Below, piece after piece: positions 1 through 64,000 of a DNA stretch of 64,000 bases. Positions within the stretch are counted from its first letter, which is position 1. Every line of letters begins with the position of its first letter. This DNA is from Dimorphilus gyrociliatus (Eukaryota > Animalia > Annelida). The position numbers and the translations under genes were made by a program. The stretch covers positions 682,001-746,000 of the forward strand of contig CAJFCJ010000019.1 in NCBI GenBank assembly GCA_904063045.1. The letters run 5' to 3'. Under the pieces are notes generated by a model, which worked only from the letters and a program-made list of their open reading frames with translations, did not search any database and had not been told where the DNA came from.

Positions 1-616
1 CGACTACATATTATTCATTATGGGGTTGGACCAATAACAGAACATGACGTTGAATTAGCAAAGTCGTTCAACGGTAATTAATGATAAAATAAAAAGAAAG
101 GACAAGCACTAAGACTTTAATTTCTTTTTTGTTTCAGGAGTTATTTACGGCTTTAATGTCGATTGTGTTGGTTCTGCTCAATCTTTAGCGAATTCTTCCA
201 AAGTCGATGTTGAACGTCATAATATAATTTACAAGTTACTGGATAATATTCGAGATCGACTTTCGAAAAAGCTCCCTCTAATCGATCGGGAAGAAATAGT
301 TGGCCAAGCCACGGTGCTAGAATTATTTCGTATAAACGAAGGGAAAAAGAAAATTCCGGTTGCCGGAAGTCGATGTACAAAAGGAACTTTACAAAGGAAG
401 CTCAATTTTCGCCTAATAAGGAATGAAGACCTTTTATTAGAAGGACCTGTTCATTCGTTAAGGCACTTTAAAAACGAAGTTGAAAGTATAAAAACGGATG
501 TTGAATGTGGAATCAGGTTTGAAGACTTTTTTATTGAACCTCAGCCTGGCGATGACATTATATGCTATAAAGTTGTACAAGGAGAGCAAAAATTAGATTG
601 GTATTTAGATTTTTAA
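1..616 (+). CDS. MTIF2: Mitochondrial translation initiation factor IF-2, 3' end (partial; exons <1-73 and 138-616)
   Basis: Spliced frame reads IIHYGVGPITEHDVELAKSFN|GVIYGFNV...GPVHSLRHFKNEVESIKTDVECGIRFEDF, matching the IF2 C-terminal domains. GT-AG intron 74-137, stop at 614-616. Confidence 0.9.
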
Positions 617-657
617 ATGGAAATATATTTCAATAATTCAGTTTGATAAGTTAGCAA

Positions 658-2871
658 TTATTTTTTAACGACTGATGACCCATTTGTTGTAATACCTCGC
701 GCTTTCTGAGCAAACATTAAGCTGGCCTTCGTTTCGCTGATATTCTCAATATTTGGTGCAACGTTAACAATCAAGGCCGTTTTTGAGTTACCGCCTAAAC
801 ACTCCTTAAGAACAAATGTTAATCTAGAGTTTCTATAGGGAACATGAGAATTTTTCCCTCTTAGTGCATAAATTACATCACCAAGGCAAGTTAAAGAGTA
901 GTTAATGGCAATGGCTTCTCTGATTCGGTCGTTCTCTTTACCCTCCGATTGGGAAGTGAGACGCTCTGAACCAGCAAGATCAACAAGATATAATACACCT
1001 TTCGATGTTAAATTTGAAAATTTGTTCTTTCCTTCAACTGTAATCGTAAGTATTTGATGCGACCTTGACGAAGCTTCGTTCATAAGAGTAGAAGCCACAG
1101 CTCGTTTACTTTTTCCTTTAGTAAATATCTAAAAAAAGATTTCCAGCTAGAATTTCTTTTTAAGTAAGTAGAACTGCAAGAAAGTTATTAACCTCATTAA
1201 TATCATCTACCGTGGTCACTTTTATGATTGTCATGTCAGGTAAATAGACGCCATCTTCCGGATCATACTTTGCGGTCAGTAACACAGTCTTGTCTGACAG
1301 TAAATCTCTTACTCTATCATTATAGATTTCAAATGCAGATACCGTTAATTGGTATGTCCAATCTGATTGTCTCTCTTTAATTTCTTTTAATAATTTACTT
1401 AGGGATCTCGTACTTAGACCAGGATCTTCCGTAGGTCCGTCCATCGTAAAAGTCTTTCCAGCTGATGTTTGTCCATAAGCCATAATACAGACATTTTGAC
1501 CATCAACGCAGGATATTATTAGCGGTTGTATTTCGTTAAAGATTTCCTCCTGGGATGAATTTGGATTAAATACTCTATCTAAATCAAACTTTGACAACGA
1601 ATCTCCCTTTTTAACCTTGTTTTTTTAAAAAAGAAACATGTTATCTTATATTGATCGTAAGGGAATTATAGATTACTATAATTTGAGTATCATCATGAGG
1701 ATTTGACTGTACACAAATTGTACCCGATTCTCTCTTTTCCTTTGCTAATTGCGGTCGAATTCTGCAATAAACTCGTATTCTGCCCTTAAGATCAATTATT
1801 TCGTTGTAATATCTCTTTCGTCGAGCTATCTCAGCCTGATAATCCTTTAAAAGTGTGTTATAGTTTCTGTTATTTCTAATCTCATTTAGTTCCTATAAAA
1901 ACCAATATATCTTGAGTAATTACATGCCGACGCATATTTTTAATAAACTTACTATTTTTAATCTATTCGCCTCCTCCTTTAATTGCATAGTTTCATTAGT
2001 GTTTTTCAATGAATTTTCTCTAGTTCTATGAATATTCTCTAATTCTACTTTACAATTGTCAATCTCATTTTCATATTTCCTACAATTTTTTATTAATATA
2101 TCATTTTCTTCTTTTAGTTTAGCTATTGTTGCTAAAAGTTCAATATTTTCCTCTCGATTTGCTCCTATTGCATTGATTAAATTTTTATCCTTTTCACCGA
2201 AATAATTCAATTGACCTTGGACGAATTTCTTATTGTCGTTCATAAATTTCATGGACAATTGTAACTGATTGATCAAAGAATCTTTTTCATCAAGTAACTG
2301 AGAGAATATGACAGTCTCTTTCTTTAATAAATTATATTGTTCTATTTGATTTTTATGAAATTCTTCACCAGATTTCTTAACAATCTCCATGTTTAAGAAG
2401 GATTTTTTCTTTAGATCGTAAATATCTATAAATAGATGGATGAGAGGGAAAAAAAGAGAATAAATTGATTTTTTAAAAATCATTTTTACATATTCAGAAG
2501 AGCATACAAAGTCTATTTATATATTTTATACCGTTTTTCAAATCCTTAACGATTTCCACAATGTCTGTTTACGTTTGTTAGAAATAATACCGATTAGCAA
2601 TGATTATAAATATATAGCATATATACAGTCAGTATATACTGTATATATATAACTATTTAAATATAAAACCTGTTTTTCCTTTATCCAAGCTATTGGATTC
2701 TAATTTATAAGTTTTCTCATTTTTCCGCTCAACCGATTGATCCATTAAAAAATCTGATGGTTCTGGATCAACTCTACTAGATCCATCATCTGAAATATCT
2801 TCTGATTCATAATTATTAAATGGAACGACAGCCCGATCGATTATATTATTCATTAAACTCTTGTGTAACAT
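658..2871 (-). CDS. Kinesin-14 family C-terminal motor protein (KIFC3-like), multi-exon
   Basis: Coiled-coil N-terminal exons, then neck RRKRYYNEIIDLKGRIRVYCRIRP (~1750-1830), P-loop AYGQTSAGKT, switch I NEASSRSH and switch II DLAGSER. The motor domain is C-terminal. Confidence 0.88.
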
Positions 2872-4047
2872 TTCTATACTTGATTCCCTATTCCAAACTT
2901 TACTTATCCAGTTACCTTATTTAATTCTTATTATTATTTTTATTGTTTTTAATTTTTTGTATTCAATTATTTTCAAACTTAAAAATATTTTTATACAACG
3001 CAATAAATTCAATCTTTACTTTACCCATTTTTAATTGAGGAAGAAGAGTAAAAAGACAGATAAAGAGAGATTGCTTAGAAAGATAAGAAGAGATTTTTTT
3101 TATATATTCTTTTTTTAAACTGTTATATTTTTTTAATTTATTTTAATGATGCAATTCTTATTCCTAGTTTAATTGAATTGGTTTACAACTATGTAAAAGA
3201 AGAGTCCATTGATATTATGGGGAATGGGGAGATTAAAGGAGAGAAGAAAGTCAAGAATAAATAATCGTTAGGTTCATTGAAAGGAGAGATGGTATAGAGT
3301 TTGTTTGTTTGTTAGTACATGGGTTTTTATAGACTACATATAGTTGTAGATCTTATAGAAACAGGAAACATTTTCTTTTTTGAAAAGGATATCTTATTTC
3401 ATAACAACTAAGAAATAATCCCAAATAGAAAGGTATTAGGTAACAACTTTAAACTAATTTCAAGACGCGCATGAAATAATAATGATGAAACCGTAGAAAT
3501 AAAGTGAATGGAGTATAAGTAAATAAAATTAAATAAATAAATAAATAAATCAATATATATATATATACAGTATATATATAAATTAGTAATATAAATAATT
3601 CTGAAATTTTTGAGTGTGTATTCTGTTTTACTTGCAGGTATCTAAATTTTTCGACTAGCTAAGCATTCGCTGACATGTAGCACTTTTTTACTTTAAGAAC
3701 GAAATTATTGAAAAAAAAAACGTATATATATATATATATATATATAAACCTTTAAAACATTACACCAGTATAAATTAGTTGCTTTATTCCTTTTTTATGT
3801 TTTCCTCCGATTTTTTTTTTTTAAGAGTTTGTTTTTTTCCTTCGTAATCTTTTTTTTTTTAAAAACTGTAAAAAAAAATGAAAAAAAAAAATAAAGACAG
3901 TCTGAGCAAAGGACCGTTTAAACCGCGTTTTGCAGTTTTTGCAGTAGAAAAAAATTATGTTTTTTATTTTTTTGTTTGTTTTAAACTTTTCAAAAAGAGT
4001 TTATATTAAATTTTTATTATTTTTTTTTTCTTTGGTTATTTGTGTTT

Positions 4048-7000
4048 TTAATTTGCTAAATTGTGGAAAAGCCAATCCAATTTTGTTGTCCATGAAGCAC
4101 CGTAAGCTTCTTTTAAATGTTTACAGAAGTAGGCTATGGCATCTTTTTCTTCACGGGTTACGGCTAAAGTTTTTTTCAAATATTCCAGATCGTCAATAGA
4201 CTGTAATTCCGGTAATCCACAAGGAATCATGAGCATAAACAATGTGAGAAAAAGATGCGCTTCACGACGGATAATCCTATATAATTCTGTACATAACTTA
4301 AAAAATTTTTGATTGTTTTCATTCTTCAAACTCTTATCTCCTTTGCCGATAACAGCCATAAAGTCTGATGTTAACACAAATGGAACACGTTCTCTTTGAA
4401 TACCGAATTTTTTCTTTCGGTGATCTAAGAAATGGCCAAAGTCTATATGAAAAACCATACCCTTTTCGGTAACCATAATATTATCCGGATGTCTATCACC
4501 TATTCCCAAAATGAATGTAGCTACGCAATAAGCGGCGCACGAATGCTGGAAATTTGCAACGGCTATTTCATAGTCTTCGTCTTTTGTATTCTTTTTACGA
4601 ATCCAGTTGTGAAGGGCGTTATGCTTAACTTGAGCAGCGTCTAATATACCTTTATTTTTTTGAATTTGAGTGACAGTTTTAGCATTTTGAACAACTTCAA
4701 TCCAACCATTATCGCGACCGGTTGAAAGGCAACCATAGGCATTCATTCGACAATCGTAATTATTCTGTTGCCAAATCTTATTCATAATTTGAAGAGCTTG
4801 TAAAGTGAGCATATCTTGCCGGAGATCATCGCCATTTTTAAATATTAAACCGTATTCGAAAGGTGGTGCTTTTTCTCTTATTTTCCAACATAGTCTAACT
4901 GGTCGTTTCTTAGAACCCATCACTTTCGAATCGGTAACTTGTAAATCTTGCAAAAGAACTTCCGGTTTAACCGAGCATCGTATATTTTGCAAAGCTTCAA
5001 TACAATCGTGTTTACTAATTAAATCTTGAGCTATTTTTTGTTGTTCTACTAAATTGCTTGTCTCATCTTTATAACAATTTGTTAAAAATGACAATTTTTC
5101 AACACCCTGCATTTGTTTTCTTAATATTGGAAAAAGTGGACCACAAGTCCGGCAAAATACTTCCAAAATTAAGGTAAAACGTCTTCTACAATCAATATTT
5201 TGATTAATTTCTGATTTTAAATGCCAAAAGAAGGATTGTCCTATAAAAGCGTTTGACAGTGATTTCTCTAAAAGGAATCTTGTTAATGAGTTATCTAAAT
5301 AAGTTTCAGATTTTAACAATTGTACTAATTGAAGTAGATACATTTCCACGTCGTCGTCGCTTAATTGTCTATATAAACACTTAACGGCGAAGTCTCTAAC
5401 TTTTGGGTCTGTGCAAGCTGGCGAAAGAAGTTGTAAGGCAGTGTAAGTATCTAGTGGAGGCCATTGTTCTAATAATTTATAAAATGAAAAAGGTGAATCA
5501 TCTTCATTGTCGCGAGGTTCCCATGGTATAACTCTAACTAGAAGTGGCAGAGATTGTGGGTAGTCTTTTCTTAATTTATTTTTGACACCCCATAAACAAG
5601 TCAATTCTTCGCAGTTCAACTCTGAAGCACTAACGGGGTCTTGGCGTAATATATTATTAATAATGTGATCACTTATTATTGATTCTTTATAAGAAATCGT
5701 TTCGCTTTCGCATTGTTTTTGAAACTCATCATCATTCATATATCTTAGAACACAATCGACTTTGTCGAAGCAAACGATCAATGTAGTCTTCTCTTGTTCA
5801 ACATAATTTTGCTCAACTCCTCTTAACGGATTTAAAGCATCTGAACACCTTGGAGATGTTGGCCACATATGAATTGTAACATCACCTCTTGGAGTTTTTC
5901 CCTCAAAGTCAAATAAATTCATATTTGCCCACGCCACGGCACCATGTCCCTTATTTTTCTTCTGCTGCGTCGTACAAATAGCAAATGCAACCCTGGTTGT
6001 TCTTGGTAAATGACAAACTCCTATATTTGGTATTGTTAGTACTTGCTCCCAATTTGGATCGTTTTTGGCAGTTGTTTGAACAGTTTTTCCTAATTGATCT
6101 TGGCCATTAAAAAGAGCGACTTTAACATAAACTTTACCATCTTGAAGATTAACGTAAGAGCCGCTTCGAATCTGAAAATAAAATAAATAACGAGAAGAGA
6201 TATGTTGAATAAGCTGCCAATTTTATATAACTTACGAGAATAGTTTGAGGTTCTCTATATGACGTCGATAACGTACCGGAAATACGTTCTCTTTGTGTAA
6301 TTTTTCTAAATCTCTCTGTATTAAACTCTTGAGGTTTTTGAATGCGTGAATCTCTTAAAAATAATTCGATTGTTTCCCGAAACTTTATGTAAATAAGAAT
6401 AGAAGTAAAGATAATTGACAAATTCAGTTTCTCTTTAATACTTACAACTTTCTGCTTTACCAAAACAAATTCAGGTTGAATATTCCTTAATAAGCACATT
6501 CTTATATATCTATAATGAGAAATTGTCTTCTCGTGAATTAAATATTCGTCAGATCCAAAAACTTTTAAGACATAATCTTCGTCATTTAATTCCTTTAAAA
6601 AAAATAGATAAAATAGATTATCCCATGGATAATACAGTATATTTATATATATATATACTTTTTTAACTCTTTCTACTTTTTCGCAGCATACTTTAACTAT
6701 TTTAGAAGGAGTATAACGGTCATCAATTTGCTTTGTAAAACTTGAATCTTCAATCCGAAATTTTATGAAAAACTTCATAAATAAATAAAGAAAATAAAAG
6801 TATTATTCTTTCTATTTCAATATATTAAAGAAATATAATTCACCGGTTTAGGAGCGAATATATCTTTAGAAGTTTTATCCAATCTAGCTGGATAGAGAAA
6901 CCTTGTTGTGTTTTCGATATCGAGAAAATTATTATAACGTTTTTTAACAATATCGGAACAAAATTTGAACATATTTAACCGGAAGCAAGATTCTTCTCTC

Positions 7001-7539
7001 TATATTGTTAATAATAATATAATTGATAAGATAAGATTTTATTTTGTTTTAAACTAACAACAATAAAAGAAAGAAAAACACTTACCTTTGGCTGAGCTGT
7101 AAATTCATTAAGAGTTGGACCAACTAAAGTTGATAATTCGGATTGAAAAATTTCTTCACTGTGATCACCTTTACGGTCAACTAATTTAAGAAATGATCGA
7201 AATAATCTGAGATCGCATAAACGACGAGTTTCATCACAAAATTCTTCAACTTTAGCATCTTTCGTAACTGATTGAAAATTATAGCAACTTTTATCGGATA
7301 GATTTTCAAAATTGGGTAATTGTCTAGCTTTTTTCCAAACAGTCGCCTTAATTTTCTCTAAATCATCATCTGTTTTAACGGTAATTGGCATAATGAAAAA
7401 ATTTGGTAATAAAATATCAATGTCGACCTGTTGGGAACAAGACAAATAATATAAAAAAACTTATAGGTATATAGGTATCTATACATACATCCTCCGGCGG
7501 TAAAGCTTGGTCCCAAATCTCGCCTGAAGTCGGCGGCAT
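4048..7539 (-). CDS. PIK3CA: Class IA phosphoinositide 3-kinase catalytic subunit p110 (alpha-like)
   Basis: ATG 7539 gives MPPTSGEIWDQALPPED. ABD motif EEFCDETRRLCDLRLF, C2 motif AWANMNLFD, kinase motifs FKNGDDLRQD, GIGDRHPDNIMV and HIDFGHFL, C-terminus WTTKLDWLFH. Confidence 0.92.
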
Positions 7540-8920
7540 TTTGGTGGAATTTGTCTGTAAATAATAAAAAAAAAAAAACCGCAATATTTATTCCCGTTAG
7601 ATAGGCCTAGTAAAAATATATAAAAAGAATTGCTTGTACGTTGTAAACAAGTTTGAAGAGAGGAATAAAGTAGTAATTTTTGATGAAATATGAGTACAAT
7701 ATACAAGTATATTCAAAATGAATAACTGATAAATTAGGTATTTACAATTGTTCTATATAATGAAATGTTTGGAATCTGGGCGGGCTCAATATCAGACAAT
7801 ATTTACAATCATTATAAGGAAATCAATTGTCTACTTTTAGATCAATAAAAATGCAATTCGATCTAATTAAAGCATAAGAAAAATTATTGTTATTTTTTTT
7901 TTTTTAAGAAAAAAAAAACAAACATGAAAATCAAAAAAACAATATTTTTTTTTATTTTTTAGTACCAGTTTTAGCCCATACAGTTAGAAAACATTTACTA
8001 ATTCAAACGTTTTTTTTTCCTGCTCTCTTTCTCTCATAGAATATCTGGAAAACTTGGAAGAATTTTTGTTTTTTACTATATTGTTAATAATAGTATCTTA
8101 TTATTATTATAGTTTTCTCCCTGTCTATTGCAGTCTTTATTTTCTCTTTTATTCTATTTATTTATTCATTCTTTCTTTATTTCTTTCCTTCCTTCCTCCC
8201 TCCCTTCCTTCCTTTAGTATTTATTTAAAAAAAAAATAAAAAAGACACACCTTTCCTAATATATATTACAATACATACATCTATAATAAATATAGAATAG
8301 ATTTACCACTTCCTACCTCTGTAATATTTAAAATGTTAACACTTATAGAAAGGACAGCGGAAACGGTTAAAGAGTAGATTATTTACAATTATAGAATAGC
8401 ATTAGTTTAGAATGATAGTTATCAAAATGAGAAATACGACACTATTAATGATTCACTTACACTAGAATAAAAAATTTTTTTTAAAAAATAGAAAATAGAG
8501 ATCGTTGACTTTCAATAGGCTTAAAATTTTATTGGTATTCCCAGAAAATCTTATAGTCTTCTCCATGTAAATTGTACAAGTATGGAAAATAGGTGATCAA
8601 AGCTTCAACAACCACCGAGGAAGTAGAATATACATTTCTTTAGGGTATTTTGATAAATTTTAGATATTATTTCTATACATAGAAGAATTTTGATCATAAA
8701 TATCGAATAGTTTATGATCGCTTTAAACTCGTAGACGAGGCGATTAGCCAATAATAAATTAGCTTAAAATTGAAAAATTCGTAAACAATCGTCCTTCGAC
8801 TTTATCAAATCTACTCATCAAAAATAATCGCAGACAGCACATTGAGACAGCAATTATATTTATATGAAGCTCTCCCTGAGCAATCATTCACAAGAAAACA
8901 GTAAACAGATCAATACTTAC

Positions 8921-9045
8921 GTGTTTAACGTTCAGCACACTGAAATTTCTCTGCTTCAATCTTAGCTAACATTCACGCACATGCGCAAAGGATCCCAGTT
9001 CGCCCGGACGTTGTAAATAGAGAATAGGAATCTAATTCGCCAATC
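8921..9045. promoter_or_regulatory. Probable bidirectional promoter (PI3K non-coding exon 1 / MRPL49) with NRF1-like site
   Basis: Minus-strand donor C|GTAAGTAT at 8920 can pair with the acceptor at 7555, 15 nt upstream of the PI3K ATG. CGCACATGCGCA at 8976-8987. MRPL49 ATG at 9046. Confidence 0.5.
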
Positions 9046-9810
9046 ATGATTGTAAGGTCGTGCCGTTTAAATTTAACAGGATTTAAGCCAGTATTTCGTC
9101 GTTTTAGTTCATCTTTTGTAAGTGTTTCCAGTAGATTTTCTACTAATATTCAATAAGCACCCTTGATTTGTTTTCAACCTGTTCAAAGAAAATAATAATA
9201 TTAAGAAAGGCCGAGCGATAATTAGTGTATTCATTTAATAAAAATTCCATTGTAGTTTCCCGAAGAAGAGAAGGCAGGAGATGGATACATTAAATATAAA
9301 GAAAAGAGTGTTTCTGCTCCAGACAGAAGATGGGTGGTAGAGAGTGACCATTGGAAAGAACAAACTAGAAAAGGATTTCCATTAGAGAAACAAGAAACTC
9401 TTCACGAAAATTTTGAAACTTCAAGAAACGAAGCGGAATGGAAAGCTGTACAATCGTTGTTACCTTTAAAAGAAATACCCTTACCTCCTAAGCACAAGTC
9501 GTACCCAACACCTTCAGGATGGGTTCCTCCTTCGTCTACTCTGCCAGATGAAAAATATCACATTAGAAGAACACGTTTTCATCAGTTACCGGTTTATCTT
9601 GAAAGCCGATTAGGAGGTTGGCATCACCTAACCGTAATACGTTACTGCGATGGCGACCTTTGGGCATTGGAAGCTGACCTAAGAGCTGAAATAAATAAAG
9701 TTAAAGGAGAAGAACCACTAACCCAAGTTGACGAAGTTTGCGGTAAAGTTCGATTAAAAGGAGCATTTTTAAAAGAAGTATCTGACTTCTTAATATCCAA
9801 AGGATTTTAG
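9046..9810 (+). CDS. MRPL49: Mitochondrial ribosomal protein L49 (exons 9046-9117, 9256-9810)
   Basis: Exon 1 is an Arg-rich presequence MIVRSCRL...FRRFSSSF. Exon 2 contains YPTPSGWVPP, YHIRRTRFHQLPVY, DGDLWALE and GKVRLKG, typical of mL49. Confidence 0.88.
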
Positions 9811-10151
9811 AATAGAATTTAAATTTAATACAGATAATTCTTTATTTAAACTTTATCGTTAAATTGCATATTCTTGTCTTGTAAAAGAAAAAAATAACTA
9901 CACTCCTTTGCAATTAGATTTAACCAATGAATATACTATTGACACATCAAAGAGCAAATGAAAAACTGTCACAAAACTAGAATCTAACCTCATTCTAAAC
10001 TAAACATGTGTTTTGACAAATTACAACAAAAACGAACTTCAGATGGCGACACCTGCAAGAAAGACAGACATAAAGGAATTCCAATTACGCAAATAAAAAT
10101 ATAGAGGTCGGGATATACCTGAATCAAACTTTACCTGTAGTTAACCTGATA

Positions 10152-12752
10152 ATGAATGTTTTTCTCCTGGAAGAGGGTAGCATCATAAAAACTTTTATAA
10201 CTCTATTATTTTTATTAGGTAAGTTATTTAAAAAGCGAAAAATTAATGATATTTCAGTGGATTTTAGCAAATAAATAATTTTTTTTGCATTATTTTTATT
10301 TATTTATTTTTTTTAAAAAATAGCAGATTTGGCTTTATGCGATTATGATTGTCATGAAAACTTTAGTCACTATAAAGGATACTTTTACGAACCTTACATT
10401 CCTTCAAACAATCCATTATCAACTAAACGTTGCACATATAGATTTCAAATAGAGAATATTAAAAAAAATGCTATACTATGTATAGATTTTTCTTCAACGG
10501 GAATTTACCTACACAGTAACAATAAATGCAATTCTGACTATGTGGAAATTAATGCATCTCCTGTGAATTTTAATAAAATAAATATAACAAAAAGTTCTAG
10601 TTTATTTTGTGCTGATGGATCTGCAACATCGAAAGATTCTCCTCTCAAGTCAATCAATCAATTTCCCTTTTGTTGTACGGATTTGTTATATTTTTAATTA
10701 ATATTACTTCTTTAAACCATAGAGATATTATGATTAAGCATGTTTTTAATCTAAATGCTACTTAATTAATAATTCTAGGGCACAAACATTGGAGAGGATT
10801 AAGCGTTTTCCATGGAAAACAAGAAGAAACATACGATATAACAATGGATGTGTTTGTTACAAATAATTCACACAAAATGTTTAATGGTCGTTATAGGATC
10901 TTTTATTCCGATTTTAACGTTAAACTTCAGGATATAAAGGAAGAAGTTTTCTATTATTTCTCAGGTATGTAGTAATTAATAATAAAAAACAACAACACAA
11001 GAATAAGATGCTAAATACACAGCAAAAATAATTAATTTCTCTTCTTCTTTTTTTCAGCAAATAGCTCGATTGCTTTCAACTGCAATTTTGAAAAGAATAC
11101 TTGTCTTAATTATATGACATCGCTTAATGCTCATATTAATAATTCACGTGCATGTTTAAACACTGTAGAAAGTTTGTTTTAATTAATTCTTTAATTAATT
11201 CAATTACAATTACTAAAATAGTTTTTTACTTTATAATTAGATAATCAATTGATGTGTTTTCGAAAATTTCCTAGTATTATCAAGTTTACGAAAGCTATTG
11301 AAATGCGTAAAAATGTTGAACATTGTTTGTCTTTTAGGTAAATTATAAGATTACTTTAAAATATATAGATAGTGTAAATAATCAAATTAAAATGTTACCT
11401 TTAGATATTGGCCAGGAACCAGCTATCTTAAAGTTACGGCTGAACTAAAAACGAAACTTTTAACTCGAGCCAGTAGCGACGAATTAACTTTGGTGTCGAC
11501 AAACGATTCTCGTAGAACTGGTTATTGGAGAAGAATAGAAATTCCAATATCGAAATATTACTATGAAGTTGATAAGGTTACTTTCTAAGGGTTTTAAGAG
11601 AGAAAGAAAAGAATTAATATATATATTTTTTACAGTTGAAATTTCATATACAAATGAAAAATTTAGAATATTCTCCAGCAGCAATCGATGATATTGAAAT
11701 ATGGAATACAAACTGCAAAGGTCAAAATTTTCATTGTACATTTGATATTGGATTTTGCAATTGGAAAGCACTGTATTTTGTAAGAAGAGCTTTTCACAGC
11801 AAAGACTTTGCTATCTCCTCTGGAAAATATTTTATTATAGCCAATCATAATGCTTCCTTAGCCCTTCCTTATTTCCTTCTACCGTCCCATCACACGTTCT
11901 GTATAAGATTTTTTTATAAGATTAGTGGAAGAGCTCGCTTACTGGTTTATCCAAATTTTTTAAATCAAAAGCTTAAGAGTACAGCATTATTTGAGGTAGA
12001 TAGTATAAGAAATACCATACAGACTGATAAATGGTTTAGATTCGAAAGAACCGTGTTCCTAAGTATAGGAGATATAAGAAATAAACTACAACTTGTCTTT
12101 AAAGTTATAGCAGAAGGCAAAGAGGCTTCAGTGTCGTTGGACGACGTTACTTTTATCACAAACGTCTGCATGAATAGTAAATATATTTGTGTATTATTCA
12201 AGGAGAAGAATGTCGGTTAATTATTGAATTTTCTTTTCCATGCTAGGAAAAAGCCCGACGGTTTTACCTTCGTTTAAACCTTGTAAATCAGACGAATTTC
12301 AATGTTCAGAAGAATGGTCTAGGTATAATTGTATCAAATCAGATTATCGATGCGATGGAAGATTCGATTGCCAAAATTCGAGAGACGAACAAAACTGTCC
12401 CACAACTCATGGTTAGATTTCGCTTATATCTCATTAATTGAGCAAATTTAAAATGGTATCCCGTTTCCTTATGATTATTTCAGCACCTAGAATTGGTATT
12501 TTCATTGGAATATCATTGGGTCTGGTATTATTGGTCATGTTAAGTGTTATAATACTCTTACTACTAATCCGAAGGCGTAAGATAAGAAGATCGAACGAAA
12601 CTAATATAGATCACGCAATAGAACCAACTCATCTAGATATACATGCGAAACTTCCAGCCTACGAAGATGTAGTATCGCAGGCACCACCACCTTACTCAGA
12701 CGTTGTTCAGCCACCACCCTATTCAGAAGAGGTAAGGGAAACTAACGTTTAG
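10152..12752 (+). CDS. Type I membrane protein: signal peptide-CUB-MAM-MAM-LDLa-TM-cytoplasmic PPxY motifs
   Basis: Signal exon 10152-10218. CUB-like RCTYRF..C.SDYVEI..FC. MAM1 CNFEKNTC...HCLSFRYW...AIDDI. MAM2 CTFDIGFCNW...FCIRFFY...SLDDV. LDLa CKSDEFQC...CIKSDYRCDGRFDCQNSRDEQNC (~12282-12397). TM IGIFIGISLGLVLLVMLSVIILLLLI. Tail PAY/PPPY/PPPY. Confidence 0.75.
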
Positions 12753-12995
12753 TAGATATACCAAAAAATGCTAAATATTGATAAAGACTGAAAAGATAAA
12801 GAAGAGAAGATAAACTAAAATTAAAAACAAATTAGCCTAACCTTTTCTTCTTTTTTGTTTATTTAATTATATTTTAGTGAGTTTTTATTTATAAAATTTC
12901 GTTTAAACACCAGTTTTTTTTACAATTTTCCAATTATATTTATACGTTTGTTTACATATAAAAGCATGTCTATTTTTGTTAAAATTCCTTTTTTA

Positions 12996-14271
12996 TTAAT
13001 ACATTTGACGCATGGCAAATAAAACTGAAATTATTTGGAGTATTCCCCTTCCAGTTGATAGATATGATGCTTTATTTATTCTATCATCATCGCTAAATAG
13101 ACTCATAACATATGGAGGATTTTCAACGCATTTGTATTCGATTCCTTTCTGTTTCAATAGATCTTTTATCTGATAAAGGGATTTGTCTCCTTTACAAGTC
13201 TCCCTTAAAGAAAATATATCGATTGATTTCGTTTACTTAAACAATTTTAAGGGTTTGCTTACGTCACTGCCTGCCCCGGTTTAGCTACGAGTACGACTTC
13301 GAGGGTTTTTATTTTATCTTTTGTCAACGATGGTAGTTCAACTCTTCCAAATGTCCTATAAGGTTAATGGGTTATGATAATATTTGCGAACAAATTTTAT
13401 ATATTAAGTAGGTTAAAACTGACGTTTTATTAAAATAAGGATAGAATGGTATCTTTTTACCATTTTTCATACCCCAGCTGGTACTGTTTAGCATAACAGT
13501 TAACTGTTCTTCTGCTGTACTTGCAAACTTAAAAAACAGAGAGAAATTAAACATAATTTCAATATTTATTCTCTATTTAGAGTTAAGCTTACCAAATAGG
13601 ACGCTTGTTCCCAAAATGAACTAGTTGCTGGATTATTATGCTTACAATTTTCGTATGTACGTTCTTCATAACTTTGTTTAATGCATTCACCACAAGGGCA
13701 AGGCTGACCGCTACTATTCTTAGAACACCAGTAGGTATTATCAAGAGGATAGCCTAATGTTAGGGAATGAAGGATAATATATAAAGATGAAGACTATATA
13801 CAGTATATATATATATTGTTTACCTATCAAACTATCTGAAATCGTAAAGAAATAACCAGCTTCTGAAACCTTTGCAACGAAACTATAAAGTTGACTCCAT
13901 AAAAGTCTTTTTTTCGTCGGTATAGCATCTTTAACAAAATCCGTGACTTCTTTATAGTCTGACATTGTAAATGAACAGGAACCATTTCCGTTTCTAGCAT
14001 TATCGAATTTAGTCCAAAATGTATCGCAATCTATAACTTTATCCCTTTAAACAGCGTATAAAAACAAGAGAAAAACTTTAGAATATGGCTCTCCTCTTAA
14101 TAATAGAAAAAAAGATATGATATACTTAGGATAGATATCTCTTTTGCGAACTCGTTGAAAGTATTCACATCTTCCTAAAAAAATTTTCTCCAATCCTTCT
14201 GTTGATTGACAATTTCCAAGGTTAAGTGAATACAATATCAAAATGATAGTTGTCGTTATTTTTCTCATCAT
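12996..14271 (-). CDS. ADP-ribosyl cyclase / NAD+ glycohydrolase (CD38/BST1 family), signal peptide plus probable GPI signal
   Basis: Spliced: MMRKITTTIILIL...IFLGRC...CDTFW...C...LLWSQL...FTISDSLIG|YPLDNTYWC...NNPATSSFWEQAS|...VMLNST...|TFGRVELPSL...C.GDKSL...CVENP..., ending in hydrophobic GILQIISVLFAMRQMY*. Confidence 0.88.
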
Positions 14272-15231
14272 TTCCAATTGTTAATGGAATCTTTGAAAAA
14301 GAATAAATGCAGCTGTTAATTTCTTTATTATAAACCAGATTTTTAACCTATTAAAACACAACTAATCTTATTAAATTAAAGATTACAATTGTCTTATTCG
14401 AATTATAAATAAATGTTAAATATATACAATATTATAGATAAAATAACAATTTACGTATTATATAGTTTTCTTATTGCAAAGTAATTATATACTGTTACTA
14501 TATAAAACTATATATATATTTATAAATAGAAAGGAAGTTGTGGATATTTGATGTTGCGATCTAGACTGATATTAAAAGAATAAAGTATAGGTTAACGTTA
14601 GGGAATTTCCGCCTATTTACATTTGTTTTCTATCGAGTTTAGTTAAATAATACTCGAATGGTTAATCTTTAACATAAAAGCATAGCCTTTTATATTACTA
14701 ATAAATAAGTAATGTTTATTTACATATAAAGAATTTTCTAGTTTAAAATTGCTAATTATGTGCGTAATCTTCCAGTTTTTTTCTTTTCTTATTTCTTTTT
14801 GCGATTATACATAACTTTAACAACAAAATACTAAAATCGATTTATTACTATTGCTTAATAGCATATGCAAATATATAATGAGGAATATGTACTATTGCTT
14901 GTCACCTACCTCTTGTGTTCTTCTTGATATTTTCAAAAAATTGTTGAAATATGTCCTCACTTTCGAGAAGTGGTAAGTTTTTATTCGAAAGTAGTAAATT
15001 TCTTTAACCAAGACAATTATATTTCCGCTCTTTTGAATAGCAAAAACACAATATATACTAGGTATAATTTTACTACAGTTCTCTTCTATACTCATGAATG
15101 GAAAGTGAGCTTTCAACTCTAAATTAAATAAACTACAATACGCTTTTAAAATTTGTATAAGCCTACATTTATGATAGGAATAGATACCACACTAGTATGC
15201 TTTCGTAAACTGGTATTAGCTTTGGTAAAAG

Positions 15232-18200
15232 ATGGCGGCAAAACTGAGCACTCCAGATGATTATAGTCAAGAAAAACCTTTACGTAAGTCTTACGTGTCT
15301 TTTATAATTAACGTGCGTATTAAACCCTCAAGTAGCAAATACTATACGAGTAATTATTTTATCTCTAAGTGCAACGGGCACTTCCTATGATATGATTGCT
15401 TAAAATTTTCCTGCCTGGTCATGTTTTCGGTCCATCCATGAGTAGTTTATTATTAATTGTAATTTAATTCTTTGGTCTGCTAAAAGAAATTGCTTTTGAA
15501 ATGCATAATTGATAAAATTTTGATAATTTTCCTCAGTCTTGCCCCCAACTCATTTTGTTGTACGACAAGAGGAAAAACTAGAAAATAATGAATCTACGGA
15601 GAGGGAGAAAGAAGTTCAAGAATTACAGATTAACCTTCAGAAACGTTATGACGATGCTCTACTAGAAATGAAAGAGCTTAAAGAACAAATTCATAAGTTT
15701 ACGGAAAAAAAACGAGATATAGTGAATATATATGAGATGTTTTTTTAAAGCTATCCTAAAACAAAACTATACACATGCAGGTTGAAAGTATAAGCCCTAT
15801 GCAGCAGTTAATGAGTCCACTATTTCACACAAATGCTGTTCAGAATCTACACGAAATTATAGATACTCAAAAGAAAGAAATAAATATTTTATCAAAAGAG
15901 CTCGAAACTTCAAAAGTATGTCATTTAGATAGAGATTATTGACATTATTCTCTTTAGATATTAATCTTATTATAAATATAATTATCGTATAGATTACCTA
16001 CGAGAAAGAGCTAATGAAAAAAGAAACGGAATTCTCTATTAGAGAAAGAAATTTTCAAGAAGAAATAAGAATCTTGAAGTCACATTTAGTCGAATTAAAA
16101 GAGGATAAAAAAGTTTCTATTACAAATTTAGAAGAGAAATTAAAAGATGAAGAAAATAAATATATTTCGACAATTAATCATTTAAAAGAGAAATTAAACG
16201 ACAAAGTAAATACTTTAGAAGATAGTCTTTCAAAGATAAATAATGAAAAAGATAGTTTAGAAAATGATTTACAACGTTTAAAAAAGGAAACGGAAATTAG
16301 AGAAAAGTTTGTTTTATATATTATACCTGTTTAATCATTTAGAAAATGATTTATATTTATTCTATCTATATATGAAAAGGGAATTGGAATTGGTAGTATC
16401 AAGTCAAAAATCCGAATTAAATAAACTTAAATCTTACTTGTCCGAAGCCGAACTGGAATCTTCTGATAGAACTAATCAAAGAATAATAAAAACTTTACAA
16501 GCTAAAATTGAGGTATGAATATTTTATTGAGGATAAGAACATTAATATTTTGTATTTATATTCTTTTATAGAGTTTAGAAAAGGAAGGTGAACTTTTACA
16601 AACAACAGCCGCTAATACAAAAACCAGATTCGATTGTCAAAATCAAATTTTATGCACTCAAGAAAATGAACTAATGAAATCTATACAAAAAAGTGAACAA
16701 AGAGAGAATCTATTAACAAAGTTTGAAATAATTTACTATTATTTCTATATAAACTAATTATTATATTATAAACTTTTTATTAAAGATGGCGTCAAGAGGT
16801 ATGGAAATTATTAGTAAAAACAAAGCAAAAAGAAGCAATTTATAATAAAGAGAAATTTGAATTAAAAAATAAGGTATATAGTAATATTCGATTTATACAT
16901 ATACTGTATATCTATATTTCTTTATATATTTAGATAACTATTTTAAATGAAAAATGCGAAAGTAATGAAAATCAAATAAATATTTTAAAGCATACTATAG
17001 ACGATAAAAATGCAGAAATTAGCATTTGTAAAAGTGAATACGAAGTTAGTTTATTAATATTTCAAATATATAAATAATTAGTTTAAATAATTATTTGTGT
17101 TTTTTTTCTATTTTTAGAATGTGAAAAGGGAATTAATTTCTGTTCAAAGAATTACTGTTGATATTGATGATCAGTATCAAAACGCTTGTAAATGTCTTGG
17201 TAATGTTTTCAATATGGTTAAGAGGTTTGTTTATTTTATAATAAAATATAGTTTTGTTAATAATAGGTAATTTCTTATTTGTTAAAAGTCTATCTGGCGA
17301 AATAAAGCGACACGAGGATTTCTGTTCTGATTTATCCTTGAAAATACTATCTTTTGATAGAAGGATATCCTTTGCCGGAAACAGAATACAATTTATTCAA
17401 GGTAAACTTTATATCTATGTTGAAAAAGTAAGAGAACGGTTAATAACTACTATGATACGAAAGGATATTCTCTTATATAAAATCCTTTAGCTTGTACTTT
17501 TAACCCAGTTTAGAATTGATTCTCGATTTTCGTACATTAATTGATGAGCATTTATCGTTTGGTTCGCAAAGTGTTCACTTCCCGTATTATAACTATGATT
17601 AGTAGGAACGTTACTTCTACTAATGGATAAGCTAGTTTCATCGAGAATTTGTCCGCCGTTATTGAATTCAATATCTCCCAAAACGTATAAATGATAAATA
17701 TCATTATCTGGTGTTTCTCGTCTCCTATTGCCGTGATTCTCAATATTTAATTCTTCGTAGTTTTCAGAAACGTCATTTTCGTAGTGCGTAGAGCGTTCTC
17801 TATTATTTTCACAATTGCTAACGCAAAATGTCTTTTGAGGTATATTCATATTCTTATATTTGTATATTACAAATATAATTAACATAATTAATAAGGAAAA
17901 GCCAATAAAAAAGCAAGGTAGAATAATTTTTAAATGAGAATCATTAGAATTTGTTGTTTTTTGTTTTTTAAAGCCATCTAACGTTTTATTCCAACTATTA
18001 ATCATTACATAGGGATTTTGTCCTCCGCTCATACCTGTAATAGAATAAATTCATTAGCATATTATACTATTCTATAAACTTTATAGTTCATAATTAGAAT
18101 TCTCGTACTTTCAGATTTAAGATAAAATTTAAAATCATTTAAATTACAATTAGATTTCATTATAAGAGTAAATCTCATTCTTAAGTTTTTCTTTTCGTAT

Positions 18201-19812
18201 AAACAGAAAGACTCCTTATGAACGTTCGTCATACTTATATTGTCAGTAGATAACGTGTAATCTATTATACAAGGATGTTCCATTGTTGTAATAATATCCG
18301 ACTTCATATAATTAGTAATAATAACAATTGTACAATTAGTTCTCTCTTCAAATAGCTTCATTTTTAAACCGCAAACTGAACCAGAATTCCTGTCAAATAA
18401 CGAGAACGATTGACATATTTGATAGCTTTTAGAATGGCATTCTTTTTCCATTCTACATTCTTGTTCTAGAAGAATAATATCTTCAATTAAATAATACCAA
18501 ATCAATAAAACATACAAATATTTTAAAATCATTATTTTGGGATTAAAATAAAAACAATAGGTTATTTATAAGTATTAAAATATTTATAAGCCTATATTAG
18601 TGATTATTTCTACATTGCCCCGTATTTCTTACTTAGTTATTTAGTTAGTACTCAAAAAGAAACTACTCAATTGTAAAGTATAAATTTTTTATTTTAATTC
18701 TTTTTTTAGACCAATTAACGAACAGACAGTATCAACAGCAACAACAGTATAAAGATATTGAAAAAGAGGAATTAAGATGCGAGTTAAACGATATAAAAGT
18801 CGAATTGGAACGAGTTAAATCCGAAAGAGCAAACTTAATTAAACAAGTTAGAAATGATAGCGAACATATTGATGATAAGATAAGAAAAAATGAAAAAATA
18901 TGTAATTAATATCTAAATTAAAATTACAAAAAAAAAGCAATAATTTTATAATATTTATTTATTTAATTAAAAAGATACGGACGAAATTAATCAATTAAAG
19001 AATCGAATTGGCGAATTGCATGCTGAAAATTTGGCTATTGAAGAGAAAAAAAACTATTTAGAGAAGAATTTGGAGAAAATACAAGAAAATGTTACTGAAC
19101 TTGAGAATTGTTTGGATGCTGAGAGAAAGAATTTAGTAGAAAGTAAGTTATTAATTATATTATCCCTATCTGACTCTCTGACACATACGCATACACATTC
19201 TCTCTATCTATCTGTCTAAGTATGTTTAATTCTGTTTAATAGTATTTACACTTTCCTTCTTTTCCCATCAAACTAGATACTGAAAAAGCTAAACAAGAAC
19301 TAAGAATTGAATATTCGGATCAAATTAATGATTTACAATGGAAATTAACAGAAAGTAGGAAAGAACAAACTAGAGCAGGTTCTATTTTTTTATTCTACTC
19401 CATCCTTAGTTTATTCGTTAGTTTATAATTTTATTATTTTAGTTTTGAATATACGCCAATTGGAAAGATCTTTAGAGAGATGTAAACAGGATCTAGAGAT
19501 GGAGAAACATAATGTAATTGAAGAAAATGATAAAATTCGAAAGCATTTACAAAGCTCCGAAAGAGAAAAGAATATTCTTATTGGAAATATAAATGATTCT
19601 TTATTTAAAGATTATTCTTCTTTACGAAAAAAGCCAGCTAGTTTTTATGAGAATGGTAATTTTAAATTCTTTAATGTCTTCTTCCGTTAATTAAATTCAC
19701 TATTTTAAACATGATAATCAATTTAGAAGAGAATAAGAATATGGATAATCTTTTGGAAGAATTGGAAGAACTGTCGTCAGAAACTCTCAGGGATTCGAAT
19801 GATGTTGAATAG
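15232..19812 (+). CDS. CCHCR1: Coiled-coil alpha-helical rod protein 1 homologue, many short exons
   Basis: Motifs matching recalled human CCHCR1: LLPPTHF (LIPPSHF), LLTK|WRQEVWKLLV (LLNRWREKVFALMV), ILSFDRRISFAGNRIQFIQ (LPSLNNRLSYAVRKVHTIR), C-terminal LLEELEELS (LLDDLQDLS). Confidence 0.75.
17487..18532 (-). CDS. Orphan type I membrane receptor-like protein (~323 aa; exons 18532-18109, 18034-17487), nested antisense in a CCHCR1 intron
   Basis: Hydrophobic N-terminus, Cys-containing ectodomain, in-frame 74-nt GT-AG intron, TM IILPCFFIGFSLLIMLIIFVIY, and a cytoplasmic tail with YEND, YEEL and YENR. Confidence 0.75.
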
Positions 19813-20493
19813 GTTTATTTTTCAACAAGCATTTTAAATATGGGCACAGAGATTTTTATACGAAAATTCTCACTCTCTTTCCTCTCCTCTCCTTCGCTTT
19901 CCTTCTTACTCTCTCTCTCTCTCTCTCTTCTACGCTCGTTCTCGCTCATTCCTTATCTTACTATAACGTTTATGAAAAACTTGAAAAAAATAAAGGAGAG
20001 GAAAATAATCGTTCTAGTAACGCCATCTCGTAGCCATATCTGCCAAATAATATTAATGTTAATATTTTTTAGTCTATCTATTTAAAGCCTAAAGTAACTG
20101 AATTTTTTTCAATTTGTAAAAAGTTCTTATTCTGTTTTTTATTAATATTTGAATTTATAAATAAAAAAAAACCATTTTTTAGGTTTTTTTGTATAATTTT
20201 ATCAAAACAAAACTGTTTATTTAATCTGGGATGTTTTTTTTATCTTTTATTTAAGATTAGCTTTATACAGAATTCCCTTCTCTTTACATAGCGAAATTGC
20301 ATAATTTTTTATGATATGAATAACGTGATCCTCCTTGCAAACTTGACTATTGAATTATATCTAGAAATTCATCAACGACGTAATATATATAATCAAGTAG
20401 TAAACTAATATATTATATAGATAAAACGATTTTCTTTCACTAGAATATAGTAGATAACAATCACTAGAAATTAAAGAACAACTCCTCTTGAAT

Positions 20494-21899
20494 TTATGAT
20501 TTCTCGTGAATAAATCGCATATTTGTAGTTAATTCAATTCTATCGTGAATATATTCTTGAATAATTCCAGCTTTTGGACCTTTTTCACTGTCGTCCGATT
20601 CTATTACATTATTCATTAATTCACGAATACCCCTAAGTCGGATAATAATGGCACTATGGTCATTTGCATGAGCTCCTATTAATATACTGTCGGGGGTATC
20701 TATCGTTAGGCCTACCGGAAATATAAAATCCTCTTCTATGTATAATGGCCTTTCCAGAGGTGAACTTTCGTAAATTTCAGAATTGAGTTTTATCGGATCA
20801 CTTATATACACTATCCGCCATATAGGCTCAACGCTTAGGACGACCAAATGCGCTGTATAAAATCGTTTCGACGTTCTCTCTTTGAATAACGTATTGTGAA
20901 CGATGCTGATATAATAGGGTTGTTTGTAACTTAAAAAGGGGGTTCCCCCACGCAAATGAATTGCGTAATCTCTAAAACCGTCTTGAAGTTTTTCCTGATG
21001 AATAAATTTACAATCCGCCTTTAAAGGTAGTCCATCGCATTGAAGAACTCTTAACGGATCAAGACTATGAATAAAGTATAAGTTATCCTTATAAGTTAGA
21101 GACATCCAATGCTTATCTCTCTTCATTCCAGAGTTTTTCAGATCTCTTAGTATTGGGCTTCCTCCTACAGAGTTTGAAAAGACTAATGATGCATTCAAAT
21201 ACAATTTGTGTTTTAAGTACCTGTAATCTTTGGAAAGATGGGAATATCTCTATTATAATTCCAAAGAACGGTGCTATCTACGCTCACTTTCCTTGATAAA
21301 GCCATTGCAACGTTAAACGACACGTACGCTTCTCCTTTAAACTCGAATAATCTTGGTTCAATTGGACCATCTCCTACCCAAAACTGTTTAGGTGATGGTA
21401 TGCCTAAAAATTTACCCGAAGTGATGGGCGACATATTACTATCAAATGTTTGAGTGTATAATATATTATCGTAAAAATCGTTGGATGGCCAATTCTTCTT
21501 TGCCTCATATTTCTCTCTTACAAGCCAAATTCTTGATACTAATAATAGATTATCTTTGTACCAAATTATGGCTGGGCTATTTGCGACAATTGTCTGTTGC
21601 TTTATTGGGTCGATAAGCCTCCTTTCAACTTCGTGTTCGATATAAGGCGTGAAAGAATGAGCTAAAGATGAAATAGTATTTACGGTTAATTTCTTGGATG
21701 CTCCCTTTTCATTAAACATTGATCCAGAAAGATCAAACGTATAATCATACGTATCGGGAGTTTTCAGTTTTCTCTCCCACAACGCATGCATATGATAATA
21801 ATTATTTATTAGAAATAATGTAAAAGTAACAACTGATAATACTCCAATACCAAGCACCAATTTCCTTATAAATCCTTTGTTGATGTTGAGAATGCGCAT
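20494..21899 (-). CDS. Type II membrane five-bladed beta-propeller glycoenzyme, GT91 (BMT)/GH130-like (exons 21899-21221, 21164-20494)
   Basis: N-terminal TM anchor LVLGIGVLSVVTFTLFLI. Motifs NSPAIIW, GPIEPRLF, RDKHWMSL, HLRGGTP, YISIVH, FIFPVGL and GAHANDH. One 56-nt GT-AG intron. Confidence 0.65.
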
Positions 21900-22205
21900 G
21901 ATTTCTTCACAGAAGATGAATACGGAGAATTCGAAATTTAATTGATTACCGAATAAGTAATGAAGAATTAGATTTTTCCAAAAAGCAACTTTAAGGCTGG
22001 TCACGTTTCTCAGGCTGTCACGATTTCAATGCAGGTTGATAGGCATAAAAGGGTAAGCAAAAGATATTCAATATTACAAATTGTGCTGCCATCTCTTGTA
22101 TAATTTTACAATGTAGTTTCTTTTAATAAATGAACAGTGACAATAAGAGTAATTAGGTTTTTGTATTTTATTAAAAACAAAGGTAAAATATAAAATCAAA
22201 AAATT

Positions 22206-25200
22206 TTATATCTCAAATATAGAACTAAGGAAACTTTCCAAATGTCCTAAGATGCTTTCAGAATCAGTAACGCTATGAGCCACATAGGATCCTCCAACAA
22301 TTTCTAATCTAAGAAACAAATGCTTGCAGTCGGGAAGAACAAAGGCAAAGTATTTTTCAGTTTTAGACTCTAACGAAAGAGATAACTATTTAGTATTTAT
22401 TATTTAAATAATTATTAATTAATTAAAGACCTTTTATTAAAAAATAATAGGCTCTGCAATTGTTAACGACATTCTTTAATCCTTGAATAGATTTATAACT
22501 TTTCTTACTGTTTAATAAATGAAATTTTTCTTTAAAATTACGAAATACATAACTATTTTCTCAACTCACTCTTCTAGATAATGACTCATTAACGTGTCGA
22601 AATATCGTTCATAATTTTGCTGACTACTGATTTCTTCAGTTGGGAGTCGAAGACACTCGACTAGGTCAAACACCGAAATCGTCATCGGTTCCAAGTTTGT
22701 ATAAAAAGTTTGAAATGAATCATTAAACCATGTAAGTCTGTGGATATCCCCGTTTATCATATATAAAAGATATTTATAGATTACGAAATACTTTGTAATA
22801 ATTGTAAAAGGCATAGACAGACGAGTCTGAAATTTGATTTGAAAGTTACCTTCGTTACTCATTGTCAAATGTGAAATTTTAACATCTGAAAGCATAGCTT
22901 TAAGTGATATGAGTAATAATTATATTTCTAATACCTTCGATAATAGAACAGAATGTTGGCGTAGAAAATTGTAGTTGAACACAATAAGCTGAGCCAACGT
23001 CGCTTGTCTATTTTTAGCAAACTATTAAATTATCTCGTAAACACCAAAAAATGGGAAAATAACCATTTTTAAGCAGCAATGAAGATTAAAAAATTTATCT
23101 TTTTGACTGTTCTTTACAAATTGTTGGTATTCATTGATATCAAAAGAACATTCTTTATCCTCTTGAACGTCAGTGTATATAGTTCGTTGAGGCATTAACC
23201 TTTCATGTCTAGAGCATAAGTTTCACATTTTTAAGTTCATATTGCATCATTTTTTTTGTCTTCTAATAGATAAAAAAATAAAAACCGTAAAAGTTCAAAA
23301 CTTGATTCGGCAAAAGTATAGGCCGATAAAGGTTCAGATTTTTTTAAGACAATTTCCGCTAATTGGTCAGTTTTTTCCTCACCAGACATATCGAACAATT
23401 TTCTTAACTATTAAATAATACAGAATATACGGAATAGATGACCTAGATAAAATAGAATTTATCAATAAATAAAATACCTTAGCAATAGTAAGTGACGTTA
23501 ATAGTTCATAGTAAAATTTTGCTCTATCTCTTATATCAGTATCGTCATAATTCTCACAAATAAATAGAAGAATCTTTAATATATCTATAAACAATTGCTA
23601 TATAGATATTACATACATATACTGTATAAACGTTAATCTTACCTTCGTTGTAATCTCCATTAACCCTATTAATTATCATTTCCTTACATACAGATAACAG
23701 AGTACAGCCATCGCTCCAAGAGCACGATTTACTCGATTGTAATATTTTCCCAATAAAGAATAAAGGTAGCTACAATTAAAAAGCAAGATTATTATACATA
23801 TTAATTACCTAATTAATTAATTAATTATTAACCTTTATAGAAGATTCTTGACAAACGTAATTTAATATATAAGCGTAATGTTGTAATTTTCCATTCTGAT
23901 ATAAACGTTCAGTATCAATATTATTAATATTCTCTTGTAAGCAGTTAATAACGTCTCTTCTTAAAGCGCTTTAGAGAATTTATAATTTCTATATAATGAT
24001 TAATTGAATTAATATTTGCCAAACTACTTTTCAGCTGATATCGCTTTCAATCCATTCAAAAAATCTACTAGATGTTTCGAGTAATGTACATGAACGGTTA
24101 CAATGCTTATTATCATTCTATTAATAGTAATAAGAATTTTATAGTAATATCATATCATCTTTATCAAATAAGGTTCACCTGCAAATTTCACTTTCAAGAA
24201 CAGGAAAATTTTTATATAGTATATGTAATGAACGAAAGAATGCCGATGCAGATGCCCCTCTAACACCATTTTGAACCATCTTATTTAAACCCACTGTACT
24301 ACCAAGTAGAATCATATCTTGAATTGCAGCTTTTTATGACAAATACATTATATTTCTATAGATTAAGATTTATAAAATAAGTCATTAATCTTACAAGGTA
24401 AATTCGATGATTTTAAGTATAAGCAACAGCAATATATTTTTCTTAATTGGCTGTCGGGTCCGTCAAAAATATTGGGTAATAATTTCTTAAAAAACGAACC
24501 ACTATCAATACTTTGTAATATTGAAAAATCATAATCGTTCGACTATAGTAAAAAATACCATAAATATATTTCTAGAATGTAGAGTATAAGTGATTTTAGA
24601 GGTTAAATAAGTTACTTTTATCATCCATAAGAATAGCATCAATCTCTCCCCTACTGTTGTATATGGCGAAGATGCCAATGAAACAATTGTTTTTACAAGA
24701 CACGAATGTTCTTCTTTCGATAATAAATCAGTTTTGAACGTATTTTTTAAGAATATTAAGAGATCGACTATTTGCATGTTTGAAGTTAACAAATGCCTGC
24801 TAACACGGCTTTTTAACAGCTATGGTAAGAAAAAAAGAATTATAAATAGCTCGGCATTATTAAATTATAGCTGGGTATTATTAAGTACACTTGAACTCTC
24901 ATTCAGCATATATGTTATTTGTCCAACGTCTCGAACAGCCCGAACATATGCGGGATGTCTGATTGAATTAACGTGCTTCATAACTAAAATTATTGCCAAA
25001 TTCATTTCTTTTGTTTGAAAACGATGTTCAACTTGTCCCAATCTCAAACTGTCGTTCATTAGATTCTATATATTGAATATGCGTGTGGTATTATTAAAAA
25101 TTGAAAGTATAACATAATCAGAATAAGTGACAAACCACAGACGACCTTTGCTTCTTAGATAAAAGCGAGCTCATGGCGTCACTACTTAAATTTCTAATAA

Positions 25201-26117
25201 AAGAATATAGGTTTAAATATTAATTGAATATTTCAGAATAAACTTAACATTACTCTACCTTTCGCTACAAACATAGAAGCAAACATGTTTTAGCAGTAAT
25301 GTAAACAATAGTAAATAGTTTTGAAATGCGAAAGTATTCTCCAATTTTAATTGTTCGTAAAGTAAACTTATATGGCTGAACAAGATTCCCTAATTAATTT
25401 AAAGATATCATTTTAATGAATGAATACAAGGAATTCTATAAACAGATTGTATTACGGGGTAAAAATTCTCTATTTCTCGTAGGCAGTCACATGCGCATGA
25501 CCTCAAATGGGTATTTGTTGTATTATTCACTTTTTCCGTTATCTTTAGCAACACATCGATCCAAGCTGACAATTGTAGTGAATTTTCTGTCTTAATGTTT
25601 TTTGTATGAGTTTCAGAATATGGACCCAATCAGGATATGACTCACTTTTTTTAAACAGCAGACTGTCAAAGATGTTATTGACCTCAACAATTTGCCCTTG
25701 AAGATTTTTAAATTGTCATGTATTGCTTCATAGAGTTTAATTAAGGATTTTATGCTGTTAATTTCTCTGTAGGTGTCAACTTACAAATGGCAAGTCACAT
25801 GAGTACAATATGGATGCTATCAAACCTATTTCCCTTCACAAACAAACATATGTAATTTTCCTGTAGGACTGATAATAATGTCAATTTAACGATTTCCTTG
25901 ACGTCATCACTATAGAGTGCCTTAAAAAAGTTAACAGTATTATATAAATATATAATTTGTCAGTGGTTTGATAAAATATTAGTATGGTTATTACTAATAA
26001 GCAGTTTGCAAAAAATTCCTCTTCATCGCACTTTTCTTGAGATAAAAAATCAACAAAATTTTGCCTAATTCTCCAAATATTCCAAACCCATTTATCTTCT
26101 TTCGTGAAAATATCCAT
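22206..26117 (-). CDS. AP5B1: AP-5 complex subunit beta-1, many exons
   Basis: LRSCACDCLREIENFYP (human LQATACECLRELESCKP), DTDIRDRAKFYYELL adaptin motif, C-terminal FVLPDCKHLFLRLE (human HLPPDSKLLLRLE). Confidence 0.8.
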
Positions 26118-26403
26118 AATATGAAAAATCCAAAACCACTCATGTAAAAAATTATTCTCTCTCTACCAGTTATATCTAAAACTTAAATTTAAAATATGAA
26201 ACTCAACAAAATGATATATTAATATTAGTTTTAATTAATATTATTTAGATAAAATATATATTTTTTTAAATATATATATATATATATAAAAACTATATTC
26301 AACTATATTCAACCACTGCTATAACCTTATTTCCGGTAATAGCTGGGTGTAGAGCTTATGAATATCACTAGTTGTTCATTCCTTTCTCCTCAACCATCCG
26401 AAA

Positions 26404-26940
26404 ATGATGAATAACCTTCGCCTACTCTCGTTATTTTGTACATGTATATGTATATGTATCCAGCACGTGTCATGTCTCACGGATGAGGACGCGCCATATA
26501 TGTCGCAATTAAATAACCTAATGATGAAAGTAAACTGTAATTTAAAACTAAAGACATATAGTGATGATGAAGAAGTACATTCGTTCTGCCAAAAGCAACA
26601 TCCCTATTGTATGATGTCTCTTGTCGAAGGCGGTCAATGTGATAGTTGTTCTCAAGTCTGCAACAGTGAAGAAGTGTCGATACAGCAATGTAAAAATTAT
26701 TGCCCTGAAGCTTATAAATGGATGCAAGAGCAGAAATCTAAGAAACCCGATAATTCAAAACTTTCTCGGCCGATAATTTATGCAATAATAGGAACCTGCT
26801 TAATTCTAATTGCAGTGTTGTGCCTGGTTATAAGATCACTTAAAAAAAAAAAGATAGAAATTTGTTATCAAGCTAGAAAAATGGAGGAGGAAACTGGATG
26901 TGTCGCTAATGCGCAATTGGTTAATGGAGTTCATAACTAG
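26404..26940 (+). CDS. Small TNF-receptor-like type I membrane protein A (TACI/BCMA/Grindelwald-type Cys-rich domain), intronless
   Basis: Signal peptide, CDSCSQVCNSEEVSIQQCKNYCP (CxxCxxxC-x9-CxxxC), TM IIYAIIGTCLILIAVLCLVI, basic stop-transfer, short tail. Confidence 0.6.
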   Translation: MMNNLRLLSLFCTCICICIQHVSCLTDEDAPYMSQLNNLMMKVNCNLKLKTYSDDEEVHSFCQKQHPYCMMSLVEGGQCDSCSQVCNSEEVSIQQCKNYCPEAYKWMQEQKSKKPDNSKLSRPIIYAIIGTCLILIAVLCLVIRSLKKKKIEICYQARKMEEETGCVANAQLVNGVHN

Positions 26941-27072
26941 ATGTAAATTAAAAAAAATTAATTTCTTGTTGAATGATAGTGATAACCATGCAATAACCAT
27001 GTGAGTCACTGGTATGAATATTCAATGGACTTGCAGACAACTGACTGGCATTTGAGACCCAAAGTTCGAAAG

Positions 27073-27552
27073 ATGAACACGATTGAATTTCTTCTCATAC
27101 TCTTAAATCTAACCTGGTCTATAGCAGCAGACTGCGATTTGGCAAGTGACGAACAACCTGAGGATTGTAGATCTGACGTCATGATGTCACTATGTAAAAA
27201 AAGAGGCCCTTGCTATCCCTCACCAATTTCTTCGTGCACATGTCTCTCCTGCTTGGATATCTGTCGACATGATTCTAACGATGCTGATTCATGCAAGAAT
27301 TACTGCCCACACTATCTAGAGACCATTACCTATAAAACGAAAAATAAAACCGATAGCGTCGAAAAACTGGGTGATGAGGAAAACCAATGTCATATCAGGT
27401 TATTTATATACCCAGTCGTGATTTCAATTATCATTTTAGCGTTATTAATTGGGCTCTTTTTCTTTGGATGTTATTTGATTCGGTCTCACAAAAAACAGAA
27501 CAAAGATATTCAATATCTCATTGACTTAAACAAAATAGCAAACCAATTATAG
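27073..27552 (+). CDS. Small TNF-receptor-like type I membrane protein B, tandem paralogue of A, intronless
   Basis: ATG 27073 gives signal peptide MNTIEFLLILLNLTWSIAA. CLSCLDICRHDSNDADSCKNYCP has the same Cys spacing and CKNYCP motif as A. TM IYPVVISIIILALLIGLFFFGCYLI. Confidence 0.6.
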   Translation: MNTIEFLLILLNLTWSIAADCDLASDEQPEDCRSDVMMSLCKKRGPCYPSPISSCTCLSCLDICRHDSNDADSCKNYCPHYLETITYKTKNKTDSVEKLGDEENQCHIRLFIYPVVISIIILALLIGLFFFGCYLIRSHKKQNKDIQYLIDLNKIANQL

Positions 27553-27595
27553 TTGCTCAAAAATATTCTTTATTGTAAAATTTAACAAAGATGAA

Positions 27596-29966
27596 TTAAA
27601 TATGCTTGTCCTTCAGACTTTTAGGTTGAATCTGCAATACGAAAAAATCAGTTGCTATAATTGCTATAAATTTATATATATATATATATATATGTGTGTA
27701 TAATATAATAGGAAATATTTACTGTATTGTGAAGTTGATGGAAGAAATTAGAAGAGCTTAATCTTTTATCACTATTCTCTTTGATAACATTTATATTTTT
27801 ATTGCCAGCAGCTTGTTTTGTGAGTTCTGCTAAGGCACTCTTTTTCGTGACTTTTTTATTCTTTTCTAGTTTTTCTTTTCGTACTTTTTTAAGATGTTGA
27901 ACTTTCTTCTTTAAACGTCTATCTCGTTTCCTGTCTGTTGTTGTTTTTTCCAATGATGATTTTATGTCTCCTTTTCTTTTCATCTATAAACAAATAGGAT
28001 ATTTTAAAAAAATTATTACTTGATGTAATAGTAATACATACTGATATTTCTTCTGGTGCCATCTGACTAACATCGGTCTTGGTTACTGGAGCAACTTCTT
28101 CAGCATGAATGGTTGATTGATTGGTTATAATTTTTATATCAGGAGCCGCCTAAGAAACATATATGCTCATCAGTATAGAAAAGGACAAACTAGATTTATG
28201 AGTTACTGGTTTTGGTATAAATCTTGAATCTGAAAGAGCATCTAACTTGCCAAACAACGATTGCATATCATCTTTGATTTCCTTGCGGACAGGGTCTTCT
28301 CTTTCATCCTCCTCAATGCTCTGTCCCGTCTACATATCAGGGCGAACAGTTAAAACAGATTAAAACATAATAATGAACACACCTGTTTCAAGTATTCTTC
28401 TGCATATATTTCAGCAAGACTTTTGGTGCTCTTCCCTTGGTCCAAAACAATCTTATTTTTATAGTCATCTATATTTTCAATTTTCTTTACCTGTAATTTT
28501 TTAAATATTTGTTAATACAAGATTCAATCAAATCATTACGGTTTACTTTTCTTTCGACATCATCGAAAAATTTATCTTTAATTCTTTGTTTAATTAGAGT
28601 TTCAATTGATAGGTTGTCTTCTTCTGTCATCTCTCCAGAAGGTTTAGCAGAAACATCAAAGTCTAAATGCTCTTGTAGCAATGAATTTTCAGGTCGAGCT
28701 TTCGCTGCTACTTCACCCTTTAATTGCCAAGGTTTTTCTGCTAAATTAGTTTCTTCGAGATTTTGTATCATTCCTTTCATCTATTTTAGAATTAAATATG
28801 GAATTCTTTATTCTTTTTTAATAGTTTTGATTGATTAAAATACTTTTTCATTTCTTTTTTCGAAAGAAGATTTTTTAACTTGCTTTCCTAAAATATCAGA
28901 AGCATCTTCGCCGTCACTATCGGATGCTAAAAGATCTTTTCCTCTGAAATGACAAAGTTTTAATTTTAAATTCATTTTCAAGAGTTTGAATATAGATACC
29001 ACCTCTTTTCTTCATTTATATCATCACTATCTAAGTCCTCCATCTCTTCATCTTCATTGCCTTCATTGTCTAATTCTCGTAATTCAGCGTCATCGTCGTC
29101 CTCGTCACTTGCAGAGACTAGAATATCTTTTAACCTAAAGGCATAAAAAGGAATTGTTCATTTTCGTTACAAATATCCTAATCGAAATAAGCAACAGTTT
29201 CATTCAATGCTATTATTTGTTCAAGAACTTAAATGAACATATTATAAAAGTAAATAATTACTTTTCTTCTTCATCGCTTTCTTCTAAATCTGAATCGCCC
29301 TCTAAATCCTCTTCGTTTTCAGGAAGTTTTAGTTCGTCTTCATTTTCACGCATATCGTCATCTTTTTCCTCTTCTACTTCTGAGGAAAGTTCATCTTCCC
29401 CTCTAAATAAAAAATAGTTTTTTTTCTAAATTGGGAAGATATATTCAACTTTTGAAACGTACTCATCTTGTTTTTTCGAAATAGGAGAGGTCTCAGTTTC
29501 CATTTCCTCATCCCCTTCTTTATCTTCATCTTCACTCTCTTCTAGTTCACCGTTAACACTACAGTCTTCTATGCTTTCTTCTAATGATAAATTTTCATGT
29601 TTCTTAAGATATAATTCATTATACAGCTCAATTTGTTGCCAAATTTGTTCATCAGTAAAATCGTCTATATAAAGTTTATCAACACACTGCCCACTGGGCA
29701 GAGCAATTTTGTAATTCCAATCATATAGAATCTTTGTATTTTTAATGAAAGTTAAGGCAGCCGAATTCTGAGGTCTGTAGAAATGAATTTAAAACTCTAA
29801 GCAACTTAGAATCAAGTCTCAATTTTAAAACCTTCACTAGAAAATTCGGGTTTTTTTCTATCACAATTATGATTATTTACCTTAAAAAATTTTCCGATTT
29901 GCCGGTTAAATTCGTAACAGAGTCTATTAATTTCGAAAAGCTAAGCACATGTTTAGCTGAAGCCAT
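27596..29966 (-). CDS. MPHOSPH10: U3 snoRNP protein MPP10, multi-exon (last exon/stop approximate)
   Basis: N-terminal TGKSENFL, acidic middle region, LAEKPWQLKGEVAAKARPENSLLQEHLDFD, IKQRIKDKFFDDVERK, Lys/Arg-rich C-terminus with SSNFFHQL. Confidence 0.92.
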
Positions 29967-30079
29967 TTTACCTACAATACGAATCGTTTCGGAAATATCA
30001 AAATGTATGTTTTTCGAACCAGACTTCCGGAACTCATCATATCTTCGTGACTAGTTATAGTAACCGAAACAAAATAACA
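29967..30079. promoter_or_regulatory. Minimal bidirectional promoter MPHOSPH10/PSMD12 with ETS-type site
   Basis: 113 nt between divergent ATGs. ACTTCCGGAA at 30023-30032 contains the palindrome TTCCGGAA. Confidence 0.55.
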
Positions 30080-32189
30080 ATGGGGGACGACGGTAAATTG
30101 CAAAAAATGGAAGTGGATTACTCTTCCACTGTAGACGAAAAGATTCCTGAGTGCGAAAAACTGGCTAAGGTATTTATTAAAGCAAAGTAGAGATTAAAAT
30201 GGCCTCTTTTAAATTGATATCTTTATTTCGTGCTTTGTCATGCTAGTTTTTATCTTTCAGAATGGAAAACTTAATGAGGCTATTGAGATTTTACTATCAT
30301 TGGAGAAACAAACTCGCACCGTAAGTAATTTTTCCAATTAAAAATATAGATCGGTTTAATTTCAACAAATTCTCAATGATCACAAATCTTTCTTACAAAT
30401 ATATATTTTTAACTAAATTGTATTCTATCAATCAATTTCTTAGCGTAAACAAATAATTTTTATCAATTATTCCTTGTTAACGTTGAATTTTTTAAAACGA
30501 AATAGTTTTGTTTGAAAATATAATATTTTCATATTAAATATATACTTTCAGGGTGCTGATATGCATTCAACGGCTAAAATTTTAATTGCAATTGTTCGAA
30601 TGTGTTTTGAGCAAAAAAAGTGGGATTTATTAAATGAGAATATACTAACTTTGACAAAACGACGAGGACAATTGAAACAAGTTTGTTTCTGGAATATCTT
30701 ATTTGATTGCAAACTATAAACTATAATAAAATTAATAAACAGGCAGTAACGAAAATGGTACAAGAAGCAATGACTTATCTTGACAAAACCCCATCTTTAA
30801 ACATAAAGCTGAAACTAATTGATACTTTAAGGACAGTAACTGCCGGAAAAGTCTGTACTAATTAAGATGTTTCGTAAATTATACAAATAATATATAATTG
30901 TTATTAATGCTATAGATTTATGTTGAGATTGAGAGAGCTCGTCTTACCAGAATCTTGGCAAAAATTAGAGAAGATCAAGGCGATATTAATGAAGCTGCTA
31001 CGATTCTTCAAGAACTCCAAGTAGAAACATACGGTTCTATGGAAAAGCGCGAAAAAGTTGAGTTCATATTGGAACAAATGCGCCTCTGTTTGGCCAAGAA
31101 AGATTATATTAGAACCCAGATTATATCCAAGAAAGTTAGTTCTAAATTCTTTGATGAGAAAACCGAAGATTTAAAAATAAAATTCTACGAATTAATGATT
31201 GAATTGGACGAGCATCACCAGTCATATTTGGCAATTTGTAAGCACTATAGACAACTCTTGCAAACAAAAGCAATTCAAGAAATGACAGCTAAGAGAAATG
31301 ATGTAATTTTTTTCTCTATGTTTGTGCTTTTAGAATCTTTAAATTCTTTTTGAAATTCAGATGATCAAGGCCTCAGTTCTTTACTTGATATTGGCTCCTT
31401 TCGATAACGAACAGTCGGATTTAATACATCGCGTTAAAGGAGAAAAAGAATTAACTACTGTACCTGAATACAAGTATAATTTTACAAAGAGTTTTCCTAT
31501 CATTTACTAAAAAACAATGCATGTAAAATTTCAGGAAATTGATAGAATTTTTCACCACCGATGAATTGATGAGGTGGACTGAAATCAAGCGTGATTTCGA
31601 ATCAGAATTGACCAGCGGAACAGCAGGAAGTTCAGCAGCAGCCATTTTCAATACTAAAACCGATCAGGGTACTTCTAGATGGAAAGATTTCAAAGTTCGA
31701 ATTGTCGAACATGTAAGTAAAAGTGCTAAATATGAAAATTTTGTATAATTTAGTTTACCAATTGTTTGTTTCTTTTTACTTGTAAAGAATATAAGAGTAA
31801 TGGCTCAATACTATGTCAGAGTTACACTTAAGCGAATGGCTGAATTGTTAGAATTGACGGAAGCCGTAAGTTTTGAAAAATTAATTTCCATAAATTCTTT
31901 ACGGAAGAGTTTGACTTTTAGGAAGCGGAAGAATTTCTCTCAAACCTTGTAGTGAATAAGACAGTCTCGGCGAAAATTGATAGACTGGATGGAATAGTCC
32001 AGTTTAGGTAGGATTTTCTCTGAGTAAGAATTTAATAAGCTAATATATTATTCTAATATTTTTAGTTCGGCTAAGGATCCAAATAGTATATTGAATGATT
32101 GGAATCATAGCGTCGTACAGTTAATGAATCACATAAACAAAGCAACTCATCTTATAACTAAAGAACAAATGGTACACAAAGTAAAATGA
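30080..32189 (+). CDS. PSMD12: 26S proteasome lid subunit Rpn5, multi-exon
   Basis: [100 protein letters not shown]. Confidence 0.96.
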
Positions 32190-32363
32190 TAAGTTTCAGA
32201 GTTGTAAAACCTTTTTGTAAAGTTACGATTGATATCGAATAAACGATTAATATCGAAGTTTTAATTTGGAGCATTTTTAAAGAGCATTTTATAAGCTAAG
32301 AGCGTTTACGATTCTGTTAAAGAATTGAAAGGCTTTGGAATTGACAAATAAAAAAACATAAAT

Positions 32364-34090
32364 TTAACAGTAAAAAAATAATTCGGGTATTTGACCACCA
32401 TGGACACCAGTTCCATTCGTTGATTCAGGGGAAGTTCTGAACGTAAAAGTAACACCAGCAGATGTCCTTACTTCACTAGCACCCTCCTGTCCAAAGTAAG
32501 ACAAATCCGTGCCGTCCAAAAGAACGCTGATTGTATAAACAGCACCAGGCAAAAGTGTTAATGGATGATGAAGATTTATAGAGAGGGGAGTGACTGTTCC
32601 ACTTGTCCTTAAAGATGTGTCTACTCTGGACAATAAGACGCTTGATGCATTTCCACTTACTTGCTTAACTTCCAATCGAACGTCGTAACTTGATGGGTCA
32701 GAATTACTACTTCCATATAACCCAACACCAGTCAGCCAAATCTTTTTATCGACTGAGACAGTAATTGCATCAATACGACCTCTGTACCGCCATTGATTAG
32801 ACCTAAATGCTGCTGCAGCAAATCTAGTAACTCTATGTCTTGGTAAGCCGCATCTTGATTTTGAACTGAATTTGGAGACTAGTACATCGTCCTCATTTAT
32901 TTGCTGTTGTTGCTGACTGCCGGTTAGAATGATAAATATGTCGACCGTTTCTTGTAGACTTAATATTCCAGATTTAGCGACAATGTCAGCGAATAATTGA
33001 ACAGGCATAGCTGCCAAACGAACGTTATAGATGCTTTCGCCTAAAAGTTGTCTAATATTTTGACCAGTTTCCTCTAAAGATTGCCTAATACATTCGGCTT
33101 CAGCCCAAGCGACAGTCGCCTTCCAGACAGTAATCTCGTTAACGACAAGCGTATCCCTACAAAGTATTGCATCTAGAGTTCCCTTGTCCACTTCACATAT
33201 ACCATTACTGCTGAGGGCTTCCTCGGCTTGAATATCAATAACCTGCCAACATCTGGAGGCTAATTCATTTTCATCTAAAAGACGTGCTCTACTTAATAAT
33301 AAAGCAGCGTTTTCTGCCGTTAATTGCGTCTGTTGAAATGTAGATTTTTCTTTATAAATTGATAAAATATTCAAATGTTTAGAATGATTTACCTCTAAAT
33401 AAGAGACGCATCTTCGAGCTAGTATAGAGACCATGTACTTTTTGGCTGCATAAAGAGTATCTAATACTAAATTGGCTTCAACCTCCATTTCATCACAATA
33501 TAAATATCTATAAAAGCCATTAATTAATTAAATTGACGTGAATAAATTATTTAAAACATAAGAAAATAAAGTTATTTAACTGTTTTAAATTACCTGAGTA
33601 AATTCAGGAAAGCATGCGGTTCAACGTCTGACACTTCTATAACATTCTGTGACGTTGATTCGGATACTTGAGCAAGTGTTCCATAAAACATTGCGTGGAA
33701 TACAGAGCTCCCAGTGGCTAAAACATATTTATGAGCTGGTATGGATTTGACGTTTGGAGGAGTGCCCACTTCAAAATGAACATCAGCCATTAATTCAGTA
33801 TTGAAGACTGCCGCATTGCGTTCTCGTACTGTCGATTTACTTGCCAATTGCCATGAACTATTTGATTCGTAGTCTGTTGAAGAGTACGAGTTACTTTGAA
33901 GGGGTTCAGAATCAACTTCTCCCCCCCAGATTTTTACATGAGTCGAAAACGTTTCACTAAGTATTTCTTGATTCACTTCTCCTTCGCTTTCTTGATCCTC
34001 CAACTCGTCATCACCATCTTCTGCGCTATCCGCTGGCAAATTAGTAGTTTTATCCATCGGCATCCCGTAGTGAACACAACCAGCTGACAT
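32364..34090 (-). CDS. BTBD3/BTBD6: BTB-BACK-PHR domain protein (BTBD3/BTBD6 family; exons 34090-33594, 33507-33393, 33329-32364)
   Basis: RERNAAVFNTELMADVHFEVG, IPAHKYVLATGSSVFHAMFYG, LYAAKKY, NQWRYRGRIDAI, ESTNGTGVHGGQIPELFFYC. Confidence 0.9.
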
Positions 34091-36046
34091 CTCGAATGTA
34101 ATCTACATGAAAAATTAATGAAATTTTGCAGGTCGTTCCTTCGCTTGCATATTAACTATTCATTGATTTTATGAGTGAATAATTTATCTCTAGAGAATAA
34201 ATGCGATCAATTCTGATTCGTATCGAAATTAATATACTGTTTACAACGCCATGTTCGTAAGGTCTGTTTCCCGCCCTTCGCTTGCTAAGGGTATTTCTGG
34301 GTTGGAGGGCGTAACCAGTCTCTAATCTTTAAGACAATAAACCAATAATAAACGTGTCGTTAAAAGAATAAAAGTACTATCGAACTATATAAATCACTAA
34401 AATTACTGGAACAAAAATAAAATAGAACATAAAAAAAAACCAATTGTTTTCAAATCAAAGAAATAGAAACTTTTCCAACATTCCATACATTTCTGTTTAC
34501 AATCTTAAATAACAAAATGTCAATTTGAATATTATACAATTGATTTGTTGGAGAAGGGAATGTCTGTTAAAAAAATAAAAAAGAATAGAATAAAATGAAT
34601 ATTGTTCTATAAATAGAATTAAATATTTTTTTATTATTTTAAGTAAAAGAAAATTCATGGCCTAAGAAATCAAGGACTTAAAAGATAAGAAAAAAAATAA
34701 GCTGTTTAATCATTAATAAATATACCATACATATATATTTACGTATATATAGATATATTGTATATGAAAGTATAGAATATAAAAGTGTATAAATAGTTCA
34801 TCTACACACCAAAAATATGGAATATTAAACATTAATTACATAAAATATAAAAAAGAATATTTATATCATTATCTTTGTTTACATATCTTTTTTTTTTCTT
34901 TCAGGAAAATTTGTTCTTTAATTCTTCTTGGAATTTTATTACGTAAAGAAAAAAACAATATTATCACCTAGAACAATAACAAGCTCGTGGGAATGTATAT
35001 ATACAAATATATATATATATATATATTTAAAGAAACTGTCCTACTTTTAAGACATATTTAAGTTGACCTCTCAAATGATATAGAAAGTATTTTTGTAAAT
35101 TTTTATACTTGCTTTTTAAAGAGTACAAAATGTTTTGAAAGGTAAAAAGAGAGAGAGAGAGAGTGCGGTTGAGGGAAAAATAACAAAGAGAAAAAGACAT
35201 ATAAAGCCTAATTTTAATAAATACAACTCAATTAAAAAATATAATAATCTATAAATTGATACGAATGTATAATTTCTTCTAGCAATCTCTCCCTAATATA
35301 ACAATTTTATGAATATTTTTGTCGCATTCTTACACTTTTTTTTTAATAAAAAAAAATTCCATAATTTTTTAAATTCTACCATAAAAGTTTCCTTATCTTT
35401 ATAATAAGTATTTTATTTTTTAATTAAAATACTTAAAAAAAAAAGAAAGAAGCTTAGTATTTAAAAAAAGTGGACTGCAATATCTAATAACATCTTATCT
35501 TATGGTCTGTCAAACAGGAAAGTACTGTTTGATACTTTTAAAAATTGGTTCTTAAAATTTTCTTTTCCAAAGTTCTATTTGTTTCTTGGACATTAATTAC
35601 TATTTTATCTATATTTCTCTCCATTTTCCATGTTTTCTCTATTGTATATTGATACTAAATTATCATTGATTTGAACAATAAAAATCTTATATTCAGTAAA
35701 ATTCAAAAGTTCACCCTATCTTGATTCTTTTTCTTTTTTTATATTGTAGTATCTTATCTATAGACTAACGGTCAAAAGAAATATTAATTAGTAGTTTAAT
35801 GATTATTTTACTCATGCGTATGAAAAACAAGTGACACTTGAATTTTTTTCAATTGAAACATGTTCACTATATCTAGTTGTTAACATGCTCCTACATCGTA
35901 TAATGATACATAATAATCTTAGGGCTATATTTTATAATATTTAAAATTAAAGTGTTATCTAAATCTAGATAATTGAAGTATTTACCAAGATTGCAGTTTG
36001 AATAGAAACAGTATTCAGTCTTAATTGTAACATTGAACAGCTGACG

Positions 36047-37303
36047 ATGAAAGTTAGAAACAAATATATTCAAATAAATAATTCCTTTTATTGTTTTTAT
36101 TCTATTTTCCAGTTTTTTATAACATTTGCTGTTTTCATTTGCTTTTCCCAAATTGCAAGTGGAAATAGAGCTTTACCCGTGAGAACCCAAAGTGAAATAG
36201 TTAAGGTTTTGGATGATATCTTCCGAAGCAGAGACCTAGTATGAACATATTTTATATTTTGATATTCATTAGTCTATTTACTTTTTGTATTATTTAGAAA
36301 TGGGACCAAACAAACTATTTGGTGAATAGAGCTGGATTTCTCGCCAACTGCGGTCATTTTGAAGGAACCGAAAAATTAGAATCAGTGAATCTTCCAGCTA
36401 AAGATTCTTACGTAAACACTCAATCGGGTATGAAACTGCAAGTAGAAATTGACACTGAAGCTGTTGATTCTGAATCAGTTCATTCCGAAATAATGAGAGA
36501 TACAAGAAGATGGGATAGACTTTGGGACTGGTCTAACCGTCAATACGATCAGATTTTGGCCCAGGTAGTTTGAAAGTTCAAATAACTCAAAAAAACAAAA
36601 TTCTTTTATTATCATGTTTCGAATTTAGGCTAGAGGTATGCGACATGTTGGCTGTGCTATTCAACCTTATTGCCAAAGATCTCGGGCGGGTAGTCGTTGG
36701 CTTCACCTCGTCTGTTTATTTGCTGAGGATCAAGTGTAAATGACGATATCATAGTTTATACAACTCTTGTTGAAGTATTATATTTTTTTTATTTATCTTT
36801 TTAATAGAATAAGCATAGAATCGATTAGAAGACGTAGCAGAAGAGAAGTAGGTGACGAGTTCCCCAGTGGTCGTCGTGTACCTTCCGCACCATTCAATTC
36901 TTTGAATGACGCAGCCAGAGCATTCACCGAAGAAAATCGAAAGAGTGCCGAAATAAACTTTAGACCATTGAATGTGAGAGGTTATCTCCGATGGGAAGCC
37001 TATTTAGAAAATCTTAGTGGAACTATTTTCTCCTGTAGTTCAAGAGAGAGAGAGAGTAACAAATTAAGACTTGAGAGACAAGATTCAAGATACAATGTAT
37101 TTTTCGGAAATTCTCCAAACGATCGATCAGATACAGATAGAAGTATTGACGATTCTATTCGGGATGTACTTGTCGAAGCTGAAAGAGGAAGAGGAAATAC
37201 ATTCAGAACAGTTGGATGTTGCATGGGTCATTGCGAATTAAGAGGAGATAGAAGAGCAGTAACAGATCCAACAGAAGTTTGGGTTGCTTGCATATTCGAG
37301 TAA
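36047..37303 (+). CDS. Secreted protein with two divergent CAP/SCP-like domains separated by a furin site (exons 36047-52, 36113-238, 36298-564, 36629-735, 36808-37303)
   Basis: Signal peptide. Domain 1: L|KWD...FLANCGH...YDQILAQ|ARGMRHVGCA...C...LVCLF. RRRSRR linker. Domain 2: LRWEAYLENLS...RTVGCCMGHC...WVACIF. All splice phases are compatible. The 3' end could alternatively splice at 37299. Confidence 0.6.
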
Positions 37304-37572
37304 GTATATTTTTTATTTTTCAGTTAAACTATTTATAGAAACAGAAAGAAGCGATTATTCTTATCTTGTTCTTAGTTTCTTGTACGAAAGATTTCATGAT
37401 TGATAATGTTTTTTTTTTTGTTTTTCTTATTTAGAAACTAAAGAACTATAAAAAGTAAAATATTAAGAATATATAAGAAAATTAGCTATCTTATTAAAAA
37501 GAAAAGAAGTTTAATAGACTTTTATCTTAAAATTATCATTGTAATTTTGAATAAATTGTATTTTTTGAACCT

Positions 37573-38898
37573 TCAAACTTTAACTAATTGCTTTCCGACA
37601 TTTTTTCCCGACATCATATCGCAAAATGCTTTACCAATATTTTCGAAACCAATTGTTATTGATTCTTTAGTTTTTATCTTATTCTCCTTATACATCTCTA
37701 TTAGTTTATCTCTTGCATCTGCAAATTGTTCAGGATAGTCCAGCACCAAGTACCTCTCTCTAGTAATATTTCTTTCTTTCATTATTCTTTCAATTGCCGG
37801 AGACAAGGGTGATGGATAGGGAACGTCTTTGTTATAATTTGCTATTTCTCCGCATAGTACTGCATGAGAGTTGTCATTCATATGGCTAATAACATTTTCT
37901 GTAATTGATCCTCCAACATTATCAAAATAAACATCAATCTTGTTCGGGCACAGCTCCTTCAATCTTTCCATTACATTCTCCATTCTATAATTTATTGCTG
38001 CCGTAAAACCAAGCTCTTCCGTTAATATTCTACACTTTTCATCGGATCCACAAATGCCAATGACCGTCGTTGAACCCCAATTCTTAGCAACCTGTATCAT
38101 CAAAATATTAATCGGTTATTCTAGATAATAAGATATTGTTAAAATAAGAACTATTTTCTTGAAACTACCTGTCCTGCTATCGAACCGCACGAACCGGCTG
38201 CTCCACTTATGACACAAGTACTATTTGGCTTCACGAAACCCTTCTCTTTTAGGCCTATATAAGCTGTCATTCCAGCTATTCCTAAAAGGCTGATATATGA
38301 GGTTAAATTATCGGCTTCGACATCTTTCTTATCAATTGTGCGGAGAAAAATGGAATGGGGGGCTTCAGCGTCAAGGACAAAGATTTTTTTCCATTGCCAA
38401 TGTAAAAGATTATGGATGACGTCACCTTTCTTATAATTGGGATGGGCGCTCTCTTCGACAATACCAATTCCTTCAAATCCGTCGAGAGTTTCATTTAATT
38501 GCCATGGTTCTGTATAGTCAACACCCGTATCGAGGTTCATACGACATCTCTGAGTAGTATATAATTAATCTTATATGAAATATCAATAAATTTAGACAGA
38601 TCTTAAAAAGAAAAACAAATTAAGGGATATAAGTGATATTAACCAAAGCAGGGTCGGTCGATATATAGAGTGATTTAACGAGTAGTTTCCCTTCCGTTAA
38701 TTCGTCCTTAGATGGGAGCAAAGTCCTCTCACATCGAAAATTTTCAGCCGTCGGTGTCCCATCGGTTCCTGGACGGTTATTTAACACAATATGATAATTA
38801 TCCACCTCGCTAGAGGTAGATGAGAAGTACCTATTAAAAAAATTCCAATTCGTTCCTCTATTACGTGCTAATCTAAGGGTCAATTTAGCTCCATACAT
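37573..38898 (-). CDS. PTGR2: Prostaglandin reductase 2-like MDR oxidoreductase (exons 38898-38644, 38549-38169, 38091-37573)
   Basis: VLNNRPGTDGTP, VKSLYISTDP, VISGAAGSCGSIAGQ, GICGSDEKC, GFTAAINY, DVYFDNVGG, VLCGEIANYN, AFCDMMSGKNVGKQLVKV. Confidence 0.88.
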
Positions 38899-39211
38899 TT
38901 TACACAAGATCTTTATATGTCTAATATCAGATGAATGTCGGGAGGCGCTGCGTGTAGTAAAGAGACACATGATAGATGGCGCCACTATATAATATTTTAA
39001 AATAAATTTTTCAAGAGCTTAGTACTCCTTTTAGAAATAATTTCTCGAAAAGTAATAAACTTTTTTTTTATTAACAGTTAAACATTTTATCAAATCCTTA
39101 ACGAAATATTTAAACTATATAAATAAATAAAAAATATTTAAGATACTTTCATTCCAGTTTGCGTTTAAAAACACAATTAATAATAAACTAAAATGAAATA
39201 GTTAATATCTC

Positions 39212-41566
39212 TTAGAAATGTAAACTTTCCTTCAAACCAAAATTGTTTAATAAATTCCTAGATACAACAGCTAATTCGTCATCCCACATAATTTCGGCTA
39301 CATTTTGAATAAGCCCTTCCCTCGTTAATTCATGATCTGTAAAAATTAATTCATCCTCCTCAATTGTAACTTTTTCTTGAATATAAACATCCGTTGTTCC
39401 ATTAGGATAATCGAATTCTTTTTTTAATGCACGACACTGTTTGTCAACGTGGGAAAAACGATTAATTATTGCAGCTGCTTCTTCAACATTCCCAGTTAAA
39501 CGTAGTTCGTGTATTTGAAAAAACATTTCCGATACTATTTTAATAATATCTTCAATGGGTGTGTCTCTATCATGTGTATAACAAACTTTTCCAGTTCTAA
39601 GATTTATATTGAATTCTAATCCCATAACCCCTTTAATCAAGAGGAATTTGAAGAAGAGAAACTTTCCAAGTTGCTCTTTACTTTCCCAAGATCCGTTTGG
39701 AGGTATTTCGGCACAGAAATATTCTAAAGCTGTTATACCGCTAACTAAAGAATTAATTAACATAATCCATTGTACTTCTTTCATATTAAGATTACTATTT
39801 AGTTCAAATATTTCATGTATTTCCGGTATTGTACTTAAATATAAACATAAACATTCCCTCCTAAGAACTTCAAGTGGCCTTGAAAGATTACCAAACCTCG
39901 ATTCATAACTCTCGAAGGTGCGATAATAATTTCTAACTTTGACTCTATCAGGTATCTTCATTCTTATTCGACCTTTGGCAAAGAAGAGTTTATTCTTATC
40001 CTTTTACATAGAATAAAAATAAACAAAAAAAGAAATTCAATAAATCCCTTTGATATATGATTACTTAACTTACTAATCGTATCTCCCCTGCCGTTAATCC
40101 TCCTATAATTGTTTTTAAGATAATTTGAACTTTATATATTCTTAATCCTTCGTTATCAAGTAATTCAATCTCGTCGTCAGTTAGGTCTATAAAACATTTA
40201 GGAGATTGTCTATTATTATATTGTACTTCAATAACATTTTCAAAAAATACTTTTCTTTTTCTCTCTATCTTTGAATCTTAAAGAGAACAATCAAAATGGT
40301 TATTGAAAGAAAGAGAAAATATCATTAATTCTTACAAACACTTTCTTCACTAAACCAAATTACACCTGGCGAACTTCTTAACAGCCTAACCATCAACACA
40401 TCCTTGACCTTTTCACGACTTACTAAATACTGTAAACCATATACTGGAATAGTACTTGCGAACTTAGTAGAGTTTTTTTGGAAAATTTTAAGCTTTTTAT
40501 CCCAGTAATCAACTCTTAAGGCAATGTAAGTCCTGAACGAAAAACGATTTTGTATATTTCTTGGTAATTGGTCTATAAAACCAGTAATAAACACAATTTT
40601 AGAACGATAGGCTAATCGGCGAGCTCTAAGATGTTCGGTCTGATAGCCATTTTTAAAATATCTTAGATAACTTTTTACGCACTCTTTATGAGGGCCGCCC
40701 AGTTTTATTAACTGTTCCAAATGCCTTCTTATATAATGTAATGAGCCAAAATAGTAGTCGGAAATAGTTTTTACTCTAATAACCTTATTTGGTGGAATTG
40801 TGTACTCTAATGGAACATTTGAAGTATTTTCCGTTTGGGCAATAAAAACGTCAAAAATATTTCTTCTAATGTCGACTTTCCTTATTCTTGTACTGTGCGA
40901 TAAGTATCCATTTGCTTCAAGATACTCTTGAATATCTTGAAGGTCTTTTTTTGAACACGCCGACAACATTGTTCCCGTCGTGTCCATTCTACTGTCATAG
41001 AGAAATCGAAAGTTCTTTTTTAAACTTCTCCATTCTTTATCGATTGATTCAAATCTTGGCGTTTGAATATCTAGCATTGTTAGATAGACTTTTGCAAACA
41101 TCGAAAAACTCACTGTGCCTATTGTAAGACTATCAGTTTTATCAACATAATTCACAACTCCAAAATTCCCCATAATTACTGCAACGAAATCCAGGAGATC
41201 GTCTATTTCTCTGCTATTAAGGCCGGCTGTTTTCGATGCAGTTTTTAAGTCTTCAACAGTATGTTTTTCTAAAAGTTGAATTAAGCGACTAAAGAAGCGG
41301 AAAGCGGTTCTTGAAACCTGAAAAACGTTGATAATTATTTTTCCTTTATCGGTTTCTTATGAATAAATAAAGTCTATTAAATCGACTAAGGGTAAGGGAT
41401 AGAGGGATTTGCTTGCCTGAAAGAGATTGATAATAGCCCCTAGGTCACATATTCTAATTAGGTGATATATTATCCTCTTCTCCGATTTTCCCAAGGTTCT
41501 TATTTCCTCTTCTATATCTAACTTAAAAATTCTCTTTGGACAAACTTCCGGAAAATTTGTACACAT
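39212..41566 (-). CDS. Dipeptidyl peptidase III (M49)-like pseudopeptidase, ~707 aa (exons 41566-41417, 41317-40336, 40276-40074, 40000-39212)
   Basis: Collinear with DPP3 from the N-terminus (IIYHLIRICDLGAIINLFQ|VS; MGNFG) to the C-terminus (YIQEKVTIEEDELIFTDHELTREGLIQ). HELLGH is replaced by KTIIGG and EECRAE by EVLRRE. Confidence 0.85.
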
Positions 41567-41772
41567 TTTTTATTATTCATATAGATTTTCAAAATAAACT
41601 ATGATGTAATAAGCTAAAAGCTATTGGTATTAAAAAACACAGAACAATAGAGGTTTGCCTATACAGTATACTACAAACTTTGTAAAGATGATTTAGGAGG
41701 ATTATCCTCATTTTTCATATGTATTAAAAAAAGTAAAATATCTGCATATAAAAAAAAGTGATGAGGATATTT

Positions 41773-44700
41773 TTATAGATTTTTCAATGTTTCTTGTCTA
41801 ATTGATGGTAGTTTTGTATAATATTCGATTCCGTGTAAAGTTTCTTTAGACGGTGCTTTATAATATATAAGATCTTTCCATAAATCCTAAAATTTAATGA
41901 ACCTTCCTTTTAGAGATAATATTAAACTTTTTTCCTCTTACCTCGTTGGTTTGTTTAAGTTTTTCAAGTAATTTTACAATTGTACTTCTTAAACCAAATT
42001 GACAATCTCTTCTATAGATAATTGTATTACAGCTATGTAATGAAATAAGATACAATAGCGGAGAATATTTCTTATTCACTGCCTTAGCAGTTAAAGCTTT
42101 CCATTGCATTTGTAAAACTTCTTCGTTTGTTTCTTCTTCAGTAAGTAAATTTAAGGGTAGAGCACACTCTACTATTGGTAAAGCAAAGAATCTGAAAATA
42201 TTTGAATAATCTGCCCAAAACATCTTTCGCAAGCTAACAGGGAATCTTGGCATTATTGGTAAAAGTATATATTGGGAGAAAACGTAGTCTCCGAAAGATG
42301 ATGCTAGATACTCGTCCAGCAACTTCTTATAGAGATCATGAAAAGATGCTATTCCAGCAATTGTTTTCTCAAAACTCATTTTACTGATGATTGAAGGAGT
42401 GTAGTAATGAATAAGAAGACCGCTTAAATAGCAATTGACCGATTTATCCATAAAGACGTCCTGGCCTATTTCGAGAAAATATTCGATTTGGTGAAATGAT
42501 TTCAACATAAATTGATAAAATATTTACCAGCTAGAAAGATGCATAAAAATCTAGCAAAAGTAAGGCTAGGCGAAATGTGTTGTAGGTTTACATCGGGTCT
42601 CAAAGTCAGCAATAGATATATCCAAGATAGGCACCAGCTTGACTCTCTCATCAATGTTTCAGTGTTTTGTTTCGGATTATCCCCCAAACTGAAAAGTAAG
42701 ATTCTTAAATTACAGTAAATAATTTGATAATACTACTTACTCGCAAGATAGACTATATAGTTTAACTAAAGGTATAAAATGCCAATCGACTGGTAGACAA
42801 TTTTCATTTACAAATCCAGTAACAAGTGATGATATATCAAAAATATTCTTGTTAAATCGATTTTTACTGCAAATATATATAAATGTATATATAGACGATT
42901 TAGTTTTTGCATGAAGGTAAAATATGTAGATAGGAACCTATTTGTAAAAGCTTTCTTATCGTCCAGATTGCAATTACAGTATAATTCCATAATTTTATGT
43001 AAGGAATTATATGAATGTTTGAGTAATCCTTCCTTTGTAGGTTTAAATGCTGATGGTATATCTAGAGAAATTGTAGAAACGTCAGGCAAATCTAGCGTTA
43101 TCTCTGACCTTAAAATAGAATAATAATAATAGAAAAATCATAAAAATCCTATTAGATAATTTTACTTGAAGAAGTATTGACAAAATAAAATATTTTTAAA
43201 TATCCAATCAATTATATATTCATCCCCTTTTTGGAGTCTTGTAACTAATTTTAAAGACATTAAATGAAAAGGTTTCATCCAATCGTTGTATTCGTGTAGG
43301 GGCTAAAGATTTAAAATAAATAGACCATTAGGGGGGAAAGATTCAAGTATTAAATTACTTACTGTATAATAGGAAATTAATTTAATTAATTGGAATTGTA
43401 TAAGAAAATCGAATTTTGCGAAATAAGAAGAAACAATAATATCGCTTTGGCAACATCTTCTAATATATTGCAAAACTTCAGCATTTCTTAAAATAGGTTG
43501 CGTAATCTAAAAATAGATAATAACAATAATAACAATCAGCGATGTTTAGCTCACTAAAAATTTTTCTATACTTACTGACAAAATTAAGTTTTTATCAATA
43601 TCAATTAAAGTGTTACAAAGTTGAATGAGAGACAAATTGAAAGGGATAAAAGAATATTGAGAGCCACTTAAAGATATTCCATGATCTGAAATACTTCCAA
43701 AGGACGGTAACGATGATAGTGATTCAATTTTTATTCTATTGTGTTGTAAGAAAGGTGATACGGATCGAAATTTTCTCCAGTAAATAGAAAAACTTTGTCT
43801 GGTAATAAATGGTTCGATAAATTCTTTACTTAGTGATTTTGTTTTTTCTTGTAATTTAATAGCTTCGTAATGTAACTAAATAATAAAAAACACATATCTA
43901 TATTGTTAATATTCTATAAGCAAAAAAATAAAGCATTTTTTTCGTTTTTTCATAATTATTTACCTGTTGCGTTTCAAATTGAAAAAAGGTATTGAAATAC
44001 TGAAAACAGCTTGAACAAAGAGTGATCTCCTCTTGAGACAGCTAATTAAAAGAGTTCAGATTTGAATGATATATGTATTCAAAGGTGCGAAAATACAACT
44101 CACTTCTATTAAATGATCATTTATTATCCTGTTTAGGGGATCTTTTAGAATACTTCTTATAATTTCGTATAGGCCGGAAACATGAGACCAATTTAGCTCA
44201 GGAAAATAGCGGGAAACTTCCTCCTCATCAATTACGCATAGTTTATCTTTATTCGCCCATTTTTTACCTTGTACAGCGTGCAAACGACCTATAGCCGCTG
44301 TTAGAGATGTAAATAATGTTATCAACTGCGATTTTAAACGGCAATCGTTGGTTTTTTGTAAAGTCTGGACCAAAGTTGCATAATATTCTCTGTTAAACAA
44401 AAATATTATAAAATAAATAATAGCTTATAATAATTTCAGTATCTGTTTTCGTAGAACTTGATACGTACTCGAAATTATCTAACCCATATCCAAGTAAGAC
44501 AGATGTAGACCATAATTTCAAAATCTCTGATAGTAAATTCTCTGGAAGAGGTCTGTGAGAAAACAAGAGTATATAATAAATGTCAATTTATTAGATATAT
44601 TTAGTTTACCTATTCAAATTTTGAACCGTATAGGCCACTAATTTAGGTAATATTTTATAATTTTTCATCTAAAAAAAATACAGATTATATACATTCTAGA

Positions 44701-47067
44701 AATTTGTTAAACATTTGTAAAGTTATATATTTTACCAATGAAGAGCATATGTTCTCTCCTGTTGTACTTAACACTCGAATTAATTTTAGGAAAAGCGTCA
44801 AAGTAGAACTTTCTGTTTCATAATTGTAGAAATTGGGAAGAAATTTTTTCTGAAGTGTATCCAATAAGCTTGCGGTGTGTACAATCTATTGAGAATGAAG
44901 ATATACTAAACTAACAATCAATAAAATTTCAATAAAACTACCTTATAACTTGTACCGAGTGAGTGTCTAGCAATTCTTATTAGTATTCTTAAAATATTTT
45001 CATTAATTTTTGTGTCGAGAGTACAATTGATGAGAACATATTTTAATCTTTGTAGAATGTCCATTCTTATTAGGCCCTGTATAATTAATTACACTTGGAA
45101 AAGAAATCTAATTGATAGTTTTAAAAACAACTTTAATTATATCCTCTTTTAGAATGACTGAATCAGGAATTTCGCTTTCCCTCTCTGACCTAGGCTCAAT
45201 TGCAGGTACTAAACTTGAAACCTCATATCCAGTAGGCCAATCGAATACTATGTCTAACATCTCCTGTAAATATATTCAAGAGGTTATAATGAATAAAAAA
45301 AATAATTACTTCTGATAAAATACCTCATCAGCTGGAGAACAAATTAAAGCATTTAAGCAAAATAGCGATGCAGCTATGCTCAATTCAACATGATCATCCA
45401 AAGCCCAGCGGATAATGTTTAGAATTCCTCCATCAACGCAACTATTTACTATAGACTTTTGAATGTTATCAAGAAATTCTCCCTGTTGAGCCTATGTTAC
45501 AAAATATGATAATAAATAGGCAAAAATTATTGATTGAAATTGACCTTTGCAAGAATTTTTGCTAACGTTCTCAAGGCTAAACACCTCTGTTGGATAGTAG
45601 CACTTCTAGAAAGGTGGAATAGTTCTGTTAGAGTATAGCCAGCCCTCTGTGGTATAATATTAAAAGATATAAAGATAGAGCTGAGGAACAACAAGGGACA
45701 AAGTTTACCTCTGGTTCTTCACCGTGATGATGAAGTCCCAAATGAGTAGGTAAGTTGGCGTCTGGTGCCAACAAGTTTCCTTCCAAATCAAATCTCGCAG
45801 GAGTTGCTGTCTAAAAGTAAACAGAGCATAAAATTCTCTACTTTTTTATTATTTATAATAAACCTCTTTATTTAAATTTGCCGGATCTGGCAAATCTTTG
45901 AGCCACCCTAATTTTTCACTCTCAACAACGTTCATGTTTAACCAATTATTACCGACTTTTATTGGTAAATCTAAAACATAATTTAGTTTTAAAGATTATT
46001 TATAAAAAAAATGTTATTAAACTCTTAAGAGTTTAGTTTAGAATATAACCTTCGATGTTTAAAAGTTCACTGTTAACTTCCATATTATCGGTATCTTGTT
46101 CAGTTTCTTTACTTTTTACAGGTTCTTCCTTAAATGTTACTTTACGCTCTGTTTGTCCCTGGTTTCGTTTAGCTTGTAAAAAGCTGATAAGATTAGGATC
46201 TGAAATTAAGGAATAAGATCAAACGAAATTCAAAATTCCTAATGTACACGATAACTAACCCAAAGATTTCATTAGTTTTTCTTTTTCCGATAAGATTTCC
46301 GTTTCTGACATAGATGATAGCAAGCCAAGATTTTCTTCGTGAATTTCTTCTACAATCTAAAGTGTAATAAAGAGTATTTTAATAAGTTTTATTATAACGA
46401 GAAGAAAGATTATTTACTTTTTGTGGATTTTCTTTGCTTAAGCCCGAGCCTGTTATTAGTGAATCGAAAGGTTTCATAGGAAATACTGTTGTAGTGGAAA
46501 ACTTCTTTGCCTCCTTTTCGTAATGGGATACTCCAAAGTCCTTGGGATTTGTGTCGAAATGATGAGCAAATAATGATTTTGTATCACTCTTCTTGTCAAA
46601 CTACAAAGAAAAGTTTTTAGTATAATTCTATGTCAATATAAGAGGAGAGAGTTGCTAACGTCTGTTAACAAAGGAACAACTGGAAATGCTTCTTTGGTAA
46701 ATTTGAGTGGTAAATCCCAGGAAATAGCAACAAAATCTCTTTCAACGACTGATGACATAACCGAAGTTACACTATTTTCTTCCTTCATTGCGTCATCGGC
46801 TCTTAAGTAGTCTAATCGTTCTTCTTCTTTCTGCTTTGACTGTTTCTTTTCCCGGTCTTGTTTGAATCTAGATTTTTTGGACGGAGATGTAGAACTTTTA
46901 AGTTGTTCATTAGTTCGGCTTGAGTCGCCTCCAATCTCCGATTTACGTTTTGACCCTGGAGGTTTTATAACCGTTACACATTCTTTTTCTTTAGATTTTA
47001 AGAATTCTTCTTGAAAACGCAGTATATCATCCTCACTGTCCTTATTTGTTGGCCGTTTAATATCCAT
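41773..47067 (-). CDS. RPAP1: RNA polymerase II-associated protein 1, many exons
   Basis: N-terminal [20 protein letters not shown] (human [20 protein letters not shown]). Recognisable RPAP1 segments: RFDLEG, HHGEEP (~45715-45805) and C-terminal [18 protein letters not shown]. Confidence 0.88.
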
Positions 47068-47855
47068 GATTAGAGCGAAAAAAAAGAATCTTGGCAAAAT
47101 AGGCCTCCGTTACACCGGTTTACGTAATTGAAGTAAAATATTCGCGAGTGATAATAGACTTGCTAGAATTATTCATATAAAGCATTATAAAAATCGAAAT
47201 AACTATTATAATCTATCCATAAAAGTTTCATATAAAATATCTATAAAAAATCTATTAGTATGAAACAAAAGAATAAATAATTTAATGCTAGCTTCTTAGA
47301 ATGAAAGTTCGATAATACAATAAACTTTTTGTTGTTTTTTCAACGCTTTCAAACAGTGCTTGAAGTTACACGTTTCAATTAACAATGACTCTTTTTTATT
47401 AAATCAAAGTTGAACAATCTAAATATGGAATTTCGATGTCTCTTTATAAGTCTATATTCTGAAAAAGCTAAGATTTTTATCTACTCCTTTAGTGAGAGCT
47501 TGTCTTGATGAAAAGCAAATAGTTTTAACCGTTTAGGGAATAGTATTTTCGTTTAGTTTAGAATATCATATTTCCAGGGACGAATAGTTGTGTATAAACT
47601 GTCAGTACTTCTCTATTTTCTATTTACACTGAAATTGATAGAGAGTATATTTCAAAAAGACCTATTAGCTCTATTTTTATTGGTAAATTAAGCTTGAATT
47701 CCTTAGTGATTTTAACACGATTAAAAGAATAAATTAATTAAACCTTACTACTGCCAAAAATAAAGAAGAAAAAAAACACGCAGTAATTAAGTGCAAAGTA
47801 GTTAATCCCCTTTGTATGTCTAGACGAATTAGGTTCAATATAGACGATATACCAT

Positions 47856-47881
47856 AATAATAATAATAATAATAATAATAA
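47856..47881. repeat. (AAT)n microsatellite
   Basis: Run of aataataat... in intergenic DNA. Confidence 0.8.
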
Positions 47882-48705
47882 TATATTATATTCTCAAACA
47901 GTTATATAATTTTATTAATAAAATGGAGCAATTGTTAATTTCAACGAGTTTTGTCAATGTGTTTCGTATGTACAAAAGTTATTAACGTCTATATGAGTCA
48001 CGTGATTAAATCTCTTTCGTATTTACATGTGCTTTTGGTTAACCGCACTGGTCAATTTATTTCAGTTTGTTCACATTTCAGCAGGATCGAAGAAGGTGTA
48101 GAATTTATGCCCCAAGTAAAAAATAAAGGATAACATAGATTATATTACATAAAAAAAAGAAAGATTTTGCTTAGCCTTGGATTTAGTTCAACTAGGCGAA
48201 GTGAAAAAAGAAAGAGAGACAAAATACAATATTCAAGCTATTTTAACGATTCATTGATTTGAAATTAAGTATGTAAAAGTCAATTATAGAAGAGAATACT
48301 CATGGAATTAATTACTAATTTTGGTAAGTTAATAAATCGATTTCTTACTTAAATACTTTGTTATACATTTTCACACTTGTTGTAGAAGTTATCTTATAAA
48401 ACTAGTTTTATGATATTTACAAAGGCTTGAGAGTAAAGTATTCCTTTTTGGAAATATTACGAGTTAAAGTGTGAAAGATTCATAAAAAAGTGTTAAGAAC
48501 TAGAAATTCTCTTCTTTTTTTTGTACAAATTATAAGAGAATTTATTGAATAAACGATGAAACTTGACTGACTCTAATATTCATTAATTTAAATTTGACGT
48601 TTACTTGATATGTTGTGAATTTGACTATGACAATCTTTATTGTTAAACTAATGTAATATTGAAATTTGTTCGTATTTAGTATAGTAAGAAAAAGTGAATG
48701 CTTTA

Positions 48706-50358
48706 CAGCCGCGGTCAAAAATGTTTATACATGAAAAAAAAGAAAATATTTTTTTTAAAAACTCATTTTTCTCTAATTTTGAGAAATAAAATTATTTTTC
48801 TTAAATAGAATGATGTTGTTTAAAGGGTATTTTATGTAATTTCATACAACATTTGTTTTTTTCAGCTTTTAAAAGTACTTTTTTTTTTTAATTTTAGACA
48901 ACAAGTGCTTTTTGCAATTAAATTATATAATTTAAAAATGGCCATAAATATCTATAAAAACATGTTTTTTGTCTAAATAGTTTTTAGAACATTTGAATTT
49001 AGAACAAATCTGACTCCGCAGATAATTACTTACATTTCTTTGTCAAAATGAAATATCATTCTCAAATTAGAGAGCTAGCAAGGGCGAAAAAAGCTGAAAT
49101 GACCTATAAAGAACTTGAGGCGGACTTAAATATCCCAAATTCTTCACTCCAGTATATCTGTGAGAACAAAAGAGCAGGAAAACCTGACAAAAGGGGAAGA
49201 CCATCCAAAGCCAGTGAAAGACTGAAGTCACTAATTAAAAGAGAATGCATAAGATTACAGGAAAAAAGAGAGTTGGCAACTGCTAAAAAAATTAAGGATA
49301 ACTTAAGCCTGGATCTTTCTGAAAGAACCATTAGAAGGATTCTAAATAAAAATGGAGCAAAGTATCTGCCCATTTTGAAGGTATGCCCTTTGTCAGCAAG
49401 AGCAAAAACCACACGATTAAATATACTGGGTGGATGGATTCAGAGCCAAGTTGAATATAAAAATGTGGTCTTCACAGATGAGTCCAGGTTTTCGCTGGAT
49501 GGTCCCGATCATCTGTTAACCTGGCAGCTCAATGACAGGCCAAGGCTCTTTAGAGATAAGCTTCCAGTTGGTGGAGGAGGAGTGATGGTGTGGGGGTGTA
49601 TATCCTCAGATGGTGAAGTTTTTATCCAAAGACTTCCCTCCAACATCTCTGGAGAGATTTATGCCGAATTTCTTCAGGGAACAGTTTTCCCAATTTTGAG
49701 GGAAAAATTTGGAGAAAACTTCACCTTTCAGCAGGATAATGCACCCCCACACACTGCCAGAGTAACAATGGATATCCTGGAGGAGAATGGAATTCAAGTC
49801 CTTGATTGGCCTCCATACTCTCCAGACCTCAACCCCATAGAGAATTTGTGGGGTTATTTAAAAATTAAAGTGTATGAAATTCAAACAACAAAAACCCTTG
49901 ACCATTTATGGGACAGGATACAGGAAGAGGTGGACAAAATCAATACAAGCAATAGAGATTTTGTGAAAAATTTATATAGAGGAATCGGGGAGAGAGTTTG
50001 GCAAGTTATTATCAATAAAGGAAACAGAATTAAAAAGTAGTTTTTAGACTGAGACAAAACGCAAAAATTTAGAAAAAAAACCTTGACAAACTATGTAATT
50101 AAATTTATATAAATATTTTTGGCCATTTTTTTTGGGACTATTTTTAATGATAAATAAACATAGAATTAAAAAACATTCTTTTTTTTATATAAGAATATTT
50201 TTTTCAGTAAACTAAATCCATTTTCTGGTTTATAACATATTCTTCAACAAATATTTAAAAAAAGAACAAACAATTTTGTTGAAGAAATCCAAAAAAAAAT
50301 TATTTTATAGAAAAAAAATATTTTTTTTTTCATGTATAGATATTTATGACCGCGGCTG
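48706..50358 (+). mobile_element. Full-length Tc1/mariner (DD34E) DNA transposon, 1653 bp, flanked by TA
   Basis: TA at 48704-05 and 50359-60. Terminal inverted repeats start CAGCCGCGGTCA at both ends and continue imperfectly for ~50 nt. Uninterrupted transposase ORF inside. Confidence 0.93.
49048..50040 (+). CDS. Tc1-family transposase, 330 aa, intronless
   Basis: N-terminal HTH region with GRP motif, VVFTDESRF, VMVWGCIS, FQQDNAPPH, WPPYSPDLNPIENLW. 34 residues between the second D and E. Confidence 0.95.
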   Translation: MKYHSQIRELARAKKAEMTYKELEADLNIPNSSLQYICENKRAGKPDKRGRPSKASERLKSLIKRECIRLQEKRELATAKKIKDNLSLDLSERTIRRILNKNGAKYLPILKVCPLSARAKTTRLNILGGWIQSQVEYKNVVFTDESRFSLDGPDHLLTWQLNDRPRLFRDKLPVGGGGVMVWGCISSDGEVFIQRLPSNISGEIYAEFLQGTVFPILREKFGENFTFQQDNAPPHTARVTMDILEENGIQVLDWPPYSPDLNPIENLWGYLKIKVYEIQTTKTLDHLWDRIQEEVDKINTSNRDFVKNLYRGIGERVWQVIINKGNRIKK

Positions 50359-51493
50359 TATATATAATTGCATTATCTATAAATAGTATTGTGGAAAGAG
50401 GAGCGCGAGAGAGTGGGGAGGGGGGTTAGGGAAGGGGAAAACGTATCGCAATATAATAGGATTAAGACCGAAGGTATTTTCAGTAATGATCAAGAGAAAT
50501 CTACTAAAGAAACAGTCGAAGGAAGCTTTTTTTTTTATAAAAAAAAAACTGTATATAATTATATTAGCTCGTGTTAGGACAAAGGTAAAATAAACATAAA
50601 AAAGTAGGAAGGATAAACATCAAGGTTTTTTAGGAGAGAGAATCTTTTGTAATAGAAATAAGTTTATACGCACTCGAGCGAAAGAACACAAATAATTCTT
50701 TAATTTACTCTGCGCATCAATAATAAAGTAGCTTTGAAAAAGAAAACATATATAGTGATTATATACGGTATATATATATATATATATCGTTCATATACCA
50801 TTTATATAATTACTATTTATATATAATATTCCTTCTTCTCTTTTTAGCTTATGTTTATTCTTCTCTTCTACTAGTTTTTAGTATACGAGAATTCGTATCG
50901 AAAGAAAATTGCGCAATAATTGGAAGTATTGTTTAACTAAAAGAATTGTTTAAGTAGCTTCTTAAAAGTTTAAAAAGTTATCCTAGCAGTCATTAGAGAT
51001 GGCGATAGTATAGATATTAGCGAGAGATAAACGCCTAGAAATTGGACGGCTGCCAACCGAACTAAGATTCTTCGGACGGTGTGGCAGCACTTTTTTCAAA
51101 ATGGCGGATAAAGTCGGCTGGCGCCTTTCGTATGAGAGCTTCTTTCGACGCCCGATCTACAATTAGAACTAGTTACGAAGGTTAGTGATTTCGGAGTAAA
51201 AGAATCTGTAATAGCTGTGCAATAAAGGGATTTTTTGTAAAGATTATTCAAATCAATATTCTCCCAGTTGCGACGGAATCTATGAGATTGATTTGCCCTT
51301 GATAGCCAAGTTTGTTTTGATTGTCAAACTATTTGGTTAGGTTGGTTTTATAGAGATTCTATTTATATTCTTTTAGAGGACAATAAAGAGTAGTTTTGTC
51401 ATTTAATAAACTTGCAATTTAAACTTATATTTCCAAGTAGTGTTTGATTTTTTGGAGTGATTAACCGCATCTAACTTCAGATATCTCTATATG

Positions 51494-51568
51494 TATTTGT
51501 ATGTGTGTGTGTGTATGTGTGTGTGAGTATGTCTGTGTATGTACGTGTGTATGTGTATGTATGTTTAT
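51494..51568. repeat. Compound (GT/GTAT)n microsatellite
   Basis: gtatgtgtgtgtgtgtatgtgtgtgtgagtatgtctgtgtatgtacgtgtgtatgtgtatgtatg; boundaries approximate. Confidence 0.75.
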
Positions 51569-51862
51569 ATAAGATCGTCTACGTACAACGTAGATATACT
51601 ATGGGACAACAGAAGGCATCACGACAGCACAGTGAGATGAGCCGTTGTTAAGTGCGTTGACAAAAATCGATTTATATGATTTTCTCTCCTCTTTAAAGGA
51701 GTATTTAAAGAATATTTCGAATATTTAAAATTCTTAGAATTCCCCCATCTTCTAAAAATAGATATCCGTGAATTTTACTGTACGAAATCTCTCTATCTGC
51801 CCTGCCTTACACAGGCTAAATAAAAGCCGCATATAGGATAGAGAGATAGGCGGCTATGATGA

Positions 51863-51867
<5 letters not shown>

Positions 51868-51892
<25 letters not shown>
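51868..51892. repeat. (TA)n microsatellite (one of several; others near 3722-3746, 27672-27692, 35008-35026, 50770-50788, 53793-53812, 54318-54337, 55582-55599, 58957-58976)
   Basis: Direct inspection; boundaries approximate. Confidence 0.8.
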
Positions 51893-51893
<1 letters not shown>

Positions 51894-54813
51894 TCTGTAT
51901 ATATAAAAGTTGTCTAAGAAATTGAAAAGGCTGAAGAGATATATAAACCGTTTTTATAGCTATTGATTGGCAGGGTATTCGAAAGTGTGTAAATTATTTA
52001 GACAGAAGTATACGTTCCATTCTTTGTATAAAAGGAAAGATCAGGGCAATAAAAGATAGGTTTCACTCAGACTCAAGTAGTTTCCTTTTTTATATTTAAT
52101 TCTAAGTCTGTATTGCAAGTAGTTAAGTCGGATTATATATCTCTTTCTTTGCTGTAGTAATTTGTCGAGAAGACCCGTCAAGTATTTATTCAGTAGTATA
52201 TAATCGATATGAATAAGGAAGGTATATGCTAAAATATCTATCTATACTGTATATACAGTATATATATACATATGTATATATATATATTCTCATCCTACTT
52301 ATATAATTCGAAACGGAAGAGTTTGTCGGCCGTCTGTATCTAATTGAAAGATATATTTCTAACTCGTTTTTCTTCGCCTTTCTATTACCTGTAGAACGTT
52401 TTTCTTTTCCTATCTTTTTTACTGTTCTTTTTTTTTTTAAATTCTAAATTCCATTCTCAACGTGTTTTTTACATTACTAGTATTCACATTTTTCTACAAA
52501 GTATTGTTCCTTTTCTATTAACTCTGCTCCTATAGATTGAATAGCTTTTTCTTTGTATAACCTGACCGAATTAGGCTATCGTCGACTTTATTACCTTTAT
52601 CTCAACTCTAATCCACATTTATTTACAGTGTAGGCTAGCACTTAACCCATCATATCATCGGCCTATCGTTCAGATAAGGTGGAATCTTTAATTCCGTATA
52701 GGCGATAATAGGAGGTGTTTTGTAAATATTCCAACGTTCTTTTTAAAGGCGGGAAAAAAAACATTTATACCTAAATTGACTAAGTTTTTTAGGCCAAGTA
52801 GGGTAAGCAACGTGGGGGCTTTGCAACTAATTTCACATTTGGTTTTTGTTTACTATGCTCGTCTTATAGCTTATTTGATGTTTTGTGTTTGTGCTTGAAT
52901 GTTTTGATTGAAAGAGAATTGATTCCTAGCAACATTTTATATTTAGCTTATCATTAAGTATATTTATTGGTAATTTATTAACATATATACTTGTAATAAA
53001 CCACTCTAAAACGCTGTATTAGCATCTGAAAAAGTTATAAGTATAAGACAGATGGTCACGCCACCTGTTCGTTATTTTTGAAATCATAATGAACGGATCA
53101 TTTATCACCACTTGTCGTTAAATCGGTGAGACGAACTGGTTGAGAAAAGAACTTTTTAAAATATGTCGAAGCAAAAATAGAAAAAAAAAAGATTAAGGAG
53201 AGTTTATGAAAGCTCAAAAAGAAAGAGCCATAGGGGGATAAAAATGAGGAAATTCGGCTATCGAAGCCTTCGGCCCGCCTGTAAAAATACTTTGCATCGT
53301 ACTTTCAGTGGCGCTATCTATAAGCAAACCTTATCGGAAAAAGTATGTGTGAATGTTAATGAAAGACAAACACTGACTATAAATCATCTTTCTTTTCTGC
53401 CTTTCACACTCTACTTTTTACTTTTACTTTATCCTTTCGAAGGCGTGTACTTTCCGTGTAAGACGTTAAAATGTTTCCCTCTGATCTGTTTTGTTTAACC
53501 ACGCCTTCCTGTGAATGCTTATTGTGCCAAGTGGCTTACAGTCAGGAAGCTGCAACGTTGCCGAATTCTTTTTTTGAATAAACTAGTGCCTAGAAAGGCG
53601 GCGTTGTTGGCTATACTCTGTAATCTTATCCTGATTTATTTTAAAGACTTTACCTATTTTCTTCAAAGAATGTATGTATCGCTTTCTTTATGGTGCATCG
53701 ATTTATATATAAATCTTTGTGTAGATAAATATGTATATACTATATCTTAAATAATGGTCAATCAATCATCTATAAAAAGAAACATAGACAATATATATAT
53801 ATATATATATATTATTTTTATATCTCGTATTTGTTTGTATAAAAATAGACGTTATGAAAAATAATCATATCACCTATTTATCTTTCTTTTTCTTTTTCAA
53901 AATTTAGCTTGAAAAATAATTCTCCAAAGAAGAAGAACTTGCGGATGAGTGCATTCATTTAAGAAAAAAACTTTTTCTTCAAAAGAAAACTTACATTCGT
54001 TCGAGAATCAAACTTTTTTTTTTTTATTCGAAAATAAAAGAAAACAGGAAACATTTATTAAAAGATTTTATTATTTAAGAAGAAGAAGTTATAAAACTAA
54101 CAAGTCAAAACGGAGAGCTTTAATCAAAGGTAAGGAAAAACAGAAACGCATACTTTTTTTTCTTAGTATTAGGTAAATTGACCTTAGACGTATACGCTGG
54201 AATTTTTAGTTAAAACAATCGTATTTATCAAAACGTGTTATAGCCTACCTTAGTAACTGAGTAGTATTGAAAAGGCTTTAGGTATATAGTGTACTTGGTG
54301 GATAAATTTTAAGTAGATATATATATATATATATATACATGTATTTATATATGTATATATACATGTATATATATAAACTGTACCCTATATAATAATCCCA
54401 TAAATAAGCTCCTAATTGATATAATATGTACGTGTATATCCATATAAGTATCTACGTATGAACGTTTTAATATTAGTCAAATTTTACTCATAATCATTTT
54501 TTTTTAATTATTCATTTTTCATTCGTCATTGGAATAAACAGACAACACTGGTTCGCCGGTCCGCGAAAGGGCGACCATAACAGGTTCGATTCACCCGCTG
54601 ATTTTCGAGGTAACTTTTTATTAATTTTATAAGAATATAACGGTTTTTTTGTAATATAAAGTTTAACAAATTGATATTTTCATCCTTTATTTAATTTTTA
54701 TATTTTTGGTTGTTTTGCTTTTCTTATTATCGGAAATTTCAGTATGCCCTGCTTTAGTCAGTTCGAACGCATTAGGAAGAGAGGCTGAACGAGTTCTATT
54801 AGCCGATGATAAT

Positions 54814-57800
54814 ATGTCCTATAGTTCGGATACTGACTCTCAGCCAGGAAGTTACACTAGTAGGAGTCAATCTGATATACGACAAGCCAACGTATGGTCG
54901 CCCACCGGTAGGATAAGATTTAAGCAGATAGAAAATATATTTATTTCAGTCACTTAAAATTCGGCTTAACATAAATAACACTACTACTTTTTTCCGAGTG
55001 CACATTTTTTTTTTCTTAGTGTTTTTTTTTTAAAAAAAAAACATTGTCTTTTTTTTTAATTCATTGTATCAAATTCTTTTACTTTTTATTGAGATTAATC
55101 ATTTTTTTTTATAACAAGACTTTTTTATTTTTGCAATATCAACCTTTTAAGCTTAGCAACATATGTGTACTTAGGATTATGATATTTTGAATAACCCTAA
55201 AAAAAAATAACCTATTTTTTTCAATATTATGATGAAGATTATCTAGCCTTTTTTTTTGTCTTTGATTAACTTTAGTACATAAAAGTTGTCTTGTAAATAT
55301 TTCTCTTCTTAAACTTTTGAAGAAAAGAGGGTATTATAATTTTTTTTTTAAGCAGAAGATAACACTCACATTACGTCATTCACATTACATTACTAGTATA
55401 AATCTGTCTGAAACGGATATGTTTTAGCCAAAGCCATTCCGCAATAATTTTTTACATCGGCCTGTATAAATAGCTAAATATTTATCATTCTTGGAGATCT
55501 TGTTTGTTATAGGCCTATAATAAATATTTGTCATTTTTTAAAAGTGTTGTATTAAACGGTTTGGGTCTCGTATGAGGGGGAATATATATATATATATATA
55601 AACATATAGTCAGATAGATAAATATCTTTAGCTATAGTATTAAATTTATTAATTCCTTCTTTATCTTTATATCTTGGGTCTAATTATTTGATGAGTATTT
55701 AAGTTTAGTGTAAATTTCATCATGATATTATTGAGGTCAAGAAAAAGAATTAATTGATTAGATTGGTTATGCAATTTCTTTTTTTTTATCGGCCTTGAAG
55801 GCAACTGAATAAATAAATTGAATTTTTTTAAACACATGGTACAAACGAATTAAAAGAGTAAAAGATTAAGAGAATGCAGCGACTTATAAGTTATTCAATA
55901 TTTACAGATAGTTTACTTAATCTAGCTAAATTTTAAAATTAATACGGATCAATATGGATGGATGAACTACAAATTAAGCTCGTCTGCATCAGATATAGAT
56001 TGATTGAATGTAGTCAAATTCGACCCTTAAATTATACCAGATTTCGTTGAAATTGCAGACTTAAAATTATCATAATCTCTTTACAGATAGATGTAGAGTA
56101 TTTGTGGTCTGTTTCGTTCTTATACAACTTGATTAGGTCTTGCAAGCTGGTACTTAAAATAAATATTGTTAGTGGTCTTCATAAGCAATATTTATTCTCT
56201 AGATACAATTTCTCTATTAATATTAGTAGAACAAATATTGAAATTCTTGTAATTGTTGACTAATTAATGTTTTGATTGTTTTCAGGACAACAAACACATA
56301 TTAAGGGTTATAAACCAGTTAACTTCAATCCAGATTCTTACAACGATATGGAAGGAAGTAAGTCAATAGTTTATTGTAACTTGTTAAATCAGTGTTATAG
56401 TAGTAAAAAAAAGAAAAAATCGATTAGATATAGATATATTGTAAAATCAAATCTTTAGTAATAGACCTTTAATAATCGTGAGAAAAACAAAAAGTGGCGA
56501 TGCTTTCCTTTAAAAAAAAAAGAAAAAAAAATGAGTCCGTTATTTTGTGGCTAGTATTTTTAAGGGTTGTATCGAAATTAAAACAGACCAGTTTTCGTCA
56601 CCAATCATGTCACCATCGCCATCGTCAATGGCATCACCGGTGGCTTTTCCTACAACGGCTTTGCATATTGATACATCCACTCCTCCGCGAGTTACTTCTC
56701 CGGTTCTTTCACCAGCTCAAAGAAAATCCTTACTAGCTGGAGCATCACCTGGTGAAAGAATACCATTCTCAGTGCTTCAGCCTAATACAAAATTTAAGAA
56801 TCCAGTCTCTCCTTTGGTCGATTCATCTTGGAGCGGACCTAAATCACCTAGACTTCAACGTGATGGACCCGGTTTTATTGAAACACTCCAAAAATCGGGA
56901 AAACCCGAAACGCCATACTTTCATAGACCAAGATCTGAAGAACAAAATCAACAATTAAATACGAATATATCACAACCATACAGAGAAATAGACAATCGGG
57001 CTCCCAACCCATTTAGCTCTCCTCTGACTTCCCAACAATCTCCCTCCTACAATTATAAAATGGGTAATTCAGTGACTGATCGGCCTTTAAAACAAAATCA
57101 TGAAAAATTCATAAGAAAACCCGAACCCCAACCTCAGACATCGGTAAGATCGAATTCTTCGCACGAAAGACCAAAAGTGTTTGAAGCGAAACCTTTTAGT
57201 AAAGAATTTTTTAATAGAATTGGCTCTAATTGTGTAAACGAAAGACCTTTAACACCAACAATGCCTTCTAATAAGCCTAGTTATGTTGTTCAACAAAAGC
57301 GACCGTTAACGCCAACTCTTAATTCGGACGGCGAATTGAAAATTAAGTACAATCATAGAGCTGGTGGTATAGAAGTTCAAGAAAGAGGCAAAGCACCAAA
57401 GAATTACGGAAATTACGTGAAATCTATGACTAGGTCTCAAGAAGAAGAAGAAGCAGAAGAAGAAGAAAAGCGTCATGTAAGGTTTTCTGATGAAGATAGG
57501 AAAAAGATAAGTGATAAAGCTAGAAATGCTGCTTTTGAAAAAACGGGTTGGGTGAAACAATTAAGTCCAAGCGGTAAACCGTGTTGGAAGTTGGAACGAG
57601 ATCTGGAAAACCAATCATCCTATTTACAAGACGATACAATAAGTCAAACGTTGGGTACGATCAGAAAGAAAACAGCTCAAGTAAAGGAGGATTCGCACAA
57701 GAACGATTATATATTTAGAACTATAGAGAAAAATACGAGAAAGCACGAAGAACGTTTGGGGCAGAGATACAACGAGGAAGAGTTTATACCTAACATGGAT

Positions 57801-60800
57801 AGACCTGGAAAAATAAGTTCACCCTTCCTGGAAAGTGGCTACTCTCCAACGTCTTACAGAAATTTTAATGCAGGAAAGAAGTTACGAGTACCTTCTCCAT
57901 TAAGTTTCCAGAGTATTGCTAATAGGCCAACGTCACCGGCAGACAGTGTTACGTCCGAACCAGCACTCGATAGCGTAAACAATCCTACACGGATAAGTTT
58001 TCCTCGTAAAGGTCAAAACAAAGCGATTTCGAATCATAAATCATCTGTTCCTTGGGGTGAATTTTACTCAAAATATCAGCAAAAGGAATCAAATAGGGAG
58101 GAGGCTGGTTTAAGCAGGTTAATATCACCATCATTCAGGAAAGGCAATCATTTTGCTGATAGACAAGACAGAGACAGCCGCTCTCAAACACCAGTCATTG
58201 ATATAAAACCCTTAACAATCGGATCAAGATCTAGAACGGCGACACCGTCGCCCACCGCCACTCCGATCGCCAGCTCTGATATACCAAAACCATCAGATCT
58301 TATCGATGCTATAAATAGCTTAACCTCCGAATGGAATCGTTGTTCAAGATATGCTGAGCACGATTCGAAAGTAACTAGTAAATACATGCTAGATTCGCCG
58401 TTATCGAGGTCGGGTAGGAAGGAAAAAAGTAGAAAGTTAACTATCCCAGGCCAGAGCTCGTTTGATAAGGTCATAAAAGGTGAGGCAAGGGTTTACCCCC
58501 TTACCTTCTTCCCTACCGACTTTGCTGTATATCTTACTTGCTTGATACTTGAGACTTTTCAGATGAAAATTTTTACTATTTAGATGAGCATGAGCGCATG
58601 ATAAAAAAAACTTGAACTGCATACAATATCACAATACTACCTCGAATAACAGACGCGTATGTTTAAGTGTGTTCTTGCTGTGAATTTACAATAGTTTTTG
58701 CTATCACTAAAATCTGCTGTTATTCAACAGGTACTGAAAACCAATTCACTAAAAGGGATACGCTTGATAAAAGTAAGACTGTTATTTTTTTTTTATCTCT
58801 TTGTTAATACTAAACGGGATTTCAACTGTCATATATGATTTATTTTTGGGCGGGAAAGATTTCTTTTAAAAAGAGTATAGACCTCAAAAAGAAAAATTTT
58901 AACGAATTAATGTTATTGTATGTTAATATATCTATCTATCTAGTTATCTATATAACTTTATATATATATATATATCTACATATAGTATAGTTTATATAAC
59001 GAGTGAAATATGCGATATATACAAGAAGGAATAGTATAAGAATGACTAACGTTTTAAGGGTAGCAACTAGTTCATCCAGTAGGTGACGTTGTAAATAGTT
59101 CTTGAAAATTAATGCTCCCTTCATTAGCTGCTTCTGTATTGAAGACTACAGTTATAAAACTACGCAAATTTTTAATTGCCCTGGGCCCTTTGAATAAGCT
59201 CAATAGAAATCATGTGATGTTTCCATACCCAGTATGATGAAGAAACTCAATATTAAATTTCCCGCAGGCAATATGAATATTCATTCAGCTCCATCATCAC
59301 CCGCCAAGTACAAGGATGTTAACTCATCATTTAAACAATTCCGTAAAACGGAGGAGCCGTCGAAACAACGTCTCAAACTAACTCACTTGCAATCAACAAC
59401 TCCAGAAATAGAACGACCGTCCAGTCCTGCAGTTTCCGCATCTGTTAGTAACTTATTTATATTTTTGACTTTTTTATTAGATATTTCCATCAGTATACAA
59501 GCGTAATTTTTAACTTTCTTTCTAACGCACTTAAAAATATAGGTATCAAAGAAAGAAACTCCGGTAGTAGAACGGGAAAAGAATGATAAAGTACGGTTTA
59601 ATTTTGGAAACGATTTCACCCGCTCTAACACATTACCGAAAACACAAAATCCAACAATAACACTTTTGCAAAAACGTAGAGGTAAGTTCGAATTAACATC
59701 TCATTATATTATTAATCAAATCTACGTATATATCCATCCAACCTAGTAAAACGCTATAAGATATAAGATATCAATAAAATTCTTATTGTAGAGTATTTTT
59801 AAAGTATATACATTCCTGTATAATACAGTATAAAATAAAAGTTTTAATTTAAGAAATCATTATATTATTTAACTCTTTATAATAAAAATAATAAATAAAT
59901 AAAAGACGAAAACGACCTGGATATTCCCTTCGGCGTGAAATTATTACAAGTATCCGGTGAGATTATTAAAAGTTGTACAGTGTTTTTTAATTTTTACTTT
60001 TTTAATTTTCTACTTTCTTTATAAATTTATTAGAATATAGAAAATATTTTAATTTTTCTTATATTCTTCATTAAATAAACTATATAATAAGAAAGAAAGA
60101 GAAAAATTTAACTAATATCTTTATTGCTGTTGTTATTATTGCTGTATATTTAAAATATTTTTCAATTATTTTTGCTTTTCTTGTGTTTAAAATTCATTTT
60201 ATTTTCATTTTTATTAGAATATAATATATGAACAAGTATTAATTGTAGACTGTGTATACGCTATACAATTTATAGTCTCTGTAAATGAGGCTATAAGAGA
60301 GTATGTTTTTTTTCTTTTTTTTTTTTGTGTGTTGTCTATTTCTATGTCATTTTCTTTCTACTATTAATAATACATAAATATATATATATTAGTATATATA
60401 TATTTATTATATATATCTTTTCATTAATTATATTTGATTCTTTCAAACAGAGAGTCAAATTCCTCAAGGAGCTCAATATCTTGGTGAAAGGGAAACTTTA
60501 GACGGTGACAAAAAGGTTATTGACTCGTTTCACGTAGTACCTGGTTCAGATTTATCAAAGACTGATGAATTCAAGGTGAAAAATGACCTTAAGAGTCTTA
60601 GATCTCCTAAATCCGAATCGTTTGACGAAGAGTTTTTTGAGAAACGATCCAAGAACTTATCGAACGGTCATAGTTCTAGTCCAAAACGACCGCCTTGGGA
60701 AAATGACGATTTACCTCGTACAACTTGGGCTGTAGACACCCGGGAAATTAAGTATATTGGACAAAAACCGCTTGATGAAAGTGGCTTACCGTTCACCCTA

Positions 60801-63800
60801 AGATCTGTAAGTATAGAAAGATTATACTACGATTGTGCAAGGTTGTTATAAATGTTTATATTCTTATAGTCGGTCGATGAAAAGGAGCACAAAAATTGGT
60901 ATAAAGAAGTATATAAATCACTGCATAAAAAGGAGCCAAAGGAAGGTTAGTAATAACAATTTTATTCTTCTCAGACTCTCTGGTTAAATAGACGATTAAC
61001 GCCATCTGTTCGAACTAAGCATTAAATTGTATTCTTCTATCAGTATACTTGTTCAAGCATAAACCTGACAGGTTTATGTATTCTATTTATTTTATTATTA
61101 TATTTTTTTACTTTTTTTACTGTTTTTTATTTGTTGACGTTAGTTCTTATAAATGAAACAGAACTAGGCAACACTGAAGAGACTGATGAAAAAGATGATT
61201 TTTTCAATAATGAAAGGGATAATAATAGTTTAAGCAACTCCTTTCCAAAAGATAATCATAGCGTTGACGACGATTCTGAAAGTGCTAAAGGTTCCTATAA
61301 CATTTGTAATTTTACTGCCGAAAACGCACAAATATCAAGCACCAAAAAAAAAAAAAAGCAAACAAAACGATTTAATAGCGAAATCAATTTAAAAATAAAC
61401 AAACTTGAAAAATGAGGCTTTTCTAATTATCAAATTGTGTTGATTAATTCGATTTTTGGTTTATGTATTTTGTTACAAAAAAAAAAAAAAGATCATTCCT
61501 CTTTCTACTCTAATTATCGCTTTTTTTTCTTTTTTTTGTCTTTATTTATTTTACTTCTCTTTTCTTTTTGCTTTTTAATTAGATAGAGAATATTTTTGTT
61601 GTTTTTCTTTTATTAAATATAGGTTATGGGATAAGGGAATTGGAGAATCTTTTTAAATTACTAGTTTGACTTTAGTTTTTTGTATTTTAGATAAGCTTTT
61701 ATGTTTTTTTGATTAATAATGGTTTTTTTTTTAGTTTGTAAGGTGAAGGGAAACAGAAAAGATGTAGAGAGATAGATAGTTTTGATTAATATTATTGTTT
61801 TTATTGTTTATTTTATACATAACTTAATATCTTTCCTTATCCTTTTGTCATTTATGACTATTTTCTTTTTATTTGTTTTTTTTTGCATGGGAATTTGTTT
61901 TTTCTTTTCAGAATTGAACACCTATAAACCTACTTATAAATTCTCAGATTTTGACGAGTCAATTTCAGGTATAAGACAATCAATTCTCTCTCCCTCTCTC
62001 TCTCCTATCTTCATTATCGTTTTCACGACTTTTTAATGTAACAATGTAATTTATTGCACGTTTAAAATAGTTGTAATGGAAACTATCGTTTACACTCGAT
62101 TTTTATATATAAAAATCGTAAAATCAATAATAAAGAGGAGGAAATAAGTTAAAAATGACCAGAATATTAAAGTTTAATATTGTAAATAGGACAAATAAAG
62201 TATGGCTGTCGTCAATTCTATGTTTTCAACGTTATATTAATGAAAGAAAAGTAAAGAATAACGTCTCTTAACGTCGCTATTCAATATTAATAATATTATT
62301 AATAATAATAATTAAAACAGAATCAAAGAACGACGATGTCTTCTCTTCATTTTCTACAGATAAAATGCTAAGGAAGAGTAAAACTCCTAAGTCAAAGTAA
62401 GTAGACTATTTATACTTTATATAAATATGTATAGTCTATTTTTATAAATTAAAAAATGTAAATGTAATCAGATATTGTTGATACTGTTTTTAAACTGCTA
62501 TTATTGAACGTATTTTTAAGAATTCTTTCGAAAAACTTTAACACGTGCACACATGTGCAATAAACAAATAGATCAACCCTACCTACTTTTTTTTTTCATT
62601 CTAGAAATAAGCCATGTTATGTTTTATAACTTGCATTTTTGTAAATACTTTTTCAAGTGTTGAGTGAGGCTTATAATGTCTATTTTTAATAATAATTCAA
62701 CAAATTTCTAATACTAATCCTTTATTTAATCCTTAAGACCACGTCCCTAACGGTAATTTCTTTTCTACCCTATATATAATTAGTGGAATTGGGGCGAATC
62801 ATTTTCTTCTTTAAGTATAGTTAAGCTATTTTTTTTCCTTCCCTTCTGATTCTTTACGATCGTTTTGGTCAGCTGGAATAATTTTTTTTTTTTTTTGCAT
62901 TTTGTACCACCTAGCTTTTTTCCATGCGTCTATATCAATCACTGTTTTAGAATCTGGTAGTTTTATAGGTCGGAATTTGCGGTTGTTTTCATGAAAGAAA
63001 CTTTACATAGGCCTAATCGTCGAATATACAGTAGATACTTCCGCCGTATAGAATAGAATTCGTCAATTAAACATGACTTTTATCTAGTAAAGAGAGCTGT
63101 CAACAAACTTTTTTATGTTATTTATTAAGCTTAAATTCTTTTCTTTTCGTTTCAATATTTTTTTCTATCGTTTTATTCTTTTTTTTATCTTTTTCTATTG
63201 TGTTACCTAAAAGAAGATACGTGATAGCAAAACAAGTTAAGGTTATTGTATTGTATATCGCTCAAGTATTGTAATTATTCGGGAAAGACGATGCTAGCTG
63301 TTTAAATTACATCAAACGTTCATATCTAGGCAATTGACTGGCTAAGCAAGTGTTTACTATATAAACATGCCGCAATACTTTTTTGTTGAAACGTATTATT
63401 ATTACTGCAGTATTCTAGTTTGCTAGGTCGTGATGTTTTTAGGGGCTAGTCCGCACTAAAGTCTGAGAAATTACTGTTCATTTTGACTTGCGGCTTTGCA
63501 TCGCGCAGTTGCTGCAAATTTCGGCCTAATTTTGTTTTTTTCTGATCTTGATTTCACTTACTTTTGGATAAATTTATGTATAAAGGCAGACTTTTAGTGA
63601 GCAATATTATCTCTAGCTTATTATAAACCGACCACCCAGCTATCAGCATACGCGGATTATGGCGCACAAAACTACGAAAACTTTCTCATTCTATGCTTAA
63701 CAGAAGCCTCATATATACGACGGATTAACTCTTTTTCTCTCAGGGATATTTAATGAATAGTTGTAGTTGTAATAATAAATAAAAGGCGACTTAACAAAAA

Positions 63801-64000
63801 AGAAAAAAAAAAAATCATGTTATTGATAAACAAGAAAGATCTAGTCGAGCAGTTTATTCCAGTTGTAAAATCGCTCAAGGATTTTCAATTTAGAAGACGT
63901 TCGCATTCTCATGAACACGAACGCAAGCAGACTTATAAAGGATATACGAAAAATTTTGATTCATCCTGTTCTCTCTTGAACGACGTCGATGATTTCTATA
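54814..64000 (+). CDS. Sorbin-homology (SoHo) adaptor, SORBS/CAP/vinexin family, 5' part. The SH3 region is expected beyond the window. Start and end are uncertain.
   Basis: Phase-compatible exons 54814-54907, 56286-56357, 56587-58479, 58731-58772, 59268-59443, 59543-59681, 60451-60806, 60870-60945; possible further exons 61144-~61290, 61912-61968, 62321-62396. SoHo motif KYIGQKPLDESGLPFTLRS|SVDEKEHKNWYKEVYKSLHK. Confidence 0.72.

What the first reader, a model, noticed from the sequence alone, without database searches (positions are those of the whole stretch)
20494..21899. Animal Golgi-type protein resembling fungal beta-1,2-mannosyltransferases (GT91) / GH130 propellers
Seen: type II TM anchor, stem, then motifs in the order NSPAII, GPIEPRLF, DKHW, LRGGTP, IVH, FPVGL, GAHAND, with one canonical intron. 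Established: this order matches five-bladed beta-propeller enzymes with EDPR, EKNW and RGGT motifs (Candida BMT/GT91, GH130 phosphorylases, Leishmania GT108). Vertebrate glycosylation is not known to use them. Here EDPR reads IEPR and EKNW reads DKHW. Inference: an undescribed invertebrate glycosylation activity (beta-mannan-like surface glycans), possibly acquired horizontally and later intronised.
Basis: partly seen in the sequence, partly recalled or inferred. Interest (0 to 1): 0.7.

Follow-up and report, generated by a model that had tools for sequence, protein, structure and literature searches.

The report
Worm Golgi enzyme of fungal beta-mannosyltransferase type
This small marine worm (Dimorphilus gyrociliatus) has an expressed, conserved gene for a membrane-anchored five-bladed propeller protein related to the fungal enzymes that add beta-linked mannose to cell-wall sugars; I found no paper describing this enzyme type in animals, which points to an unstudied kind of animal glycosylation.

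Summary
A minus-strand, two-exon gene (CDS 21899 to 20494) encodes a 449-residue type II membrane protein. One 56-nt GT..AG intron (21165-21220) is removed in a 1722-nt transcript contig. All the listed motifs are present in the stated order.

The genome is that of the annelid Dimorphilus gyrociliatus. The database model DgyrCDS11445 starts 36 residues too late and so lacks the membrane anchor.

The AlphaFold2 model (pLDDT 92.9) is a five-bladed beta-propeller. It is closest to GH130 mannoside phosphorylases (Z 21-24), then to Leishmania GT108 (Z 19-19.6). A family profile aligns with a bona fide fungal BMT/GT91 at 97.3% probability (E 1.8e-11, 268 columns). The gene's own Pfam BMT score (23-24 bits) is below the 28.3-bit cutoff.

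Named relatives are all spiralian animals, in many paralogues, apart from one Euglena sequence and one giant-virus sequence. The gene tree groups the annelid copies and separates phyla, so recent horizontal transfer is not supported. The intron is a gain within the dinophilid lineage.

The gene's clade has fixed IEPR and DKHW in all 72 sequences, where other members have xDPR and EKNW.

Most likely function: a Golgi inverting glycosyltransferase, probably a GDP-mannose-dependent beta-mannosyltransferase. This is inferred, not shown. No paper describing the family in animals was found.

The parts
21900..22009 (-). 5' untranslated region, as far as the transcript contig reaches
   Evidence: The contig of run X1 starts at 22009. 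There is no ATG on the minus strand before 21899.
21221..21899 (-). Exon 1 coding part: ATG at 21899, residues 1-226 plus the first base of codon 227
   Evidence: ORF list, transcript contig, script.
21807..21863 (-). Type II signal anchor, residues 13-31
   Evidence: Kyte-Doolittle 19-residue mean of 2.3, with a basic N-terminal tail. The homologues have an N-terminal hydrophobic stretch at the same place, as does the close relative L008.
21351..21368 (-). GPIEPR motif (residues 178-183). It aligns with GPEDPR of other family members and of a fungal BMT. E181 is the putative catalytic carboxylate.
   Evidence: Alignments. It lies at the start of the strand at 144-151 of the model.
21165..21220 (-). 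56-nt GT..AG intron, phase 1, inside a Gly codon (ITG|GSP)
   Evidence: The contig skips it. The database protein P0001 uses the same splice. The same position and phase occur in the relative L008.
20494..21164 (-). Exon 2 coding part: residues 227-449 and the stop codon at 20494-20496
21106..21117 (-). DKHW motif (residues 243-246), aligned with EKNW elsewhere in the family
20938..20955 (-). LRGGTP motif (residues 297-302). R, G, G and T are invariant in A1.
20659..20676 (-). GAHAND motif (residues 390-395). D395 is conserved in 71/72 sequences of the gene's clade and 86/96 of the rest.
20232..20493 (-). 3' untranslated region. An AATAAA at 20246-20251 lies about 14 nt before the contig's end.
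   Evidence: The contig runs 68 nt beyond 20300. The sequence is printed.

Best explanation
The gene encodes a Golgi/secretory-pathway type II membrane protein. Its lumenal domain is a GH130-like five-bladed beta-propeller and belongs to the same superfamily as the fungal GT91 beta-1,2-mannosyltransferases (Pfam BMT).

Most likely it is an inverting glycosyltransferase that takes a sugar from a nucleotide sugar in the lumen, probably GDP-mannose, and puts it in beta linkage on a glycan acceptor of glycoproteins or glycolipids. The conserved residues on the first strand of each blade (E181 in GPIEPR, D243-K244-H245-W246, R298 in LRGGT, H316, D395) would line the central cavity. By analogy with GH130 and GT108, the carboxylate acts as the catalytic base or proton-relay residue and the basic residues hold the donor phosphate.

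The gene belongs to an old, vertically inherited, multi-paralogue spiralian family. Its own clade has remodelled the catalytic motif (ED to IE, E.N to D.H), which suggests a changed acceptor or donor fit.

Shown here: gene structure, transcription, topology signal, fold, homology, conservation and phylogeny. Inferred: localisation, donor, linkage and catalytic roles.
For: - Gene model and transcript.
- Type II anchor. It is conserved in homologues.
- Fold: AF2 pLDDT 92.9, pTM 0.93. The top 26 Foldseek PDB hits are all GH130. VIA-align gives Z 21-24 for 21 GH130 entries with about 280-300 aligned residues, Z 19-19.6 for GT108 MTPs, then a drop to about 17 for GH43/62.
- Homology to GT91: Pfam BMT E 1.7e-5 to 3.3e-5 for this gene. 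34 of 41 relatives match BMT. hhalign against a 575-bit bona fide BMT gives 97.3%, E 1.8e-11, with the PR, W, two Cys and RGGT aligned. A model of that BMT also matches GH130 best, at Z 20.4.
- Active-site-like conservation: 72/72 sequences have E at the Asp position, and K, W and R298 are invariant there. The motifs lie at the first strands of successive blades.
- Basic residues are kept. GH130 hydrolases replace the phosphate-binding basic residues with carboxylates (PMC4599007), so this pattern fits a transferase or phosphorylase rather than a hydrolase.
- Two invariant Cys fit a lumenal disulfide.
- Purifying selection: dN/dS about 0.11.
- Giant-virus relatives are fused to, or lie beside, glycan-synthesis genes.
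Against: - The Pfam BMT score is below the gathering cutoff, and only the middle of the model matches.
- The carboxylate that is Asp in 83 of 96 other members is Glu here, and the preceding Glu is Ile. In GH130 BT3780 both the E141Q and D142N mutants are dead (PMC4599007), so activity or specificity may differ greatly.
- No sequence-level link to GH130 or GT108 was found. I could not superpose residues because the tools do not return coordinates.
- As far as I know, mammals lack a Golgi GDP-mannose transporter. Whether Dimorphilus has one was not tested.
- No glycan with such a linkage is known to me from these animals.
Confidence: 0.6

Rival explanations
1. Same fold and topology, but a glycosyltransferase with a different donor or linkage (not GDP-mannose, or not beta-1,2). 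The clade-specific IEPR/DKHW remodelling would mark a new specificity.
For: I180/E181 and D243/H245 are fixed in 72/72 sequences of the gene's clade, against E-D and E..N in the rest. In GH130 the Glu before the catalytic Asp contacts the +1 sugar (PMC4599007), so its loss implies another acceptor. The best structural matches of this protein are beta-1,4 Man-Glc phosphorylases, although these are tied within about 2 Z units with the beta-1,2 enzymes.
Against: Every characterised member of GT91, GT108 and GH130 cited here acts on mannosides. The late Asp (D395), whose counterpart binds mannose O4/O6 in GH130 by motif order, is conserved.
Confidence: 0.2
2. A membrane-bound degradative enzyme: a GH130-like beta-mannosidase or mannoside phosphorylase acting in the secretory or endolysosomal lumen, or at the cell surface.
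For: The closest solved structures are GH130 phosphorylases and hydrolases.
Against: Sequence homology is to GT91 transferases, not to GH130. There is no PF04041 hit for this gene. The basic residues that GH130 hydrolases replace with carboxylates are kept. A type II anchor with a short tail is the usual Golgi transferase layout (general knowledge).
Confidence: 0.08
3. A catalytically dead, sugar-binding pseudoenzyme or lectin that kept the pocket but lost chemistry when Asp became Glu.
For: The Asp-to-Glu and Glu-to-Ile changes fall at the positions that are essential in GH130 BT3780.
Against: A carboxylate is retained. The change is fixed across 72 sequences from several phyla, all other pocket residues are invariant, and dN/dS is about 0.11. 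Paired changes (E to D at 243 alongside D to E at 181) look like compensation rather than decay.
Confidence: 0.08
4. A contaminant or a recently transferred fungal, viral or bacterial gene in the assembly.
For: The family is best known from fungi. Most animal copies lack introns in the catalytic domain.
Against: A spliceosomal intron is removed in the transcript. The AT-rich flanks carry animal genes (notes). The orthologues follow annelid, brachiopod and bryozoan relationships. The bona fide BMT and the giant-virus sequence lie across a 91/94 branch.
Confidence: 0.02

Closest known systems
[quoted passage not shown]
   Same: Homologous over about 270 columns (hhalign 97.3%, E 1.8e-11). Both have an N-terminal region ahead of the catalytic domain, which here holds a type II anchor. 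The GP..PR, K.W, two-Cys and LRGGT motifs come in the same order. The modelled fold is the same.
   Different: - Pfam score below cutoff (23-24 against 28.3 bits).
- Much shorter: 449 aa against 709 for the bona fide BMT used here.
- IEPR and DKHW instead of EDPR and QKNW/EKNW.
- A separate spiralian clade in the tree.
- Animal host, and activity untested.
GH130 beta-mannoside phosphorylases and hydrolases (e.g. 5AY9 RaMP1, 3WAS BfMGP, 9EQQ Uhgb_MS, 5A7V BT3780)
   Same: Five-bladed beta-propeller: Z 21-24, rmsd 3.4-4.2 A, 274-304 aligned residues. An acidic residue before PR at the start of a blade, and a late Asp. Some beta-1,2 GH130 enzymes also use GDP-mannose weakly (PMC12814180).
   Different: No detectable sequence similarity (no PF04041 hit). 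The GH130 enzymes cited here are bacterial and, as far as I know, soluble, whereas this protein is membrane-anchored and lumenal. Glu stands where GH130 has its invariant Asp.
Leishmania GT108 mannosyltransferase/phosphorylases MTP1-4 (6Q4W-6Q50)
   Same: Same propeller fold (Z 19-19.6). GDP-mannose-dependent beta-1,2-mannosyl transfer with a catalytic Asp and a Lys/Arg/His/Tyr phosphate site (PMC10913872). This is the only GT family so far with a solved structure of this fold.
   Different: No sequence match. As far as I know the MTPs are soluble enzymes that make the intracellular reserve mannogen. They were acquired from bacteria by horizontal transfer, which is not the pattern seen here.
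Giant-virus and phage GH130/BMT-like propeller proteins (Pithovirus, Mimivirus, Indivirus; GVMAG locus L001)
   Same: Structural matches at E 3e-12 to 1e-9. L001 encodes a 589-aa protein with GGEDPR, EKNW and LRGGS motifs, 32% identical to residues 180-315 of the query.
   Different: They keep the canonical ED/EKNW motifs, are fused to other glycan-synthesis domains, and group with the fungal BMT side of the tree.

Membership tests
GT91 / Pfam PF12141 (BMT) | Match to the Pfam BMT model at or above its gathering score (28.3 bits) | tested here: not met
   24.1 bits for exon 2 and 23.2 bits for P0001; only model positions 271-395 match. Orthologues and paralogues do pass (P0011 35.8, P0006 29.7, P0003 28.9 bits). 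34/41 and 31/40 relatives match at E<0.01.
GT91 / Pfam PF12141 (BMT) | Homology to a bona fide BMT across the catalytic domain | tested here: met
   The A1 profile against P0258 (BMT 574.9 bits, full-length model match) gives hhalign probability 97.3%, E 1.8e-11, 268 columns.
GT91 / Pfam PF12141 (BMT) | Conserved motif set GPEDPR / (E/Q)KNW / Cys..Cys / LRGGT | tested here: inconclusive
   G, P, P, R, K, W, both Cys and RGGT are kept. ED is IE and E.N is D.H in all 72 sequences of the gene's clade. A carboxylate is retained at the Asp position.
GT91 / Pfam PF12141 (BMT) | Placement inside the fungal BMT clade | tested here: not met
   The bona fide BMT, BMT-like and giant-virus sequences lie across a 91/94 branch from the spiralian sequences. 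The query is in an annelid clade at 98/97.
GT91 / Pfam PF12141 (BMT) | Type II membrane protein with a lumenal catalytic domain | tested here: met
   Hydrophobic anchor at residues 13-31 after a basic tail; two invariant Cys in the domain. Localisation itself was not tested.
GT91 / Pfam PF12141 (BMT) | GDP-mannose-dependent beta-1,2-mannosyl transfer | not testable with these tools
   Needs an enzyme assay.
GH130 | Five-bladed beta-propeller of the GH130 type | tested here: met
   Z 24.1, rmsd 3.8 A, 301 aligned residues to 5AY9. 21 GH130 entries score Z 21-24, above all other families.
GH130 | Match to Pfam PF04041 or sequence similarity to solved GH130 chains | tested here: not met
   No PF04041 hit at E<=1 or among A1 members. 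No PDB sequence hit with the single exons or with the profiles. Two distant A2 members hit PF04041 at E 0.0028.
GH130 | Invariant catalytic Asp (e.g. D142 of BT3780) | tested here: inconclusive
   By motif order the equivalent position is E181. Residue-level superposition was not possible because no coordinates are returned.
GT108 | Same fold as the Leishmania MTPs | tested here: met
   Z 19.0-19.6, 271-276 aligned residues, for 6Q4W, 6Q4X, 6Q4Y, 6Q4Z and 6Q50.
GT108 | Sequence membership | tested here: not met
   No hit to the MTP chains in PDB sequence searches at E<=10.

The most novel reading that the evidence does not exclude
Spiralian animals (annelids, brachiopods, bryozoans, nemerteans, orthonectids) run a Golgi glycosylation route of the yeast type that is unknown in animals. 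In it, a family of GH130-fold propeller transferases caps glycans with beta-linked mannose. These may work downstream of the GT15 Kre2-like alpha-mannosyltransferase noted elsewhere in this genome, and would need a Golgi GDP-mannose supply. The IEPR/DKHW clade would be a new catalytic variant with its own acceptor. If so, these would be, to my knowledge, the first beta-propeller glycosyltransferases described in animals.
Probability: 0.3. Interest if true: 0.8.

Novelty: new variant of a known kind. Interest (0 to 1): 0.6.

Why it matters
GT91 is described in the literature as a fungal family without a crystal structure (PMC8476585). GT108 of Leishmania is the glycosyltransferase family for which the papers read here report a five-bladed propeller fold.

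This work shows four things. The GT91-type domain models as a GH130-like propeller. A large, old, multi-paralogue branch of it lives in spiralian animals as Golgi-type membrane proteins. One sub-branch has rebuilt the catalytic motif. The genes are transcribed and under purifying selection.

That makes a concrete question testable: do lophotrochozoans make beta-mannosylated, or otherwise unusual, secretory glycans? It also offers natural Asp-to-Glu variants for studying the proton-relay mechanism shared by GH130 and GT108.

Tried and rejected
- The word search with an alignment of distant members (A2) was swamped by candidates and gave only three hits. It cost the last search of that kind. It did name P0125 as Lineus.
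No scan of prokaryotic genomes was made, so I say nothing about prokaryotic relatives beyond the Atlas hint.
- PDB sequence searches with the exons and with both profiles gave only chance hits. The link to GH130 and GT108 rests on fold and motif order, not sequence.
- Cluster look-ups and contig look-ups for unnamed relatives mostly returned no organism. The taxonomic range of the roughly 1900 relatives is therefore known only from about 25 named sequences.
- I considered inferring linkage (beta-1,4 or beta-1,2) from the order of the GH130 matches and rejected it, because the Z values are tied within about 2.
- I considered a link to chaetae, because annelids and brachiopods share them. I dropped it, because nemerteans and orthonectids, which have no chaetae (my own knowledge), also carry the family.
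- The joined full-length 449-residue model was never built or sent to any search. The exons were searched by reference, and the public protein P0001 (413 aa, same splice, lacking the first 36 residues) stood in for the joined part.

Full report
**What is in the sequence**

The region holds two minus-strand ORFs, 21213..22004 and 20494..21204. The word search shows the exon-2 ORF is 98% identical over 97% of its length to DgyrCDS11445 (P0001, 413 aa) of the annelid Dimorphilus gyrociliatus.

A 1722-nt contig of public run X1 lies on the minus strand from 22009 to 21220 and from 21163 to 20300, plus 68 nt further. It has no mismatches and skips 56 nt whose ends read GT..AG on the minus strand. 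The run's kind is not on record. A contig that lacks the intron, starts 110 nt before the ATG and ends about 14 nt after an AATAAA (20246-20251) is an mRNA.

The intron is therefore 21165-21220, phase 1. Exon 1 CDS is 21221-21899 and exon 2 CDS is 20494-21164. There is no ATG between 22009 and 21899, so translation most likely starts at 21899 and gives 449 residues. The public model starts at an internal Met, 36 residues later, and so loses the membrane anchor.

Residues 13-31 form a strongly hydrophobic stretch (Kyte-Doolittle 2.3) after a basic tail. The homologues carry an N-terminal hydrophobic stretch at the same place. So does the closest relative, whose N-terminus is alignable from the first residues.

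**Handling of the spliced model**

I did not build or submit the joined 449-residue model. For steps that need the joined domain I used the public protein P0001, which a tool returned and which uses the same splice.

**Fold**

With a 41-sequence family alignment (A1), AlphaFold2 gives pLDDT 92.9 and pTM 0.93, almost all beta. Foldseek against the PDB puts GH130 enzymes in the first 26 places (E 6.5e-9 to 3e-6).

VIA-align results:
- Z 21.0-24.1 for 21 GH130 entries (274-304 aligned residues, rmsd 3.4-4.2 A)
- Z 19.0-19.6 for the five Leishmania GT108 MTP entries (and 18.9 for 2B4W, a Leishmania hypothetical protein)
- a step down to about 17 for GH43, GH62 and other five-bladed propellers

The strand pattern gives five groups of about four strands. 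GPIEPR, DKHW, LRGGTP and FPVGL each lie at the start of a group. In this fold those are the inner strands that line the central pocket (general knowledge).

**Family**

Pfam gives only BMT (PF12141): 24.1 and 23.2 bits, E 1.7e-5 and 3.3e-5, below the 28.3-bit cutoff and covering only model positions 271-395. Several relatives pass the cutoff, and 34 of 41 A1 members match at E<0.01.

A bona fide BMT turned up in the searches (P0258: 574.9 bits, full model). The A1 profile aligns with it at 97.3% probability, E 1.8e-11, over 268 columns. GDGPIEPR falls on YGPEDPR, RDKHW on TQKNW, and both Cys and LRGGT are matched.

I also modelled that BMT (pLDDT 68.5, pTM 0.75). Its best PDB matches are beta-1,2-specific GH130 enzymes (Z 20.4), then GT108 (Z 17). 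So in these models GT91 has the GH130/GT108 propeller fold. A 2021 fold survey still listed GT91 as fungal, without a crystal structure and predicted to adopt a novel fold (PMC8476585). The alignment behind the BMT model is made mostly of the relatives found here, which is a caveat.

No sequence-level link to GH130 or GT108 exists for this protein. Two distant members touch PF04041 at E 0.0028. The ESM Atlas holds a bacterial cluster whose members carry both families.

**Range and history**

The word search found 101 relatives and the exhaustive profile search found 1920 at E<=1e-3.

Every named animal sequence is spiralian:
- Annelids: Capitella, Ridgeia, Paralvinella, Owenia, and a second Dimorphilus copy
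- Brachiopod: Lingula, at least seven proteins
- Bryozoans: Watersipora, Bugula
- Nemertean: Lineus
- Orthonectid: Intoshia

One Euglena gracilis transcript and a giant-virus MAG protein also belong. Most relatives are unnamed, so the true range is open.

In an IQ-TREE analysis of the 25 labelled sequences, the query lies in an annelid clade (98/97) inside a spiralian clade (99/98). The BMT, BMT-like and viral sequences lie across a 91/94 branch. Holding all animal sequences together costs 1.3 log-likelihood units (p-AU 0.246), so one animal origin is not rejected. Euglena's position inside the animal set is weakly supported (88/77).

Recent horizontal transfer is therefore not supported. Any transfer would predate the spiralian radiation and cannot be resolved here.

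The intron sits at the same codon and phase in the closest relative (L008; 67 nt). The following lack it:
- Capitella, whose catalytic domain is one exon
- Lingula, which is intronless
- the Dimorphilus paralogue, which is intronless
- Watersipora, whose intron lies elsewhere

It is a lineage-specific gain. dN/dS against L008 is about 0.11, with dS near saturation.

**A fixed change at the catalytic motif**

In the 72 sequences of the query's clade, the motif is I-E-P-R (71 of 72 I, 72 of 72 E) and D-K-H-W (72, 72, 71, 72). In the 96 other sequences the second position is Asp in 83, the first is most often Glu, and the later motif is mostly E-K-N-W.

In GH130 BT3780 the matching pair is E141 (a +1 sugar contact) and D142 (the invariant candidate acid). 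Both the E141Q and D142N mutants are inactive (PMC4599007). In GT108 the catalytic Asp works with a Lys/Arg/His/Tyr phosphate site and a late Asp that holds mannose (PMC10913872).

Here K244, R298, H316, the Tyr residues and D395 are conserved throughout. That pattern fits a phosphate-bearing donor (transferase or phosphorylase) rather than a hydrolase. The equivalences rest on motif order. I could not superpose residues.

**Reading**

The best-supported explanation is a Golgi-type inverting glycosyltransferase of the GT91 superfamily, probably using GDP-mannose to add beta-linked mannose. Its clade has a remodelled acceptor or catalytic site.

My confidence is high for homology, fold, topology signal and vertical inheritance. 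It is moderate at best for the donor and linkage. Rivals are another donor or linkage, a degradative GH130-like enzyme, and a pseudoenzyme or lectin. Contamination or recent transfer is contradicted.

**Literature and earlier notes**

No paper in the searchable library mentions PF12141, DUF3589 or GT91 in animals. The library is incomplete, and the public databases already hold these proteins as 'uncharacterized', some with automatic BMT hits.

The scan had already noted the intronless paralogue on another contig (s1-083271; I found it independently as P0065/L007, 1383 nt). It had also noted an animal-clade GT15 Kre2-like mannosyltransferase in this genome (s1-081614, not tested here). The GT15 note suggests, as a lead only, a yeast-like Golgi mannosylation route in spiralians.

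Noticed in passing
window 21792-21899 (minus strand): The public gene model DgyrCDS11445 (P0001) starts at an internal Met and omits the first 36 residues, including the membrane anchor. The transcript contig and the conserved N-terminus of the relative in L008 support the upstream ATG at 21899.
   Followed up: yes
L001 1933-3702 (giant-virus MAG GVMAG-M-3300023174-148): A 589-aa protein with an unidentified N-terminal half and a BMT-like C-terminal half (GGEDPR, EKNW, LRGGS). From their sequences its neighbours look like a small glycosyltransferase-like gene and an NAD-dependent sugar epimerase/dehydratase-like gene, but I did not check them against family models.
   Followed up: partly
L003 949-3267 (P0199, ENA metagenome contig): A 772-aa protein joins a strong BMT domain (119 bits) to an FkbM-type methyltransferase domain. 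It lies next to a gene with weak GT34 and DUF273 hits. The organism is unknown.
   Followed up: no
P0174 (EukProt, Euglena gracilis transcript): A euglenid homologue groups among the animal paralogues rather than with the fungal BMT, with weak support (88/77). The family is therefore not limited to fungi and animals.
   Followed up: partly
P0063, P0067, P0117, P0264, P0154, P0155 (Lingula); P0075, P0078, P0102, P0126, P0148, P0262 (Owenia): Large paralogue sets within single spiralian genomes, spanning both the IEPR/DKHW clade and clades with the canonical xDPR/EKNW motif.
   Followed up: partly
P0152 (837 aa), P0197 (907 aa): Unnamed proteins with two copies of the EKNW/RGG motif set, which suggests tandem double-propeller versions of the domain.
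   Followed up: no
window 19815-20085: A CT/GA-rich simple-repeat stretch (ORFs reading SLSLSL and ERERER) lies just downstream of the gene's 3' end. A coiled-coil-like ORF sits at 19445-19690 on the + strand.
   Followed up: no
L007 1501-2883 (Dimorphilus contig CAJFCJ010000001.1): A second, intronless Dimorphilus copy (P0065, 460 aa, 44% identical) lies between an eIF-5/eIF-2B-domain gene and another gene. It is the same length as the earlier scan note s1-083271.
   Followed up: partly

Follow-up and report, generated by a model that had tools for sequence, protein, structure and literature searches.

The locus described here raises the question of what becomes of a peptidase gene after its active site has been lost, and whether such a copy is a relic, an enzyme of another kind or a protein kept for a role that needs no catalysis. 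DPP3 has been studied as a cytosolic zinc peptidase, and it has a second, non-catalytic role in mammals, the binding of KEAP1. The gene considered here lies in the window, by which we mean the whole stretch of 64,000 nucleotides that was analysed. It is like human DPP3 (DPP III, MEROPS M49; 3fvy, 3t6b, 5e2q) in length, in domain order and in the predicted fold of its two large exons, and is referred to below as the dead DPP3 gene.

The gene model was re-derived from the sequence and from spliced transcript contigs. The contigs were taken from a public run of 2017 (run X1); they are identical to the window yet skip introns, and the run was therefore regarded as RNA. The features of the gene are as follows:

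41566-39212, minus strand: whole dead DPP3 gene, four exons, 2124 nt, 707 codons, stop-free
41566-41417, minus strand: exon 1, 150 nt, 50 aa, with the ATG at 41566
41416-41540: region covered by transcript contig 3, which supports exon 1
41416-41318, minus strand: intron 1, 99 nt, GC-AG (donor GCAAGC after cag), phase 0, joint seen in transcript
41317-40336, minus strand: exon 2, 982 nt, 327 aa plus 1 nt, the N-terminal (lower-lobe) part
40335-40277, minus strand: intron 2, 59 nt, GT-AG, phase 1, joint seen in transcript
40276-40074, minus strand: exon 3, 203 nt, which holds the former zinc motif
40073-40001, minus strand: intron 3, 73 nt, GT-AG, phase 0, joint seen in transcript
40000-39212, minus strand: exon 4, 789 nt including the stop, 262 aa, the C-terminal (upper-lobe) helical part
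39211-39153, minus strand: 3' untranslated region, at least 59 nt, transcript contig 1 reaching 39153

The transcript contigs confirmed introns 1, 2 and 3, and the uninterrupted four-exon frame of about 707 aa proposed in the initial annotation was recovered without a stop. The chance that a random frame of 707 codons would be open at 30% GC, estimated from base composition, is about 1e-25. The orthologue in a related species, which is described below, starts at the position matching the ATG. A GT donor for intron 1 is impossible anywhere in the 7-nt ambiguity of the joint, and only GC-AG fits. A donor for exon 1 at the GT at 41386 was ruled out, because both the transcript and the orthologue place a GC-AG intron at 41416-41318. 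The direct joining of exon 2 to 40186, giving 687 aa, was also ruled out, since in four genes the sequence of 40276-40187 is conserved and coding. The GC donor of intron 1 is kept in the related species (GCAAGT; contig L008, 6629-6754), and intron 1 of the canonical DPP3 uses GT.

The host genome is compact (78 Mb in 349 contigs, about 30% GC). On the upstream side of the gene there is an RPAP1-like gene (41894-42508, minus strand; TPR_RPAP1, 174 bits), the ORF of which stops only about 330 nt from the ATG of the dead DPP3 gene, and on the downstream side there is an oxidoreductase with an ADH_N_2 domain (38151-38985, minus strand).

Sequence searches and structure predictions were carried out exon by exon, never on the joined four-exon protein. 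The Pfam profile PF03571 (Peptidase_M49; cut-off 21 bits) matched exon 2 with 31 bits over profile positions 21-208 and exon 4 with 83 bits over positions 319-546, in the correct order. When a profile of the dead copies alone was aligned by hhalign with canonical DPP3, the probability was 98.7% (E 1.7e-16, 279 columns), and phmmer aligned exon 4 with residues 484-706 of human DPP3 (3t6b) at an E of 1.5e-8. The hhalign alignment of exon 3 alone with ...QVGLHELLGH was collinear and weak (E 0.018), this exon being too short for significance; phmmer searches of PDB sequences with exon 2 alone and exon 3 alone gave no meaningful match. The AlphaFold model of exon 2 (pLDDT 64) and the AF2 model of exon 4 (pLDDT 75) matched only DPP3 in Foldseek searches of the PDB (E 7e-10 and 6e-8, respectively); as canonical DPP3 sequences were present in the input alignments of both models, the fold match is partly built in, and the structural comparison that had been proposed as a check agrees with DPP3 to that extent. 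In the ESM Atlas, the search by features gave no result and the search by shape returned only M49 or zinc-hydrolase clusters. The protein is about 20% identical to canonical DPP3, and many core residues are kept, for example in the N.GNY, GFI, W...ES.S.F and GD.E.A blocks. By homology, therefore, the gene belongs to M49, with a significant and ordered profile match over the length of the family, and the collinearity with DPP3 asserted beforehand was borne out.

To compare the motifs, we used the canonical DPP3 of this genome and human DPP3 as references, with human numbering. The changes found are as follows:

40118-40101, minus strand: HELLGH replaced by LKTIIG (H450K, E451T, H455G)
39874-39854, minus strand: YEECRAE replaced by LEVLRRE, hence EECRAE by EVLRRE (E508V; aligned directly to human DPP3)
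39691-39659, minus strand: NWRQAHMQARF replaced by SWESKEQLGKF (H568E)
40582-40556, minus strand, in exon 2: GFIESYRDP replaced by GFIDQLPRN (E316D, Y318L)
GINIPNY strand: replaced, with N391/N394 lost
KKPR segment: replaced by DYPNG, with R669 lost

Thus, neither the HEXXGH zinc motif nor the third zinc ligand E508 is present, and the substrate-anchoring residues (E316, Y318, N391/N394, H568, R669) are gone as well. The initial annotation had reported the loss of the zinc motif at 40115-40098 and of YEECRAE at 39871-39854; these positions are exact and translate KTIIGG and EVLRRE, respectively, and its reading of GFIESYRDP as GFIDQLPRN was located as listed above. The zinc-motif site of the orthologue reads LKAIIG, and each of the four dead sequences has a basic residue (K, K, R, K) at the position of H450. 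A search of 37000-44000 on both strands for an alternative exon with HExxH or EExRAE, which could have restored the motif, found none. The absence of the ETGE loop, which had also been pointed out, is true and uninformative, because the canonical DPP3 of this animal lacks ETGE as well and reads NPLTGK there. Since the gene belongs to M49 by homology and yet fails in every catalytic feature, we regard it as a non-peptidase homologue. To judge from these residues, its product would be unable to bind the catalytic zinc or to polarise water.

It might be argued that the protein remains an enzyme, in which the DPP3 scaffold carries another active site or chemistry. The constraint along the whole length of the gene (see below) is strong, and relatives within M49 that have other activities have been described, such as the 'new DPP III family member' 5yfb, which is among the fold matches. 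However, the zinc site has not been replaced by a cluster of His or Glu, both lobes lost their substrate-anchoring residues together, and neither the Pfam nor the fold searches point to another catalytic family. We consider this explanation very unlikely.

The genome contains exactly three M49 genes, and the dead DPP3 gene in the window is not the only one of its kind; a second dead paralogue is present in the same genome. The two genes outside the window are as follows:

C13:836519-838882 (another contig): canonical DPP3 with HELLGH and EECRAE
G000:C13:833786-836121 (L007 3789-6076), minus strand: second dead DPP3 paralogue, directly downstream of the canonical DPP3

A canonical DPP3 bearing HELLGH, the search for which had been suggested, is thus present elsewhere in the genome, and it shares 45-50% of its residues with the mollusc, fish, insect and cnidarian DPP3s used for comparison. 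The motifs of the second dead paralogue read LRSVVGE and ETFRRQ, the same class of motif loss as in the window gene. Two intron positions are common to all three genes: intron 1 of the dead DPP3 gene is at the position of intron 1 of the canonical gene, and intron 3 is at the position of its intron 2, 14 residues past the first residue of the motif. The exon structure of the second dead paralogue is as in the window gene, including the extra phase-1 intron (intron 2), which the canonical gene lacks, and exon 3 is conserved as coding sequence both in the orthologue and in the two copies of the second dead paralogue. The two dead paralogues are only about 25-32% identical and occupy separate loci. 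The second one is acidic (pI 5.4), keeps the equivalents of E316 and H568 and has no internal 64-nt intron (see below), in all of which the window gene differs from it. In the related species, the second dead paralogue (L013 8330-10633) has an RFC1 gene on its upstream side, and the 2.7 kb that come after the canonical DPP3 (L010) are empty; as the placement is different in the two species, one of the arrangements must be a rearrangement. Another observation on contig C13 is a weak match of 39 residues (29 bits, E 3e-5) to the end of exon 2 in the dead-DPP3 profile at 847211-847333 on the plus strand, some 8 kb away from the canonical gene; there is a TAG stop within the match, which may be a relic fragment.

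A syntenic orthologue of the window gene was found in a related species (Logan contig L008), where the order RPAP1, gene, oxidoreductase is retained. It shows the same dead motifs, has identical lengths of exons 1-3 and is 67-78% identical per exon (about 70% of residues overall). Only two indels separate the two genes, both in frame: a single codon, and an insertion of 35 codons in the relative. The latter is located in exon 4 of the orthologue (L008, about 8750-8860) and adds to a C-terminal loop a highly acidic low-complexity stretch of 35 residues (D, E, N), which the window gene does not have. The comparison with a relative had been proposed as a check, and the dN/dS obtained (Nei-Gojobori summed over exons) was 0.153 with a bootstrap 95% CI of 0.115-0.197, far from 1 and uniform over the exons (0.19, 0.16, 0.16 and 0.13 for exons 1-4); its exact value is rough, dS being about 1.1 and near saturation. 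For this reason we compared dN, which is independent of saturation, across genes for the same pair of species: it was 0.170 for the window gene, 0.154 for the canonical gene and, with the orthologue on L012/L013, 0.171 for the second dead paralogue. In their protein sequences, both dead copies today change about as slowly as the working peptidase does. As the orthologue shares the dead motifs, purifying selection has acted after the loss of the catalytic residues. The identity of introns was tried as a neutral yardstick and dropped, because short AT-rich alignments are unreliable.

These data bear on another reading, in which the gene is a pseudogene (unitary or young), a duplicate in decay that merely happens to have an open frame. 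All catalytic motifs are indeed lost and, as described below, the observed mRNA is unproductive. However, the frame stays open over 707 codons at 30% GC, introns and splice sites have been preserved, there are no stops or frameshifts in either species, and dN equals that of a working enzyme. The orthologue is intact at a dS of about 1.1, with a dN/dS of 0.15 and all indels in frame, and since it shares only about 70% of residues it is not from the same species. The data contradict the reading of a decaying duplicate, and we give it almost no credence.

Expression had been named as a further check, and the contigs of run X1 showed that the gene is transcribed and spliced; the assembled isoform, though, is frame-shifted. 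The cause is an additional intron within exon 3 (an 'exitron'):

40250-40187, minus strand: internal intron, 64 nt, GT..AG, beginning with GTATTT after aaa and ending with TTTTATAG before acc, with a good polypyrimidine acceptor

Transcript contig 1 (1372 nt, 0 mismatches) lacks these 64 nt and represents the sole isoform assembled, although contigs of this kind show the presence and not the absence of isoforms and give no isoform ratios. Removal of the 64 nt leaves a 26-nt piece of exon 3 and shifts the frame, and ACC TAA arises at the joint, so that a stop stands at codon 388, after 387 codons and 113 nt before the last exon junction. The orthologue has ATC where the window gene has GTA, so the donor is absent from the relative and was considered to be derived in this species. 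The codons within the 64 nt have a dN/dS of 0.09, and the values downstream and upstream of the splice are 0.13 and 0.18, respectively. The 64-nt splice is either a defect of very recent date or the source of an unproductive isoform that is minor or regulated, and such splicing may limit how much the gene yields in this species.

A further explanation is suggested by this splice, namely that the pseudoenzyme is real in the lineage while the gene is under silencing in this species. The new GT in exon 3 would then truncate the protein after 387 codons, leaving the basic N-terminal lobe alone or a target of NMD, and the downstream frame would be a relic. The sole assembled isoform, the derived donor and the position of the stop ahead of the last exon junction all agree with this. 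On the other hand, the contigs do not testify to the absence of other isoforms, the codons removed by the splice are under constraint as well (0.09), and the dN/dS of 0.13 downstream of it does not exceed the 0.18 upstream, so that any loss must be very recent. We regard silencing as improbable, less so than the two alternatives discussed above.

A motif-less copy that is intact, transcribed and as slow-evolving as the real enzyme is best understood as a selected, non-enzymatic 'dead peptidase'. In our judgement the gene is, with high probability, an M49 pseudopeptidase, that is, a DPP3 paralogue with a predicted two-lobe fold and no catalytic zinc, kept by purifying selection and putatively serving in binding. 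The initial annotation had argued for selection on a new non-enzymatic role: this interpretation is supported by the canonical DPP3 elsewhere, the dN/dS of 0.15, the lack of a rescue exon, the transcription and the fold matches to DPP3 alone, and we infer the new role itself.

The charge of the protein gives a clue to this role. The description of the sequence as Arg/Lys-rich is true for the exon-2 part (net +18, pI 10.1) and not for the exon-4 part, which is acidic; the whole protein has a pI of about 8.9 and a net charge of +12, the pI being calculated from summed residue counts. For the exon-2 lobe, the net charge is +18 in the window gene, +21 in the orthologue, -12 in the canonical enzyme and -4 in the other dead paralogue; the N-terminal lobe of the dead DPP3 gene is thus basic, whereas that of DPP3 is acidic. 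Judged by composition, the basic lobe in both species suggests an acidic partner, which could be nucleic acid, an acidic protein or the head groups of lipids.

To gain insight into the origin of the dead copies, a maximum-likelihood tree was built from the C-terminal region. The second dead paralogue (T), the window gene (W) and its orthologue (O) form a clade (T,(W,O)) with a support of 100/99, a grouping that joins long branches. A very long stem leads to the clade. The distance between the two paralogues is about 17 times that between the two species, from which it follows that the split of the dead paralogues is much older than that of the species and that both have been retained ever since. 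No position for the dead clade among the canonical DPP3s emerged from the tree; in the AU test, an origin from the lineage's own DPP3 was not rejected (p 0.22), which is no proof of it.

On the preferred reading of a selected pseudopeptidase, the gene arose when DPP3 was duplicated, and the data agree with an origin within this lineage of animals. A burst of change probably came next, seen as the very long stem shared with the second dead paralogue, and since then purifying selection has been as strong as on the working enzyme. The three zinc ligands, the catalytic Glu, the transition-state His and the residues holding the N-terminus and C-terminus of the substrate have all been replaced. A Lys now stands at the site of the first zinc-binding His (Arg or Lys in the other paralogue). 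The present role is probably binding and not catalysis, with the exon-2 lobe turned to a putative acidic partner, and part, perhaps most, of the mRNA would be made unproductive by the 64-nt intron, acting as a regulatory brake or being a recent defect.

An extended form of this reading may be put forward tentatively, as a possibility that we hold to be rather doubtful: the dead genes would constitute a small and old DPP3-derived pseudopeptidase family with two members in at least two species, the basic lobe of the window member would bind an acidic ligand (nucleic acid, acidic protein or lipid), and its dosage would be set by regulated unproductive splicing inside the exon. If this were true, it would be the first functional non-catalytic M49 protein.

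Inactive paralogues of peptidases are familiar from other families. DPP6 and DPP10 are inactive members of the S9B dipeptidyl-peptidases and act as auxiliary subunits of Kv4 channels. Like the proposed pseudopeptidase, they are full-length peptidase paralogues that have lost a catalytic residue and are kept for a binding role; they differ in belonging to an unrelated fold and clan (serine, membrane-anchored) and in having one catalytic residue changed, whereas in the window gene the whole site is replaced. The sperm S-Lap proteins (M17) of Drosophila and the SMIPPs of the scabies mite are inactive peptidase duplicates in structural or binding roles (PMC7815109, PMC5956821). They resemble the dead DPP3 in being lineage-restricted duplicates retained after the loss of catalytic residues, and differ from it in belonging to other families, in being multi-copy expansions and in having a known tissue or secretion context, while the dead DPP3 has two copies and no apparent signal peptide. 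Since such dead paralogues are widespread among other peptidase families, the finding extends a known theme and does not open a new one. Within M49, full-text literature searches found no paper on a catalytically dead member, in line with the earlier statement that no described pseudoenzyme of this kind was known.

Two dead paralogues under selection at the level of an enzyme imply that the DPP3 scaffold can carry a function needing no catalysis, and they offer a natural separation-of-function system for those roles of the DPP3 fold other than the cutting of dipeptides. The intron within a coding exon is a compact case of a single base change that puts a conserved gene under splicing control, or starts its loss.

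When exon 4 was searched by phmmer against 1.84 billion representative proteins, one orthologue and canonical DPP3s at 22-26% identity were obtained, and word searches with exon 2 and with the profile of the dead copies returned only the two genes of the related species; further members of the dead copies were found neither among the representatives (with exon 4) nor by the word searches. Our verdict is that the pseudopeptidase is lineage-restricted. Two other motif-less, M49-like ORFs were observed in unrelated, AT-rich, eukaryote-like contigs. One of them, P0026 (L016 774-1721, an ENA metagenome contig), has no His at the HELLGH site and reads EFLKAE; the other, P0021 (a Logan contig), reads DEFRSL. 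Dead M49 copies may, for this reason, have arisen repeatedly.
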